In this document: piece by piece, positions 1 through 64,000 of the stretch
Layout of the letters: every line of letters begins with the position of its first letter
Numbering within the stretch: position 1 is the first letter of the stretch
Assembly (NCBI GenBank): GCA_026770705.1
Contig: JANJGN010000011.1
Span: 21,142,001 to 21,206,000 of the forward strand
Direction: 5' to 3'
Origin: Isurus oxyrinchus
Lineage: Eukaryota
DNA: 64,000 bases
Position numbers and translations under genes: made by a program
The notes under the pieces: model-generated
Told to the model about the DNA's origin: nothing
The model's database searches: none
What the model saw: the letters and a program-made list of their open reading frames with translations, nothing else

Positions 1-277
1 TTGTTCTTATTCACCCTCATTGATTATCACCTATTTCCAAACTCCTCAAATGTGCTGCTTCACTCAGTTCCTTGTTTATCTCCATTACCGCACATTATCT
101 GAATTCCTTCAAATCAGGTTTCTGCCCCATCAAGCATTGAAACTGACTTGGCCTGTGCACGTTATTTTGATTTAATTTAGCTAATAATCCCTTCCTGGAT
201 TTTTGTCCTCCTGTGAAGAACTGCACATTTATCTACACTGAATTCTCAAATGCATTCAAATCCTCCTGTAGCTTATA

Positions 278-690
278 GAACATAGGAAATAGGAGCTCTT
301 TGAGCCTCAAAGAGATGACAGCTGTTGATCTACCTCAACTCCACCTTCCTACACTATCCTCATATCCCTTGGTTCCCTTAGTATGTAAAAATCTATTGAT
401 TTTGGCCTTAAATGTACTCAAGACTGAGCATCCACAACCATTTGGGGGTAGAGAATTCCAGAGATTCACAACCCTTTCAGTGAAGAAATTTGTCCTCATT
501 TCAGCCCTAAATGGCCAATTGTTTATTCTGAGATTATGACCTCCGGATTCTAGACTCCCCTGCCAGGGGAAACATCCTCACTGCGTCTATCCTGCCAAGC
601 CCAAAATAATGTTATATTTCGATAAAATCACTTCTCATTCCTCTAAACTCTGCAAACTATAGATCTAGTATACTCATACTCTCCTTTTAT
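278..690 (-). mobile_element. CR1 LINE 3' fragment, degenerate
   Basis: Reverse complement resembles the CR1 3' ends at 5450-5800 and 10600-10960 (e.g. tctagactcccc, ccagagattcacaaccct). Confidence 0.7.
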
Positions 691-925
691 TGGGAATATG
701 AGGCAAAATAATTCCCTGTTTTCAGGACTTCTGCAAGACATTTGAAGAAAAGTTCCTTTGTTTCAGTTGTATACCTGCCTTTACTTCTGCTCAAGCTGAA
801 TTACAGTGAATAAAGAGATGTAAGCAGGCAGACATTTTTGTTGCATCATGGTGGAGTTGGCTTTGAAAAGTCAATTTATCTTCATTAATCAGTCTTTTGT
901 TTTACCCTTTTTCCATACAAAACAG

Positions 926-1065
926 GTGTGATGGCTGTCAAATGTTTCCAATGAATGGTCCCAGGTTCAAATGTAGAAACTGTGATGATTTTGACTACTG
1001 TGAAAACTGTTTCAAGACTAGGAAACACAATGCAAGGCATACATTTGGTAGAATTAATGAGCCAG
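926..1065 (+). CDS. HERC2: HERC2 exon, ZZ-type zinc finger
   Basis: aacag|G TGT GAT GGC; CDGCQMFPMNGPRFKCRNCDDFDYCENCFKTRKHNARHTFGRINEP; donor CAG|gtgaga. Confidence 0.96.
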
Positions 1066-1527
1066 GTGAGAAGCACTGGAAGGTTGCTTAGTAAAAATAA
1101 ATATATTTTAAAATTACATTTGGATTAAATTACAAATGGATTGTTGCTTCATATCACAAAATCAAAAAAGAATCCAATTATATTTTTCATAGTAATAAAA
1201 TAGCCCACACCAACTTGGCTATACCTACTATATATGTTATGCAGGAACTATGTCACAATTAATAATAATGCTTTGTAATGTTATCAAAAATTGGTCTTAT
1301 ACCATATTAATAATATTAAGTATAATATTTGCTTAAACAAAATATTAAACAATATTCATATAAAATGTTTTGCTTTATATCAGTATTTGCACTTTAAGTA
1401 GCTGTGTGAATAAAAGCCAATTCTATTTCACTCATAACTTTCCAATTCTATAAGTTTCCTTTTGGCAAATCTTTTTCTTTTTGTTAGAAAAAAGTTGTGT
1501 AGTAATAATTTCTATATTGGTTTAAAG

Positions 1528-1718
1528 GACAATCACCAGTATTTGCTGGGCGTTCAGGAAAACAACAGAATAAGCGATATAGCTGTGAGAGAGGAATGTT
1601 GCTAGATGATTGGTCAAGAATTGTGAAGAACTTTGGAGTTTCCTCCTCCGTCAGTCAAGCTTCCCGCCTGATTGATGGCTCTGGGCAGTGTTGGCAGTCT
1701 TCAGGTTCACAAGGGAAA
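1528..1718 (+). CDS. HERC2: HERC2 exon, start of DOC/APC10 domain
   Basis: taaag|GA CAA TCA; GQSPVFAGRSGKQ...DDWSRIVKNFGVSSSVSQASRLIDGSGQCWQSSGSQGK; donor AAA|gtaagt; absent from ORF track. Confidence 0.95.
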
Positions 1719-3265
1719 GTAAGTGAGAAGTCATTAGCATGACCAGTCAATTCTGCCTTATGCATTTGTCTTCCATATACCTTCAGGGTAGATCCATCAT
1801 CTGCTGCTTGTTTCTTCAGAACTTTTCATTCAAATTTAAAATTGGGTTGGTTATGATCTTTCTCAGTTCTTTATCTTCTGTTTTCAGCTGCAGGTTTTAT
1901 CTCTCTCAGCAGGAAAAAAATCCCAAATCTTTTTTGCTTCGGGGAAGCTGAATCTAATTTGTTCAGTTTCATTGAGGTCCTCGACTCAATGAAACATGTT
2001 TAACATTGTTAAAATAACACTTGCTCGCTGCTATTTTCTTGAAATTAGGTGTTTTTGTGCATGTTTACAAAGAGTTTCAAATGTCTCTTGTCGTATGGGA
2101 CTCTTTGATGTGAATCAAATAACTTTTTAGTCGGTTTACGTTTGACCAGTGCATCTTCACTCACTGAATCCTAGTCTTAGAACTCTGGGTTGAAATACCC
2201 TGGCTCCATGATTGTGAGCTTGGAGGCAGAGCTGGGAAAAGAGGGGGAGCTGCGTTGGCATTCCCGTTGCCGATGATCTTTTCCGGAGGCGGGCTGGGAA
2301 TCTGATTAGCTATGTGGAGGCGGGAAGATTGTTAAGGCCCCAGTTATAGCTGATTTTGTGATCTTGCTGGCATTTTGCCACCACGGACTGTATGAGGGGC
2401 CTGCCAGCTCAGTGAAGGTGGCCTCCCTGTGGCAGGCTGGAGGGCCATCAGAGCCAGCAGCTTCACAAGGGGGATTTGAAAGAAAGAACTTGGAGTTGTA
2501 TAACTCTCTTATGACTTGATGAAGTCTGTAAGCCCTTCACAGCAAATGAAGTATTTAAGTGTAGCTACTGAGAATGTTGGGATATGAGACTCTCCCACAA
2601 CACCTGAAGTGTCTATACTGAAGTATCTATACCGTAGTATCAGGTAAATTATTTTGCCAGATTCAAGGAGTTTTGACTAAGCAGAGAGTGCTGCCATTCA
2701 GACACCTAAATTACTGCTGCTTTTGACCAATGCACTGGCATATCTTTTGTCTGGCACAATTTATCTTTGCAGCATTCGGTAAGCTTACTGTAAGATGTTT
2801 AAGATATTGGTGATGATTGAGGCTTTTTGATTTTGTCAGAGGTATATTCAACTTGTTCTGTCACATTCTGTTGGTTATTTTGTACAAATTTTGCCTTCCG
2901 TGTGGTGTTTAGTAGATAGTTGTAGGTTTGATCGGGTTCAGATCTCTTTTCATTTACAGTAGTCAAGATACGCCTAATGGTCCAACTGGCCAACAAGAAA
3001 TCATTGATCTTTTATTTACACCACAAGGGTACAGAGCGAGCACTTGGGAGGGCGCTATGATGATCCAAACCAATATTTTGCTACCTGTTGCATCAGACTA
3101 GCTTTGAAGAATATTATTTGGATTTTAGATTCGCTTTACTACCCCATCATGATTGTGTGAGCAAATAAGTTATTTTCAGCACCAGCACTTGGTCTTGGTG
3201 TATTTTGTACCTAAAGAAGTTAAGAAAAATCAAAGATAATGTAACTATGGAAAATAGTAAGAGTA

Positions 3266-4127
3266 TTTTTTTTTATTCATTGATGGGATGTGAGCATTGC
3301 TGGCTCAGCCAGCATTTATTACCCATCCTTAATTGCCCTTGAGAAGCTGCTGGTGAACTATCATCTTGAACCACTGCAGTCCATGTGATGTAGGTACACC
3401 CACAGTGCTGTTACAGAGGGAGTTCCAGGATTTTGTCACAACGACCATGAAGGAACAACAATATACTTCCGAGTCAGGACAGTGAGAGGCTTGAAGGAGA
3501 ACTTCCAGGTGATGGTGTTTCCATCTATCTGCTGCCCTTGTCCTTCTAGATGGTAGTGGTCATGAATTTGGAAGATGCTGCCTAAGGAGGATTGGTGAGT
3601 TCCTGCAGTGCATCTTGTAGATGGTATGCACTGCTGCCACTGTGTGTTGGTGATGGAGGGAGTGAATGTTTGTGGATGGGGTGCCAATCAAGCGGGCTGC
3701 TTTGTCTTGGATGGTGTCAAGCATCTTGAGTGTTGTGAGAGCTGCTCTCATCCAGGCAAGTGGAGAGTATTCCATCACACTCATGACTTATGCCCTCCTA
3801 GATGGTGGCAGACTTTGGGAGTCAGGAGGTGAGTTACTTGCTGCAGTATTCCTAGCCTCTGACCTGCCCTTGTAGCCATAGTATTTGTATGGCTAGTCCA
3901 GTTCAGTTTCTGGTCAATGGTAACCCCCCCCTCCCGGATGTTGATAGTGGGGGATTCAGCCATTGGTAACGCTATTGTTTGTTAAGGGCCGAGGATTCGA
4001 TTCTCTCTTGTTGGAGATGGTCATTGCCTGACACTTGTGTGGTGCGAATGTTACTTTCCATTTGTCAACCCAAGCCTGGATATTGTCCAGGTCTTGTTAA
4101 ATTTGGATATGGACTGCTTCTAAATCA
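3266..4127 (-). mobile_element. LINE family B (CR1/L2-group non-LTR retrotransposon), 3' fragment
   Basis: Minus-strand peptides GVTIDQKLNWTSH and LDTIQDKAARLIGTPS; same family as 15014, 16455, 24303 and 49944. Confidence 0.85.
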
Positions 4128-4889
4128 GAAACCTAATTAATTAAATTAAATAAAATAAAGCTGGCATGGCATGTGATATGGTGCAGCTATAGCATGTAGG
4201 AGGCGGTGGGCATCTGTGATCCACAGCAACCACATTTGTGGTAAGTGTCCACTCAGAGTTGATGACCAAAAGCCTGAGCTTTGGACATTGCAATGCATCA
4301 GGGAGGGGGAAAGTTATCTGTGCTTAAGGAGGCAGTCACATCGCTTAGGCAAAGTACTTCAGATTTGGTCGGTGGTCAGGGACAGGAGGGTGCAACTGCA
4401 AGTGAGGCAGGTATGAGGATCCAGAAGGTAGCAATGGAAGAGCCTCAGCACCTGCAATTGTCCAACAGGTTTGATTTTCTTGCAGCTTGTGTGGATGAGA
4501 GCAGGGACTGCAGGGAGGATGAGCAAACTGACCACAGCGCCGTGATGCAGGAAGGTATTCAAGTGTGAGGAGTAAAAAGGAATGTAGTTGTAGTTGCGGC
4601 CAGTATAGTTAGGGAGGTAGATACTGTTCTCTGCAGCTGACAATGTGAATCCTGAAGGCTGTGTTGCTTGCCTGATGCCAGGGTTTGGGACATTTCCTCA
4701 AGGCTGGAGAGGAACTTGGAGCAGGAGGGGGAGGAACCAGTTGCCATGATCCACGTGAGCACCAATGACATAGAAAGGATTAAGAAAGAGGTTCTGCTGA
4801 GTGAATATGAGTAGCTGGGGCTACATTATAAAGCAGAGCCACAAAGGTAACAATCTCTGGATTACTACCTGAGCCACAAGCAAATTTGC

Positions 4890-5800
4890 CAAATTTGCAG
4901 ATGATACAAAAATAGGTAGGAAGGCAAGTGGTGAAGATGATACAAGGAGTCTACAGAGGGATATAGACAGGTTAACTGAGTTAGCAAAAACTTGGCAGAT
5001 GGAATATAATGTGGGAAAATTTGAGGTTATGCACTTTGGCAGGAAGAATAGAGGTGCTGAATATTATTTAAATGGAGAAAGACTGCAGAAGGCTGCAGCA
5101 CAGAAGGATTTGGGAGTCCTTGTGCATGAATCCCAAAAAGCTAACATACAAGTTCAACAGGTAATAGGGAAGGCAAATGAGATGTTGGCCTTTCTTTCAA
5201 AGGGAATGGAGGATAAAAATAGGGAAGTCTTGCTAAAACTATACAAGGCACTAGTTAGTCCACACCTAGAATACCGTGAACAATTTTGGTACCCTTACCT
5301 AAGGAAAAATATACTGGCATTGGAGGCAGTCCAGAGAAGGTTCACGAGGATGATTCTGGATATGAAGGGATTTTCGTTTGAGGAACGATAGAGTAGTTTG
5401 GGCCTATACTCATTGGAATTTAGAAAAATGGGAGGCGATTATTGGATCATATAAGATTTGTAGGGGGCTTGGCAGGGTAGATGCTGAGAGGTTGTTTCCC
5501 CTTGTGGGAGAGTCTAAGACCAGAGGGCATAACCTCAGAGTAAGGGAACACCCATTTAAAACCGAGATGAGGAGGAATTTCTTCTCTCAGAGGGTAGTCA
5601 ATCTGGAATTCTTTACTGCAGAGGGCTGTAAGGCTGGGTTGTTAAGTATATTCAAGGCTGAGATAGACATTTTTAAATCAGTAAGGGAATCAAAGGTTAT
5701 GGGGAAAAGGCAAGAAAGTGGATCAGCCATGATCTCATTGAATGGTGGAGCAGACTCAATGGGCAGAATGGCCTACTTCTGCTCCTATGTCTTGTAGTCT
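4890..5800 (+). mobile_element. Younger 5'-truncated CR1 LINE nested in the old CR1 ORF1
   Basis: KFADDTK...MEYNVGKFEVMHFGRKN...LALEAVQRRFTRMI; flanked by near-duplicated aaatt(t/g)gc at ~4882 and ~5801. Confidence 0.85.
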
Positions 5801-6487
5801 AAATTGGCACGGGGAAATAAGATCAGAGAGTTAAATGTGTGACTCAAAGATTGGTGTGGGAGAAACAGGTTTTAATTCATCGGGATAAAAACAAAAAAAC
5901 TGCGGATGCTGGAAATCCAAAACAAAAACAGAATTACCTGGAAAAACTCAGCAGGTCTGGCAGCATCGGTGGAGAAGAAAAGAGTTGATGTTTCGAGTCC
6001 TCATGACCCTTCGACAGAACTTGAGTTCGAGTCCAAGAAAGAGTTGAAATATAAGCTGGTTTAAGGTGTGTGTGTGGGGGGCGGAGAGAGAGAGAGAGAG
6101 GTGGAGGTGGGGTGTGGTTGTAGGGACAAACAAGCAGTGATAGAAGCAGATCATCAAAAGATGTCAACAACAATAGAACAAAAGAACACATAGGTATTAA
6201 AGTTGGTGATATTATCTAAACGAATGTGCTAATTAAGAATGGATGGTAGGGCACTCAAGGTATAGCTCTAGTGGGGGTGGGGAGAGCATAAAAGATTTTA
6301 AAATATTTAAAAATAATGGAAATAGGTGGGAAAAGAAAAATCTATATAATTTATTGGAAAAAAAAGGAAGGGGGAAACAGAAAGGGGGTGGGGATGGGGG
6401 AGGGAGCTCAAGACCTAAAGTTGTTGAATTCAATATTCAGTCCGGAAGGCTGTAAAGTGCCTACTCGGAAGATGAAGTGTTGTTCCT

Positions 6488-7804
6488 CAGGCCCTTAGCT
6501 TCTTCCTCGAACAGAGGCCCGAACAATCCCCATCCACCATTACTCTCCTCCGTCTGGCTGAACTTGTTCTCACGCTGAACAATTTCTCCTTCAACTCCTC
6601 TCACTTCCTCCAAATAAAAGGTGTGGCTATGGGTACCCGCATGGGCTCCAGCTATGCCTGTCTCCTTATGGGGTATGTGGAACATTCCTTGTTCCAGTCC
6701 TACTCCGGCCCCCTTCCACAACTCTTTCTACGGTACATCGATGATTACTTCGGTGCCGCTTCATGCTCTTGTCGGGACTTGGAAAAATTTATTAATTTTG
6801 CTTCCAATCTCCAGCCATCCATCATTTTCACGTGGTCCATCTCTGACACTTCCCTTCCCTTCCTTGACCTCTCTGTCTCAATCTCTGGTGATGGACTATC
6901 CACCAATATCCATTACAAACCCACCGACTCCCACAGCTACCTCGACTACAGCTCCTTACACCCCGCTTCCTGTAAGGACTCCATCCCATTCTCTCAGTTC
7001 CTTCGCCTCCGTCGCATCTGTTCTGATGATGCTACCTTCAAAAACAGTTCCTCTGACATGTCCTCCTTCTTCCTTAACCGAGGTTTTCCACCCACGGTCG
7101 TTGACAGGGCCCTCAACCGTGTCCAGCCCATCTCCCGCGCATCTGCCCTCACGCCTTCTCCTCCCTCCCAGAAACATGATAGGGTCCCCCTTGTCCTCAC
7201 TTATCACCCCACCAGCCTCCGCATTCAAAGGATCATCCTCCGCCATTTCCGCCAACTCCAGCATGATACCACCACCAAACACATCTTCCCTTCACCCCCC
7301 TTATCGGCATTCCGTAGGGATCGCTCCCTCCGGGACACCCTGGTCCACTCCTCCATCACCCCCTACTCCTCAATCCCCTCCTATGGCACCACCCCATGCC
7401 CATGCAAAAGATGCAACACCTGCCCCTTCACTTCCTCTCTCCTCACCGTCCAAGGGCCCAAACACTCCTTTCAAGTGAAGCAGCATTTCACTTGCATTTC
7501 CCCCAACTTAGTCTACTGCATTCGTTGCTCCCAATGTGGTCTCCTCTACATTGGAGAGACCAAACGTAAACTGAGCGACCGCTTTGCAGAACACCTGCGG
7601 TCTGTCCGCAAGAATGACCCAAACCTTCCTGTCGCTTGCCATTTTAACACTCCACCCTGCTCTCTTGCCCACATGTCTGTCCTTGGCTTGCTGCATTGTT
7701 CCAGTGAAGCCCAACGCAAACTGGAGGAACAACACCTCATCTTCCGACTAGGCACCTTACAGCCTTCCGGACTGAATATTGAATTCAACAACTTTAGGTC
7801 GTGA
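6488..7804 (+). CDS. PLE ORF C-terminal part: reverse transcriptase plus GIY-YIG endonuclease (5'-truncated, frame open)
   Basis: KGVAMGTRMG, RYIDD, LPFLDL, CKRCNTC, NLVYCIRCSQCGLLYIGETKRKLSDRFAEH; ORF track 6623..7804; frame extends upstream to the inversion junction. Confidence 0.9.
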   Translation, partial: QALSFFLEQRPEQSPSTITLLRLAELVLTLNNFSFNSSHFLQIKGVAMGTRMGSSYACLLMGYVEHSLFQSYSGPLPQLFLRYIDDYFGAASCSCRDLEKFINFASNLQPSIIFTWSISDTSLPFLDLSVSISGDGLSTNIHYKPTDSHSYLDYSSLHPASCKDSIPFSQFLRLRRICSDDATFKNSSSDMSSFFLNRGFPPTVVDRALNRVQPISRASALTPSPPSQKHDRVPLVLTYHPTSLRIQRIILRHFRQLQHDTTTKHIFPSPPLSAFRRDRSLRDTLVHSSITPYSSIPSYGTTPCPCKRCNTCPFTSSLLTVQGPKHSFQVKQHFTCISPNLVYCIRCSQCGLLYIGETKRKLSDRFAEHLRSVRKNDPNLPVACHFNTPPCSLAHMSVLGLLHCSSEAQRKLEEQHLIFRLGTLQPSGLNIEFNNFRS

Positions 7805-8184
7805 GCTCCCTCCCCCATCCCCACCCCCTTTCTGTTTCCCCCTTCCTTTTTTTTCCAATAAATTATAAAGATTTTCCTTTTCCCACCTATTTCCATTATA
7901 TAAAAAAAACACCCCCACTACAGCTATATCTTGAGTACCCTACCATCCATTCTTAATTAGCACATTCGTTTAGATAATATCACCAACTTTAACTTTAACA
8001 CCTATGTGTTCTATTGTACCATTGTCGTTGACAGGTTTTGATGATCTGCTTCTATCACTGCTTGTTTGTCCATACAACCACACACCCCCCCGCCCCCCCC
8101 CACCTCTCTCTCTATCTCTCCGCCCCCCCCACACACACACCTTAAACCAGCTTATATTTCAATTCTTTCTTGGACTCGAACTCA

Positions 8185-8223
8185 AGTTCTGTCGAAGGGT
8201 CATGAGGACTCGAAACATCAACT
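8185..8223 (+). ncRNA. Minimal type-I hammerhead ribozyme-like motif in PLE tail (variant core CUGUCGA)
   Basis: AGTT CTGTCGA A GGGTC atgag GACTC GAAA CATC AACT; stem I AGUU/AACU, stem II GGGUC/GACUC; mirror copy on - strand at 5983-6021. Confidence 0.6.
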
Positions 8224-8329
8224 CTTTTCTTCTCCGCTGATGCTGCCAGACCTGCTGAATTTTTCCAGGTAATTCTGTTTTTGCTTTTAATTCATCGGGC
8301 ACTGGTGAGGAAAGGGGGAGCCGAAACAT

Positions 8330-8381
8330 TGGGACAGCCTTCATCTGAATCACTCTGGGACAGCCTTCATCTGAATCACTC
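8330..8381 (+). repeat. 26-bp tandem duplication
   Basis: TGGGACAGCCTTCATCTGAATCACTC x2. Confidence 0.9.
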
Positions 8382-8589
8382 TGGGACCAATGCACAGGGG
8401 AATCGTGTAACGAGGACCATTGAGAGGGTTTTAAACTAAGTAGTGGGGGGATGGTATGGGCTTGCTTCAGGGTAGATTTGGAAAGTTGAGGAGAAAGGAC
8501 AAGGCTATAGTGCAGGATAGCAAAACAGGTAATGATAACAGAGACAGAGCCTGCAGAGTGGACCAGCAAATAAGGACGGAGTAAGAAAA

Positions 8590-9062
8590 AATTCCCTGAG
8601 CTGATCGTGCGCTCTTTCGCGCATACAAGCAACAGAGCGCACTCATCTCCCTAAGACTAAGTGCTGCCTCAGGGAGATCGGCTCCACATTAAAAAGTGTT
8701 AGCAACAGAAAAAAATAGTTCCCTGACATTTCCCCTCATGTGACACTGTCACATGAGTTGCGACATGTCCATCACTTTTAGTTACACTTTTATTAAATTT
8801 TTAAAAACCTACATGAAACTTCATCCCACCTGTGGATGAGGTTTCATGCTTTTTCTAATGCCCGCGAGGGCTCCTGGCCTGCCCGCCAACCTTAAGGTTG
8901 GAGGGGCAGGTCCGCTAATTACATTAATTACTTTTGTTAGGCACATTGCTGATTTGGCTGAACCCCAGCCGACCTGAAAATTGAAATGAGGCAGGGTGAC
9001 GTCGGGAGTTCTGCCCGATGTCATCCCGCGTCATTTTACACGTCGGTGAGCGGGAAACCCTG
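8590..9062. mobile_element. GC-rich MITE family fragment
   Basis: Shares catgaaac(c/t)tcatcc...ggatgaggtttcatg palindrome and aaccttaaggtt motif with the copies at 19257, 39262 and 55325. Confidence 0.75.
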
Positions 9063-9294
9063 GCTCATAACACAATCAGGCAGAGTTGATAGGTTTTGTG
9101 GAAGGGAAATCATGTTTGGCAAATTTATTAGAGTTCTTTGAGGATCTAACATAGATAAAATAGATGTAGTGTATTTGAATTTCTAAAAAGCACTTGATAA
9201 GGTGCCACATAAAACATTACTCCAAGATAAGAACTAATGGTGTTGCGGCTGATATATTAGCATTGATAGAGGTTAGCTAACTAACAGGAAGCAG

Positions 9295-9921
9295 AGGCAG
9301 GTTTGTGGTGGGGTGGGTCAGGGGGTGGTGTTGGGTGCCTATAAAATTTTCCGGGTGGTCTCTCTGCCTGCTCCAACGTGTACATAATTTTACGTGAGGC
9401 AGGCGAGGCCGAGGATGGCCCACCCACCCTCGCCTCGTTAAAGTCCTTTATGTGGAGGAAGGAGTTCAGAGGCATGGGAGGACACCCTTAGGTTTGGATG
9501 GGGGGGGTGCCTTCCTCAAGGGCCCTCTTTCCGCATCAGGCACACACCACCCCCCCACCCCCCCCCCAATGTCTGCCCTCACGCGTCTGCCCTCCCTGCT
9601 GTGAGACCTCCTCCTCAGCACCCCCCCCCCCCCCCCCCCCCCCCCATACTTACCTAGTTGAGACTTAGAATCTGGGGACTGCTTGTTGTTCCAATCCTGG
9701 CCGCCGTTGTTGCTGGGACTACAGAGCCACTGGTCAATCAGATTGGCTGGCAGCTTTCTGAAGTGGGAGTTCCATCTGAGTGAGGGGTGGAAGCCACATC
9801 TCCAGCCAATTAATGCTCCACAGAGTGGAGCTGTGGGGCTGCCGTGATTGGTGGGGATGCATTCCCCACTGACTCTTTGGGTGGCAGGGCGGGAAACCCT
9901 GCCATTTGAAAAGTCCTGTCC
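9295..9921. mobile_element. GC-rich MITE-like insertion inside the CR1 RT region
   Basis: CR1 sequence aacaggaagcag resumes as acagagtcagg after a GC/poly-C-rich block with degenerate ggcagg.../...cctgtcc ends. Confidence 0.6.
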
Positions 9922-11076
9922 ACAGAGTCAGGATAATTGGATCATTTTCAGGTTGGCAAACTAACGAGTGGAGTGCCAAAGGGATCAGTGCTGGGGCCTT
10001 AATTATTTAGTATCTATATTCAAATGAAGGGACCGAAGGTATTTTAGCCAAATTTGCTGACGATACAAAGATAGGTAGGAAAGCAAGTTGTGAGGAGGAT
10101 ACAACGGGTCTCCAAAGTGATATAGGTTAATTAAGTGACCAAAAAATTGATAGAATACCATTTGGGAAAATGTGAGGTTGTCCTCTTTGGCAGCAAGAAT
10201 GGAAAAGCAGAATATTATTTCAATGGAGAGAGACTGCAGAATGTTGCAGTGCAGAGGGATCTGGGTGCCCAGATCACAAGAAGTTAGCATACAGGGATAG
10301 CATGGGATAGTAATTAGGAAGGCCAAGGGAATGTGGGCCTTTACTGCAAAGGGGATGGAGTGTAAAAGTAGGGAAGCCTTGCTACAGGGCTTCAGGGAGC
10401 CATTGGTGAGTACTGTGCACAGTTTTGACTTTCTTAATTAAGGAGGGATATACTTGCATTGGAAGCTGTTTAGAGAAAGTTCACTTGGATGATTCCTGGG
10501 ATGAAGGATGTTGTCTTAAGAGGAAAGATTGAGCAGGTTGTGCCTATACTCATTGGAGTTTTGACAAATGAGAGGTGATCTTATTGAAACACATAAGGTT
10601 CTGAGGGGCTCGACAGCGTCTGCTGAGAGGCTGTTTTCACTCATGGGGGAATCTAGATCTAGGGGGCACAGTTTAAAATAAGATGTTGCCCGTTTAAAAT
10701 GGAAATGAGTAATTTCTTCTCAAAAGGATTGTTAATCTTCGGGTTTCTCTTCCACAGAGGGCAGCGGAGGCTGGGTTTTTAAATATATTCAAGGCTGAGT
10801 TAGACAGATTCATGATTGACAAAGCAGTCAAGGGTTATGGGAGGCAGGTAAGAAAATGATATTAAGGCCACAATTGATGAGCCATGATCTTATTGAATTG
10901 TGGAACAAACTCGATGGGCTGAATGGCCGCCTTCTTTTTCTTATGATCGATCTTATGAAAATTATATTATTTGTAAACAGGGTTTACCCATTTAGCTATC
11001 AGATTCATTAAGTGTCTTACATATTTCTAATCTTGCTCTGAATAAAGAGTAAAATGCCAGAAATTAATGAATTTGA

Positions 11077-11616
11077 GGGAGAATTTTTCATATGGCAGGA
11101 AGGGGCGGGGGTGGGTGTAGAGCCAATCGCCGCCAGCGATCACCTGCCCGCTGCCATTTTACGCGGGTGGGCCAATTAAGGCCAGCCCAACATAATGCGT
11201 GGCCAGTAGCGCTCAGCGCTACCTGCATGGGCGGGGGAGGACGGCGAGTCAGAGCTGCCTCGGGGAGATTGAATGGAATATAAAACTTTTCAATAAATAA
11301 AGTAAAAATACATTTAAACATGTCCCCTCGTGTGACAGTGTCACGTGAGCTGGAACATGTTTGTGAAGTATGGAAAATGGTATTTATTTATTTTATCATT
11401 TTATTTATTAAACCTTCAGGAAACCTCATCCCGCCCATGGATAAACTAGTTTAATTACTGTTTTAATGGCTTTAATAGGCCTCTGGTGCACGCTCGCTGA
11501 ACGAAATATCAAAATGATACACAATGACGTCAGAGTGCATGCTTGACATCATCACATGATATTTTATGCGTCAGCATGTCAGGCCTGCCCCGCATGCCGA
11601 CGGCAGTATTCTGCCC
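11077..11616. mobile_element. PIF/Harbinger-like MITE
   Basis: Ends GGGAGAATTTT / TATTCTGCCC; internal sequence shared with the 19257 and 55325 copies. Confidence 0.75.
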
Positions 11617-12279
11617 ATAATTTAGTTACTATTTTGGACATCATAAATACTTCACCATATTGAGTGTCTTCGCATTATATATTTTTGTGATGAGTTTTTT
11701 TTGTTTTTTTTATTGTCTTTTGATCCCATTGCTGACATTATGCTTTGCCATCAGCTGGGATGGCATCCTTTCAGCAGCACTCATTTCTGAGTGATGGTCA
11801 TCTTTGCTAGTCTTAATTATCTTGACAGTTGTACTTCTGTGGGACATGACACTGGGAACAGATTGCTAATTAACTGTTCTGATATGTTGCCTCTGCACCC
11901 CCATGTTGCAGGCATGCTTTCAAGACAAAAGGTAGGGGGGAATAAATGGTTCCCTTTAGCTGATTGAATGGTATAGCTAAGCCTGTTTGAGAAATGATAA
12001 AACTGAATGCATGTGCGATTAGTCTGTTGGAGCGTTCTGTGCAGCTCATAACCGATGCTCATTCCTGTGTTGGTCCAAATCGTCCATTAAGTAAACTTTC
12101 TGAAAATGTATTTTAGTGCCTCTTGTTTGTACAGTTTGTTGCATTTTAGTTCTCTAGTTTCCAGAATATTTGGATTTTTCAGAGTTAAGTGTTATGATCA
12201 GTTCAACAATCTTTATTGCAGCAGTTTTTGGCTTCAACTTTGTTCTCTTAAGCTTACACTTGCACTTTTACTTTACTAG

Positions 12280-12385
12280 CATTGGATTCGCCTGGAGATC
12301 TTCCCCGATGTCCTTGTTCATAGACTAAATATGGTTGTGGATCCTGCTGACAGCAGTTATATGCCTTCATTAGTCGTGGTCTCTG
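12280..12385 (+). CDS. HERC2: HERC2 exon, DOC domain
   Basis: tactag|CAT TGG; [35 protein letters not shown]; donor CTG|gtaagt. Confidence 0.96.
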
Positions 12386-12478
12386 GTAAGTTAAATACCT
12401 TATGTGCCATTTGTATACTCTTGTTTTCGCTTAGGTAAATATGTTTCTGATCAAACACTTGACCATGCTTCGTTTCAG

Positions 12479-12570
12479 GTGGAAATTCATTAGATAATCT
12501 TATCGAGCTAAAGACGATCAATATTACCCCTACAGATACCGTGGTAATGCTTCTCAATGAATGTGTGGAG
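12479..12570 (+). CDS. HERC2: HERC2 exon, DOC domain
   Basis: tttcag|GT GGA; GNSLDNLIELKTINITPTDTVVMLLNECVE; donor GAG|gtacgt. Confidence 0.95.
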
Positions 12571-12942
12571 GTACGTGTTCTCAAGGAAATTTTAATCTGT
12601 ATGCACATTTGCTCTAAGAATAAGAATGTGTTTTGCCTTTTATTTGTGTTTGCTGCTATCTCCAAAGTCCAAGTAACCAGTAGAAATAATCACTCAAGCA
12701 TCTTGAGTTGAGAAGAAACTGTTTTGGTGTTTCGGTGGACTTTCATTCTTGGACAGTATCATCACTGTCATTTTCCGACATTGTTGAAATGTTTGCTATT
12801 AAATCTACGTCTGCGTGTGTAGTAAAAGCTATATAAACCCTTTTTTGTACATATATTCAAGGCCACATGCTCAATCTTACTATCTCTAGTGGCCTCTTCA
12901 CACACTTGGTTTTGATTACAGAACAAGCCCAGCTATGATTTT

Positions 12943-13398
12943 GGGCAGAATTTTACCGGCCCTTGCAGGCTGGGGGACTGTAATATTCCCCGGACGGCCT
13001 TTGTGTTGCCAACATCATCCCAGGTGAGGCCCTTAAGTGGCCAACTAATGGCCACTTAAGGACTGCTTCACACTTTGCTGCAAGTTTCAGGTCGACAGGA
13101 GGAGATCAGGGGCAAGGCAGAGGAAGGCCAGCAGGCTGGCTTTCTCAGGCTTCAGGCGGGAGCAGGGGGTTGGGGGGTTCTTCCCTCATGATCCCTTTGG
13201 TGCCCCCCCCCCCACCGCGCCACTGTAATGAGATTGGCCAGTAGCCCCCTCAGATGGGACTTTCTCCCAAGTGAGGGGCGGAAGTCATGCCCCAAATCAA
13301 TTAGCACTGTGCAGAGCCTAATTGGCTGTGGGGATGCTGATGTTAATGGGCTTCATGCATTCCCTGCCAACCTGTCCTCTCTCTGATAAATCCCGCCC
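12943..13398. mobile_element. PIF/Harbinger-like MITE (second subfamily)
   Basis: Ends GGGCAGAATTTTA / TAAATCCCGCCC; internal palindrome cttaagtggcca...tggccacttaag. Confidence 0.65.
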
Positions 13399-14437
13399 TG
13401 TGTGTCTCAACATTCAATCCCCCGAAACTCTTCAAATGCCACTTCCTTCTGCATCTGAAGTCCTAAAAAAAGTCCCAAAAAAAAATGTGCAAAACTAATG
13501 AAGGTGCCAGACTTCAATGCTGAACAGGATAAGCAGCAGATGAAATTCGATTAGAGAAATATGGCCTGTTTCACTGGGAAACACAAAATTTAAGAAGGGA
13601 CTAACGCTTTATTTTATTTGCGTTAAAGTAAATGGAAAATTCAAGAAATTATCCTGATTGACAATAAATTGAAGCTACCGCAGCAATGCTCAGTGGAAAT
13701 GAATGAGGCAAATCAAATGATGCATTGATAGGACACTATTGATCTATATTGATATAGTGAATTGACTTTCCTGTCTTAAAAACCTCCAGTAGCTCCATCT
13801 TTAAGACCCTCTTCTGACCAAACATTGGTTGCTGTTCTCAATAAGCTCCTTCAGCAAGCAACTCACTGATTTTGCCTCTGAGAAATGTCTTGGGAGATTT
13901 TCCTTCTACAATACAGGTGCTATATAAATGCAAGTTGTTTGAGTCATTATTGAGAATGGTAAAGCAATGTACATTGTCTGCTTTACAGCCATTCCATGAT
14001 CTCTGAAGCACTCTCTCATGAGATGCATAACCTTTGGGAAACGAAGCATTACTGGAGTGGGTATTTACAAGAAATACTAGAATAATTATATGGGCTTAAG
14101 CGCCAAGGCCCAGCCTTCATTACACCTTTCTCACTGGTGTTGGGCATCTTTCTTTCGGATCCCTCGGTCTTTTCTATGTACCATAGATCCACCCCACTGA
14201 TTGTCTGTTTATACCATTAAGGATGAAAATATATGCACATAATTAAGCTTACTTTGCTCCTACTGTATATTGTAGTGTTTTTCACATTGTAGTTCTGTTT
14301 TGTTATTTCTGTCCAATGTAACAGAGGTGATCATTGCTAGTCAATACACCTTGAACTCGGTGTTCAGACAACGTTTTTTACTTTTATCAAATTGTGAACC
14401 ACAATTAATTTACTTTAACCATGCCTCATTTTCTCAG

Positions 14438-14616
14438 CAGCACAGATATATTGAGATTGCAATCAAACAGTGCAGAAGTTCTGGGATTGATTGCAAAATT
14501 CATGGCTTGAGCATCGTAGGACGTATCAGAGCAGAGGATGAGGATCTTGCTGCAAACTTCCCTTTCCTTGCTTCAGATAATGAGGAGGAGGAGGATGATA
14601 AAAGCAATACTGGAAG
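14438..14616 (+). CDS. HERC2: HERC2 exon, end of DOC domain and acidic stretch
   Basis: ttctcag|CAG CAC AGA (NAGNAG, alternative start 14441); QHRYIEIAIKQCRSSGIDCKIHGLSIVGRIRAEDEDLAANFPFLASDNEEEEDDKSNTG; donor AAG|gtacta. Confidence 0.93.
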
Positions 14617-14629
14617 GTACTAACATGTA

Positions 14630-15013
14630 TACAGTATTGGTCACCTTATTTAAGAAAGGATGTAAATGCATTAGAAGCAGTTCAGGGATGGTTTACTAGA
14701 CTAATGCCAGGAATGGGCAGGAGGAAAGGCTGGACAGGCTAGGCTTGCATCCGCAGGAGTTTAGAAGAGTAACAGGCGACTTGATTGTGGATGTGGAAAG
14801 TATGTTTCCTCTTGTGGGAGAAGCTAGAACTAGGGGTCACTGTTTAAAAATAAGGGGTCGCCCATTTAGGACAGGAGTTGTTCCTCTGAGTCTTTGGAAC
14901 TCTTTCTCAAAAGGTGGTGGAGGCAGATTCTTTGAATATTTTTAAGGCAGATGTAGAAAGCTTCTTGATAAGCAAGGTTGGTGAAAGGCCATCGGGAGTA
15001 GACAGGAATGTGG
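14630..15013 (+). mobile_element. CR1 LINE 3' fragment
   Basis: MFPLVGEARTRGHCLKIRGRPF; same family as 57375-57975. Confidence 0.8.
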
Positions 15014-16016
15014 AGTTGTGGTTGTTGGAGGTCAGTCATCTCAGCTCCAGGATATTACTGCAGGAATTCCTCAGGGTAGTGTCCTCAGCCCAGCCATCTT
15101 CAGCTGCTTCATCAATGACCTTCCTTCCATCATAAAGTCGAAGTGGGGAAGTCTGCTGACGATTGCACAATGTTCAGCACCATTTGCGACTCCTGAGATG
15201 CTGAAGCAGTCCATGTCCAAATGCAGCAAGACCTGGGCAATATCCAGACTTGGGCTGACAAGTGGCAAGTAACATTTTTGCCATACAAGGGTAAGGCAAT
15301 GACCACCTCTAACAAGAGAGAATCCTACCATCGCCCCTTGATGTTCAATGGCATAACCATTACTGAACCCCCCACTATCAACATCCTGGACCCACCATTG
15401 ACCAGAAATTGAACTGGACTGGCCATATGAATACTGTGGTTACAACAGCAGGCCAGAGGCTAGGAATCATACAATGATAGCCTACCTCCTGATTCTTCAA
15501 AGCCTGTCCACCATCTGTAAGGCACAAGTCAGGAGTGTGATGGAATACCCCCTACTTGCCTGGATGACTGTAGTTCCTACAACACTGAAGAAGCTGGACA
15601 CTGTTCTGGACAAAGCAGTCTGCTTGATTGGCACTACATCCACTCCCTGCACCACAGACGTACAGTAGCGGCAGTGTGTACCACCTACAAGATGCACTGC
15701 AGGAATTCACCAAGGCTCCTTAGACAGCACCTTCCAAACCCATGACCACTACCACCTAGAAGGACAAGGGCAACAGATAAATGGGTACACTACCACCTGG
15801 AAGTTCCCCACCAAGTCATCACCATCCTGACTTGAAAATATATCACCGTTCCTTCACTGTCCCTAGGTCAAAATCCTGGAACTCTGTTCCTAACAGCACT
15901 GTGGGTGTACCACATGGACTGCAGTGGTTCAAGAAGGCAGCTCGCCACCACCTCAAAGGCAACTAGGGATGGGCAATAGCCAGCGGAGCCCACATCCCGT
16001 GAATGGATAAACAAAA
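15014..16016 (+). mobile_element. LINE family B 3' fragment
   Basis: GIPQGSVLSP, WADKWQVTF, KKLDTVLDKAVCLIG; tail cccacatcccgtgaatg. Confidence 0.85.
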
Positions 16017-16454
16017 ATACTGGGATGTCTGAATGCAAATGTATAAGGCTGCAATTACAATCTCCTGCCAATGGAGGTGCTGAAGTGCTGCAACTGGTGG
16101 GTGGGCATAATAACCGGGTAACAGTTTAACATGGCCAGTTTCCATTACAAATGAGAATGTATGCATTTATTATGAAATTAACAAAATTTAAAATGGTGAC
16201 TGAATGACAAGTTGAGATCCAATTATCTCTCATCCCATAGCACTACTTCACCATCATACTACACTTTGTGTTGGTTCCTATGTACACAGGCGAATGGCAA
16301 GTAATATATTAAAAATTAAGTGTACAGCCATACTTCCACTGGGACAATTTTGGTGTCTCGGGTAACTGGAGAGGTATGGGGAGCAATCAGAAACTGCAGT
16401 TGGAGGCAAAAATCAGCCATGATTAGTATTGAATGGTGGAGCAGGCTTGAGAGG

Positions 16455-19027
16455 CTCTACAATGCCCTGGACACCACTGTCACCATCCCAGGGTACGTCC
16501 TGTCTCACTGGCAGAACTGACCCAGCAGAGGTGGCAGCACAATGGTATACAGTTGGGAGGGAGTTTTCCTGGAAGTCCTCAACATTGACTGTGGACCCCA
16601 TGAAGTCTCAAGGCATCAGGCCAAACATGGGAAAGGAAACCTCTTGCTGGTACAATATACTGCCCTCCTCAGCTGATGAATCAGTGCTCCTCCATGTTGA
16701 GCACCAGTTGGAGGAAGCACTGAGGTTGGCAAGGGCACAGAATGTACACTGGGTGGGGGACTTTAATGTCCATCACCATGAGTGGCCTGGTAGCAACACG
16801 ACTGACCGAGCTGGCCGAGTCCTAAAGGACATAGCTGCTAGACCGGGTCAGCGGCGGTGAGGAAACCAACAAGAGGGAAAAACATACTTGACTTTATCCT
16901 CACCAACCTGCCTGCCACAGATGCGTCTGTCCATGACTGTATTGGTGGGAGTGACCACTGCACAGCCTTCATGGAGACGAAGTCCCGCCTTCACATTGAA
17001 GGTACCCTCCATTGTGTCGTGTGGCACTACCACCATGCTAAATGGCATAGATTTTAAACAGATTTATTAACTCAAAGCTGGGCATCCATGAGCCACTGTG
17101 GGCCATCAGCAGCAGAATTGCACTCGAACACAATCTGTAACCTTATGGCCCGGCATATCCCCCACTCCACCATTACCATAAAGCCAAGGGATCAACCCTG
17201 GTTCAATGAAGAGTGCAGGAGGGCATGCCAGAAGCATACATAAAGATGAGGTGTCAACTTGGTGAAGCTATAGCACAGGAATACTAGCGTGCCAAACAGC
17301 ACAAGTAGCTAGTGATAGACAAAGCTAAGCGATCCCACAACCAACGGATCAAATCTAAGCTCTGCAGTCCTGCCACAGCTAGTTGTGAATCGTGGTGGAC
17401 AATTAAACAGCTCACTGGAAGAGGGGGCTCCACAAATATCCCCACCCTTAAGGATGGGGGAGCCCAGCACATCAGTGCACAAGATAAGCATTTGCTACAA
17501 TCTTCAGCCAGAAGTGCCAAGTGGATGATCTATCTTGGCCTCCTCCAGAGGTCCCCACATCATAGATGTCTGTCTTCAGCCAATTCTGTTTGCTTCACGT
17601 GATATCAAGAAATGGCTGAAGGCACTGGACACTGCAAAGGCTATGGGCCCAGACAGTATTCCAGTAGTAGTATTGAAGACTTGTGCTCCAGAACTTGCCA
17701 CATCTCTAGCCAAGCTGTTCCAGTACAGCTACAATGCTGACATCTACCTGGCAATGTGGAAAATTGCCCAGGTATGTACTGTACACAAAAAGCAGCACAA
17801 ATCCAACCAGGTCAATTACAGCCCTATTAGTCTACTCTCGATCATCAGTAAAGTAATGGAAGGGGTCATAGGTGAAAGTAACTGCCCTTGACATTAAGGC
17901 AGCATTTGACTAAGTGTGGCATCAAGGAGCCCTAGCAAAGCTGGAGTCATTGGGAATCGGGGGAAGCTCTCCGCTGGTTGGAGTTATACCTAGCACAAAG
18001 GAAGGTGGTTGTGGTTGTTGGAAGTCAGTCATCTCAGCTCCGGGGCATCACTACAGCAGTTAGGCAGGGTAGTGTCCTGGGCCCAACCACCTTCAGCTGC
18101 TTCATCATTGACTTCCATTCCATCATAAGGTCAGAAGCGGGAATATTCACTGATGATTGCACAATGTTCAGCATCATTCGGACTTTGGACTCCTCAGATA
18201 CTGAAGCAGTCCATGTTCACATACAGCAAAACCTGGACAATATCTGGCTTGGACTGACAAATGGCAAATGACATTTGCACCACACAAATGCCAGGCAGTG
18301 ACCATCTCCTACAAGAGAGAATCTAACCATTGCCCCTTGACATTCAATGGCATTACCATCACTGAATCCCCCACTATCACCATCCTGGGGGTTACCATTG
18401 ACTGGAAACTGAACTGGACTAGCCATATAAATACAGTGTCTACAAGAGCAGGTAAGAGGCTAGGAATCCTGCAACGGGTAACTCCTGACTTCCCAAACCC
18501 TGTCCACCATCTACAAGGTATCAGGATTATGATGGAATACTCCCCACTTGTCTTGATGAGTGCAGCACCCACAACACTTAAGAAACTTGACACCGTCCAG
18601 GGCAAAGCAGCCCGCTTGGTTGGCACCACATCCACAAACATTCATGCCCTCCACCACCGATGCACAGTAGCAGCAGTGTGTGCCATCTACAAGACGCACT
18701 GCAGCAATTCACCAAAGATCCTTAGCACTTTCCAAACCCACGACCACTACCTTCTATAAGGACAAGAGCAGTAGATCGATGGGAACACTACCACCTGGAA
18801 GTTCCCCTCCAAGTCATTCACCATCCTGACTTGGAAATATATCGTTATTCCTTCACTGTAGCTGGGCCAAAATCCTAGAACTGCCTTCCTAATAGCACTG
18901 TGGGTGTATCTACACGACATTCAAGACAGTAGCTCACTGCCACTTTCTCAAGGACAACTAGCAATGGGCAATAAATGCTTGCCCAGCCAGCGATGCCCAC
19001 ATCCTGTGAATGAATTTTTAAAAAAAA
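16455..19027 (+). mobile_element. LINE family B, long degenerate copy (APE endonuclease through RT and 3' tail)
   Basis: VGDFNVHH, PTRGKNILDFILTN, SDH, KAMGPDSIP, NYSPISLLSIISKVME, QGSVLGP, FTDD; many frameshifts; A-rich tail ~19020. Confidence 0.88.
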
Positions 19028-19256
19028 TTCTCTGTTGCTATTCCTTATGTTATTATGTTCCTGTCAGTATTGCAATTACTTCCTGTCACACTTTAGCCAC
19101 TGCACTTTGTTTTAATTCATTCATGGGATGTAGTTGTCATTTGCAAGGCCAGCATTTATTGCCCACCCCTAATTGCCCTTGAGAAGGCAACCTTCAGTAA
19201 TATTAAATTTATTATATGGAGCTTGCAGGACATTGAGAACTCTTTTGTAAATCTAT

Positions 19257-19928
19257 GGGCAGGATTTTTTCGTTGGTGGATGGGAGGTGAGAGCCGCTCA
19301 CCGGCGCATAAAATGACACGCGGTGACATCGGGTGGAACCCCTGACGTCACCGCGCCCCTTTTAAATATTCAGGTAGGCGGGGACTCAGCAAAATCAGCT
19401 CTGCGCCGGCTGACCTGTCAGTGGCCAATTGAGGCCATTGACAAAGTCATTTAAGTAATTAATGGACCTGCCCGTCCAACTTTAAGGTTGGCGGGCAGGC
19501 CAGGAGCCCTGGTGGGCATTAAAAAAAGCATGAAACCTCATCCACAGGCAGGATGAGATTTCATGTAGGTTTTAAAAACATTTAATTAAAGTTTTTTAAA
19601 AAGTTAGGGATATGTCCCAACTCATGTGACAGTGTCACATAGGACATGTCAGGGATTTTTTTTTCTCTTTTTTACTGTAGAGCCGATCTCCTTGAGGCAG
19701 CACTTAGTCTCAGGGAGATGAGTGCGCGCTTTCATTGCCATGCGCAAAAGCGCACATTCTCTGGTTGAGGGGTTTCCCCCTGGGCAGACGTCATGCTGGG
19801 CGGGCCTTAATTGACCTGCCCACGTAAAACGGTGGTGTGGTACCGATCGGAGGCGTGCGTGCCCCGCTCGCCCACACTTCAACTCCCATCCCCCCTCTCC
19901 CCCCCTCAATGGGGGGAAAATCCTGCCC
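19257..19928. mobile_element. PIF/Harbinger-like MITE, complete
   Basis: TIR GGGCAGGATTTT / AAAATCCTGCCC; 3-bp TSD TAT at 19254-19256 and 19929-19931. Confidence 0.85.
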
Positions 19929-20526
19929 TATCTTTCCAATATGAAAGTGTACATTTTCTGCAATTATTTTTAATTGATGTAATTGCCACATCTTCCTCGG
20001 AAGGTAATATGTGCTGCTTTCACCCGTGCCCTACAGGGTGCTCATACATTGAACTGCTTTTAAATTTTCATCCTGTAGTTGCAAGCCCTCACACAACATG
20101 GTTGCTTGTTTTTTTTTTAATCCATTCCTGCTAATTTTGATTTAAAAAAAAAACCTCAACTTTAATGTCTTGAATTCTTATTTTTAAGAATCTATTTCTG
20201 CTGATTTTTATCTCTCTTAATGTCACATATAAAAGATGGCACCTTTGGCAATAGTGCACCTTCTCAATACCGCATTGAAGTGCAAAAGTGGATTTATATG
20301 CTGAAGTCTCTGGAGGGTGAATTGGACCCAAAACCTTCTGACCCAAACCAAGTTGTCACTGAAACTAATGCATTATATTTGTAGGAGAGCTAATTAGAAA
20401 TGAGAAAAGCTTCCTGTTATGACAATTTAAGTTTTATTGGATATGTATTAAAATCCTGAAGTGAAACCCAAAAATGTTATACTTGCATGATGTAACTTCA
20501 GAAATTATGTTTTGTTTCTTCCCAAG

Positions 20527-20638
20527 TCTTGTAAGGAAGAAAACATCTGGCATAGAATCTGCAGCTACTATTAGAACAAAAGTGTTCGTCTGGGGCCTAA
20601 ATGACAAAGACCAGCTAGGAGGACTGAAAGGTTCCAAG
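20527..20638 (+). CDS. HERC2: HERC2 exon, start of RCC1-like domain 2
   Basis: cccaag|T CTT; LVRKKTSGIESAATIRTKVFVWGLNDKDQLGGLKGSK; donor AAG|gtagat. Confidence 0.95.
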
Positions 20639-21027
20639 GTAGATTTACTGTTTCTGTGGTATTTTTGTTGTCTTAACATTAGCTTTTTTTCATATGGCTT
20701 GAATCAGATAATTAGCCTTGCACACCATATATCCATTCAATATTGTGCCCTCTGTAATAAAGCTGTGAATCCTTAATTGTTTTTCATGCTGCTCATTATT
20801 TCATATGCTCTATTATCTAATTCTTGGATCAGAGGAAAGCATAAGATAAGAAAGCATAAGTATGTTTAATACTTTGAATTGTAATGGTTGACAAAAGTTA
20901 TTTTAAGTTGTCCGCACTCCTTGTGTGAATAATTTGTTTTGAAATTAAAAAGAATTTTCTTTACTCGTTGGCCCACTTAACTGCATATTTCACAAAACTG
21001 ACAACTCTTTTTTGCTTTCACCTTCAG

Positions 21028-21109
21028 ATAAAGGTCCCATCATTTTCTGAGACGTTGTCAGCTTTGAATGTTGTCCAAGTGGCTGGTGGCTCCAAAAGCC
21101 TTTTTGCAG
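21028..21109 (+). CDS. HERC2: HERC2 exon, RLD2
   Basis: cttcag|ATA; IKVPSFSETLSALNVVQVAGGSKSLFA; donor CAG|gtaaca. Confidence 0.95.
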
Positions 21110-21226
21110 GTAACACAACATTCACTTTAGATGTTGACTTATACTAAGTAATATGATAGTTTTTCATGTTACAGAAGTGTACAAATTTGTTTCCAGCTTT
21201 TGTGTTGATGACAGCAGAGATGTCAA

Positions 21227-21368
21227 ATACAAATGCTAAATATTGTGGATGCTGGAAATTTGAAACAAAACTAGAAAATGCTGACAATACTTAGCAGATC
21301 AGGCAGCGTCATTGAGAGAAATTTGAGTTAATGTTTTAAGCCAATAACCTTTCATCAGAACTGGATGT
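21227..21368 (-). mobile_element. Short PLE-tail-derived element with degenerate hammerhead
   Basis: Minus strand reads agttCTGATGAaaggttattggcttaaaacattaactc...gacgctgcctgatctgctaagt; 12-bp near-TSD CAG(A/G)GATGTCAA at 21215-21226 and 21369-21380. Confidence 0.65.
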
Positions 21369-22289
21369 CAGGGATGTCAATCCTGGAAAAGAGAATATTT
21401 TTCTTAGTTCAGACACTCATTTCCAACATTGATTACTCTGAGGTCAAACACTTTATATGGCCACCTGTATGTTAAATACACCTCTATTCGAGCCCAAGTG
21501 ATGTGAATTATTCCAAAGCTTTGCGACAACAGTGTCCTGAGTCACCCACATCAGCAAACCTACTGCTGAATTTTGAGTGAGTGAAATTATTGTGCCAAAT
21601 TATTGTTCCCATTAGAAACTGGGTTGAGCTTGCCTAACTTATTTCGCTTGGAAGCTTTATAGTGGGAAGCAAGAGGTGTTCTTCACAGTTTGAATTGGGT
21701 TATGATGCCAGTCATAGAAGTGAAAGAACAATGAGTTTAATCCATAACCCAGATCCTTACAAACCACGGTTAATTTAGTAATGAGGGGCCGAATAGTATA
21801 CTCTTGCTGCTAATTCATATGCTCTTATTATGTTTGATGAAATAAAGTGATAATTGCTGTTCCGGTAGCTTAGCCATTTGCCATTTACTTCAAATTCCTT
21901 TGCATATGCGCTTAGTATGAATACTGTGGTCTTGTAATTTTATTTTAGATTTTTAAGAACTCTATTATAAATTGACTCTTAATTAGACTAGTTTGCATTT
22001 GGAATATTCATTTGTGCTGGCTTTCCTATTGATGTACATTTTAGTCATCTGCACCAGTATTCATCTGATTATCTTCAGGCAGATTTCAGAAGGCTTCAAC
22101 CATTGTGAAGGTTTAGCTAATGACTTGGAAACAGGCTACCAAAAGTCATGCTTCGTCAATTCAATTGCATGACCTGTTGAGTTCAATCAATAAAGTTATC
22201 ACTGACCTTTGTGGATAATTGGCCATAACATTTTTTCCCTTCTTATAATGCAGCAGTCCTGAGAAGCATTATGTCATGGAGGTTCCCAA

Positions 22290-23551
22290 TGTTATGATCC
22301 CAGCTGAGGTTACCCCTGGGCAAGCCTGATCCCAGGGTAGAACCCAGCTTAATAAATCCTAACTTTAATTTGTTTAGATAAGTGGGGAGGGGCTACTGAA
22401 CAGAGTCATCGGAGTCAGCTAATGAACTTTTAACAGAAGCATAAAACATTTATTAAACAAGAAAAGATGAACTATGTTATAATACTCCTTCACCCACAAC
22501 TACACCTTTACAGATATATACAGATTTATAGGGATAACACAAGTTACAAAAACTATCTTATACTCTAATGTTCACAGTAAATACACATTCCATGTAAACC
22601 AGTTGCAACCTGTGGTCAGACACACCACACTCTGAAGACAAGTGACAGATGGCACCTTAACTGGGTGCTATGGATCTCTCATCGACTCCGCTCAGACTCT
22701 TGAGACCGTGAGCCAACCAGTCTCACTGAACTCAGTTTTTCACACGAGTGTTTCCAATCTCTACTCTCTAAGAACTCGCATTGGAATCTTCTCCCAAACC
22801 CACGCTTTCTCTCAGATGTTCCTCAAGGGTTCACTGTCAGGGTTTCGAACTTTCTTTGCGATATACCTCTTCCCTGGGTCACCACATGCATTCAAGCTGT
22901 CTTCCATGCACTCTCTCTCACCGACACAGCCGTCAACAGTACACTACTGCTTCACATGCCCATAGCAAAGTTACAGACCTTCAGCCGTATATTTGGATCT
23001 TCTTTTCTCTTGCAAGCTGTTCTTGCTTTAAATCTGCTTTCTGTAGCTTTTGTCTCTTTAGATCTAAAGCTTTGTGCCTTTCTCTATGCCCCTCACTCTT
23101 AACTGTATTTTTCAGGACCTTTTCCAGGTTCCTGTCTGCCCTTTAACTAGAAAGTCTGCTTGGGACTTTCTCCTGTTCCACTCCCCTGGATTCTTGGGGA
23201 CTTTCTTCTTTAGCTTGGTGCTGGCTATTTGCCCCTTCTTGGTTGCTTCTGCCTGTCAGCTGTCTTCAAAACTGAACTCAAAAACTGCTTTCCTAGTACT
23301 GTGAGAGGGACCTGCTTTTCAGGACCCCTGTTGCTGTGCAACAGCACTGTTTTTCTACTGTTGTGTAACTGCAACAGCCATAAAACTCTTATTAGAAATG
23401 CAAGCACCTTTTAAAGTGAAACTAAAACTCAATTTGACCTTTTCTTAATACATAGATACAGAAATACAGATAAAACTTTAAAGCGAAAACTCATTCCTAA
23501 CACTCACAAATACAAATATAACTTAGTTTAACTTATCTCTACTTCCTAACA
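22290..23551 (-). mobile_element. Probable solo LTR (Gypsy-like)
   Basis: Ends TGTTA...TAACA; 4-bp near-TSD CCAA/CCAT; AATAAA on - strand at ~22449-22454; no coding capacity. Confidence 0.65.
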
Positions 23552-24302
23552 CCATCTTTTGTTTTCTATGCTGTTTTTGAGCATTCAGTGTAGAAACTGA
23601 GTGAATTAGAAATATTGAGCTTACTTGTTTTTTCTTTTTTCTAAAACCTCTATAAACGTCTTCATTCCTGTCTACCTGTCTATTTTCTTTCCGACATAAC
23701 TTGGATGTATTCTATTCATCTGTGTTCATCAAACTCTACCTGGCTTCCTTTCAAAAGAATAAAAGTATGTGTAAAGAGAATGTCCTTGATGTACGGTGGG
23801 TGGGAAATATGATCTGACTCCAAAGTGATGCTAATGTATATTATCACTTTTCATCTCTTCTTTCTTGAATGTGCTGACTCTAGTAGTTTATTATTCTGTA
23901 GCTTCCTGGCAGTTTATGTTGGTGGTAGTTCCTCATGTGTAAACCTTCATAATGAATGTGGTTGACTCCTTGACTGCAGGGAAAGGAAAAAAAATTCACA
24001 ACTGAGCTCAATTCCAACTTTAACATGACATTGCTGAATACGCAATTTTCAGCAAGTATCATTGGATCCTGTCGAGTAACAGGAACAATTGACGCCTGAC
24101 TCGAGCATTGCGAGCAATTTTGTTGTTTTTATCACTGTCTCCATTAGTTCAACTAGCTTGCTATGTGCCATGGATCAAATATGGGACTTCCTGCTCCATA
24201 TGGTTCAGTGTCACAATGGACAATGTATTTTCTCAGGGGAACAAAACTTTTAAAAGGATAGTTTCTCTATTTCTGTATTGTCTCCTTAATTTATGAATAT
24301 GT

Positions 24303-25030
24303 TTTTAAAAATTTGTTCATGTGATGTGGGCATCACTGATTGGGCTAGCATTTATTGCTTACCCCGCATTGACCTCAAAAAAGTGGTGGTGAGCCACCTC
24401 CTTTGCCCGCTGCAGTCCATATGGTGTCGTGCTGTTAGGAAGAGAGTTCCAGGATTTTCACCCAGCAACACTGATGTAGTTTCAAGTCAGGATGGCTGGA
24501 GAGGAACTTGCAAGAGGTGGTGTCATTTTAGGTGGTAGAGGTCGCAAGTTTTGCCGTTGAAGGAGCTTTGATGAATTGCTGCAGTGCATCTTGTGGATGG
24601 TGCACGCTGCTGCCACTGTGCATCGGCAGTGGAGGGAGTGAATGTTTAAGCTGGTGGATGGAGTGCCAATCAAGCAGGCTGCTTTGCCCTGGATGGTGTC
24701 GAGTTTCTTGTGTGTTGTTGGAGCTGCACTCATCCAGGCAAGTGGAGAGTATTCCGTTACAATCCTGACTTGTGCGGTGTAGATAGTGCTTTGTAGATGG
24801 TGGACAGGATTTGGGGAGTTAGGAGATGAGTTACACGCAGCAGAATTCCCAGCCTCTGACCTGTTCCTGCAACTACTGTATTTATATGGCTGGCCTAGTT
24901 CAGTTTCTGGTCAATGGTAACCTCCAGGATATTGATAATAGATTTGACGATGGTAATATCATTGAATGTCAGGGGGAAATGGTTAGATTCTCTCTTGTTG
25001 AAGATGGTTGTTGCCTGGCACTTGTTTGGC
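24303..25030 (-). mobile_element. LINE family B 3' fragment
   Basis: MSAAPTTHKKLDTIQGKAACLIGTPS on - strand. Confidence 0.85.
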
Positions 25031-25240
25031 CACTTTTCAGCCCAATGATGACGGTGGAACATGAAAGCAGTAGAATAATATGTATGGCATATTGTGCTAT
25101 TGGAATTGGAATCACCTTTATCAAACTATTCAAATTTTCTTTCACTATAGATTTGTGTTTGAAAAATTCCTAAATTTTGAAGTGCTTCTGATAAAACAAA
25201 ATATTTATGCATGTGGTTCATCTTGAGTTTTACATTGCAG

Positions 25241-25384
25241 TTACAGCTGAGGGAAAAGTTTATGCCTGTGGAGAAGCCACAAATGGAAGACTTGGACTTG
25301 GAATATCCAGTGGGACAATACCCATCCCTCGTCAGATCTCAGCTCTTAGTAATTATGTTGTGAAGAAAGTAGCTGTGCATTCAG
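25241..25384 (+). CDS. HERC2: HERC2 exon, RLD2
   Basis: ttgcag|TT ACA; [48 protein letters not shown]; donor CAG|gtatgt. Confidence 0.96.
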
Positions 25385-25466
25385 GTATGTAGCTGAATTT
25401 ATTTTTAAAACATTGTGCTGCAACTTATTAAACTATATTTACCGTATATTTCACATTGCATTGCAG

Positions 25467-25557
25467 GTGGTCGTCATGCAATGGCTTTAACTGTCGATGG
25501 AAAGGTATTTTCCTGGGGTGAAGGAGATGATGGAAAGCTTGGACACTTCAGCAGAAT
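25467..25557 (+). CDS. HERC2: HERC2 exon, RLD2
   Basis: ttgcag|GT GGT; [29 protein letters not shown](M); weak donor AAT|gtaaaa, required by phase. Confidence 0.93.
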
Positions 25558-26533
25558 GTAAAAATAAAAACTTTTTTTCCCACACTTTTTGCTCTGCTAA
25601 ATTAACTCCTATGTTGTCAAGACTAGAGTTTTAAGGTTAGCTTTTTTCAGGCTTCCTAGTAGCCTTTCTGCATTAACATAGGAAAAATTAGCCAGGTTTC
25701 TTTAAAAGTTTTTTTTCCTTGTGTTATTTTTTTCTTCCCCAACCTCAATGGAAGGGTAATGGCACTAGGCCATAATGCTCATTTGGAGAGCCGGTGCTGA
25801 CATGATAGGCCAAATGGTGGCCTCCTGTGCTGTTAAAATTTTGTGATTCATACCTCTCATTCCCTGGTTAAGTAGATTTCCTTGCTCTCCCCCATGCCTT
25901 TGTTAAAACTGTTTTCTGCCCATTTCTCCATTGTGGCTGGTCATTGCTCCAGAGTTTTGTTAGTGTTTTTACATTATAAGCCTGTTTTTGTTAAGATTTT
26001 CTTTGCTTCCTGTGCAAAATTATTTGACCTGAAATATGCACTTTTCCCCCGATGACAACTGAATATAGGAGCTAGCGTTAGAGACTTAGAAATTGTTTTT
26101 AAATTATAACATGCATTATGTTTAGATTGTTGTACTAAGTATGTATTTACACTGCAACTGCAGAGCACTTTTGCTTGCTACCAACGTTGCATTAGCAGTG
26201 CTAATGCAGCTTAAATTTAAAGTCATCATTCAAACTGACAGCAGAGTGAGTCAGGTTCAGCCTTGACACCAAATGTGCACTCCAGGTTTAGTGTGTGTAT
26301 GTGTGAAGCTGAAACTTCTTTACAGCACTAATAAACTGAGTATGAATGTACCATCAGATTCTGCTGTATAGTGCTTAGTATCTGAAGCATACATGGAATC
26401 AGTTTTGTGATTTAAAAAAAAAATCAGAAATTACATATATTGCTTAAAAGTATTAATATGCTTAAGGTTTTCACAAGACTTGCACTAATAAGAATGTTCA
26501 CTTTCTTTTTTTGAAAAAAAAACAAATATTCAG

Positions 26534-26711
26534 GAATTGTGATAAACCAAGGCTGATTGAGGCATTAAAAACCAAGCGTATTCGAGATATTGCTTGTGGG
26601 AGTTCTCATAGTGCCGCCATTACTTCCAGTGGTGAACTGTACTCCTGGGGCCTTGGCGAGTATGGCAGACTTGGACATGGAGACAACACAACACAGTTGA
26701 GGCCAAAATTG
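26534..26711 (+). CDS. HERC2: HERC2 exon, RLD2
   Basis: attcag|G AAT; [59 protein letters not shown]; donor TTG|gtactt. Confidence 0.95.
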
Positions 26712-26794
26712 GTACTTGCACTAGTTTGCAAATTACATAGCTAATGATTCTTTCTAGTTTGCTTTCAGGAAGCTAAGGCATATGATTACTGTTA

Positions 26795-27170
26795 CTTTTT
26801 TTATATTCATTCACATGATGTGGGCATCATGTCCATCCCCAATTGCCCTTGAAGGTGGTGATGAGCTGCTGCCTTGAACCACTGTTGGCACCACTGTTAG
26901 AACTGAGTGGCAGTTAAGAGTTGACAACATTGCTGTTGGTCTGGAGTCATATGTAGGTCAGACCAAGTTAGGACAGCAGATTACCTTCCTTAAAGGACAT
27001 CATTGAACCAGATGGGTTTTTACAACAGTCAGCAATACTTTTATGATCACCATTACTGAAACTAGCTTTTAATTCTAGATTTATTAACTGAATTTAAATT
27101 TCACCAGCCACCTTGGTGGGATTTGAACCCATGTCCCAAGAGCATTAGACTAGATTATGGCCACTGTTTG
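26795..27170 (-). mobile_element. tRNA-derived SINE with LINE-B-like tail
   Basis: B-box GGGTTCAAATCCCACC on - strand (~27115-27130); left end matches the family-B tail (attcattca...atgtgggcatc). Confidence 0.55.
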
Positions 27171-27396
27171 AGTTAACTGAAAACATGCTTCTCCAAGTTA
27201 GAACAGAATTCAAATGAGTGATCAACACCTGATCCATCTGTTTTCCCCACAGTGGCTAGCTAACTTACTGAATATTTTTGCCATTTTCTATTTTGGTAAC
27301 ATTTTATTTTGTTCAAAGTAGCTGCAATAGTCTTATTTTGTGACCATAATACTGCTTTAAGATTGATCTTAAAAATGTATCATTTTCACTTTGTAG

Positions 27397-27478
27397 GTGA
27401 AAGTTCTCCTGGGGCATAGAGTCATCCAGGTAGCATGTGGAAGTCGAGATGCGCAGACACTAGCACTAACTGATGAAG
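27397..27478 (+). CDS. HERC2: HERC2 exon, RLD2
   Basis: ttgtag|GTG; [27 protein letters not shown]; donor AAG|gtaggg. Confidence 0.95.
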
Positions 27479-27560
27479 GTAGGGAAGACTTTGCTATTTA
27501 TAGCTACAAAATCTTCCATTGCCTGCAGTGCACCTAGTGTAATTGTATATTCTTCTGCAG

Positions 27561-27732
27561 GACTGGTATTTTCGTGGGGAGATGGTGACTTTGGAAAGCT
27601 GGGACGTGGAGGAAGTGAAGGTTGCAATGTTCCACAAAACATTGAAAGACTCAATGGCCAAGGGGTTTGCCAGATTGAGTGTGGTGCCCAGTTCTCTTTG
27701 GCGCTCACAAAACCTGGTGTGGTATGGACCTG
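27561..27732 (+). CDS. HERC2: HERC2 exon, RLD2
   Basis: ctgcag|GA CTG; [57 protein letters not shown](W); donor CTG|gtaagt. Confidence 0.96.
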
Positions 27733-28199
27733 GTAAGTCTGTTTAAAAAAAAATTGTAGGGCAAATATTTGATTGTCGCATTAAGTAGACACATTGACCC
27801 AGATCCTCTGATGCTGCTATTGAGTGACCAGGACTTCACAAGAAGTCCTGATGTGCGCAACGGCACAGACTCAAGTGGGAATTTTAAACAGTGATACACT
27901 GCTCTGAGCCTTCTATGGAGACCTCCCAATGTTTTCAAGGGATTTGGCCCTCTCATCGTAGACTTTGGCTAGATGCTTTGCACTTGGACGGAAATTTGCT
28001 CCAGGATGTTTAGTCCTGTAAATCACAGGCGCGAGACCTGGGTGGGAAGGGATTTACATTAGAAGCTGAATTGGGAAGGTTTTTTTCCTCATTCAAGCAG
28101 TCGAAAGTCAATTTGCTGAACGTCCTCCAGGAGAGGATTGCATGGTCATACTATTAATGCAATTAAATTTGTTCCATTTTTAACTTTCCTTGTGCACAG

Positions 28200-28344
28200 G
28201 GGTAAAGGTGACTACTTCAGACTTGGCCATGGTACTGATGTTCATGTTCGGAAGCCACAGGTTGTGGAAGGTCTCCGTGGAAAAAAGATTATTCATGTGG
28301 CTGTAGGTGCATTGCACTGTCTTGCTGTCTCTGATACAGGGCAA
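28200..28344 (+). CDS. HERC2: HERC2 exon, RLD2
   Basis: gcacag|G GGT; [48 protein letters not shown]; donor CAA|gtaagt. Confidence 0.96.
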
Positions 28345-28800
28345 GTAAGTGACTAAATTTGTTTAATAAGTGGGTATTTGATACAGACATAGTTCAGACT
28401 GTGCAAGACATAGGGAAAAAAATTACTTTTGTTTCTTACAAACAAGAATCTTGTAGAAATTATCTAATCTCTTCAATTTATTAAATCATAAATTTTAAGG
28501 TGACCTGTTAATTTTCTTGTAATTATTAGTTGCCATTTTTACAAGTCACAAAATGGAAGTTGGAACTCATTTCATAAAATATTGCAGCATATTTATTTAT
28601 TCCGATGCTTTCATAATCAGCTCTGCTAATGTACATGTTAATGCGTTCATGATGGATAACACAAAAGAGTTTGTCTTTTGAGAGTGTTTTTCTGTGCACC
28701 ATAATATAGAACAGTGCGCTTCATAATGTGTCAAATGTGACATTCCAAATCCTTCACTTTAAAACCAATCTTTTTTTCCCCTCTAATATGACATTTCTAG

Positions 28801-29026
28801 GTTTATGCTTGGGGCGATAATGACCATGGCCAGCAAGGAAATGGAACTACAACAGTAAATAGGAAACCTACCCTTGTACAGGGTCTAGAAGGACAGAAAA
28901 TCACCCGTGTTGCCTGTGGTTCTTCACACAGTGTAGCATGGACAACCGTGGATGTGGCAACACCTTCTGTGCATGAACCAGTCTTATTCCAAACTGCTAG
29001 GGATCCTTTGGGCGCTTCATACTTGG
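28801..29026 (+). CDS. HERC2: HERC2 exon, end of RLD2
   Basis: ttctag|GTT; [75 protein letters not shown]; donor TGG|gtaact. Confidence 0.96.
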
Positions 29027-29538
29027 GTAACTTTATTAATTGTGACTTGATAACCATTTAATTGGTATATTTGTCAAAGATTTTGAATGCCAATACTCCT
29101 GTAAATTTAATCAGCAAAGTGGTGTATATACTCAAAAGTATAGTGTTTAGAGTTTGTATGTTTCTGTGCCTGCACTTATAATCTGAAATAACTTAGCATT
29201 GCTATTATTATAGATAAACCTGTATTTGCCTATTTATATTTTGCAAAGCTGCACCCAAATGTGATACCTACTTTAAATGATGTTCCCAATTCTCATTTCT
29301 GTTCATTCAACCTCTGACAAAGTGTTTAGGTAATGAGCTGTTCCACCTCATGCATGTGACATAAATGTCGGACTGTTTGCAATTTGGTCAATGTCATAAA
29401 CATAATTTCATGTTTTATTTAAGAATTGTGTTCTTTAAAAAGCATTTTATTCATTGCTTGTGATCTTGAATTGTTTAAAATGCCTCCTCTTATTCATGTA
29501 CATGAAGAATTTTAGTTTTGAAGAACATACTGTCACTT

Positions 29539-29586
29539 GTAATTCCATTTACTTATTTCTTGGTAATTCCATTCACTTATTTCTTA
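29539..29586 (+). repeat. 24-bp tandem duplication in the polypyrimidine tract
   Basis: GTAATTCCATTTACTTATTTCTTG / GTAATTCCATTCACTTATTTCTTA, 4 nt before the exon at 29591. Confidence 0.9.
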
Positions 29587-29590
29587 ATAG

Positions 29591-29762
29591 GTGTTCAGTC
29601 AGACCTGGACTCCACCACCATCAGCAACAAAATTAGTGGCTCAAGTAATTCAAAACCCAATCGCCCCTCCCTGGCGAAGATTCTACTTTCTTTGGATGGG
29701 AACCACGCCAAGCAGCAGGCATTGTCCCATGTGCTGACGGCTCTCCAGATCATGTATTCTAG
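29591..29762 (+). CDS. HERC2: HERC2 exon
   Basis: taatag|GT GTT; GVQSDLDSTTISNKISGSSNSKPNRPSLAKILLSLDGNHAKQQALSHVLTALQIMYS(R); donor TAG|gtaaga. Confidence 0.95.
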
Positions 29763-31506
29763 GTAAGAGCTCACAACTGAATGCTATTGCTCAATTAATT
29801 TATTTCTGGGCCTTAAATAAATTACTAGAGATTGCTGGTCATGCAGCTAAGTAAAAGGCTTAGTTTTATATATACATGATAGTGAGGTCTACAATCTGGC
29901 AACCTTTGTATCCTAATTTCTGATAATCAACTCAGTGACCCAAATGAAAATACACTGGTTGTTGCTCAAAAAGATTTGTTTTAGTGTGTAGCAATAGAGA
30001 TAGTGAACAGAACTCAGTGATTGTATCACTGGCCCCAGACAAGCAGAAGTGTAATGATCTCATTGGCCCTTGGGCTTCCTGGATGTCAGTAGGAAAATTT
30101 ATGTTGAAGAGTGTTGTTACTGCCATAGTAACTCATAACCTTAGTTATTGGACTGTTGTCAGTAAATCTCTGGTATATGCCCTCTTGAACAGATGATGTA
30201 TGCATGTTAAATATTTCTGGTCATTTGTTGGATAAGTGAAGGGTTGAATTCATTTTAACAGCGAATGCACTGCAATGACATGTCCTCTAGCAGAAATCTC
30301 TGGCTAAAACATTGAGTTCTTGACAGCATATTTCCAACAGTGTAATAACTGATAAAACTTTCCATTGTGAGTAACACAGCAAGTCTGTCAGCACCTGAAA
30401 ACAAAAGATGGGATCTGTGTTAGGTGTGGCACTTAATAGAATAGTCAATAAAGACATCTACCTGAATTATTCACTTTCCTTTCTCTTTTATGGAGCCACC
30501 AACAACATTCTCTGTGTCTGCAGCCATGGTGCATTCTCTTTTTTTTTGCTCTCCTCAACCTCTCTGCAACATTCGTCATGGTCAGGCACTCCACCTTACT
30601 ACCCTTTATTGATTCTACTCCTTCTTGTTCCAACGTAGCTCTGGCTTTTCATCCTGCCAACATAGTCATGCTGGGAGTATACCAAGGTTGCATTCTAGGT
30701 GCTTTCTCTTGTTCAAAGATGCTCTCCTCCTCTCCAGTTTGCAGGCTTATTGTGAACATGCATGGCATTGATTTCCTGTTTGTCACTGTACTGAGCTATA
30801 AACTCCATATCAAGTTGCTCACCAAGATTTCTTTGTGGACCTTTGAAAAATTGCCCACCTCACCCTAACCGCATCCTTGCTGCCGCTGATAACCTTATTC
30901 AGACTTTTGAGACTTCCACCCTCAAATTCTCCAATGGCCTCCTTGAAAACCTCCCACATTTGACCCTACATATATTCCAATTCACCCAAAACTGCTGTCC
31001 TTAACCTATCTCCACTAAGTTGCACTCACCCAGCACCACTGTCTTCACCCATCTCAACTTGCTTGCCATCCTCCTCAAAATCCTGGTGCTTGTTTACAAA
31101 TCCCACAGCAGCCTTGTCCCACCCTATCTCTGAAAGCTCCTGAAACCCTGTGTACAACGCCATGTTCTTTATTCCTTCAGTTCTAACCTCCTGTACATCA
31201 TCTCGCCTCTCTGTTCCAAGAAAAGTATCTGAGCATTTATCCATCTTGATGTTTAACTTGCTTCTCTTTTGCAGCAGTTATCTTCTTTCAATTTTTCAAC
31301 ATTAATGGCTTCCCTTCATTTGTTAGAATAATTGGATGGGATTTTCTGCTCACATATTTGACAGATTTGTGACCTTCTATTCCTCTGTTATAATAGGTGG
31401 AAAAGTAAATGTTAGGAAGCCCTGACGTATTAAACCGCAGTCATGCTTTTATTGATTTAAGTTTCCCTTTTTATGAGGACTTTTTGATCAACTTTTGTTC
31501 CTGTAG

Positions 31507-31693
31507 AGATGCTTTGGTAGGAGCTTTGATGCCAGCCAGTATGATTGCACCTGTGGAATGCACATCATCATCTCCAGTACCACCAGCAGACACGTCTGCA
31601 GCCACAAGCCCAGCTGGTGAGGATGCTTCGGAAGTGGCAAGTGACAGGGAAGAGAGAATGAGTCCAAACCCTTGGCAGGACAGAAAAGGGGAG
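31507..31693 (+). CDS. HERC2: HERC2 exon, low-complexity linker
   Basis: ctgtag|A GAT; DALVGALMPASMIAPVECTSSSPVPPADTSAATSPAGEDASEVASDREERMSPNPWQDRKGE; donor GAG|gtgaga. Confidence 0.94.
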
Positions 31694-32269
31694 GTGAGAA
31701 TACAAATGCAAGCCTTGGATGGTTGTTTATCACTAGATAATATCCTCTAAATTAACACTTAAAAACACATATGTGTAGAGTAAAACATTTGGGATCCTGG
31801 GTGAGTCCAAAAGTAAAAGAGAACCTCATTTAATACTGGGCCATCGTTCAAAATGATATGAAGGGCATTAGTTGCACTTTTGCTGGTGTCAGTCGATTAG
31901 CCCTTTGTTGGCTTTCCCTCCCCACCCAAGCTTGCTCTTTGGATATTTCACACAATTTAAGCCATGCAATTTCTAGTGTATACATTAGTTGCTTCCAGGA
32001 AAGCAGAAAATACCAGCTGACCACCTTTATCTAAAGAATAGGACATTACAAAACCAAAGGGCTTGGACTAATAAGTTAGTGAATGTCAGACAAAATGGAC
32101 ATATCAGCTTGAACAAGACAGTCCTTAAAAATTTGTCTCCTCTACTTGTATGTCCTACACTCTACTATTAAATACAGTGGGCTGCTAAGATTTGGCAATT
32201 TTAATATTTTTCTGAGACTTTCAAGAACTTTCTCAGAGCTCTAAAAGATGTTTTTTTTTTATCTTGAAG

Positions 32270-32413
32270 GTTGCACCGTCAGAAGAAGCTGTAACGCCAT
32301 CGTCTGCAGTAACACCCTCTACCTCAGCCACCTCTGCTCGTCCTTTCATTCCTGTAACTGATGACCCCAGGGCTGCCAGTATCATAGCAGAGACTATGAC
32401 CAAAACAAAGGAG
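32270..32413 (+). CDS. HERC2: HERC2 exon
   Basis: ttgaag|GTT; VAPSEEAVTPSSAVTPSTSATSARPFIPVTDDPRAASIIAETMTKTKE; donor GAG|gtaatc. Confidence 0.94.
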
Positions 32414-32703
32414 GTAATCATTACAGCAGCAATATAACTGAAATGATTTACTAAGGCCTGCTGAAGCATGATGGCGTGTCATGTTGATTATGCCAAAAGT
32501 TTAAAGAGCAGTATTGACAAATGAATGGTTTGAATTAGAATCAATTTTTTCACATGTTCAGTGGGAAATGACTGCTCTGATATTTTTCTCTAGAGTATAA
32601 ATGATGGTTTCTGTGATCCCTTTCTTATTCAAAAGCCAGGTCTATATTGTAGCATGGGTCCCATTGTAGCCAGTGGCCAGGAGAAGTTAAAATTGTCAGA
32701 TTT

Positions 32704-32792
32704 TATGATTGCACCTGTGGAATGCACATCATCATCTCCTGTACCACCAGCAGACACATCTGCAGCCACAAGCCCAGCTCGTGAGGATGCTT
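32704..32792 (+). repeat. Intronic 89-bp copy of HERC2 exon interior (source 31540-31628)
   Basis: Same length and orientation as the source, 3 mismatches. Confidence 0.95.
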
Positions 32793-33081
32793 TGAGTGGA
32801 TCTTGTTGCCTGTTTCTCAGGCTGTGCTAGAGTAAGGCCAAGGAACGTGCATGACAGCTCTTGAATAGAGCAATGGAGTGCAATTGAAATATTAACCTTT
32901 GTTCGTACTTTGCACTGTGCATTAAAGCATATCTGTAAAATGGAGGATGCACAATGTAAATTTGAAAGTCAAATAAATAGATATTTTAAACATTTTGTCT
33001 TTCATATTTTAAAGAAAAGTGCGCAATTTTCATTTTATTCAACCTTTGAGTTAAGGTCATGTTTTCCTTTTACTTCAAAAG

Positions 33082-33273
33082 GATTCAGAGAACCAGACAA
33101 AGGTGTCAGGACCAGAACCTCAGCACCTAGATGAATTCACAAGCCTGCTTGTACCAGATGACACTCGTGTAATGGTTGATTTGTTGAAGTTGGCTGTGTC
33201 AAACCGTGCTGGTGAGAAAGGCAAAGATGTCCTGTCAGCTGTGCTGTCAGCCATGGGCACTGCCTACCCACAG
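33082..33273 (+). CDS. HERC2: HERC2 exon
   Basis: caaaag|GAT; DSENQTKVSGPEPQHLDEFTSLLVPDDTRVMVDLLKLAVSNRAGEKGKDVLSAVLSAMGTAYPQ; donor CAG|gtaagt. Confidence 0.94.
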
Positions 33274-34114
33274 GTAAGTACAAATGCTTCAACACCATCA
33301 AACAAAGTCGTGGTTCAATAACCTAGTAGGCAATGTGTTTTTTTTTTCCCAACGTGACCCTTCAAATTGCCGTGAGAGTTCACAATGCTGTTTTAATGGA
33401 GGCATTAGTTTCTTTAAAATAAGTGGGTGAAAGCCTTTTTTAAAATACCTAACAATGTAAAGACCCAGATATGTTAAGCACTTGTACATATAACACCCAG
33501 TAATTTCAAATCGATTAAGAAGTGCCAAATTCACCACTTGACCTGTCCAAACTTCTTAGGTGAAGGATAGGAGACAGAACTGAGTTTTTTTTTATTGAAT
33601 CAAAGATGGGTTATGTCTCTCAAATTCTGCTCTAGATTTTTAGCTGATTCTTGTACCTTTTCTATTCTCTCCTGAAACCAACTCATGGCACAGTTCTGTG
33701 AGTGACAGCTGTCTGACCAGCACTCTGCCCAGTGGCCATTCTAAACATCTGCAAGCCCCTTTCCTTGATTGAGTATTGACTAGGGATTGAGAATTTATCT
33801 AATGATCTGTACTGATGAGGAGTGATGGAATTGATGATCAATGACTCTTTATTTCATTCTGACTTTGGCATATAATAAAGATGTTGCTAAATCAAAATAG
33901 TGATTTCAACAAATTTGTGTTAGAAACGATTTATGAATGAATTTCTGATGTCTAAAATTTCATGTACAGCATTGGCTGACACTAATGATAACATGTAATG
34001 ATTGCACATCTAAGTTACATCAGTAAATTGAGGATAAGTTAAAGATTAAAAATTGCAAATTTAATCAGTCACGTCTACTGTAGCTTTGGCAGAATTGGCA
34101 CTATCTATTATCAA

Positions 34115-35709
34115 AAACAAAAACAGAATTACCTGGAAAAACTCAGCAGGTCTGGCAGCATCGGCGGAGAAGAAAAGAGTTGACGTTTCGACTCCTCATG
34201 ACCCTTCGACAGAACTTGAGTTCGAGTCCAAGAAAGAGTTGAAATATAAGCCGGTTTAAGGTGTGTGTGTGGGGGGCGGAGAGATATAGAGAGAGAGAGG
34301 TGGGGGGGTGCAGGGGGGTGTGTGGTTGTATGGACAAACAAGCAGTGATAGAAGCAGATCATCAAAAGATGTCAACGACAATGGTACAATAGAACACATA
34401 GGTGTTAAAGTTGGTGATATTATCTAAACGAATGTGCTAATTAAGAATGGATGGTAGGGCACTCAAGGTATAGCTCTAGTGGGGGTGTTTTTTTATATAA
34501 TGGAAATAGGTGGGAAAAGGAAAATCTTTATAATTTATTGGAAAAAAAGGAAGGGGGAAACAGAAAGGGGGTGGGGATGGGGGAGGCAGCTCACGACCTA
34601 AAGTTGTTGAATTCAATATTCAGTCTGGAAGGCTGTAAGGTGCCTAGTCGGAAGATGAAGTGTTGTTCCTCCAGTTTGCGTTGGGCTTCACTGGAACAAT
34701 GCAGCAAGCCAAGGATAGACATGTGGGCAAGAGAGCAGGGTGGAGTGTTAAAATGGCAAGCGACAGGGAGTTTGGGTCATTCTTGCGGACAGACCGCAGG
34801 TGTTCTGCAAAGCGGTCGCCCAGTTTACGTTTGGTCTCTCCAATGTAGAGGAGACCACATTGGGAGCAACGAATGCAGTAGACTAAGTTGGAGGAAATGC
34901 AAGTGAAATGCTGCTTCAATGTGGTCTCCTCTACATTGGAGAGACCAAACGTAAACTGGGCGACCGCTTTGCAGAACACCTGCGGTCTGTCCGCAAGAAT
35001 GACCCAAACCTCCCTGTTGCTTGCCATTTTAACACTCCACCCTGCTCTCTTGCCCACATGTCTGTCCTTGGCTTGCTGCATTGTTCCAGTGAAGCCCAAT
35101 GCAAACTGGAGGAACAACACCTCATCTTCCGACTAGGCACCTTACAGCCTTCCGGACTGAATATTGAATTCAACAACTTTAGGTCGTGAGCTCCCTCCCC
35201 CATCCCCACCCCCTTTCTGTTTCCCCCTTCCTTTTTTTTCCAATAAATTATAAAGATTTTCCTTTTCCCACCCATTTCCATTATATAAAAAAAACACCCC
35301 CACTAGAGCTATACCTTGAGTGCCCTACCATCCATTCTTAATTAGCACATTCGTTTAGATAATATCACCAACTTTAACACCTATGTGTTCTATTGTACCA
35401 TTGTCGTTGACATCTTTTGATGATCTGCTTCTATCACTGCTTGTTTGTCCATACAACCACACACCCCCCCGCCCCCCCACCTCTCTCTCTCTCTATCTCT
35501 CCGCCCCCCACACACACACCTTAAACCAGCTTATATTTCAACTCTTTCTTGGACTCGAAATCAAGTTCTGTCGAAGGGTCATGAGGACTCGAAACGTCAA
35601 CTCTTTTCTTCTCCGCCGATGCTGCCAGACCTGCTGAGTTTTTCCAGGTAATTCTGTTTTTGTTTTGGATTTCCAGCATCTGCAGTTTTTTTGTTTTTAT
35701 CTCTGTGTT
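34115..35709. mobile_element. Penelope-like element, palindromic fold-back insertion (GIY-YIG end plus tail on both arms)
   Basis: 15-bp TSD ACTATCTATTATCAA at 34100-34114 and 35710-35724; inverted arm 34115-34918, forward arm 34917-35709 (GLLYIGETKRKLGDRFAEH...GLNIEFNNFRS). Confidence 0.93.
35564..35602 (+). ncRNA. Minimal type-I hammerhead ribozyme-like motif (CUGUCGA core, palindromic ACGU stem III, GUC site)
   Basis: AGTT CTGTCGA A GGGTC atgag GACTC GAAACGTC AACT; mirror copy on - strand at 34178-34216. Confidence 0.65.
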
Positions 35710-36099
35710 ACTATCTATTATCAATGTGCTTGTATTATAGTTCTTCATATAAAGTTCAATGTGTTGTAATCATGAGCATGAATCTCTATCTTTCTTTACT
35801 ATCTTGTTTATTGGAACCTTTAAAATATTTTATTTGATTTTGTCTTTTGATTTACTAAACCTTCAAAAGGCAAACATTTGAAGTATTTCATTTTGTTAAC
35901 CTAAATTATGCCAGTGAAAATAAGAATGTATATTATAAAATAAAATGCTTTGACAGTGTTTCAGTAACTATAATTATTATATTAAGGCCATTGTTACCAT
36001 TCATGACTTTTGTTCCCTAATGGATTTTTTTCACTTATTACAAGCTTTATTATTGGTCTATGTCCTTTACTTTTTCCCCTTTTGATTTCCACTCTGCAG

Positions 36100-36253
36100 G
36101 TGGCTGACATGTTGTTGGAGCTGTGTGTGACTGAGTTAGAAGATGTGGCCTCAGATTCTCAGAGTGGGCGCCATTCTCCTCAGCCAGTGATAGTGGAAAG
36201 CAGTCACCCGTACACTGATGACACATCTACCAGTGGGACAGTGAAAATACCAG
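36100..36253 (+). CDS. HERC2: HERC2 exon
   Basis: ctgcag|GTG; VADMLLELCVTELEDVASDSQSGRHSPQPVIVESSHPYTDDTSTSGTVKIP; donor CAG|gtatct. Confidence 0.96.
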
Positions 36254-37279
36254 GTATCTACCTCATGGAAGTATGTTGGGTCAGAAGTCAATGATTCAAT
36301 ATGCTCGGTCATAAATATCCCTGGCACCTTTCTGTACTTGGAATTGCTACGAAAATGTAGTTAACGAGATTATGTTTTGGAATTGCTTTAATTTAGGTAA
36401 ATGGAGGAATGAAGGATGTCATGTGACCTGTTCTATATTCTGCCTGACCATAGGCCTGGCTGGTATGGCTGCTAAAGATTAAAGGAGGGCCAAGATTGTT
36501 TTACAGGGAAGGAATTGAAAAGGGTTCACGCTTGTAGGCAAAGGCAGAAGCATCTGTACTGGCAGTGGTTAGACTGTTAGTCACTAAAATCCCAGGAATG
36601 TCAAGTTTTGTTAACAGTTGAAATTAAACAGACAGTTAAAGTATAAGATAGAATAGAGTTGTTGTTTGATGGAGAGCTCAATAATGTTATAGCTAAATAG
36701 ATGAGCTTTGAGGTGTGAAGGTTGCAGAGGAGGACATTGGAGGATGAGATCACAAGGTTCTCCTAAAAGATATCCCGGAATTTCACAGACCAGTCAATTC
36801 TCCAGGATCCATGAGAGATAGAGAGGGAGCAGATAGAGGCAACAAATCTCTATGGTTCACCATGTAGGAATAGGGCGGGGCTCAAGCTTAGATTGAAAAG
36901 ACCAAATTCGTGAGGATTTAAAACCAGGCTGGAAAATTTTCCTATCTTGAGGTAGAGAGAGAATCTCCAGGTAAATCCTCATTGTGAAGGACAGTTTTGG
37001 GGTAAAAAGTTACCAGCTGGGAAAGGAAAAGAATGGAAGTAAACCTCGGGAGCTAAGAATCATCTTGGACTGGTCCTGGGAAAATCCTATGTCTGCTTGG
37101 GGGACGATGTAAAGTCTCACCAAAGAGTGGGATTTTCAGTTGTGTTAAATGTAAAGGGTTAAAATCCTATTTAGTGGTTTAAAGTATAAGTTGCCTACTG
37201 AAATAATGTTTAGTTAATAGTGCTTTTAGCTTGTTTGTTGCAGTCTTTTTTTCTCAGGGCTGTTTTGAATGTTTCATAG

Positions 37280-37387
37280 GTGCTGAAGGCCTTAGAGTAG
37301 AGTTTGACCGGCAGTGCTCCACAGAGCGTCGTCACGACCCATTGACCATAATGGATGGTGCCAATAGGATAGTGTCTGTTCGATCAG
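37280..37387 (+). CDS. HERC2: HERC2 exon, CUB-like segment
   Basis: tcatag|GT GCT; [36 protein letters not shown]; donor CAG|gtaata. Confidence 0.96.
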
Positions 37388-38449
37388 GTAATAACTTATG
37401 TACATCTGAACTGCTTTCACATACGTGTGATTGCAATTTTTATTTTATTTTCATTGCTGGAATGTTAAATTGATGGTATCTATAAGCTGTTTTCCCTTCC
37501 CCTCTATCTGGATAGATTCTCAGTATTTCATATGCTGTTAATGCACTTGAGCTGCTTCTTATGTTTAGTGTACTGGAAACTTATAACATTATTGGAACCT
37601 TCCAAATCATATACCTTCTTAAACAATCAGGGGCACTATGCCTTATAATTTTATTGGATCTTTTTGAAAGAAGGGAACAACTTCAGGTGATGGCAAGTTG
37701 AAATAAAAGATTCCATATATTCAGCTAAGGAATGGCCATTTGAAAAAGAAACATATTGCAGATAAACTGGCTACTGAACACATTTTATATAGAAAATCAT
37801 TAATATAGTTGTGAATGAAAGCTCGTTGATAGTGATTTTCTCTAGATTCCGATATTTTTTGCTCATCCTGAGTGACTAGCCTTAGGTTAAAGACCAGATA
37901 AACAAATAATATGTAGACAAAGAACTCCTCTTTTCTATCCTAATTTCTCTCTCATGATCTTTTCAAATTTAAACCTATCTCGGTAGGTTCACCCGGCTCC
38001 ACTCTGACCTCAGCCCATCTGCTGTTGAAACCCTAATCCATGACACCATTTATAACTTGGTTAATTGCTGCTTAGCCTGCCCGGGGAAACTAACCAGATC
38101 TAATCGGCCATTTGTTTTCCACCACATCTCATTTGAAGCCAATGGAATATAAATTCAAGCAGGTTGTAAAATGAGTGTCCGACCTGATCCAGTCATATCA
38201 GTTTCACGCTGGACTGGTCAGGTTAAAATCATCTCCAACCGTCCTCACTGCTCTTTGTCGTGACTTGACTTGTATCGGGGGATACTGTTGCGTTTCATTT
38301 TTGGGAAAAGCACTCGTAAGTTTTAACTCCTGCTGGACTCTTCTCACTCGTTCTAATCTTTATCATATGTTAATGCGCACTTGCTAGCCTTCTTACTGTA
38401 AACGCTGCAGATAGCAGATGTTGAAGCCGCACGTGACTTCAGATATTTG

Positions 38450-38875
38450 AAAGCTCTCCAAACTGGCCTCCCACCACCCATTGCCCATTTCTACTCTGTA
38501 CCATGTTACATTTACCCATCACCTCTGTCTCTGTTGACTTTCAGTTGGCTCCAGATTCCCCAATGCCTCAAGTTTAAAACTCTTGCCATTGTGTTTAAAA
38601 TTCCTCATGGCCTCTTAACCCTCCTTATCTCTGCAGTGTCCTTCAGGCCTCCAATCCCCCACCCCTGAACTCTTATTCCATTAACTTTGGTCTCTTCCTC
38701 ATCTCCTCACTCCCCCTCATTTTGCTGTGTCTAGGCCCCATATTCTAACATTCCCAACCTAAACTCCTCCATTTCTCTCTCATCCTTTCAAGACTGAGTC
38801 TTATTTTGATTACACCTCTGTGAAGCACCTTGGACATTTTTGTATATTAAAGATGCTATATAAATGCAAGTTTTT
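38450..38875 (+). mobile_element. L2-type LINE/SINE 3' remnant
   Basis: Tail gtgaagcaccttgg...gctatataaatgcaagtt, also at ~13880-13940; related decayed sequence at ~30860-31220. Confidence 0.55.
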
Positions 38876-39544
38876 ATTCACTATTCTCCTATAACGTGCG
38901 TTGTCCTTTCAATTTCACTTTTCCACACACCATTTGTGACAGATTATAGATCAAATTATTATTTTAGCACTGAGTTGCATACAGCAGGCTCCACCTAGCT
39001 TGGCTGTTGTGGTGCATTCAAGCCAATTTAACATAAACATATTTCATCACATTTATTTTCATCTGATGCAGGTGCATTCCTGACCTGTAGTTTAGAAGTA
39101 AAACCATAATCTGTGTGGCTCATTTCCAAGGTTCCTGTTCATATCAGCATCAATTGCAGTTAATAGGATCCAACAATATTTTGATTTTCACTTCTTGATG
39201 GTTTGTTTAAAAAGGAAGGAACTAACATCAAAACATGAAGAATGATTATTCAGTAATTTATGGGCTGAATTCTCCAGTCGGTGAGCAGGGGTGGGACCTG
39301 CTTGCCGTTGCGTAAAGTGACAGGCGGTGACGTCGGGTGGGCAAAGGCCTATTAAGGCCAGTTAAAAACTAATTTAAGCAATTAAATGAGCTGCCAGTCC
39401 AACCTTAAGGTTGATGGACAGGTGAAGAGCCCAGGCGGCCTTCGCATTCTTCGTGAAACCTCATCCACAGGCGGGATGAGGTTTCATGAAGTGTTTTAAA
39501 ATTCAATACTTACCTGGCATCGCATTTCTGCCAGGGAAAGAGCA

Positions 39545-40831
39545 ATGGCTATAACCAGTCGAACTCTTTACCATGGGGTACCCATCACCATCCGAGTCAT
39601 GGTGAAAGGCAGCGAGCAAGGAACAGGAATGGATAGGACCTTCTTCACCAAGAAGATCTTATTCAAGCTGTGTGGTTTTGAGGCTGCGGAGATCTACTAC
39701 CTACAGGATTTCCTCTGCGCTGGATTTTTTGATGTGACTTTCAAGCAAGTGGCAGCTTGTATCAAACTCCTGAAGGTGTTTGAGGAAAAGAAAGACCTGT
39801 CAGAAATGAAGATCCTGACAGCGGAGCCGCTCTTTGCTCTGCCGTTGCATCGAGAACGGGTTGCGACTGTGCACCTTTACAGCCCCTTCGTCCCTGTCGC
39901 TGATGTGCTCACCTTCCTTACCAGGTACTTCGATAAGGTTAGGAGCTGCACCGCGGTTAGAAATGATTTGGGAATCTGGACATGTAAACACCAGCTTAAG
40001 GTAACGCTCAAGACTGACGGTAAGGGAGCCGTCTTCCACCCCCCTTCCAGATTCACTATCGGGGGATGCCGTGGCTACCTTGTCTACGCTGGGCAACCCA
40101 AACTTTGTCGCTCATGCGTCAAGGCTGGTCATGTGGCGGCCAACTGCAGCGCCGTCCTCTGCAAGAACTGCAAACAGGAAGGACACCAGACAAAATACTG
40201 TAGACAGGCTAAGTGCTGCAACCTGTGTGGCGAGGCAAGTCACCTCTACAAGACCTGCCCCAAACGTTGCCGTACTTATGTACAGGCAGCCAAAGCCAAC
40301 GAGGGGGAAGCAGAAGAAATGCCTCGTGTCACTCCAACCACCAAGGCCCCCAGGGAGAACAACGGGACAAAGGAGGACACAGAGAGAGACAAGGTGGAGG
40401 AAAAGATTGGGGCAACAGACAGCCAATCAACAGCACTGCCCCCTGAACCTCCCACTCCTCAGGAGAGCGAATCAACGGAGGAGGAGGAGGCAGCAGTGGG
40501 AAAGCAGCAGGGGGAGTGGCAGCTGGTGAAGAGAGCCAAAAGGAAGAAGGGGCTAAGAAGAAACCAAGCCACTTCCCAGACAAGAGGCAAGAGGCGTCTC
40601 CTATCCGACACGGATAACAAGAGCAGCAGCTATTCGGACGAAGAAGGGCCAGGGCGGCGCCAACAGAAGAAGCGGCAAAACACTAGGGAGTTGGAGGATG
40701 AGACACCCGAGCTCCAGAACATTGGAGACAATGAAGAGACCAGCGCACCCCAACTTTGCCCACAACCCGAAGAGGCCAGTGCACCACAGCCCCAGGAATC
40801 TGGGAACAGTGAGGCGCTCAGCGCACCCTAG
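39545..40831 (+). CDS. Tx1 ORF1 (gag-like, three CCHC zinc knuckles, low-complexity C-terminus)
   Basis: CRSCVKAGHVAANC, CKNCKQEGHQTKYC, CNLCGEASHLYKTC; the final TAG is probably a premature stop within an SAPQ repeat. Confidence 0.85.
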   Translation: MAITSRTLYHGVPITIRVMVKGSEQGTGMDRTFFTKKILFKLCGFEAAEIYYLQDFLCAGFFDVTFKQVAACIKLLKVFEEKKDLSEMKILTAEPLFALPLHRERVATVHLYSPFVPVADVLTFLTRYFDKVRSCTAVRNDLGIWTCKHQLKVTLKTDGKGAVFHPPSRFTIGGCRGYLVYAGQPKLCRSCVKAGHVAANCSAVLCKNCKQEGHQTKYCRQAKCCNLCGEASHLYKTCPKRCRTYVQAAKANEGEAEEMPRVTPTTKAPRENNGTKEDTERDKVEEKIGATDSQSTALPPEPPTPQESESTEEEEAAVGKQQGEWQLVKRAKRKKGLRRNQATSQTRGKRRLLSDTDNKSSSYSDEEGPGRRQQKKRQNTRELEDETPELQNIGDNEETSAPQLCPQPEEASAPQPQESGNSEALSAP

Positions 40832-40908
40832 CTTCGGGAAGCCGGGAGCAGCAACACCTCAAAGCGGGAGAGGATTGGAGAAGCTTCTCCAACAGAGGAC
40901 ATTTCAAA

Positions 40909-41071
40909 GATAAAAACAAAAAAACTGCGGATACAAAAACAGAATTACCTGGAAAAACTCAGCAGGTCTGGCAGCATCGGCAGCATCAACGGTCAGTTTG
41001 GTCGAAGGGTCGAGGACTCGAAACGTCAACTCTTCTTCTCCGCCGATGCTGCCAGACCTGCTGAGTTTTTC
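40909..41071. mobile_element. 163-bp fold-back mini-PLE (tail only) nested in the Tx1
   Basis: 14-bp TSD GAGGACATTTCAAA at 40895-40908 and 41072-41085; arms match the PLE tail (gatgctgccagacctgctgagtttttc). Confidence 0.9.
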
Positions 41072-41270
41072 GAGGACATTTCAAACCCCACTCTCTGCAC
41101 GGACCCCCAGATGCCATCCGAGCAGAACATCTCCAATGGGGAGGTTCAGGACGCTTTCCTCAGCCCATCCAAAGTGAAGGAATTTGAGCACACTATGGGC
41201 ATGAAGGAGCAGACCAAAGGTCTGGAACTCTCAGAGACAACAGGTTTGGTAAGCGACTAACTGCTTTAAA

Positions 41271-44200
41271 ATGGTTGTAAAGATTGTATCCATACATGTG
41301 CTTAGCATTAAATCTACTACGCGATGTGTTGTGACCTAGGATTACCTTTCCTAGGTCAAAGCTGACCTCTTGTTTCTGCAGGAGTGTGTGATACCGCACC
41401 TCAGCTCCTACAGGCAATGGTCATGATGGTGGTCCCATGGGCCATCGATCTGGTTGGGAGGAAACGACTCTCGTTCCTCCGGCCTGGGTATTCTGCTGCA
41501 GGGAGGCAGCTTCACCGTCTCCCAGGTTAAGGAGGTGGTGGGTGGGCGCCTCCTCGTAGCAGACGTAATGTACAAGAATGTTCCACTCCGGTTAATTAAT
41601 GTCTACGCCCTGTCACAAGGGGCTGAGCGGCTGGAGGTTTTTCAGCAGCTCCCACTGCTGCTGGCGACCTCCAGGCCGGTCATTCTGGGCGGTAACTTCA
41701 ACTGCATCATCGATGCGGCTGGACGATCCGGCAGGGCCGACAGAAGATTGGATGCTACGTCCAGATCCCTGATGGAAACAGTAAAGGATGCCAAGCTGCA
41801 TGACGTCTTCAGCAACCCTGCAGACGGAGCGCAGCGTAGATACACCCGGTCGCGGCCTGACGTGTCCGTCTGTTCCGGGATAGATTTCCTGTTTGTGTCC
41901 CGTGCATTCGCAGTCAGATCCACTAACGTCAGGCCGGTGTTCTTCTCTGACCACTGCCTCCTACTGGCTGACTGTCACTTAGAGGAAGACCAAAGGGTTG
42001 GCAGGGGGGCATGGAAGCTAAACGTGCAACTGCTGACCCCAGAGAACATTGAGGAGCTCAAGAGGGATTACAAAGGTTGGAGAACCATGAAACCCCACTT
42101 TGAGTCACTGACACACTGGTGGGAAGCAATCAAGGGAAACATCAAGAGGTTTTTCATCCTCAAAGGCACCCAGAAAGCTAGAAAAGAACAGAGGGAAATG
42201 TCCCGACTCCAGAAAAACATGCAGAATCTGCTCCGGCTGCAGTTGATGTGGGTCGATGTCAAGGAGGAACTCCAAGAGGTGAAGAGCCAGCAAGCCTTGC
42301 TCTTTGCCTCGGAGGCCTCCAAGATCATCTTCCGTTCCAGAGTCTGCTCCGTGGAGCAGGACGAGACATGCTCACGTTTCTTCTTCCAAAAGGTACACAG
42401 AGAGAGCTCTGTGATCAGCAGCCTGAAGGAAGAAGATGGCTCAGTAAAGTCATCACAGTCCGACATTTTGAGGATCAGCAAATCCTTTTATGCCGGATTG
42501 TATGACGTGAAGCCCACAGACAGCACGGCCTCCCAGTCCTTCCTGTCCTCTATCACGGAGGTCTTAGACGACAGTACACGGGAGAGTCTGGACAAAGCGC
42601 TAACTCCTGACGAACTGACTGAGGCCCTTGAGTCCTTCGAGAAGAGTAAAACTCTCGGAAGCAATGGCTTGCCGGCCGAGTTGAATTCGGCTCTGTGGGA
42701 CTGGATCGGCCCGGACCTGCTAGAAGTGTACGAGAGAATGCTCCTGGCCAGCAGTACGTCAGAATCCATGAGGAAAGGCATCATAACCCTCATCTACAAG
42801 CACAAGGAGGAAAGGGAGGACTATAAGATTCTGTCCAAGGTCATCGCCAATCAGGTCAAATCCGCTCTGAAATTGGTGATTCACCCTGACCAGACCTGCA
42901 CTGTGCCAGGCAGGAAAATTTCTGACAGCCTCGCGCTCCTCAGGGATATAATTGCCTATGTACAGGACAGGGGTGTGGATACCTGCCTCATCAGCCTGGA
43001 TCAGGAGAAGGCCTTTGACAGAATATCGCACACCTACATGGTGGATGTGCACTCCAAAATAGGGTTTGGGGAGGGAATTCACAATTGGATCCAACTGCTC
43101 TACACTAACATCAGTAGTGCAGTCTCTATCAATGGGTGGGAATCAGATAGCTTTCCTATTAAATCTGGAGTCAGGCAGGGCTGCCCTCTCTCGCCTGTTC
43201 TTTTCGTGTGTTGCATAGAACCCTTTGCTGAGTCCATCAGGAAGGATCCGGGCATAAGAGGAGTGACGATCCCAGGCATTGGAGGCACTCAGGTCAAAGT
43301 CTCCCTGTACATGGACGATGTCGCCATCTTCTGCTCGGATCCGCTGTCGGTGCACAGACTTATCCACATCTGCGACCAGTTTGAACTGGCCTCGGGAGCC
43401 AAGGTAAATCGTGGGAAGAGCAAGGCCATGTTCTTTGGGAAATGGGCTGACCGATCCTTTGTCACCTTCACCGTGAGGGCTGACGGCCTGAAGGTGCTGG
43501 GGATATGGTTCGGAGGGACCAGGGCACGTGTTAGAAACTGGAAGGAGCGAGTGCCTATGGTGAAAAGGAAACTGGGCATGTGGGAGCAACGCTTCCTCTC
43601 CATTGCGGGTAAGAACCTGGTCATCAGGTGTGAGGCACTCTCGCTGTTGCTGTACGTGGCGCAGGTCTGGCACATTCCACACTCCTGTGTGGTGACGATC
43701 ACCCGAGCCATCTTCTGCTTTATCTGGAGGTCGAAAATGGATCGTGTCCACAGAGACACGATGTACAAGCCTCTAGATAAAGGGAGAAAAAACGTGCCCA
43801 ACGTCGCCCTCATCCTGATGGCCACCTTTGTGTGCGGCTGCATCAAGCGCTGCGTAGACCCTCAGTATGCAAACACCAAGTGCTGAGGTGCTACCTGCTA
43901 CACATGCTGAGGTGTTACCTGTTCCCAGTGTTACGAAGGATGGGTCTGGCCACGCTGCCGCGGAACGCTCCAAGTAGTTGGACCGTGCCGTACCACCTAT
44001 CCCTCGTGGGAAAATTTATGCAGAGAAACACCTTTGACCACAAGTCCATCAGGCAGTGGATGGCACGTAATGTCTTAAAGGTCCTGAGGGAAAGGAGAAG
44101 GTGGATCCTGTGGGATGGTTCCCTGAGCAGACTGACAAAGTCATTTGGCAGAATGCCTCATCGCCAGAACTTTCCAACAAGCACCAAGACATAGCTTGGC

Positions 44201-44651
44201 TGGTGGTGAGAAAGACCCTTCCTGTAAGATCCTTCCTACATGCCAGGAGTCTCACCCCCTCTGCACGTTGCCCTCGAGGTGGCTGTGGTGGGGAAGAGAC
44301 CGTTGTTCACCTCCTTGTAGATTGTGTCTTTGCGAAGAAGGTCTGGAGAGAGATGCAGTGGTTTCTGTCGAGGTTTATCCCGAGCAGTTCTGTGACAGAG
44401 GACTCTGTGCTCTACGGGCTGTTCCCAGGGACACACACCGAGACAGCATCAACTGCAGGTGGAGGATCATCAACTCGGTGAAAGACGCTCTTTGGTCTGC
44501 CCGAAACTTGTTGGTTTTCCAGCGCAAAGAGTTGTCCCCGACCGAGTGTTGCAGACTGGCACATTCCAAGGTCCAGGACTACGTGCTGAGGGACACAGTT
44601 AAGCTTGGGGCAGCCGCCACAAAGGCGCAATGGGGAAGGGTCGCTGCCTAA
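41271..44651 (+). pseudogene. Tx1 ORF2 (APE endonuclease, RT, C-terminal zinc finger), disrupted
   Basis: ATG 41271 is in frame with the 810-aa ORF 41454-43886. Motifs: LLFLQEC, GGNFN, SDH, LDQEKAFDR, GVRQGCPLSP, YMDD, CPRGGC...HLLVDC. Early in-frame stops, the RPISLL motif is missing, and there are frameshifts after 43880. Confidence 0.88.
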
Positions 44652-45565
44652 GACCTTTCTGCCACAGTGCACTGAGGGGCTGGGAACTGTAAAGAGCCCC
44701 TCAGTCTGTACAGATTAAAATGAATGTCTGCCAATGATTGTAATATTCATTGTTTGTACTGATACACCTTGTGATTCATGTTGTAAAAGTTGAACCTGAC
44801 TGTATTTTTGTAATGGTGATATTGAAATGGTTCGAAATGTTTTTGAAGATTTATGAATAAGGTATATTTTTGCAAAAAAAAAGTGTTTTAAAATTCAATA
44901 AAAATTTTTAAAATAATTCTTTGACATGTCCCAGCTCATGTGAGGGGGCATGATTTAAATTACTTTCTTTCAGCTTTTACATATCAAGCTGATCTCCCTG
45001 AGGCACCTCTGTGCCTCAGGGAGATTTCTGCACTCTTTTGCACACATGCAAAAGAGCGCAGGCCCTGACTCCGAGAATCCCCCCACCCCTGCATAGGGAG
45101 CGCTCAGCACTTCCGGGCAAGCATAACACTGGACGGGCCTTAATTGGTCCATGTAAAATGGTGGCGGAGTGCTGATCGGGTTCGCTCGCCCCCACACAAC
45201 CCTGCCTAACAGGGGGAAAACCTTTGTGTATGTTTTTCTTACCTTGAGCCCTTTCTCTACTGTTTTGTATTTGCTGCTATTCTGTCTCACACAGATTTTT
45301 ACTTTCATGGCATTTTGTAAATGGAAAAAAGGAATGAGAAAAGTTAGGTCAATGCAGTATAAATATTTGGAAGAATCAAATGCATCCACAGAGAATATGT
45401 GGCAGCAGATTTAAAAAAAATGAATGTATTTCCACTGGTTCCACGACTTTTTGAATTTAAGACAGCAAATCAAACAACACGCAGGGAAAGTTATTGAGTG
45501 TTGTAGCACAACAAATTGTGCGCTTTTTATAATATAGTTATGCAATTATACATTGACTGTCGCAG

Positions 45566-45697
45566 GTCGAGAGTGGTCTGACTGGTCCAGTGAGCTGAGA
45601 ATTCCCGGTGATGAACTAAAGTGGAAATTTACCAGTGATGGTTCTGTGAATGGTTGGGGATGGCGCTTTACAGTGTACCCTATAATGCCCGCTGCAG
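45566..45697 (+). CDS. HERC2: HERC2 exon, CUB-like segment
   Basis: tcgcag|GT CGA; [44 protein letters not shown]; donor CAG|gtaatg. Confidence 0.96.
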
Positions 45698-45849
45698 GTA
45701 ATGTATGCTTGTGTATTTTTCCATGATAAAGTGCACAGCTAAGGAAGCCCAAACAGCACTGGGAGCAAAACTTTATTACTGTACATTGCAGAATATTTTT
45801 ACAGCAATTGAAAACCAGTGACACATTTTGAGGGGTTCAGATATTCAGA

Positions 45850-46955
45850 TAGAAAGATTATGGCGCAGAAGGAGGCCATTCAGCCCATCAAAACAGCTAT
45901 CTAGTATAACCCTACCTTCTAATTCTTGCTCTGTACCTCTGTAGGTTATAGCTTCTCAAGTGCACATACAACTGTTTGCCTTGACCACCCTTTCAGGCAG
46001 AGTTCCAGGCCCCACCATCATCTGGGTGAAAAAAGTTACCCCTTGACTCCCCTCTATTTCTTACATCAAGGAATTTAAATCTACGCCTCCTGGTTATTGA
46101 CCATACTGCTAAGGGAAATGGGCCCTTTTTATTCGTTCTATTTAGGCCCTTCATAATTTTGTGCTCCTCAATTAATTCTCCCCTCAGCCTCCTCTGTTTC
46201 AAAGAAAATAAACCAAACCTATCCACTCTTTCCTCATAGCTAAAATTCACCATTCCTAGCTACATCTTTACAAACCTCTTCTGTACCGTCTCTGGTGTAT
46301 TCACTTCCTTTCTGTAATGCAGTAATCAGAACTGTATGCAGTGCCCTAGCTGTGTCTAACTAATGTTTTATACAGTTCTAGCATAACCTCCTTGTTCTCT
46401 CTAGTGCTAAGTTAGTAAAGAAAATTATCCTGCATGCCTTTTTTGAACTCCTCATCTGCTTGCCCTGCTACCTTCGGAGATCTGTGGCCATGCACTCCAA
46501 GATCTCCCTGTTCCTCGAAACTACTTAAAATCCTACCATTTATTGTGTATTCCCTCGAATTGCATTACCTCATACTTTACAGGATTGAATTCTATTTGCC
46601 ATTTTTCTGGCCACCATCAGTAGTCTTCCTGCAATCTACAGCTTTGTTCTTCACTATCAACCACATGGTTAATTTTTTTATAATCTACAAACTTCTTAAT
46701 TATACCCCCTACATTTATGTCTAACTCATTGATTTATACCACGAGCAGCAAGGGGCCTAGTACTGAGCCCTGTGGAACCTCATTGGAAGCAGCCTTCCAG
46801 TCACAAAAGTACCCAATGACCATAACCCTTTGCTTCCTGCCACTGAGCCAATTTTGCATCCAACTTGCCACTTTTTGTTGGATCCCATGTGCTTTCAGTT
46901 TACTAATCAGTCTACCAAGTGGGACCTTGTCAAAAGTCTTGCTAAAATCCATGCA
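45850..46955 (-). mobile_element. CR1 LINE 3' part, degenerate
   Basis: DFSKTFDKVP, VPQGSVLGPLL and SYEERVDRFGLFSLKQRRLRG on - strand. Confidence 0.85.
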
Positions 46956-47633
46956 GTTTGTGTTGCTGTTGGGACCCTTGAATTGAATGTGCCTTTTATT
47001 TTTATTTTTACTCACTGTATGAAAATTGCTTAGATCGTAATTAGATAGATGCCTGTTTTGCCCTCCACATTGGTAGGTTTTTATATAGTTTAATGTTCTG
47101 CAGAATTTTTACCCACTCCTGTCATGATTAGTATTTATGCAACTTCTTTCAGTGGCTGGCAATTCATCATTGGGTGCCTTTTAAATTGTTTCAACAGCGA
47201 GCCCCGTGTAATATTTCTTACTGTGCACGATCATTCAGCCAAAAATGCAACTGGGAAATACACTACCTCCCGGTCAAAGCACAAAAAAATGGCAAAGCAG
47301 TCCAGGAGGGTAGTCCATTCGTCAGCAAACCACCCCCCCCCCCCCGCAACCCTTCACAACCTCCGAATTGGAACACATGTTCCTAGTGTCATAGTTGAGG
47401 TTGTGGATGTTCTGTCTTAGGAATCACGAGATGCAAAACATTTTTTATCACTCCATGATTCCTATCAATCTGTGGTAGAGCTTTCATAATGTGGACTTGT
47501 TTAATCATGTTAAGTAATGTATATTTGTAATGTTAAATGTTTCCAAATAAATGTCTTTGGTTTTGACTTGCCATGTACTTTGATTCTTGTTTTACTGCAA
47601 TCATTCAATTAACTTTTTTACTATTTGAACCAG

Positions 47634-47792
47634 GCCCTAAAGATCTTCTGTCAGATCGTTGCATTTTGTCATGCCCTTCAATGGATTTAGTTACCTGCCT
47701 ACTGGATTTCCGGTTAAGCTTCGCATCAAACAGAAGTATTGTGCCCCGTTTAGCTGCCTCTTTGGCAGCTTGTGCTCAGCTAAGTGCACTTG
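47634..47792 (+). CDS. HERC2: HERC2 exon
   Basis: aaccag|GC CCT; [53 protein letters not shown]; donor TTG|gtatgt. Confidence 0.96.
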
Positions 47793-47808
47793 GTATGTAT
47801 TAAAAGAT

Positions 47809-48483
47809 GGGCCTAAATTTTTAGCTTGGTGGGCGAGTGTGATCGGCGGGCCCGGGAGCGGTTGGGAAACAGACTGGCAACCGCAAACGGCCCCCGCCAG
47901 AAGTTTCATGCTGGCCGGCCAATTAACGGCCAGCCAGCGTGAAACGCGCACTGAAAAGTTCAGCGCTGCCGGGATGGGGGGGGAGGTGGATGATGACGTT
48001 TCCGTCAGCGAGCGCTGAGAGAAAGCTCCCTGAAGGCTGGGAGCTGCCTCAGGGAGCCGCAGACCCAAAAACTATGAAGTAAAGTTTTGAAAATCGGGGG
48101 GCGGCGGAGGGAAAAAATGCCCAAGCATCACAGTTGGGCACCTGAATATATAGATGATAAAAGTGCTGTCCACAGACTTTTATTTTTATTTTATTTCATA
48201 ACGGAAACTTCATCCCGCCTTTGGATGAGGTTTGATGAAAAATGCAAAGCCCACCTGGCTGATTCGCCCATCCGCTAACTGTAAGGTTAAAACGGACCAC
48301 GAGAAATCGGAGATAAGTGTGCTGTTAATGGGCCTAATTGCGCTCTTAATTGTTGGCGGGCGCGTTTCCGACTTCTGCGCGCGCCCACCGAGCAAAATTT
48401 TGCGTGAGCCCGATGTCTTCTCGAGTGAATTTACGTCCGATCGGGTCGGGCTTCACCCGCCCACAGGACGTGAACGTCTGCCC
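47809..48483. mobile_element. PIF/Harbinger-like MITE, CpG-rich
   Basis: Ends GGGCCTAAATTTT / CGTCTGCCC; internal ttcatcc...ggatgag palindrome shared with the family. Confidence 0.75.
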
Positions 48484-48550
48484 ATGAGGTGGGAAAGAAA
48501 TTGCTCATTCATTGAAGACTGTATTAACAATCTTTTACTTTATATAAAAG

Positions 48551-48669
48551 CTGCCAGTCACAGGATGTGGGCCTTGCAGAGACTACGCAAACTTCTGACA
48601 ACGGAGTTTGGTCAGACTATAAATATCAATAGACTTCTTGGTGACAGTGATGGAGAGTCTCGATCTCTG
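48551..48669 (+). CDS. HERC2: HERC2 exon
   Basis: taaaag|CT GCC; ASHRMWALQRLRKLLTTEFGQTININRLLGDSDGESRSL; donor CTG|gtatgg. Confidence 0.95.
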
Positions 48670-48782
48670 GTATGGCGACAACCCATTTAAGAGTATATTT
48701 TAAATATAATTTGCTCATTATTAGCTTTTTTAAAAAAAAGAAATCTAGCATTTTATGCTCACCTTGGAGATTTTTCTTTCAG

Positions 48783-48908
48783 AGCTTTACTGGGACTGCT
48801 TTAGCCGCATTAGTCAAAGGTCTTCCGGAGGCTTTGCAGCGTCAGTATGAATATGAAGATCCCATAGTAAGAGGTGGCAAGCAGCTCCTTCACAGCCCAT
48901 TTTTCAAG
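48783..48908 (+). CDS. HERC2: HERC2 exon
   Basis: tttcag|AGC; SFTGTALAALVKGLPEALQRQYEYEDPIVRGGKQLLHSPFFK; donor AAG|gtaaac. Confidence 0.96.
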
Positions 48909-49068
48909 GTAAACATGTTCGTTTCTGTGAATGAAATTAAACATTTAGAATTGGAGAAGTTGGAAGGTTAGAGTTAAGTGTAAATATTTGCCTAACCTGT
49001 TCGCACACAAGCTCCCTAATTATCTGGTGGATAAAGGTACAAAAAGGAGGTCTTGAGTTTGAATCCTG

Positions 49069-49794
49069 GGGCTGGATTTTATGTGCCCCTGCCGGGAGTG
49101 CTTTCAGCTGGAGTTTGTAAAACAGGTCTGCTGGCAAGCCCACCACCTTCCCTCTGAGCTGACCCCCCATAATCGGTTAGGTGGAAGGGTGCTGAAATTG
49201 GCAGCCTGCCCGCTATATATAAATAAATAATTAAAGGTTAATTAGGCTTGTTAATAAGCCTGTTGACTAGATAATATGCTGACTACGCCATAATATGGCT
49301 GGCATGAGCAAGCTGCTTTTTTATGGGCTGCATGATAAAGGGCAGGAAGGAAGGGAGGGTTACCTTATTTGGGATGTGCCCTGCAGGTATCGGGGCCCCC
49401 GCCCCACCTTTCTTCCACGCCTGCTCTACAAAACCTGGTCCCCATTCTCCACCTGCTCCCCCCATGCCCCTCCATGGGCTCTAGGATCCCTCCCTGCACC
49501 AAAATGCCAGGGACTTGCCTTTCTCGGGCAGCCATGATCTTCGTGCTACTTCCTTCAGCACCCTGTATCGAGCCCTGGCCCTGCCGTGACTGTTGGAGCT
49601 GCCGACAAATCTGTTTGGCCTGCAGCTCCTGAGGCCGAGGCTCCTCCTACTGAGGGGTGGGAGTCCCACTCTGAACTAAATTAGCTCGCCCTCAGCATGC
49701 CAAGGCTGTTCCAGCTCGGCTACCTTCCAGAGGGTGCAAGCAGTTGGCCCTCTCCATGCCTCCCTTCCCCATGCCCCCCTGTAAAATACAGCCC
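49069..49794. mobile_element. PIF/Harbinger-like MITE, complete
   Basis: TIR GGGCTGGATTTTA / TAAAATACAGCCC; 3-bp TSD CTG at 49066-49068 and 49795-49797. Confidence 0.8.
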
Positions 49795-49943
49795 CTGGTC
49801 TAGGTTGAGTTAGCTGGTCTCAGTTTCTAGCACTAGGAGATGCTACAATTAACATTAGGACTCCTAGGTAGGATTCCACTCCTGATCGCAGTCCATCACC
49901 TTCAATTTGAACTTGTGGAGCAAATTGCCTGTTGTTTAATTTT

Positions 49944-50723
49944 TCAAAAATTCATTCACGGGATGTGGGCTTCGCTGGCTAGGCCAGCATTTATTGCCCA
50001 TCCCTAGATGCCCTTGAGAAGATGGTAGTGAGCTGCCTTCTTGAACCGCTGCAGTCCATGAGATGTAAGTACACCCACAGTGTTGTTAGGGAGGGAGTTC
50101 AAGGATGTTGACCCAGCGACAGTGAAGGAACGGTGATATATTTCCAAGTCAGGATGGTGAGTGACTTGGAGGAGAACTTCCAGGTGGTGGTGTTCCCATC
50201 TATCTGCTGCCCTTGTCCTTCTAGAAGGTATTAGTCGTGGGATTGGAAGGTGCTGTCTAAGGAGCTTTGGTGAATTCCTGTAGTGCATCTTGTAGATGGC
50301 ACACACTGCTGCTTCTGTGTGTCGGTGGTGGAGGGAGTGAATGTTTGTGGATGTGGTGACAGTCAAGCGGACTGCTTTGTCCTGGATGGTGTCCAGCTTT
50401 TTCAGTGTTGTAGGTGCTGTATTCATCCAGGCAAATGGGGAGTACCCCATCACATTCCTAACTTGTGCCTTATAGATGGTGGACAGGCTTTGGGGAGTCA
50501 GGAGGTGAGTTACTTGTCGCAGGATTCATAGCCTCTGACCTGCTCTTGTCATCACAGTATTTATATGGCTAGTCCAGTTCAGTTTCTGGTCAATGGTAAC
50601 CCCCAGGATGTTGATTTTGGGGGATTCAGTGATGGTAATGGCATTGAACATCAAGGGGCGATGGTTGGATTCTCTCTTGTTGGAGATGGTCGTTGCCTGA
50701 CACTTGTGTGGTGCGAATGTTAA
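49944..50723 (-). mobile_element. LINE family B 3' fragment
   Basis: TFAPHKCQ...GVTIDQKLNWTSHIN...LKKLDTIQDKA on - strand. Confidence 0.88.
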
Positions 50724-51249
50724 CAAAGTAATATTTTAGAGAAAGCATGATTTGAATAGTACCAAGGTTGCTGTTGCAAAATATATTCACACTTTTAGAT
50801 GCAAACTGAAGATTGCAACGATTAAGTTTGAATTCTCGTAAATGGGTCTTGTTGCCTTTTGGTCACAATGCACAACTGAGTTTTTTGAATAGAGCACATG
50901 GATTAGGAGATGTTGACATTCAAATACTGGTTCTCTTTTCCCTTTTTAAAAATGTTCTCCCAACGGGTTCAGCTCTCAAATGTGCCGGAGTATTACCAAA
51001 CAACTTGGCAAGCTCCCTGTTCTGTACTAGATTTGTTCTGTAAATCTCTACTTTGCAATTTTTGAGAATGCACCAAACTAATTTCCCCCTTTGACTCTTT
51101 GTTGTTGTGGGACAGCCTGTTCCCTTGCCACCCACCCACCAGGTTCCTTCATTCAGTGATGTAGGACCTTGATGCAACGGAGACACTAAGCTTCCACATA
51201 GCATAGATTTCTAATAATACTTTACAGTGTTAACTCCCTACAGGCTTTG

Positions 51250-51905
51250 GACCACGAAAGCTTACAGCGCAGATAAAAACCAGTCCGCCCATCACATATT
51301 TGCAGCCTTTTTTGCTAAATAAAGCCATATGAAACTAATCTCACTGCCTCATGCTTTCTCTATAGCTTTATCCATCAAATATTTATCCACATTTTTCCTT
51401 TTTTAAAGAAAAGACCTCTGCCTCAACCACTTCCTGAAACAAAACACTCCCTACGTGCATCAATCCTGCACAGTTTTTTCCGAAAATAAAATTTTCCTCC
51501 CTACTCTCTCAAGTGATTTATTTTAAATTTGATTATTTTGAATTGATGATCCATCATCTCTGACTCTCCAACAATAAAAATGTATTTCTGTATTTTCTCA
51601 GTGAAAACTCTTCACAACTTTGGAAGCATCTGTTAAATTTCCTCACAGCTTTCCCTGCTCCGCTGGGACAAACCCCAGTATCTCAAGTGCTTTCTCATAA
51701 CTATAGCTTTCCATTCTTTGCATCATCCTGGTCAAGCTGCACTGAGTGTTCCCTGTGGTTTCAATGTCCTTTCTATAACAGTACTCTGTCACCTACCTAA
51801 AGTTTTGTTTAAGTCCATCATAACTTCAGATTTAGACTCTTGAGAACCAGCTTATAAAGCTGAGCATTCTATTGGCTTTTTTTCTGGCTTTATTTATCAA
51901 ATAAG
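51250..51905 (-). mobile_element. Old CR1-like 3' remnant
   Basis: Degenerate similarity to other CR1 3' ends (cctcaaccact, ttctcataactata, catcctggtcaa). Confidence 0.5.
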
Positions 51906-54900
51906 TAGGTAATTTTACTTATGGAGAAGTTGGCTGCACTTTTCTGGCCACATGCTTAGCATTAATAATACCAAAACCATTTATTGGAACTACATTGACC
52001 AGAAAGCAAGAGCAAATGCTGCTGAATGGGCACTGTTGGGAAAAATTGCTGTTAAACCGTGAAAAAACAGCAAGAAAAGTGAAAGTGTCTGCCAGTGCGG
52101 TTAATACTATTGATGGCTTCACACCATGAATATTTTGATTGCCAGAGGTGAGATTATACTCCATGACTGCAAGCTTTTACCTAACTCAATTGCAAGGAAT
52201 ATCACCCTCCGAAGCATCAGACAATCTTAATTTTTATTTGTGCTTATTAAGTTTTAACAACAATCATAATTAGTAACAGTGCAAAAGAAAGCTTACAGTC
52301 CAGCAGTAATTTAATGCACTTACATTTGGAAGAGAAAGAAAAAGTGGGAGAAAGAAGAAAAAAAAAGAAATAAAAACCATCTCCAGTCCCAAAAAAATAA
52401 ATAAAAAGAAAATTAACAATCATCGGCCAGATTTAGTTTCACATGATATAATACATACAACCCTAATTAGGGTTATTTATATGAAAGTAGAGAGCTGTAT
52501 CCTAGCCAATAATGCATCTAGCCAATAATGTTGAAAAGACGAGTGTATCAGTCTGAATTTTTGTAAGAGGGATGCCATTTGGTTCCACTCCAAAGAGTGC
52601 TGTAATAGAAAGTTCAGTGTTGCTACTAAAAATATGAGTGATGTAAACATTTTTGTCCAAAATAAAGCCAATTTAGGACACAACCAGTACATATGAATAG
52701 GAGAGGCTAGGGCAGTATGGCATTTACCACAGATTGGATCAAAATTTGAATAAATCTTAGATAATTTCACTTTGAATAGATGGATACAATGTAAGATTTT
52801 AAACTGTATTAAGCCATGTCTTGCACTTACAGGTGAGGAATGTACACGATAGTGAATAGACTACCAGTTATCCTCTGATAAGTCAAAATCTTGCTCCCAA
52901 ATAATTTTTAAGGGAGAAAGCGTAGGGCAGTGTTGTGAAAAAATTAGAGAATATAATTTGGAAATGAACCCCCTAACAAAAGGTTTAGTTCTAATATATT
53001 TATTGGTGATTTAGGGAGCAATAAAGGAAACTGAGCAATTTTTTTTTTTTTTTTGCACACAAAATTTGTAAGCAGCGAAAGAAGTGTGTGTAGATCAGAT
53101 CGTATTTCTGAGACCGAGTGTCGAAAGAAGCAAAAATATTATCAATGTACAAGTTAGCAAGGGTTTTGACGCCTCTTGCATGTCAGACTGAAGGCAGAAT
53201 CTCCTAATGAAGGCAGAAGTAAATGGCTTGCATTAATAGGGCTGCATAAAGAGAGAGATTGTAGCCCAAAGTGTGTTCTAAATTGGGTATGGATCTTAAA
53301 TGACTGTCTAACGATAGGGTTTGAAGAAAAGTGACAGTTTGAGAAAGGAATGGAGGAGCACACCAGAGTAAGCAGGGATGTGGATTGACAGGAGGCTGCC
53401 TCCAGTTACGCCCATGCTAAACTAACCGAGTCTGAATGAAGCCAAAAAGAAATATTACGGATATTAGCAGACTAATAATAAAACTGAAAATTTGGCAGTG
53501 CCAAATCACCTAAATGATTGGGTCTTTGTAGAAAAACTTGACGAATTCTGGGTGTTTTCTTATTCCAAATAATTGGTCTATTGCAACAAAAAAACACTTG
53601 GAGATAAACAATGGAAGACAATGGTATAGAAATTTTGGAAAAATATTAATCTTTATTGAATTTATACGACCAAGTAAAGAAAGGGGTAAGCTAGACTAAT
53701 GTGCTAAGTCTTGCTTTGTACATTCCAACAAAGGGTTAAAATTGAGCTTAAAAAGGTCTCCAAGAGATTGAGTAATTAAAATCCCTAAATATTTAAAACT
53801 ATTTACTGAGACCTTGAAGGGGAGGGAAGAAAGAAGCTAACTCTTTGCAATAGAGTTCATAGGAAATATTTCACTCTTTTTGCAAATTAATTTTAAAACC
53901 TTAAATATGACCAAATTGCTCAAGAGTAGAGAAAATATGTGGGAGAGATGAGGCCAGATCTGAGATGTTAAGAAGCAGGTCATCAGCATATAGGGAGAGT
54001 TTCTGCTCGACTCCACCCTGTGTTAATACCCTGTATATCTCCACAGGTTCGCAGTGAAATTGCCAGGGGCTCAATAGCAATAGCGAAAAGTAGTGGGGAA
54101 AAAAGGGGGACAGTCCTGTCTGGTACCTCGATGGAGATCAAAGAATTTAGAGTGGATATTATTTATATGTACTGAACTAACTGGGGAGGAATACAATAGT
54201 TTTATCCATTTTATAAAAATGTGTCCAAATCCAAAATTTTGAATAGTGAAGAAAATGTAGTCCCATTCCACTCTATCAAAAGCCTTTTCTGCATTCATAG
54301 TTCTAAGAATCTCATGGAGAGGAGTAGCTGAATGTGTAAATAATATTGAAAAGACGCCTTAAGTTAGAGAAGGATTGCCTGCCCTGAATAAAAGCTGCCT
54401 GGTCAGGAGAGATAATAAATGGAGGGACACGTTTAAGACAGTGGGCTAAGGCTTTAGCTCGTATCTTGACATCTGCATTTAAACGGGAAATAGGCCAGTG
54501 TGAACTGCAATGCAGAGGATCCTTAGCTCTCTTCAAAAGAATAGACAAAGATGCCGCATGCAGCATAGGAGGGTGCATTTTAGAGAGAAAGCATTCTGAA
54601 AACAGAGACAATAATAATGGAGAAAGTTGTGATAAGAATTTTTAAATAAAATTCTATTGGAAATCCATCAGGCCCTGGTGCCTCATTACTTTGCATGGAT
54701 TTAATTGCCTTTAGTACTTCATCTTGGGAAAGGGGAGTTTCTAATGCATTCATGGAGTAAAACGTTAGAGCTGGGATGTCAATGTTATCAAAAAAAAATT
54801 GAAATAAACCAGGATCTGAAAAGGAGTCTGAGGCCTAGAGTGGAATAAAGTTTGAATTGATCATTGATCTCCTGACGATCGGTGGTGGTTTACCCTGCTG

Positions 54901-55324
54901 GAGTGGTGACTTCAGAAACAGGCCGGTGAGCCAGGAGTCTACCGGTTCTTTCATCATGCTCCGTAAAACATACCGCTTAGCTTTTCTATTTTAGTAGAAA
55001 GAAGATCAAGTTCCGCCTGTAGAGTCAGATGCTGTTTGTATAATATTGGGGTAGGTGCAGTAGCATTCTGCTGGCCCACAAAGAGAATTTGGTCAATCAG
55101 TTGGAACAATTTTGAGGTATTGCATTTAAGTTGGACAGTATATGAAATTATTTGTCCACATAGGCATGCCCTCATACTCTCCAGACAGTAGCAAAGGAAA
55201 TATCTGGAGTAGTATTAAGTCCTAAAAAAGTATCTATTTGTGAGGAAATTAATGTAGTAAAATCCAGGTCCACTAGAAGAAGAAAATCAAGATGCCATGG
55301 TGGTTGAGAAACAGATTGGTCATG

Positions 55325-55896
55325 GGGCTGAATCCCACCCCCCCCCACCCCCCCACCGTGTTGGGGGATTGTGCGGGGGCGAGAGCGAGCACGAACCTGA
55401 TGGGGTGAGCGGGCCAATTAAGGCCCACGCAGCTAGATGCACACCCGGAAGCGCTGTGCACTCCTTGTGGGTAGGGGGGAATTCCCTGCGAAAGAGCGCA
55501 GCAAATCTCCCTGATGCACTTTAAGTTCTGGAAAATTTAATAAAGGTGAAAAAAAAATTTAAGGACATGTCCCCTCGTGAGAAACTGTCACATGAGCTGG
55601 GACATGTCCATTAATTTTTCCAAAATTTTTTATTTAATTGAAAAACCCATTCATGAAAGCTCATCCCGCCCGTGGATGAGGTTTCATGAAAATGTGAAGG
55701 CCGCCTGGGCTCTTCGCCTGCCCCGCCAACCTTAGGTTTGGGCGGGCAGCAATTTCTTAACAACTTTAATTACTTTCTTAATGGCCTTAATAGGCCTTTG
55801 GCAGATGTCAGGATGCCTGCCTGACGTCACTGCGCATCATTTTACGGTGTCAGTGAGCGGGCCCCACTCCCGCTCGCTGGCGGGAAAATTCTTCCC
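55325..55896. mobile_element. PIF/Harbinger-like MITE nested in L1
   Basis: Ends GGGCTGAAT / ATTCTTCCC; flanks ATG/ATA; family palindrome ctcatcccgcccgtggatgag. Confidence 0.8.
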
Positions 55897-56326
55897 ATAG
55901 AATCATATTGCTGAAACTAAGGGGGCATGATCAGGGATCGCAAAACTATTGCATGCGCAAGATTGAACAAACAGGAGCAGCCTCTTGTCAAGGAAAATAT
56001 AGCCAATACGCGAGTAGATGTGGCGAACAGGAGAGCAAAAGGAGTATTGCCTTGCTGATGGGTATAGAAACCTCCATGAATCTACCAATCTGCAGAAGAA
56101 ACCTGATGACTGAGGCTGCTTTTGATATTTTTTGATATTTACAGATTTTTTGGATGAGCGATCTAAATTTGGGTTAAGAACGCAGTTAAAGTCTCATAAA
56201 GATATGAGTGATGGTTTAATTCATTGAAAATAAGAAGCTGGGTACATATACATTAGCTAGGATCAATGGGCAGTTAAAAAGTTTGCCTTGTACTATAACA
56301 GCAGCCATTAGGGTCAGCTATAAACT

Positions 56327-56473
56327 GAGAGTGAACAGAGTTAACGTTTCAGATCATGACCTTTCATCAGAAGTTGCGATGAAAGGTAATGACCTGAAAC
56401 GTTAAAACTGTTTCTCTCTCCACAGAAGCTGCTAGATCTGCTGAATATTTCTAGCATTTTCTGTTTTTATTTA
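56327..56473. mobile_element. 147-bp fold-back element made of two head-to-head hammerhead-bearing tails
   Basis: Minus strand CTGATGA a AGGTC at GATCT GAAACGTT AACTC (56338-56370); + strand gcGATGAaaggtaatgacctGAAACGTT. AAACT is duplicated at 56322-56326 and 56474-56478, and removing the insert restores L1 QIKKFIADPNG. Confidence 0.8.
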
Positions 56474-56941
56474 AAACTTTTTAATTTGTCCAGGGAGGGA
56501 GGATACACAGAACAACTTTACAATATTTTTGCTGTGGCATATAAACTTGAAGCTCACCACTGGCAGCCATACTGCCATAATAATATTAGTAGGGCTGACA
56601 GGTATATATTTTAAGATTGATGGTATAAAATTATGAACCTACAAATGAGTAAGCGTTTGAAAAACATATTTTTGTGAAGAACGTACATCTTTTTCACAAG
56701 TCGGAAGTATCTCTTACTGGTAAAATAGATGAAAATCATTGTTCAATACCCACCAAATCACTACCTTAATTCCTTCACTAGAGATTCTTATGGATTTGCA
56801 GAACCGGTTTAGATTGAAGTTTGTACTTCGAGACAAGCATTTGCCCAGTGATCCTGTATTTATGCATAAGTGATGCCTGATTTTTGTCACGAGACGGAAG
56901 TGTAAAGAAATCTTAATTTAAGCAGTACTTTGTTTTTGCAG

Positions 56942-57097
56942 GTATTGGTCGCTCTGGCGTGTGATTTAGAGCTTGATACTCTACCTTGCTGTGCTGAGAC
57001 ACACAAGTGGGCTTGGTTTAGAAGATACTGCATGGCCTTGAGAGTTGCTGTGGCTTTGGATAAGAGAACGTCATTGCCACGGCAGTTTCCTGATGAG
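56942..57097 (+). CDS. HERC2: HERC2 exon
   Basis: ttgcag|GTA; VLVALACDLELDTLPCCAETHKWAWFRRYCMALRVAVALDKRTSLPRQFPDE; donor GAG|gtaata. Confidence 0.96.
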
Positions 57098-57374
57098 GTA
57101 ATAAATATTAAGAATGCTCAAGAAAACCCAGTCCTTGTCTATTGCTAGTAAACACTCAGCATGTTATTTTCCGAACCTCAGAACCAGATATGAAATTTGG
57201 TACAATGTTAATTATCAATGCACTGTTCTCTCTTTGGAACTAAATTGTTGCCTCTGAATCTCAAAAACTCTGCTGATTTTGTATTACACCCTAGATTTCC
57301 ACAGGTTAGATTAGATTTCCAACCATCAACAGGGTGAAAAATCTGGCCCTTAGTAGTTAGTTTTGATTAGAAAT

Positions 57375-57975
57375 GTGAACATACGAATTAGGAACAGGAG
57401 TAAGCTACTTGGCCCTTTGAGCCTGCTCCACCATTCAGTAAGATCATGGTCGATCTGATTTTAGCCTCAACTTCATATTTCCTGCCTACCCCTGATAACC
57501 TATCATCCCTTGCTTATCAAGAATCTACCTGCCTCTGCATTAAAGATAATCAAGGACTCTGCCTCAACCACCTATTGATGAAGAGAATTCCAAACTCTCA
57601 ACCCTCAAAAAAAAATTTTCCTAAATGGGCGACCTCTTATTTTGAAACAGTGATCCCAAGTTCTAGATGCTCCCACAAGAGGAATCACCCATTCCACATC
57701 CATCCTGTCAAGTCCCCTGAGGATCTTGACTGTTTCAATCAAGTCGCCTCACGCTCTTCTAAACTCCAGCAGATCCAAGCCTAGCCTGTGCAGCCTTTCC
57801 TCAAAAAGCAACCCGCCCATTTCGGGTATTAATCTCGTAAACCTTCTCTGAAATGCTTCCAATGCATTTACATCTTTCCATAAATAAGGAGACCAATACT
57901 GTACAAAGCACTCCACATGTGGTCTCACCAATGCCCTGTATAACTGAAGCATAACGTCCCTACTCTTGTTCATGG
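57375..57975 (-). mobile_element. CR1 LINE 3' fragment
   Basis: KSRDVMLQLYRALVRPHVECFVQYWSPYL...LEAFQRRFTRLIP on - strand. Confidence 0.85.
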
Positions 57976-58232
57976 GCATTGCCTCACCCAATAGTTTCTC
58001 CATATTTGGTCGTTACAATGAGCAGTGTTCAAAGAAAATGGCTGTGGTTATTCTTTTGAACAGGACTTATTACAGATGAAGAAGCCTATTTGACCTATCC
58101 AAATTCATCAGTCGAGAAAGACCCTTTGTGGAAATTTATGTATAAATTGTCTTTTTGTATTTTGTGGGTTATACCAAATGGTATAATAATCAATAGCTGA
58201 TTCCTTCCTTATGGGTCGTATTAGGCTGACAT

Positions 58233-58842
58233 GGGGTTGGATTTAATGCAGCCCATTATGACAGGAAACATGGCGACCAGGCTCACTTAATCCAGCAAGA
58301 GGCCGCATGTCAGTCTCCCGTTTAGTTGATTGACACCAATTATCTCTGAGCCCACTCAATTTAGTGATGGCTCAGGGATTAACTGTGAGTGACATTGCTT
58401 TCCTGTGCTTCCAGAAAGCTGCTTGGCAAACCCAGTCAGGTTTGTCTGGGCTTTTCTGGGCAGTGGCGGGCGGGGGAGAGGGGGGGGGTGTTGAAGTGGT
58501 TTCCACAGGGTAGGGAGTGGCTGCTAAAAGCCACTGCCCTTGCCTCTAATCCCCCTGTCCCCAATCCCCCTGCATCCTCTCGCTCTGTGACCCCATTCCA
58601 GCCTCACTCACCTGTGGCTTGGGCTCCTTGGAGATCCTAAGCCTCTTCTTGGGTTTATTACAGGTAGCTGCCACTACGGCCCTTCCAGCTCTGAGGTTCT
58701 AAATCTCGGACAGTCCAACGCTGGCCAGTTAAGTGCCTTACAGGCACTTATTTGTTGGGCATTCCCCTTGGTAGCGACACAAGTTTCCCACCAGTTCTCC
58801 AACCAGTGGGCTGAACCTGCATCAGTTCAACTAATTCTGCTC
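58233..58842. mobile_element. Degenerate GC-rich MITE-like element
   Basis: Ends GGGGTTGGATTT / AATTCTGCTC; internal palindromes (ctgagccc...ggctcag; aagtgcct...ggcactt). Confidence 0.45.
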
Positions 58843-59255
58843 CTGGAGTCATGATATAAGGATGGAACTTGTTTTTCTCAATTATACAGTAATATTCTTA
58901 AAAGTTAGTTAATTCTGTAAGTGAATCACAATTAACAAGTTGTGTTCTGTGATATTTTTAGATTAATGCATCCATTTTTCACAGTGGATTTGTCCATTAT
59001 TAGTTATTGATGAAAGCTTGGGAATTTTCATACTGATGTTGGTATTCCCTTTGTTAATGTACAAAAATGTTTAATAAACTTTACAATCTTTAACTTCTAA
59101 TATATTTGACCAGTCAAACCTTTGCTTTGCTGGTAAATTAAGTACTTTTAATTTTTTGGTTTCTAGGCTGGTTAGGTTATACATCTGAAGTGCAAAATGC
59201 AAAGGGATCAAAACATAATTTCAGATTCCTAAATTTTGTTTCGCATTTGGCACAG

Positions 59256-59371
59256 GTGGCAAAAAAAATCCGTGAATTGATGATTGATAATGAAAATATG
59301 GATGTTCTTCATGAGAGCCACGATGTTTTTAAAAGAGAACAAGATGAGCAACTAGTCCAGTGGATAAACAG
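59256..59371 (+). CDS. HERC2: HERC2 exon
   Basis: gcacag|GTG; VAKKIRELMIDNENMDVLHESHDVFKREQDEQLVQWIN(R); donor CAG|gtactg. Confidence 0.95.
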
Positions 59372-59989
59372 GTACTGAGGCAGGAGAGTCATTATTTAAT
59401 TACAAGTAGAGAATATTCAAGTTAGTAATTGTTATCATGACTTTAATTTGCCACTCTGCATGAATGCCACAAATATTGATGTGTTTTTACAAATATTTTT
59501 AAAGGAATATCTTTCTGATTGTTATGTTCCTAAATTCTTTGATATGATTTCAAGAATAGTTGTGAGCAACTTGACCCATGATAGCACTTCTACTGAAATA
59601 ATTTTTCCTGCTCCATATCGTGAAATCTAATAATGTAAACATAGTTTAGTGCATTTTCCACTGTCTTCCTCCATTTTCTATCTGCTTCATGCCAGAGGAA
59701 AGCCAGGCAGTGATCTATTTTCCAAGTTCTACCCAAAGTATTCATTTCCATGAATGAATAGATCATGGTGAATGAGGAAGTAGTTCAGATACCTGCAGAG
59801 TTCAGAATTGATAAGAGATGGTATTGCATAGGCTGCCTGTACTTAAAGTTGACAAGGCGCCTGGACCGGAAGAGATGCATTCAAGAATACTGGGGGGAAG
59901 TGAGTGTGGAAATTGTGGAGGCACTGGCCGTGATTTTCCATTCTTCCTTGGACTCTGAGTGGCACCAGAGGGGCTAATTTACCAGTGGC

Positions 59990-61135
59990 ACCAGAAGGCA
60001 AATACACATGGGATACAAGGTAATTTGATAAGGTGGATTCAAAATTGGCTTAGTTGTAGGAGACAGAGGGTGATGACAGAATGATGCTTTAGTGACTGGA
60101 AGCCAGTGTCCAGTGGCGTACCACAGGAATCTGTGCCGGGTCTCCGATTATTCTTCATTTATATAAATGACATAGATGTCTATGTGGGGGCTAGGATTAG
60201 TAAGTTTGCAGATGACACAAAGATTGACCGGGTGGTTAACAGTGAGGTTGAGTGTTTTGGGCTACAGAAAGATATAGACGGGATGGTCAAATGGGCAGAT
60301 AAGTGGCAGATGGAATTTAACCCTGAAAAGTGTGAGGTGATACACTTTGGAAGGAGTAATTTGACAAGGAAGTATTCAATGAACGGCATGACACTAGGAA
60401 GTTCTGAGGAATAAAGGGACCTTGGCGTGTGTGTCTGAAGGCGGAGGGGCATGTTAGTGGGGTAGTGAAAAAGGCATATGTGACGCTTGCCTTTATCAAT
60501 CGAGGCATAGATTGCAAAAGTAGGGAGGTCATGTTGGAGTTGTGTAGAACCTTGGTGAGGCCACAGCTGGAGCACTGTGTGCAGTTCTGGTCGCCACATT
60601 ATAGGAAGGATATGATTGCACTGGAGGAGGTGCGGAGGAGATTCACCAGGATGTTGCCTGGGTTGAAACATTTAAGTTATGAAGCGAGGTTGGATAGACT
60701 TGGGTTGTTTTTGTTGGAGCAGAGAAGACTGAGGGGTGACCTGATCAAGGTGTACAAGATTATGAGGGGCATGGACAGGGTGGATAGGGAGCAGCTGTTC
60801 TCCTTAGTTGAAGGGTCAGTCATGAGGGGACACAAGTTCAAGGTGAGGGGCAGGAGGTTTGGGGGGTGGGGGGTGGGGGGGGGGGGGGGGGCGGGGTGCA
60901 ATATGAGGATAAACCTTTTTACCCAGAGGGTGGTGATGGTCTGGAAGGACTCGCTGCCTGGGAGGGTGGTGGAGGCGGGTTGCCTCACATCCTTCAAAAA
61001 AGTACCTGGATGAGCACTTGGCATGTCATAACATTCAAGGCTATGAGCCAAGTGCTGGTAAATGGGATTAGGTAAGTAGATAGGTCAGGTGTTTCTCACA
61101 TGTCGAAGGGCCTCTTCTGCACTGTGATTTCTGTA
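59990..61135 (+). mobile_element. CR1 LINE 3' part
   Basis: SGVPQ, KFADDTK, KWQMEFNPEKCEVIHFGR, LEHCVQFWSPHYRKD, LEQRRLRGDLI. Confidence 0.88.
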
Positions 61136-62555
61136 ACTGGAGAATTACAAATGTTACACCCTTGTTTTAAAAAAAGGATATAATCCCAATTACAAGCCAG
61201 TCAATTTACCCTGGTGGTGGGGAAGCTTCTAGAAGCAATGTTTTGAGACTAAACTAATAGTCACTCGGGCAAATGCGGGTTAATTAAGGAAAGCTAGCAC
61301 AAATTTGTTAAGGGCAAATCAAGTTTAGCTAACTTGTTGGCGTTTTTTTAATGAGGTAACAGAGGGGGTTGATGAGGGTAATGCAGTTGATATGGTGTAC
61401 ACAGACTTCTAAAAGGCATTTGGTAAAATGCCCCATAACAGACTTCTGGGCATAGTTATAGTTCATGGAATTATAAAGGGACATATGAAATTGACTACGT
61501 GACAGGAAACAGCGAGTAGTAGTTAATGGATGGTTTTCTGACAGGAGGAAGGTTCATAGTGGAGTTTCCCAGGGGTCAGTTTTGGGACCTTTGCTTTTCC
61601 TGATGCATATTAATGATCTAGAGCTCTGGGTACAGAGCATAATTTCAAAATTTGCAGATGATATGTAACTTGGAGGCATGGTGAACTGTGAGTAGGATGG
61701 TGTAGAACTTCAAAAGGACATAGACAAGTTGGTGGAATAGGTAGACAAGTGGCAGATAAATCACTTCATGCCTCTCGGCATTGAATTTTATTTTATATTG
61801 TCTTTTCACATTCTTCCTACCAAAATGAAAGGTACAACTCTCAAGGGGATATAGGAGTAGAGGGACAAGGGTGTATATGTGCATTAATCATTGAAGGTGG
61901 TAGGACAAGTTGAGAGAGTGGGTAATAAAGCATACAGCATCCTAAACTTTATTAATTGGGACATAGGGTGCCAGAGCAAGGAGGTTGAACTTGGACAATA
62001 CACTATTTCGGCCTCAGCTGGAGTATTGTGTCCAGTTATGGGCGTCACACTTTAGGAGAGATGTGAAGGCATTAGAGTGAGTGTAGAAAAGATTCATGAG
62101 GATCGCCTCAGGGATGAGAAATTTCAGTTAATTAAAAAGATAGAAGTTGGGACTTGTTTTCCCTGGAGAAGAGAAGGTTGGGAGGAAATTTGATGGACGT
62201 ATTCAAAATCATGAGCTGTCTGGACAGAGTAGATGGTGGAAAAAATGTTCCCATGGTTGGAAGGATCAAGAACACGAGGGCACAAATTTCAGGTAAATAG
62301 CAAAAGAAGCAATGGCAACATGAGGAAAAACTTTTTCATGCAGCAAATGGTTAGGATCTGGAATGCACTGCCTGAGAATATGGTGGAGGCAGGTTCATGA
62401 GACATTCAAGAGTTGTTATTTGAAAGGGAAGAACGCGCAGGGCTTTGGGAGAAGGCGGGATAGTGGCATTAGGTAAATTGCTCCTATGGAGAAGCGGCAC
62501 AGAAACACCGTCCAAATGGCCTAATTCTGTGCTGTAACCGTTCTGTGATTCCATG
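61136..62555 (+). mobile_element. Second CR1 LINE copy, degenerate RT through 3' end
   Basis: ANVTPLFKK-, DF.KAF-, PQGSVLGP- and KFADD-like remnants; contains a permuted micro-inversion at 61760-61828. Confidence 0.82.
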
Positions 62556-62891
62556 TAGGCACTAAGAGCTGTATAAGATGGAGAGCTGGGGTGACATTTT
62601 CTGTATTGTGCAGTAGAGAATCAGTTGATCTCCCTATGGTGGCATCGATGAGATCACCAAATCACTGTGCAACAGATCATTAGCAGAAGCCTAGCACCCA
62701 CAATGTCTTGACACCAAGTGTGAAGAATTCAAATTATATTGACTGACTTTCTGAGATATTTATGAACTGAGTGATAGTTGGGGGAAAAATATTCAGTTCT
62801 TAATTATCTTTGTTCTTTGACCGAGAGCAGAGAAAAGCAGAACACTTGAAGTACCTATGCATCTTCCATCAAGTTTATTTTTCTTTGACAG

Positions 62892-63090
62892 GCGGTCTGA
62901 TGATTGGACTCTCTCTGCTGGTGGAAGTGGAACTATTTATGGCTGGGGACACAACCATAGAGGTCAGCTGGGGGGTATAGAAGGTGCGAAAGTTAAAGTT
63001 CCAACACCATGTGAGGCATTAGCAACCTTAAGGCCTGTGCAGCTGATCGGTGGAGAACAGACATTGTTTGCAGTAACAGCAGATGGAAAG
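62892..63090 (+). CDS. HERC2: HERC2 exon, start of RCC1-like domain 3
   Basis: tgacag|G CGG; RSDDWTLSAGGSGTIYGWGHNHRGQLGGIEGAKVKVPTPCEALATLRPVQLIGGEQTLFAVTADGK; donor AAG|gtgaat. Confidence 0.96.
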
Positions 63091-63360
63091 GTGAATTTTC
63101 AAATGTCCTTTGTTCATACTCTGTTAATGTTAGTTTTTTTTTTGAAGCATACATATGCTGTAACTAATTTTTTTGAAGTACAGTAGTGCAAATCATCAAA
63201 AGGCTACAATGGGACTTAGAAAATATTAACAAAATCAGTCTGTTTAAACTATTTTGCAGCAACTTCAATATTTGATTAGTGATAAATCAGAAGGAATATG
63301 GTTGTATGGCAATAAAGGTACATTGCAAGAATAATTCTGATTCTTACTTTAATACATTAG

Positions 63361-63575
63361 TTGTATGCCACTGGATACGGAGCTGGTGGGAGACTGGGGA
63401 TCGGAGGGACAGAGTCTGTATCTACCCCTACTTTGCTGGAATCCATTCAGCATGTTTTTGTAAAGAAGGTGGCAGTGAATTCGGGAGGCAAGCACTGCCT
63501 TGCCTTGTCATCTGAAGGAGAAGTCTACTCTTGGGGAGAGGCAGAAGATGGCAAGCTGGGGCATGGCAATAGAAG
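63361..63575 (+). CDS. HERC2: HERC2 exon, RLD3
   Basis: cattag|TTG; [71 protein letters not shown]; donor AAG|gtaaga. Confidence 0.96.
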
Positions 63576-63639
63576 GTAAGAGAGAACATTCTGGGGGATG
63601 GTATTTGTTTGTGTTACGCTGCTTCTTAATTCAATCTTT

Positions 63640-64000
63640 AATGGTGTAGAGGCATTAGAGAGAGTGCAGGAAAGATTTACAAGGATATTACCAAAAATGC
63701 AAGGGTAAACATAATCAGGAAATGCTGGATCTCGTTTCTCTTGAAAAAAGAAGTCCCGAGGGGTGACTTGATAGAGGCCTCTAAAATTAGGAAAGGTTTT
63801 GATTGGGTGGATACAGAGAGAATGTTTCCCCCTGTGGGGGAGAGCATAACTAGAGACCATCGATATAAAATAGTCATCAAAAAATCCAATAGGGAATTCA
63901 GAAGAAACTTCTTTACCCAAAGTTTGGTGAGAATGCGGAACTCACTACTACAGGGGTGGGTGAAGAGAATAGTATAGATGCATTTAAGAGGAACCTAGCT
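63640..64000 (+). mobile_element. CR1 LINE 3' fragment (runs off the window)
   Basis: RGDLIEASKIRKGFDWVDTERMFP...TRDHRYK...RRNFFTQ. Confidence 0.8.

Follow-up and report, generated by a model that had tools for sequence, protein, structure and literature searches.

A dead Tx1-type LINE copy in the Isurus oxyrinchus genome appears to represent a family whose insertion sites in snRNA genes are nt 39/40 of U1 and nt 38/39 of U2, whose source copies resided inside U1 genes, and which is likely transcribed from the U1 promoter, so that full-length copies begin at U1 nt 1. We give this reading a probability of about 0.8. The copy lies in a 64,000-nucleotide stretch of DNA, hereafter the window, where it spans 5.4 kb (39506 to 44882) between 20-nt direct repeats (Table 1). 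It is 93% identical to a sister copy and can no longer function: ORF1 is disrupted by an early stop and an insertion, and ORF2 is fragmented. Zinc-knuckle-like Cys/His motifs are visible in the ORF1 translation.

A preliminary description of this DNA had noted that the element begins with a 14-mer matching U1 snRNA, and its coordinates for the 14-mer, the direct repeats (39489-39508 = 44881-44900), their 3-nt overlap with the element, the hairpin arms, and the ATG at 39545 all hold. The 14-mer at 39506-39519 equals nt 1-14 of the genome's own U1 genes and occurs once in the window, both strands counted. The identity of nt 1-14 therefore stands, but the head was taken to be too short: in the family it spans U1 nt 1 to ~58, and only 14 U1 nt are visible here because a further 15 head nt were lost in a deletion private to this copy, which runs between two CA dinucleotides. 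An Rfam scan of the window at the gathering threshold gave no match, the head being too short. The surrounding MITE-like repeat has three paralogues in the window whose halves are contiguous and lack the 14-mer; the motif was thus not part of the empty site, a possibility that the preliminary description had held against its own reading. Just downstream, at 45568-45696 on the + strand, lies an open exon-like frame that we take to resemble HERC2; if it is real, the element is intronic and in sense orientation, and the complement of the head, which looks like a splice donor, falls on the opposite strand. Elsewhere in the window (6629-7804), a 391-aa ORF presumably encodes the end of a Penelope-like RT with a GIY-YIG-type endonuclease.

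Table 1. Parts of the LINE copy and of its host repeat, in window positions
Feature	Position	Strand	Remarks
5' target-site duplication (TSD)	39489..39508	+	20 nt, 100% identical repeat; last 3 nt are microhomology with element start
U1-derived head / 5' UTR	39506..39544	+	U1 nt 1-14, then diverged U1 nt ~28-58, native end before ATG
Hairpin	39513..39535	+	Arms 39513-39519 / 39529-39535; remnant of the family's 11-bp stem
ORF1	39545..40831	+	428 aa up to early stop; two ZCCHC3-type RNA-binding domains
Insertion in ORF1 region	40909..41071		~163 nt, later; absent from sister copy L098; coincides with inverted repeat
ORF2, longest open piece	41568..43886	+	AP-type endonuclease (part) and reverse transcriptase; ORF2 broken
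3' UTR	44650..44882	+	Polyadenylation signal mutated; A-run 44874-44882
3' target-site duplication	44881..44900	+	Direct repeat of 39489-39508
Dispersed MITE-like host repeat	left half 39256..39508, right half 44881-45240		Three window paralogues contiguous

The head is a trait of the family. All genome-wide searches covered the 4.98-Gb assembly; a query with the element's first 261 nt returned 884 candidates, of which 40 were scored and 29 other loci fetched. These 29 sister copies were chosen for the similarity of their bodies; aligned on the ATG, 24 of them show the U1-like head starting somewhere in its first 6 nt, and the remaining five are truncated inside it. No shared sequence was found upstream of the head among the 29 aligned copies, whose upstream flanks are unrelated. 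Aligning the 5' junctions, as the preliminary description had suggested, thus revealed a common start, and copies extending upstream or lacking the motif for reasons other than truncation did not turn up. A 31-nt motif across the head junction has 90 exact matches genome-wide (control, 0). Sister-copy heads consist of U1 nt 1-31, a short internal deletion, and a diverged U1 41-58, and nt 1-31 agree with the U1 gene L034 at 30 of 31 positions. Older subfamilies match U1 exactly over nt 1-32, the remainder of the head being U1 ~41-58 after a ~7-nt deletion, followed by the short native end. The head variant matches one of the 20 intact U1 genes (L034) and not the commonest variant, and the subfamily-specific head changes are absent from all 20. 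Young copies have a well-conserved head, with 1.5% divergence over the first 60 nt.

The family head folds into an 11-bp stem in which U1 nt 8-18 pair with the diverged U1 41-51 arm (z -2.6; equal stability in 4 of 200 shuffles). The change that completes this stem is present in all subfamilies aligned and absent from intact U1 genes, and we speculate that the stem hides the splice-site-reading end of U1. The 7-bp hairpin noted earlier in the window copy (z -2.0) has both arms in place but is only what is left of the complete structure. The family carries a fixed, inherited, U1-derived 5' head on an autonomous element; a U1-derived head is also found on autonomous Tx1 elements of crocodilians.

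Insertion into U1 genes is site-specific. Our U1 inventory comprised 42 Rfam matches, of which 30 were fetched (20 with promoter and 10 retrocopies). Of 28 matches to the U1 promoter, 18 lie at intact genes and 10 at nine other loci, and eight of these nine loci hold this LINE at or near the gene. Junctions from poly(A) to U1 gave 15 exact pattern matches (control, 0), and behind the poly(A), mismatched junctions included, U1 resumes at nt 37-41, mostly at 39/40. Eleven distinct U1 gene loci are hit (one segmentally duplicated event counted once), compared with 20 intact genes and 30 U1 loci fetched; by our own arithmetic, chance would place ~1e-5 of 1024 insertions within a 4-nt window of 30 genes. 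The arrangement anticipated in the preliminary description, a U1 promoter upstream and the U1 remainder behind the poly(A), is found for example at L216, which reads U1 promoter, decayed head, full 5.3-kb element, poly(A), U1 39-164 (98%), and 3' box. Its promoter-head junction is not an assembly artefact because contigs from two separate DNA runs (organism A, organism B) span it. The locus is decayed, however, and ~7 nt are missing from the stretch between its PSE and its head; L216 itself may therefore not have given rise to copies starting at +1. L217-L220 and L227 are arranged alike, except that the element is truncated or the promoter partial, and at L221 a partial promoter adjoins the element, behind which a U1 remainder was not found.

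Tandem insertions give the length of the target duplication. At L245, L248, and L296 the copies are separated by U1 ~40-52 or 40-56, a length that matches the off-target TSDs, which are modally 13-14 nt and measure 9-22 nt in 44 of 59 copies as resolved by one script. The upstream copy of a tandem pair is younger (L366, L245), equal (L296), or older (L248), an order that favours neither recognition of position nor recognition of sequence. No seamless homologous 5' integration was found at the U1 loci; L296 has the full head behind a U1 37-50 duplication and L216 a small deletion. The different U1 loci L217 and L248 share an internally deleted derivative (ORF1, a U1 41-53 piece, and the 3' tail) that is 92% alike across the junction, and this derivative is a non-autonomous form that moved between U1 genes. 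The genome also holds ten promoterless full-length U1 retrocopies (L036, L048, L050-L053, L058-L061), most of which run on for 10-25 nt at the 3' end, the 3' box included, and several of which have short TSDs and 5' microhomology like the copies of this LINE. They are likely pre-U1 RNA mobilised in trans.

Specificity for U1 is weak, with 15 exact junctions against 1024 exact tails genome-wide, counts that come from two different patterns. Among 30 unselected tails, two lie at U1, both from one locus, and we put U1-gene insertions at about 1-2% of copies. Off-target sites have only a weak A before the nick and G/T after it, and no U1-like motif was found in their consensus. The flanks of the copies, compared with one another for a shared target such as Mariner-N4-type transposons, are mostly unrelated. 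Three of 60 full-length copies (L135, L144, L148) lie at almost the same site within a single other repeat, which may be a secondary target and which we take to resemble RTE/Bov-B tails. Head-to-tail tandems are frequent off target as well (L089, L108, L121, L130, L140, L154-L157, L226), several being separated by copies of one TSD, and C2 holds eleven exact tails within 2 Mb (106.7-108.7 Mb) that have no target sequence in common. At L098 a ~260-nt duplication flanks the element, which has no short TSD; this flank was considered as a transduction and rejected as the duplication that it is.

Dispersed copies with transduced 3' sequence tie the sources to U1 genes by the reasoning used for 3' transductions in general (PMC4859970). 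L145 starts with the head and the full element, whose poly(A) is followed by U1 39-164 and then by ~270 nt of flank from a U1 gene; a polyadenylation signal and a second poly(A) close the unit, which lies wholly within a 21-nt duplication with no promoter upstream. L223, which is 5'-truncated, and L247, which belongs to an older subfamily and has a different flank, are built in the same way, each with a TSD and without a promoter upstream; L224 and a unit in L246 are transductions of this build whose TSDs were not recovered. Because the U1 remainder and gene flank lie within the TSDs, the RNAs must have read through from sources inside U1 genes, and on this sequence evidence the transduced flanks come from at least two such source loci. 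The L145-type flank is 93-94% alike among transductions and, among intact genes, is closest to that of L034 (86%), which is also the sole one of 20 to share the head's variant. Every transduced flank that we resolved is U1-gene flank, and no shared non-U1 flank was found among 96 compared. The earlier proposal of a source copy inside a U1 gene is borne out both by these transductions and by the loci with promoter, element, and U1 remainder. A TSD-bounded U1 transduction occurs in only one of 59 full-length tailed copies, and it is therefore by inference that we extend a U1 origin to the others.

The source loci of the transductions were not found in the assembly, and no young intact copy directly behind an intact promoter was found in the genome. 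A motif joining the promoter end to the U1 start has 22 matches: 20 genes, one chance TSD, and one old pseudogene. The lone match of a motif joining the promoter end to the head was considered as a master and rejected, its four promoter-like bases belonging to a TSD. L153 was likewise rejected as a promoter-bearing candidate, being an old U1 pseudogene, and upstream of L249 and L250 no promoter was found over at least 10 kb. L226/L121 was not counted as a transduction, as it has U1 3' flank only and could be read-through from an intact gene.

Several features are consistent with transcription from the U1 promoter. A G precedes the head at -1 in 30 of 47 intact heads, compared with a background of 21% (p 2e-10); the intact U1 genes have C at this position in 20 of 20. 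An extra 5' G is an accepted mark of a capped template (PMC4859970). The -1 G lies inside the TSD in 15 of 18 resolved cases and would be a cap signature only via microhomology, indirectly fitting a cap-derived C that anneals to the target. In two copies that adjoin a promoter with its PSE, private changes are in excess in the first 150 nt, namely at L216 (19/120 vs 24/741, p 6e-7) and at L217 (12/69 vs 38/753, p 4e-4); the PSE-less L220 and three old promoterless dispersed copies have no such 5' excess. At the dead U1 loci L216, L217, L218, and L228, intactness is 62-77% over the 30-50 nt that follow the U1 start and 89-98% over the remainder of the same gene. Pol II snRNA genes are described as having high mutation rates in other vertebrates (bioRxiv 10.64898/2026.10.12.758683). 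This promoter-proximal hypermutation suggests that promoters kept firing into the elements, and we consider transcription of the element from the U1 promoter likely. Contigs of the presumed RNA runs X15, X16, X18, and X19 cover the head and ORF1, and their loose ends are unrelated flanks.

The architecture of the family is that of Tx1 elements, with two ORFs, an AP-type endonuclease, an RT, a C-terminal zinc domain, poly(A), and TSDs. Pfam matches comprise Exo_endo_phos, RVT_1, and zf-RVT (the last from a sister copy) for ORF2 and ZCCHC3-type RNA-binding domains for ORF1. The nearest proteins are newt, frog, and fish LINE ORF2s without family names (best 46-47%), and we take the family to be Tx1 from its architecture and target habit. 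At 5.2 kb, with ORF1 and ORF2, the family element is not a SINEU, which is short and non-coding.

A sister subfamily (~79% identical) carries a head of U2 1-37, with 51 exact matches, joined to the same native end as in the U1-headed family, and a more distant relative (65%) is likewise U2-headed. The poly(A) is joined to U2 nt 39 at five loci. One U2 locus, L366, holds two copies of the U1-headed family in tandem, 90% and 96% identical, the latter being young. Trees were built from 800 nt of ORF1, the cleaned version omitting rows L107, L120, L336, L356, and L328. The 15 U1 rows that bear a head branch as a ladder (100/99). With the promoter-flanked but headless L217 included there are 16 U1-associated rows, whose branch has 92/90 in the cleaned tree, not starred, and 96/91 in the tree with all 32 rows. 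With the outgroup and the distant U2-headed copy, extension from U2 to U1 is the likely direction. Duplicated units that combine U1, U2, and a fragment of a U2-headed Tx1 lie on C29 (0.17-1.13 Mb), and a U2 array with a ~2-kb period on C30 (0.30-0.53 Mb).

We propose the following course of events. The ancestor would have been U2-headed and a user of the Keno site. As the heads and the tree suggest, an early insertion may have placed U1 1-58 before the native 5' end, creating a heritable head that would later have lost ~7 nt and gained the change pairing it into a stem over U1 nt 8-18. Insertion at the target leaves U1 40-164 behind the poly(A) and duplicates U1 ~40-52, a step seen directly at the loci above. 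With the promoter so captured, Pol II would start at U1 +1 and cap the element RNA, and its 3' end would be processed in the manner of an mRNA, by polyadenylation either at the element's own signal or, where transcription reads through beyond the 3' box, at a signal that lies ~270 nt downstream of U1. Most copies, as observed, land off target with 9-22-nt duplications and no promoter and are likely dead ends, and the lineage would persist through the few that land back in a U1 gene.

The head might instead have been captured once and now be an internal promoter, or part of one, in which case dispersed copies would be sources too and insertion into U1 a side habit. The lack of an intact young master among the copies found, the position of about 98% of tails off target, and the conservation of the head in young copies would all fit. 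We nevertheless regard this as unlikely, since the resolved transduced flanks all trace to U1 genes, with no shared non-U1 flank among the 96, since head-bearing copies re-enter U1 genes over several subfamilies, and since, according to Kojima 2015 (PMC4494074), an internal promoter has not been reported for snRNA genes.

Still less probable, in our judgment only a slight chance, is that each insertion acquires a fresh head by template switching or ligation onto U1 snRNA. U6/L1 chimeras are a known case of template switching onto an snRNA, and U1 retrocopies with TSDs occur in this genome. Repeated addition of U1 pieces to the 5' end of SINEU-2 is likewise shown in Kojima 2015 (PMC4494074). 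A fresh head, however, predicts variable junctions and identity to a current snRNA, whereas the junction is fixed, the subfamily-specific changes are missing from 20 of 20 intact U1 genes, and the heads follow the variant of one gene in 20 instead of the commonest; the U1 39-164 and gene flank behind poly(A) and the promoter-flanked insertions would also stay unexplained. A one-off U1-to-LINE template-switch chimera, the alternative named in the preliminary description, is contradicted by the same family-wide fixed head with its inherited derived changes. That the motif is a chance donor-like sequence or a piece of the host repeat could draw on the mere 14 nt that the window copy matches, and is hardly credible: a family-wide head, with 30/31 nt identity and in unrelated flanks, rules it out, and the empty host-repeat paralogues are without the motif.

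Should U1-resident sources driven by the U1 promoter be confirmed, they would account for the origin of the U1 heads on retroelements such as those of crocodiles. All links of such an explanation are present in this genome: insertions flanked by a promoter, transductions traceable to U1, a ladder of subfamily heads, and a U2-headed sister. Because snRNA promoters are external, the transcription of snRNA-headed retroelements was left as an open question in Kojima 2015, which ascribes head addition to template switching (PMC4494074); the question can now be tested directly, crocodilians included. A LINE aimed at U1 would bring an additional class of target, together with a shift from U2 to U1 documented inside a single lineage. 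In this genome the element has knocked out about one in three of the U1 gene loci that were found. Judged from sequence, transcription from an snRNA promoter could disregard the 3' box and give a 5-kb RNA that is polyadenylated and translated. The element is also a candidate for a targeting system, based on an AP endonuclease, that is directed at a conserved multicopy locus. A bolder extension, against which the odds lie somewhat, is that this promoterless vertebrate LINE lineage may be an obligate parasite of snRNA promoters, with position-based targeting (~40 nt past the start, in U1 and U2 alike, although the two differ in sequence at that point), head swaps with the host gene, a stem that hides part of the splice-site-reading end, and forced re-entry as the borrowed promoter mutates each source to death; this might also be the general origin of U1- and U2-headed LINEs and SINEUs.

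Kojima and Jurka 2015 (PMC4640811) name Keno and Utopia (both U2), Dada-U1, and Dada-U6 as the only elements that target snRNA genes, and the tree legend of Kojima 2015 (PMC4494074) also has U5 among targets. We found no U1-gene-targeting LINE in print, within a search that left most subscription papers and Repbase Reports outside, and the accessible parts of PMC3706591, PMC8869645, and PMC5381603 add none. Dada-U1 likewise targets the U1 gene, but it is a DDE DNA transposon with a 6-bp TSD and another U1 site (PMC3706591). Utopia also uses an snRNA gene, and reptile Utopia is weakly specific with TSDs; it differs in its restriction-like endonuclease and its U2 target (PMC4640811).

U1-headed autonomous Tx1 LINEs are already known from crocodilians, where Tx1-2_Crp, Tx1-2B_Crp, and Tx1-4_AMi, as well as SINEU, have U1 heads (Kojima 2015, PMC4494074). 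The claim of an undescribed system made in the preliminary description thus fails for the head itself; what appears to be new is the U1-gene targeting and the evidence of promoter capture. The crocodilian group resembles ours in being an autonomous LINE with a U1 head and a U2-headed sister family, and it clusters with Keno (PMC4494074). Its targets, however, are Mariner-N4 or LTR elements in that account, whereas here promoter-flanked insertions and transductions place the sources in U1 genes.

Keno is a Tx1-clade AP-endonuclease LINE specific for U2 snRNA genes (PMC4640811, PMC4494074), and a U2 flank from nt 39 is given for both Keno and Utopia (PMC4640811). Our family resembles Keno, as judged from published descriptions, in its AP-type endonuclease and RT, in inserting into an snRNA gene with the same orientation, in forming tandems at the target, and in a lineage that leaves U2 from nt 39 behind the poly(A) at five loci. 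It differs in that its main snRNA target is U1 nt 39/40, a different sequence at nearly the same distance from the start, in its weak specificity with >1000 dispersed copies, and in that the host 5' part became a heritable, remodelled head. We do not file it as Keno because it is not U2-specific: the 15 exact junctions at U1 exceed the five U2 loci, and most of the 1024 tails are at neither. With R2 of 28S rDNA it would share the lack of its own promoter, co-transcription with the target gene, and target-derived 5' RNA sequence (R2 as cited in PMC4494074). R2, however, has a Pol I target and a self-cleaving ribozyme, whereas this element would use a Pol II snRNA promoter, with a cap likely added at the host +1 and with copies that lie mostly off target. 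By analogy, then, we read this element as one that works like Keno and R2.
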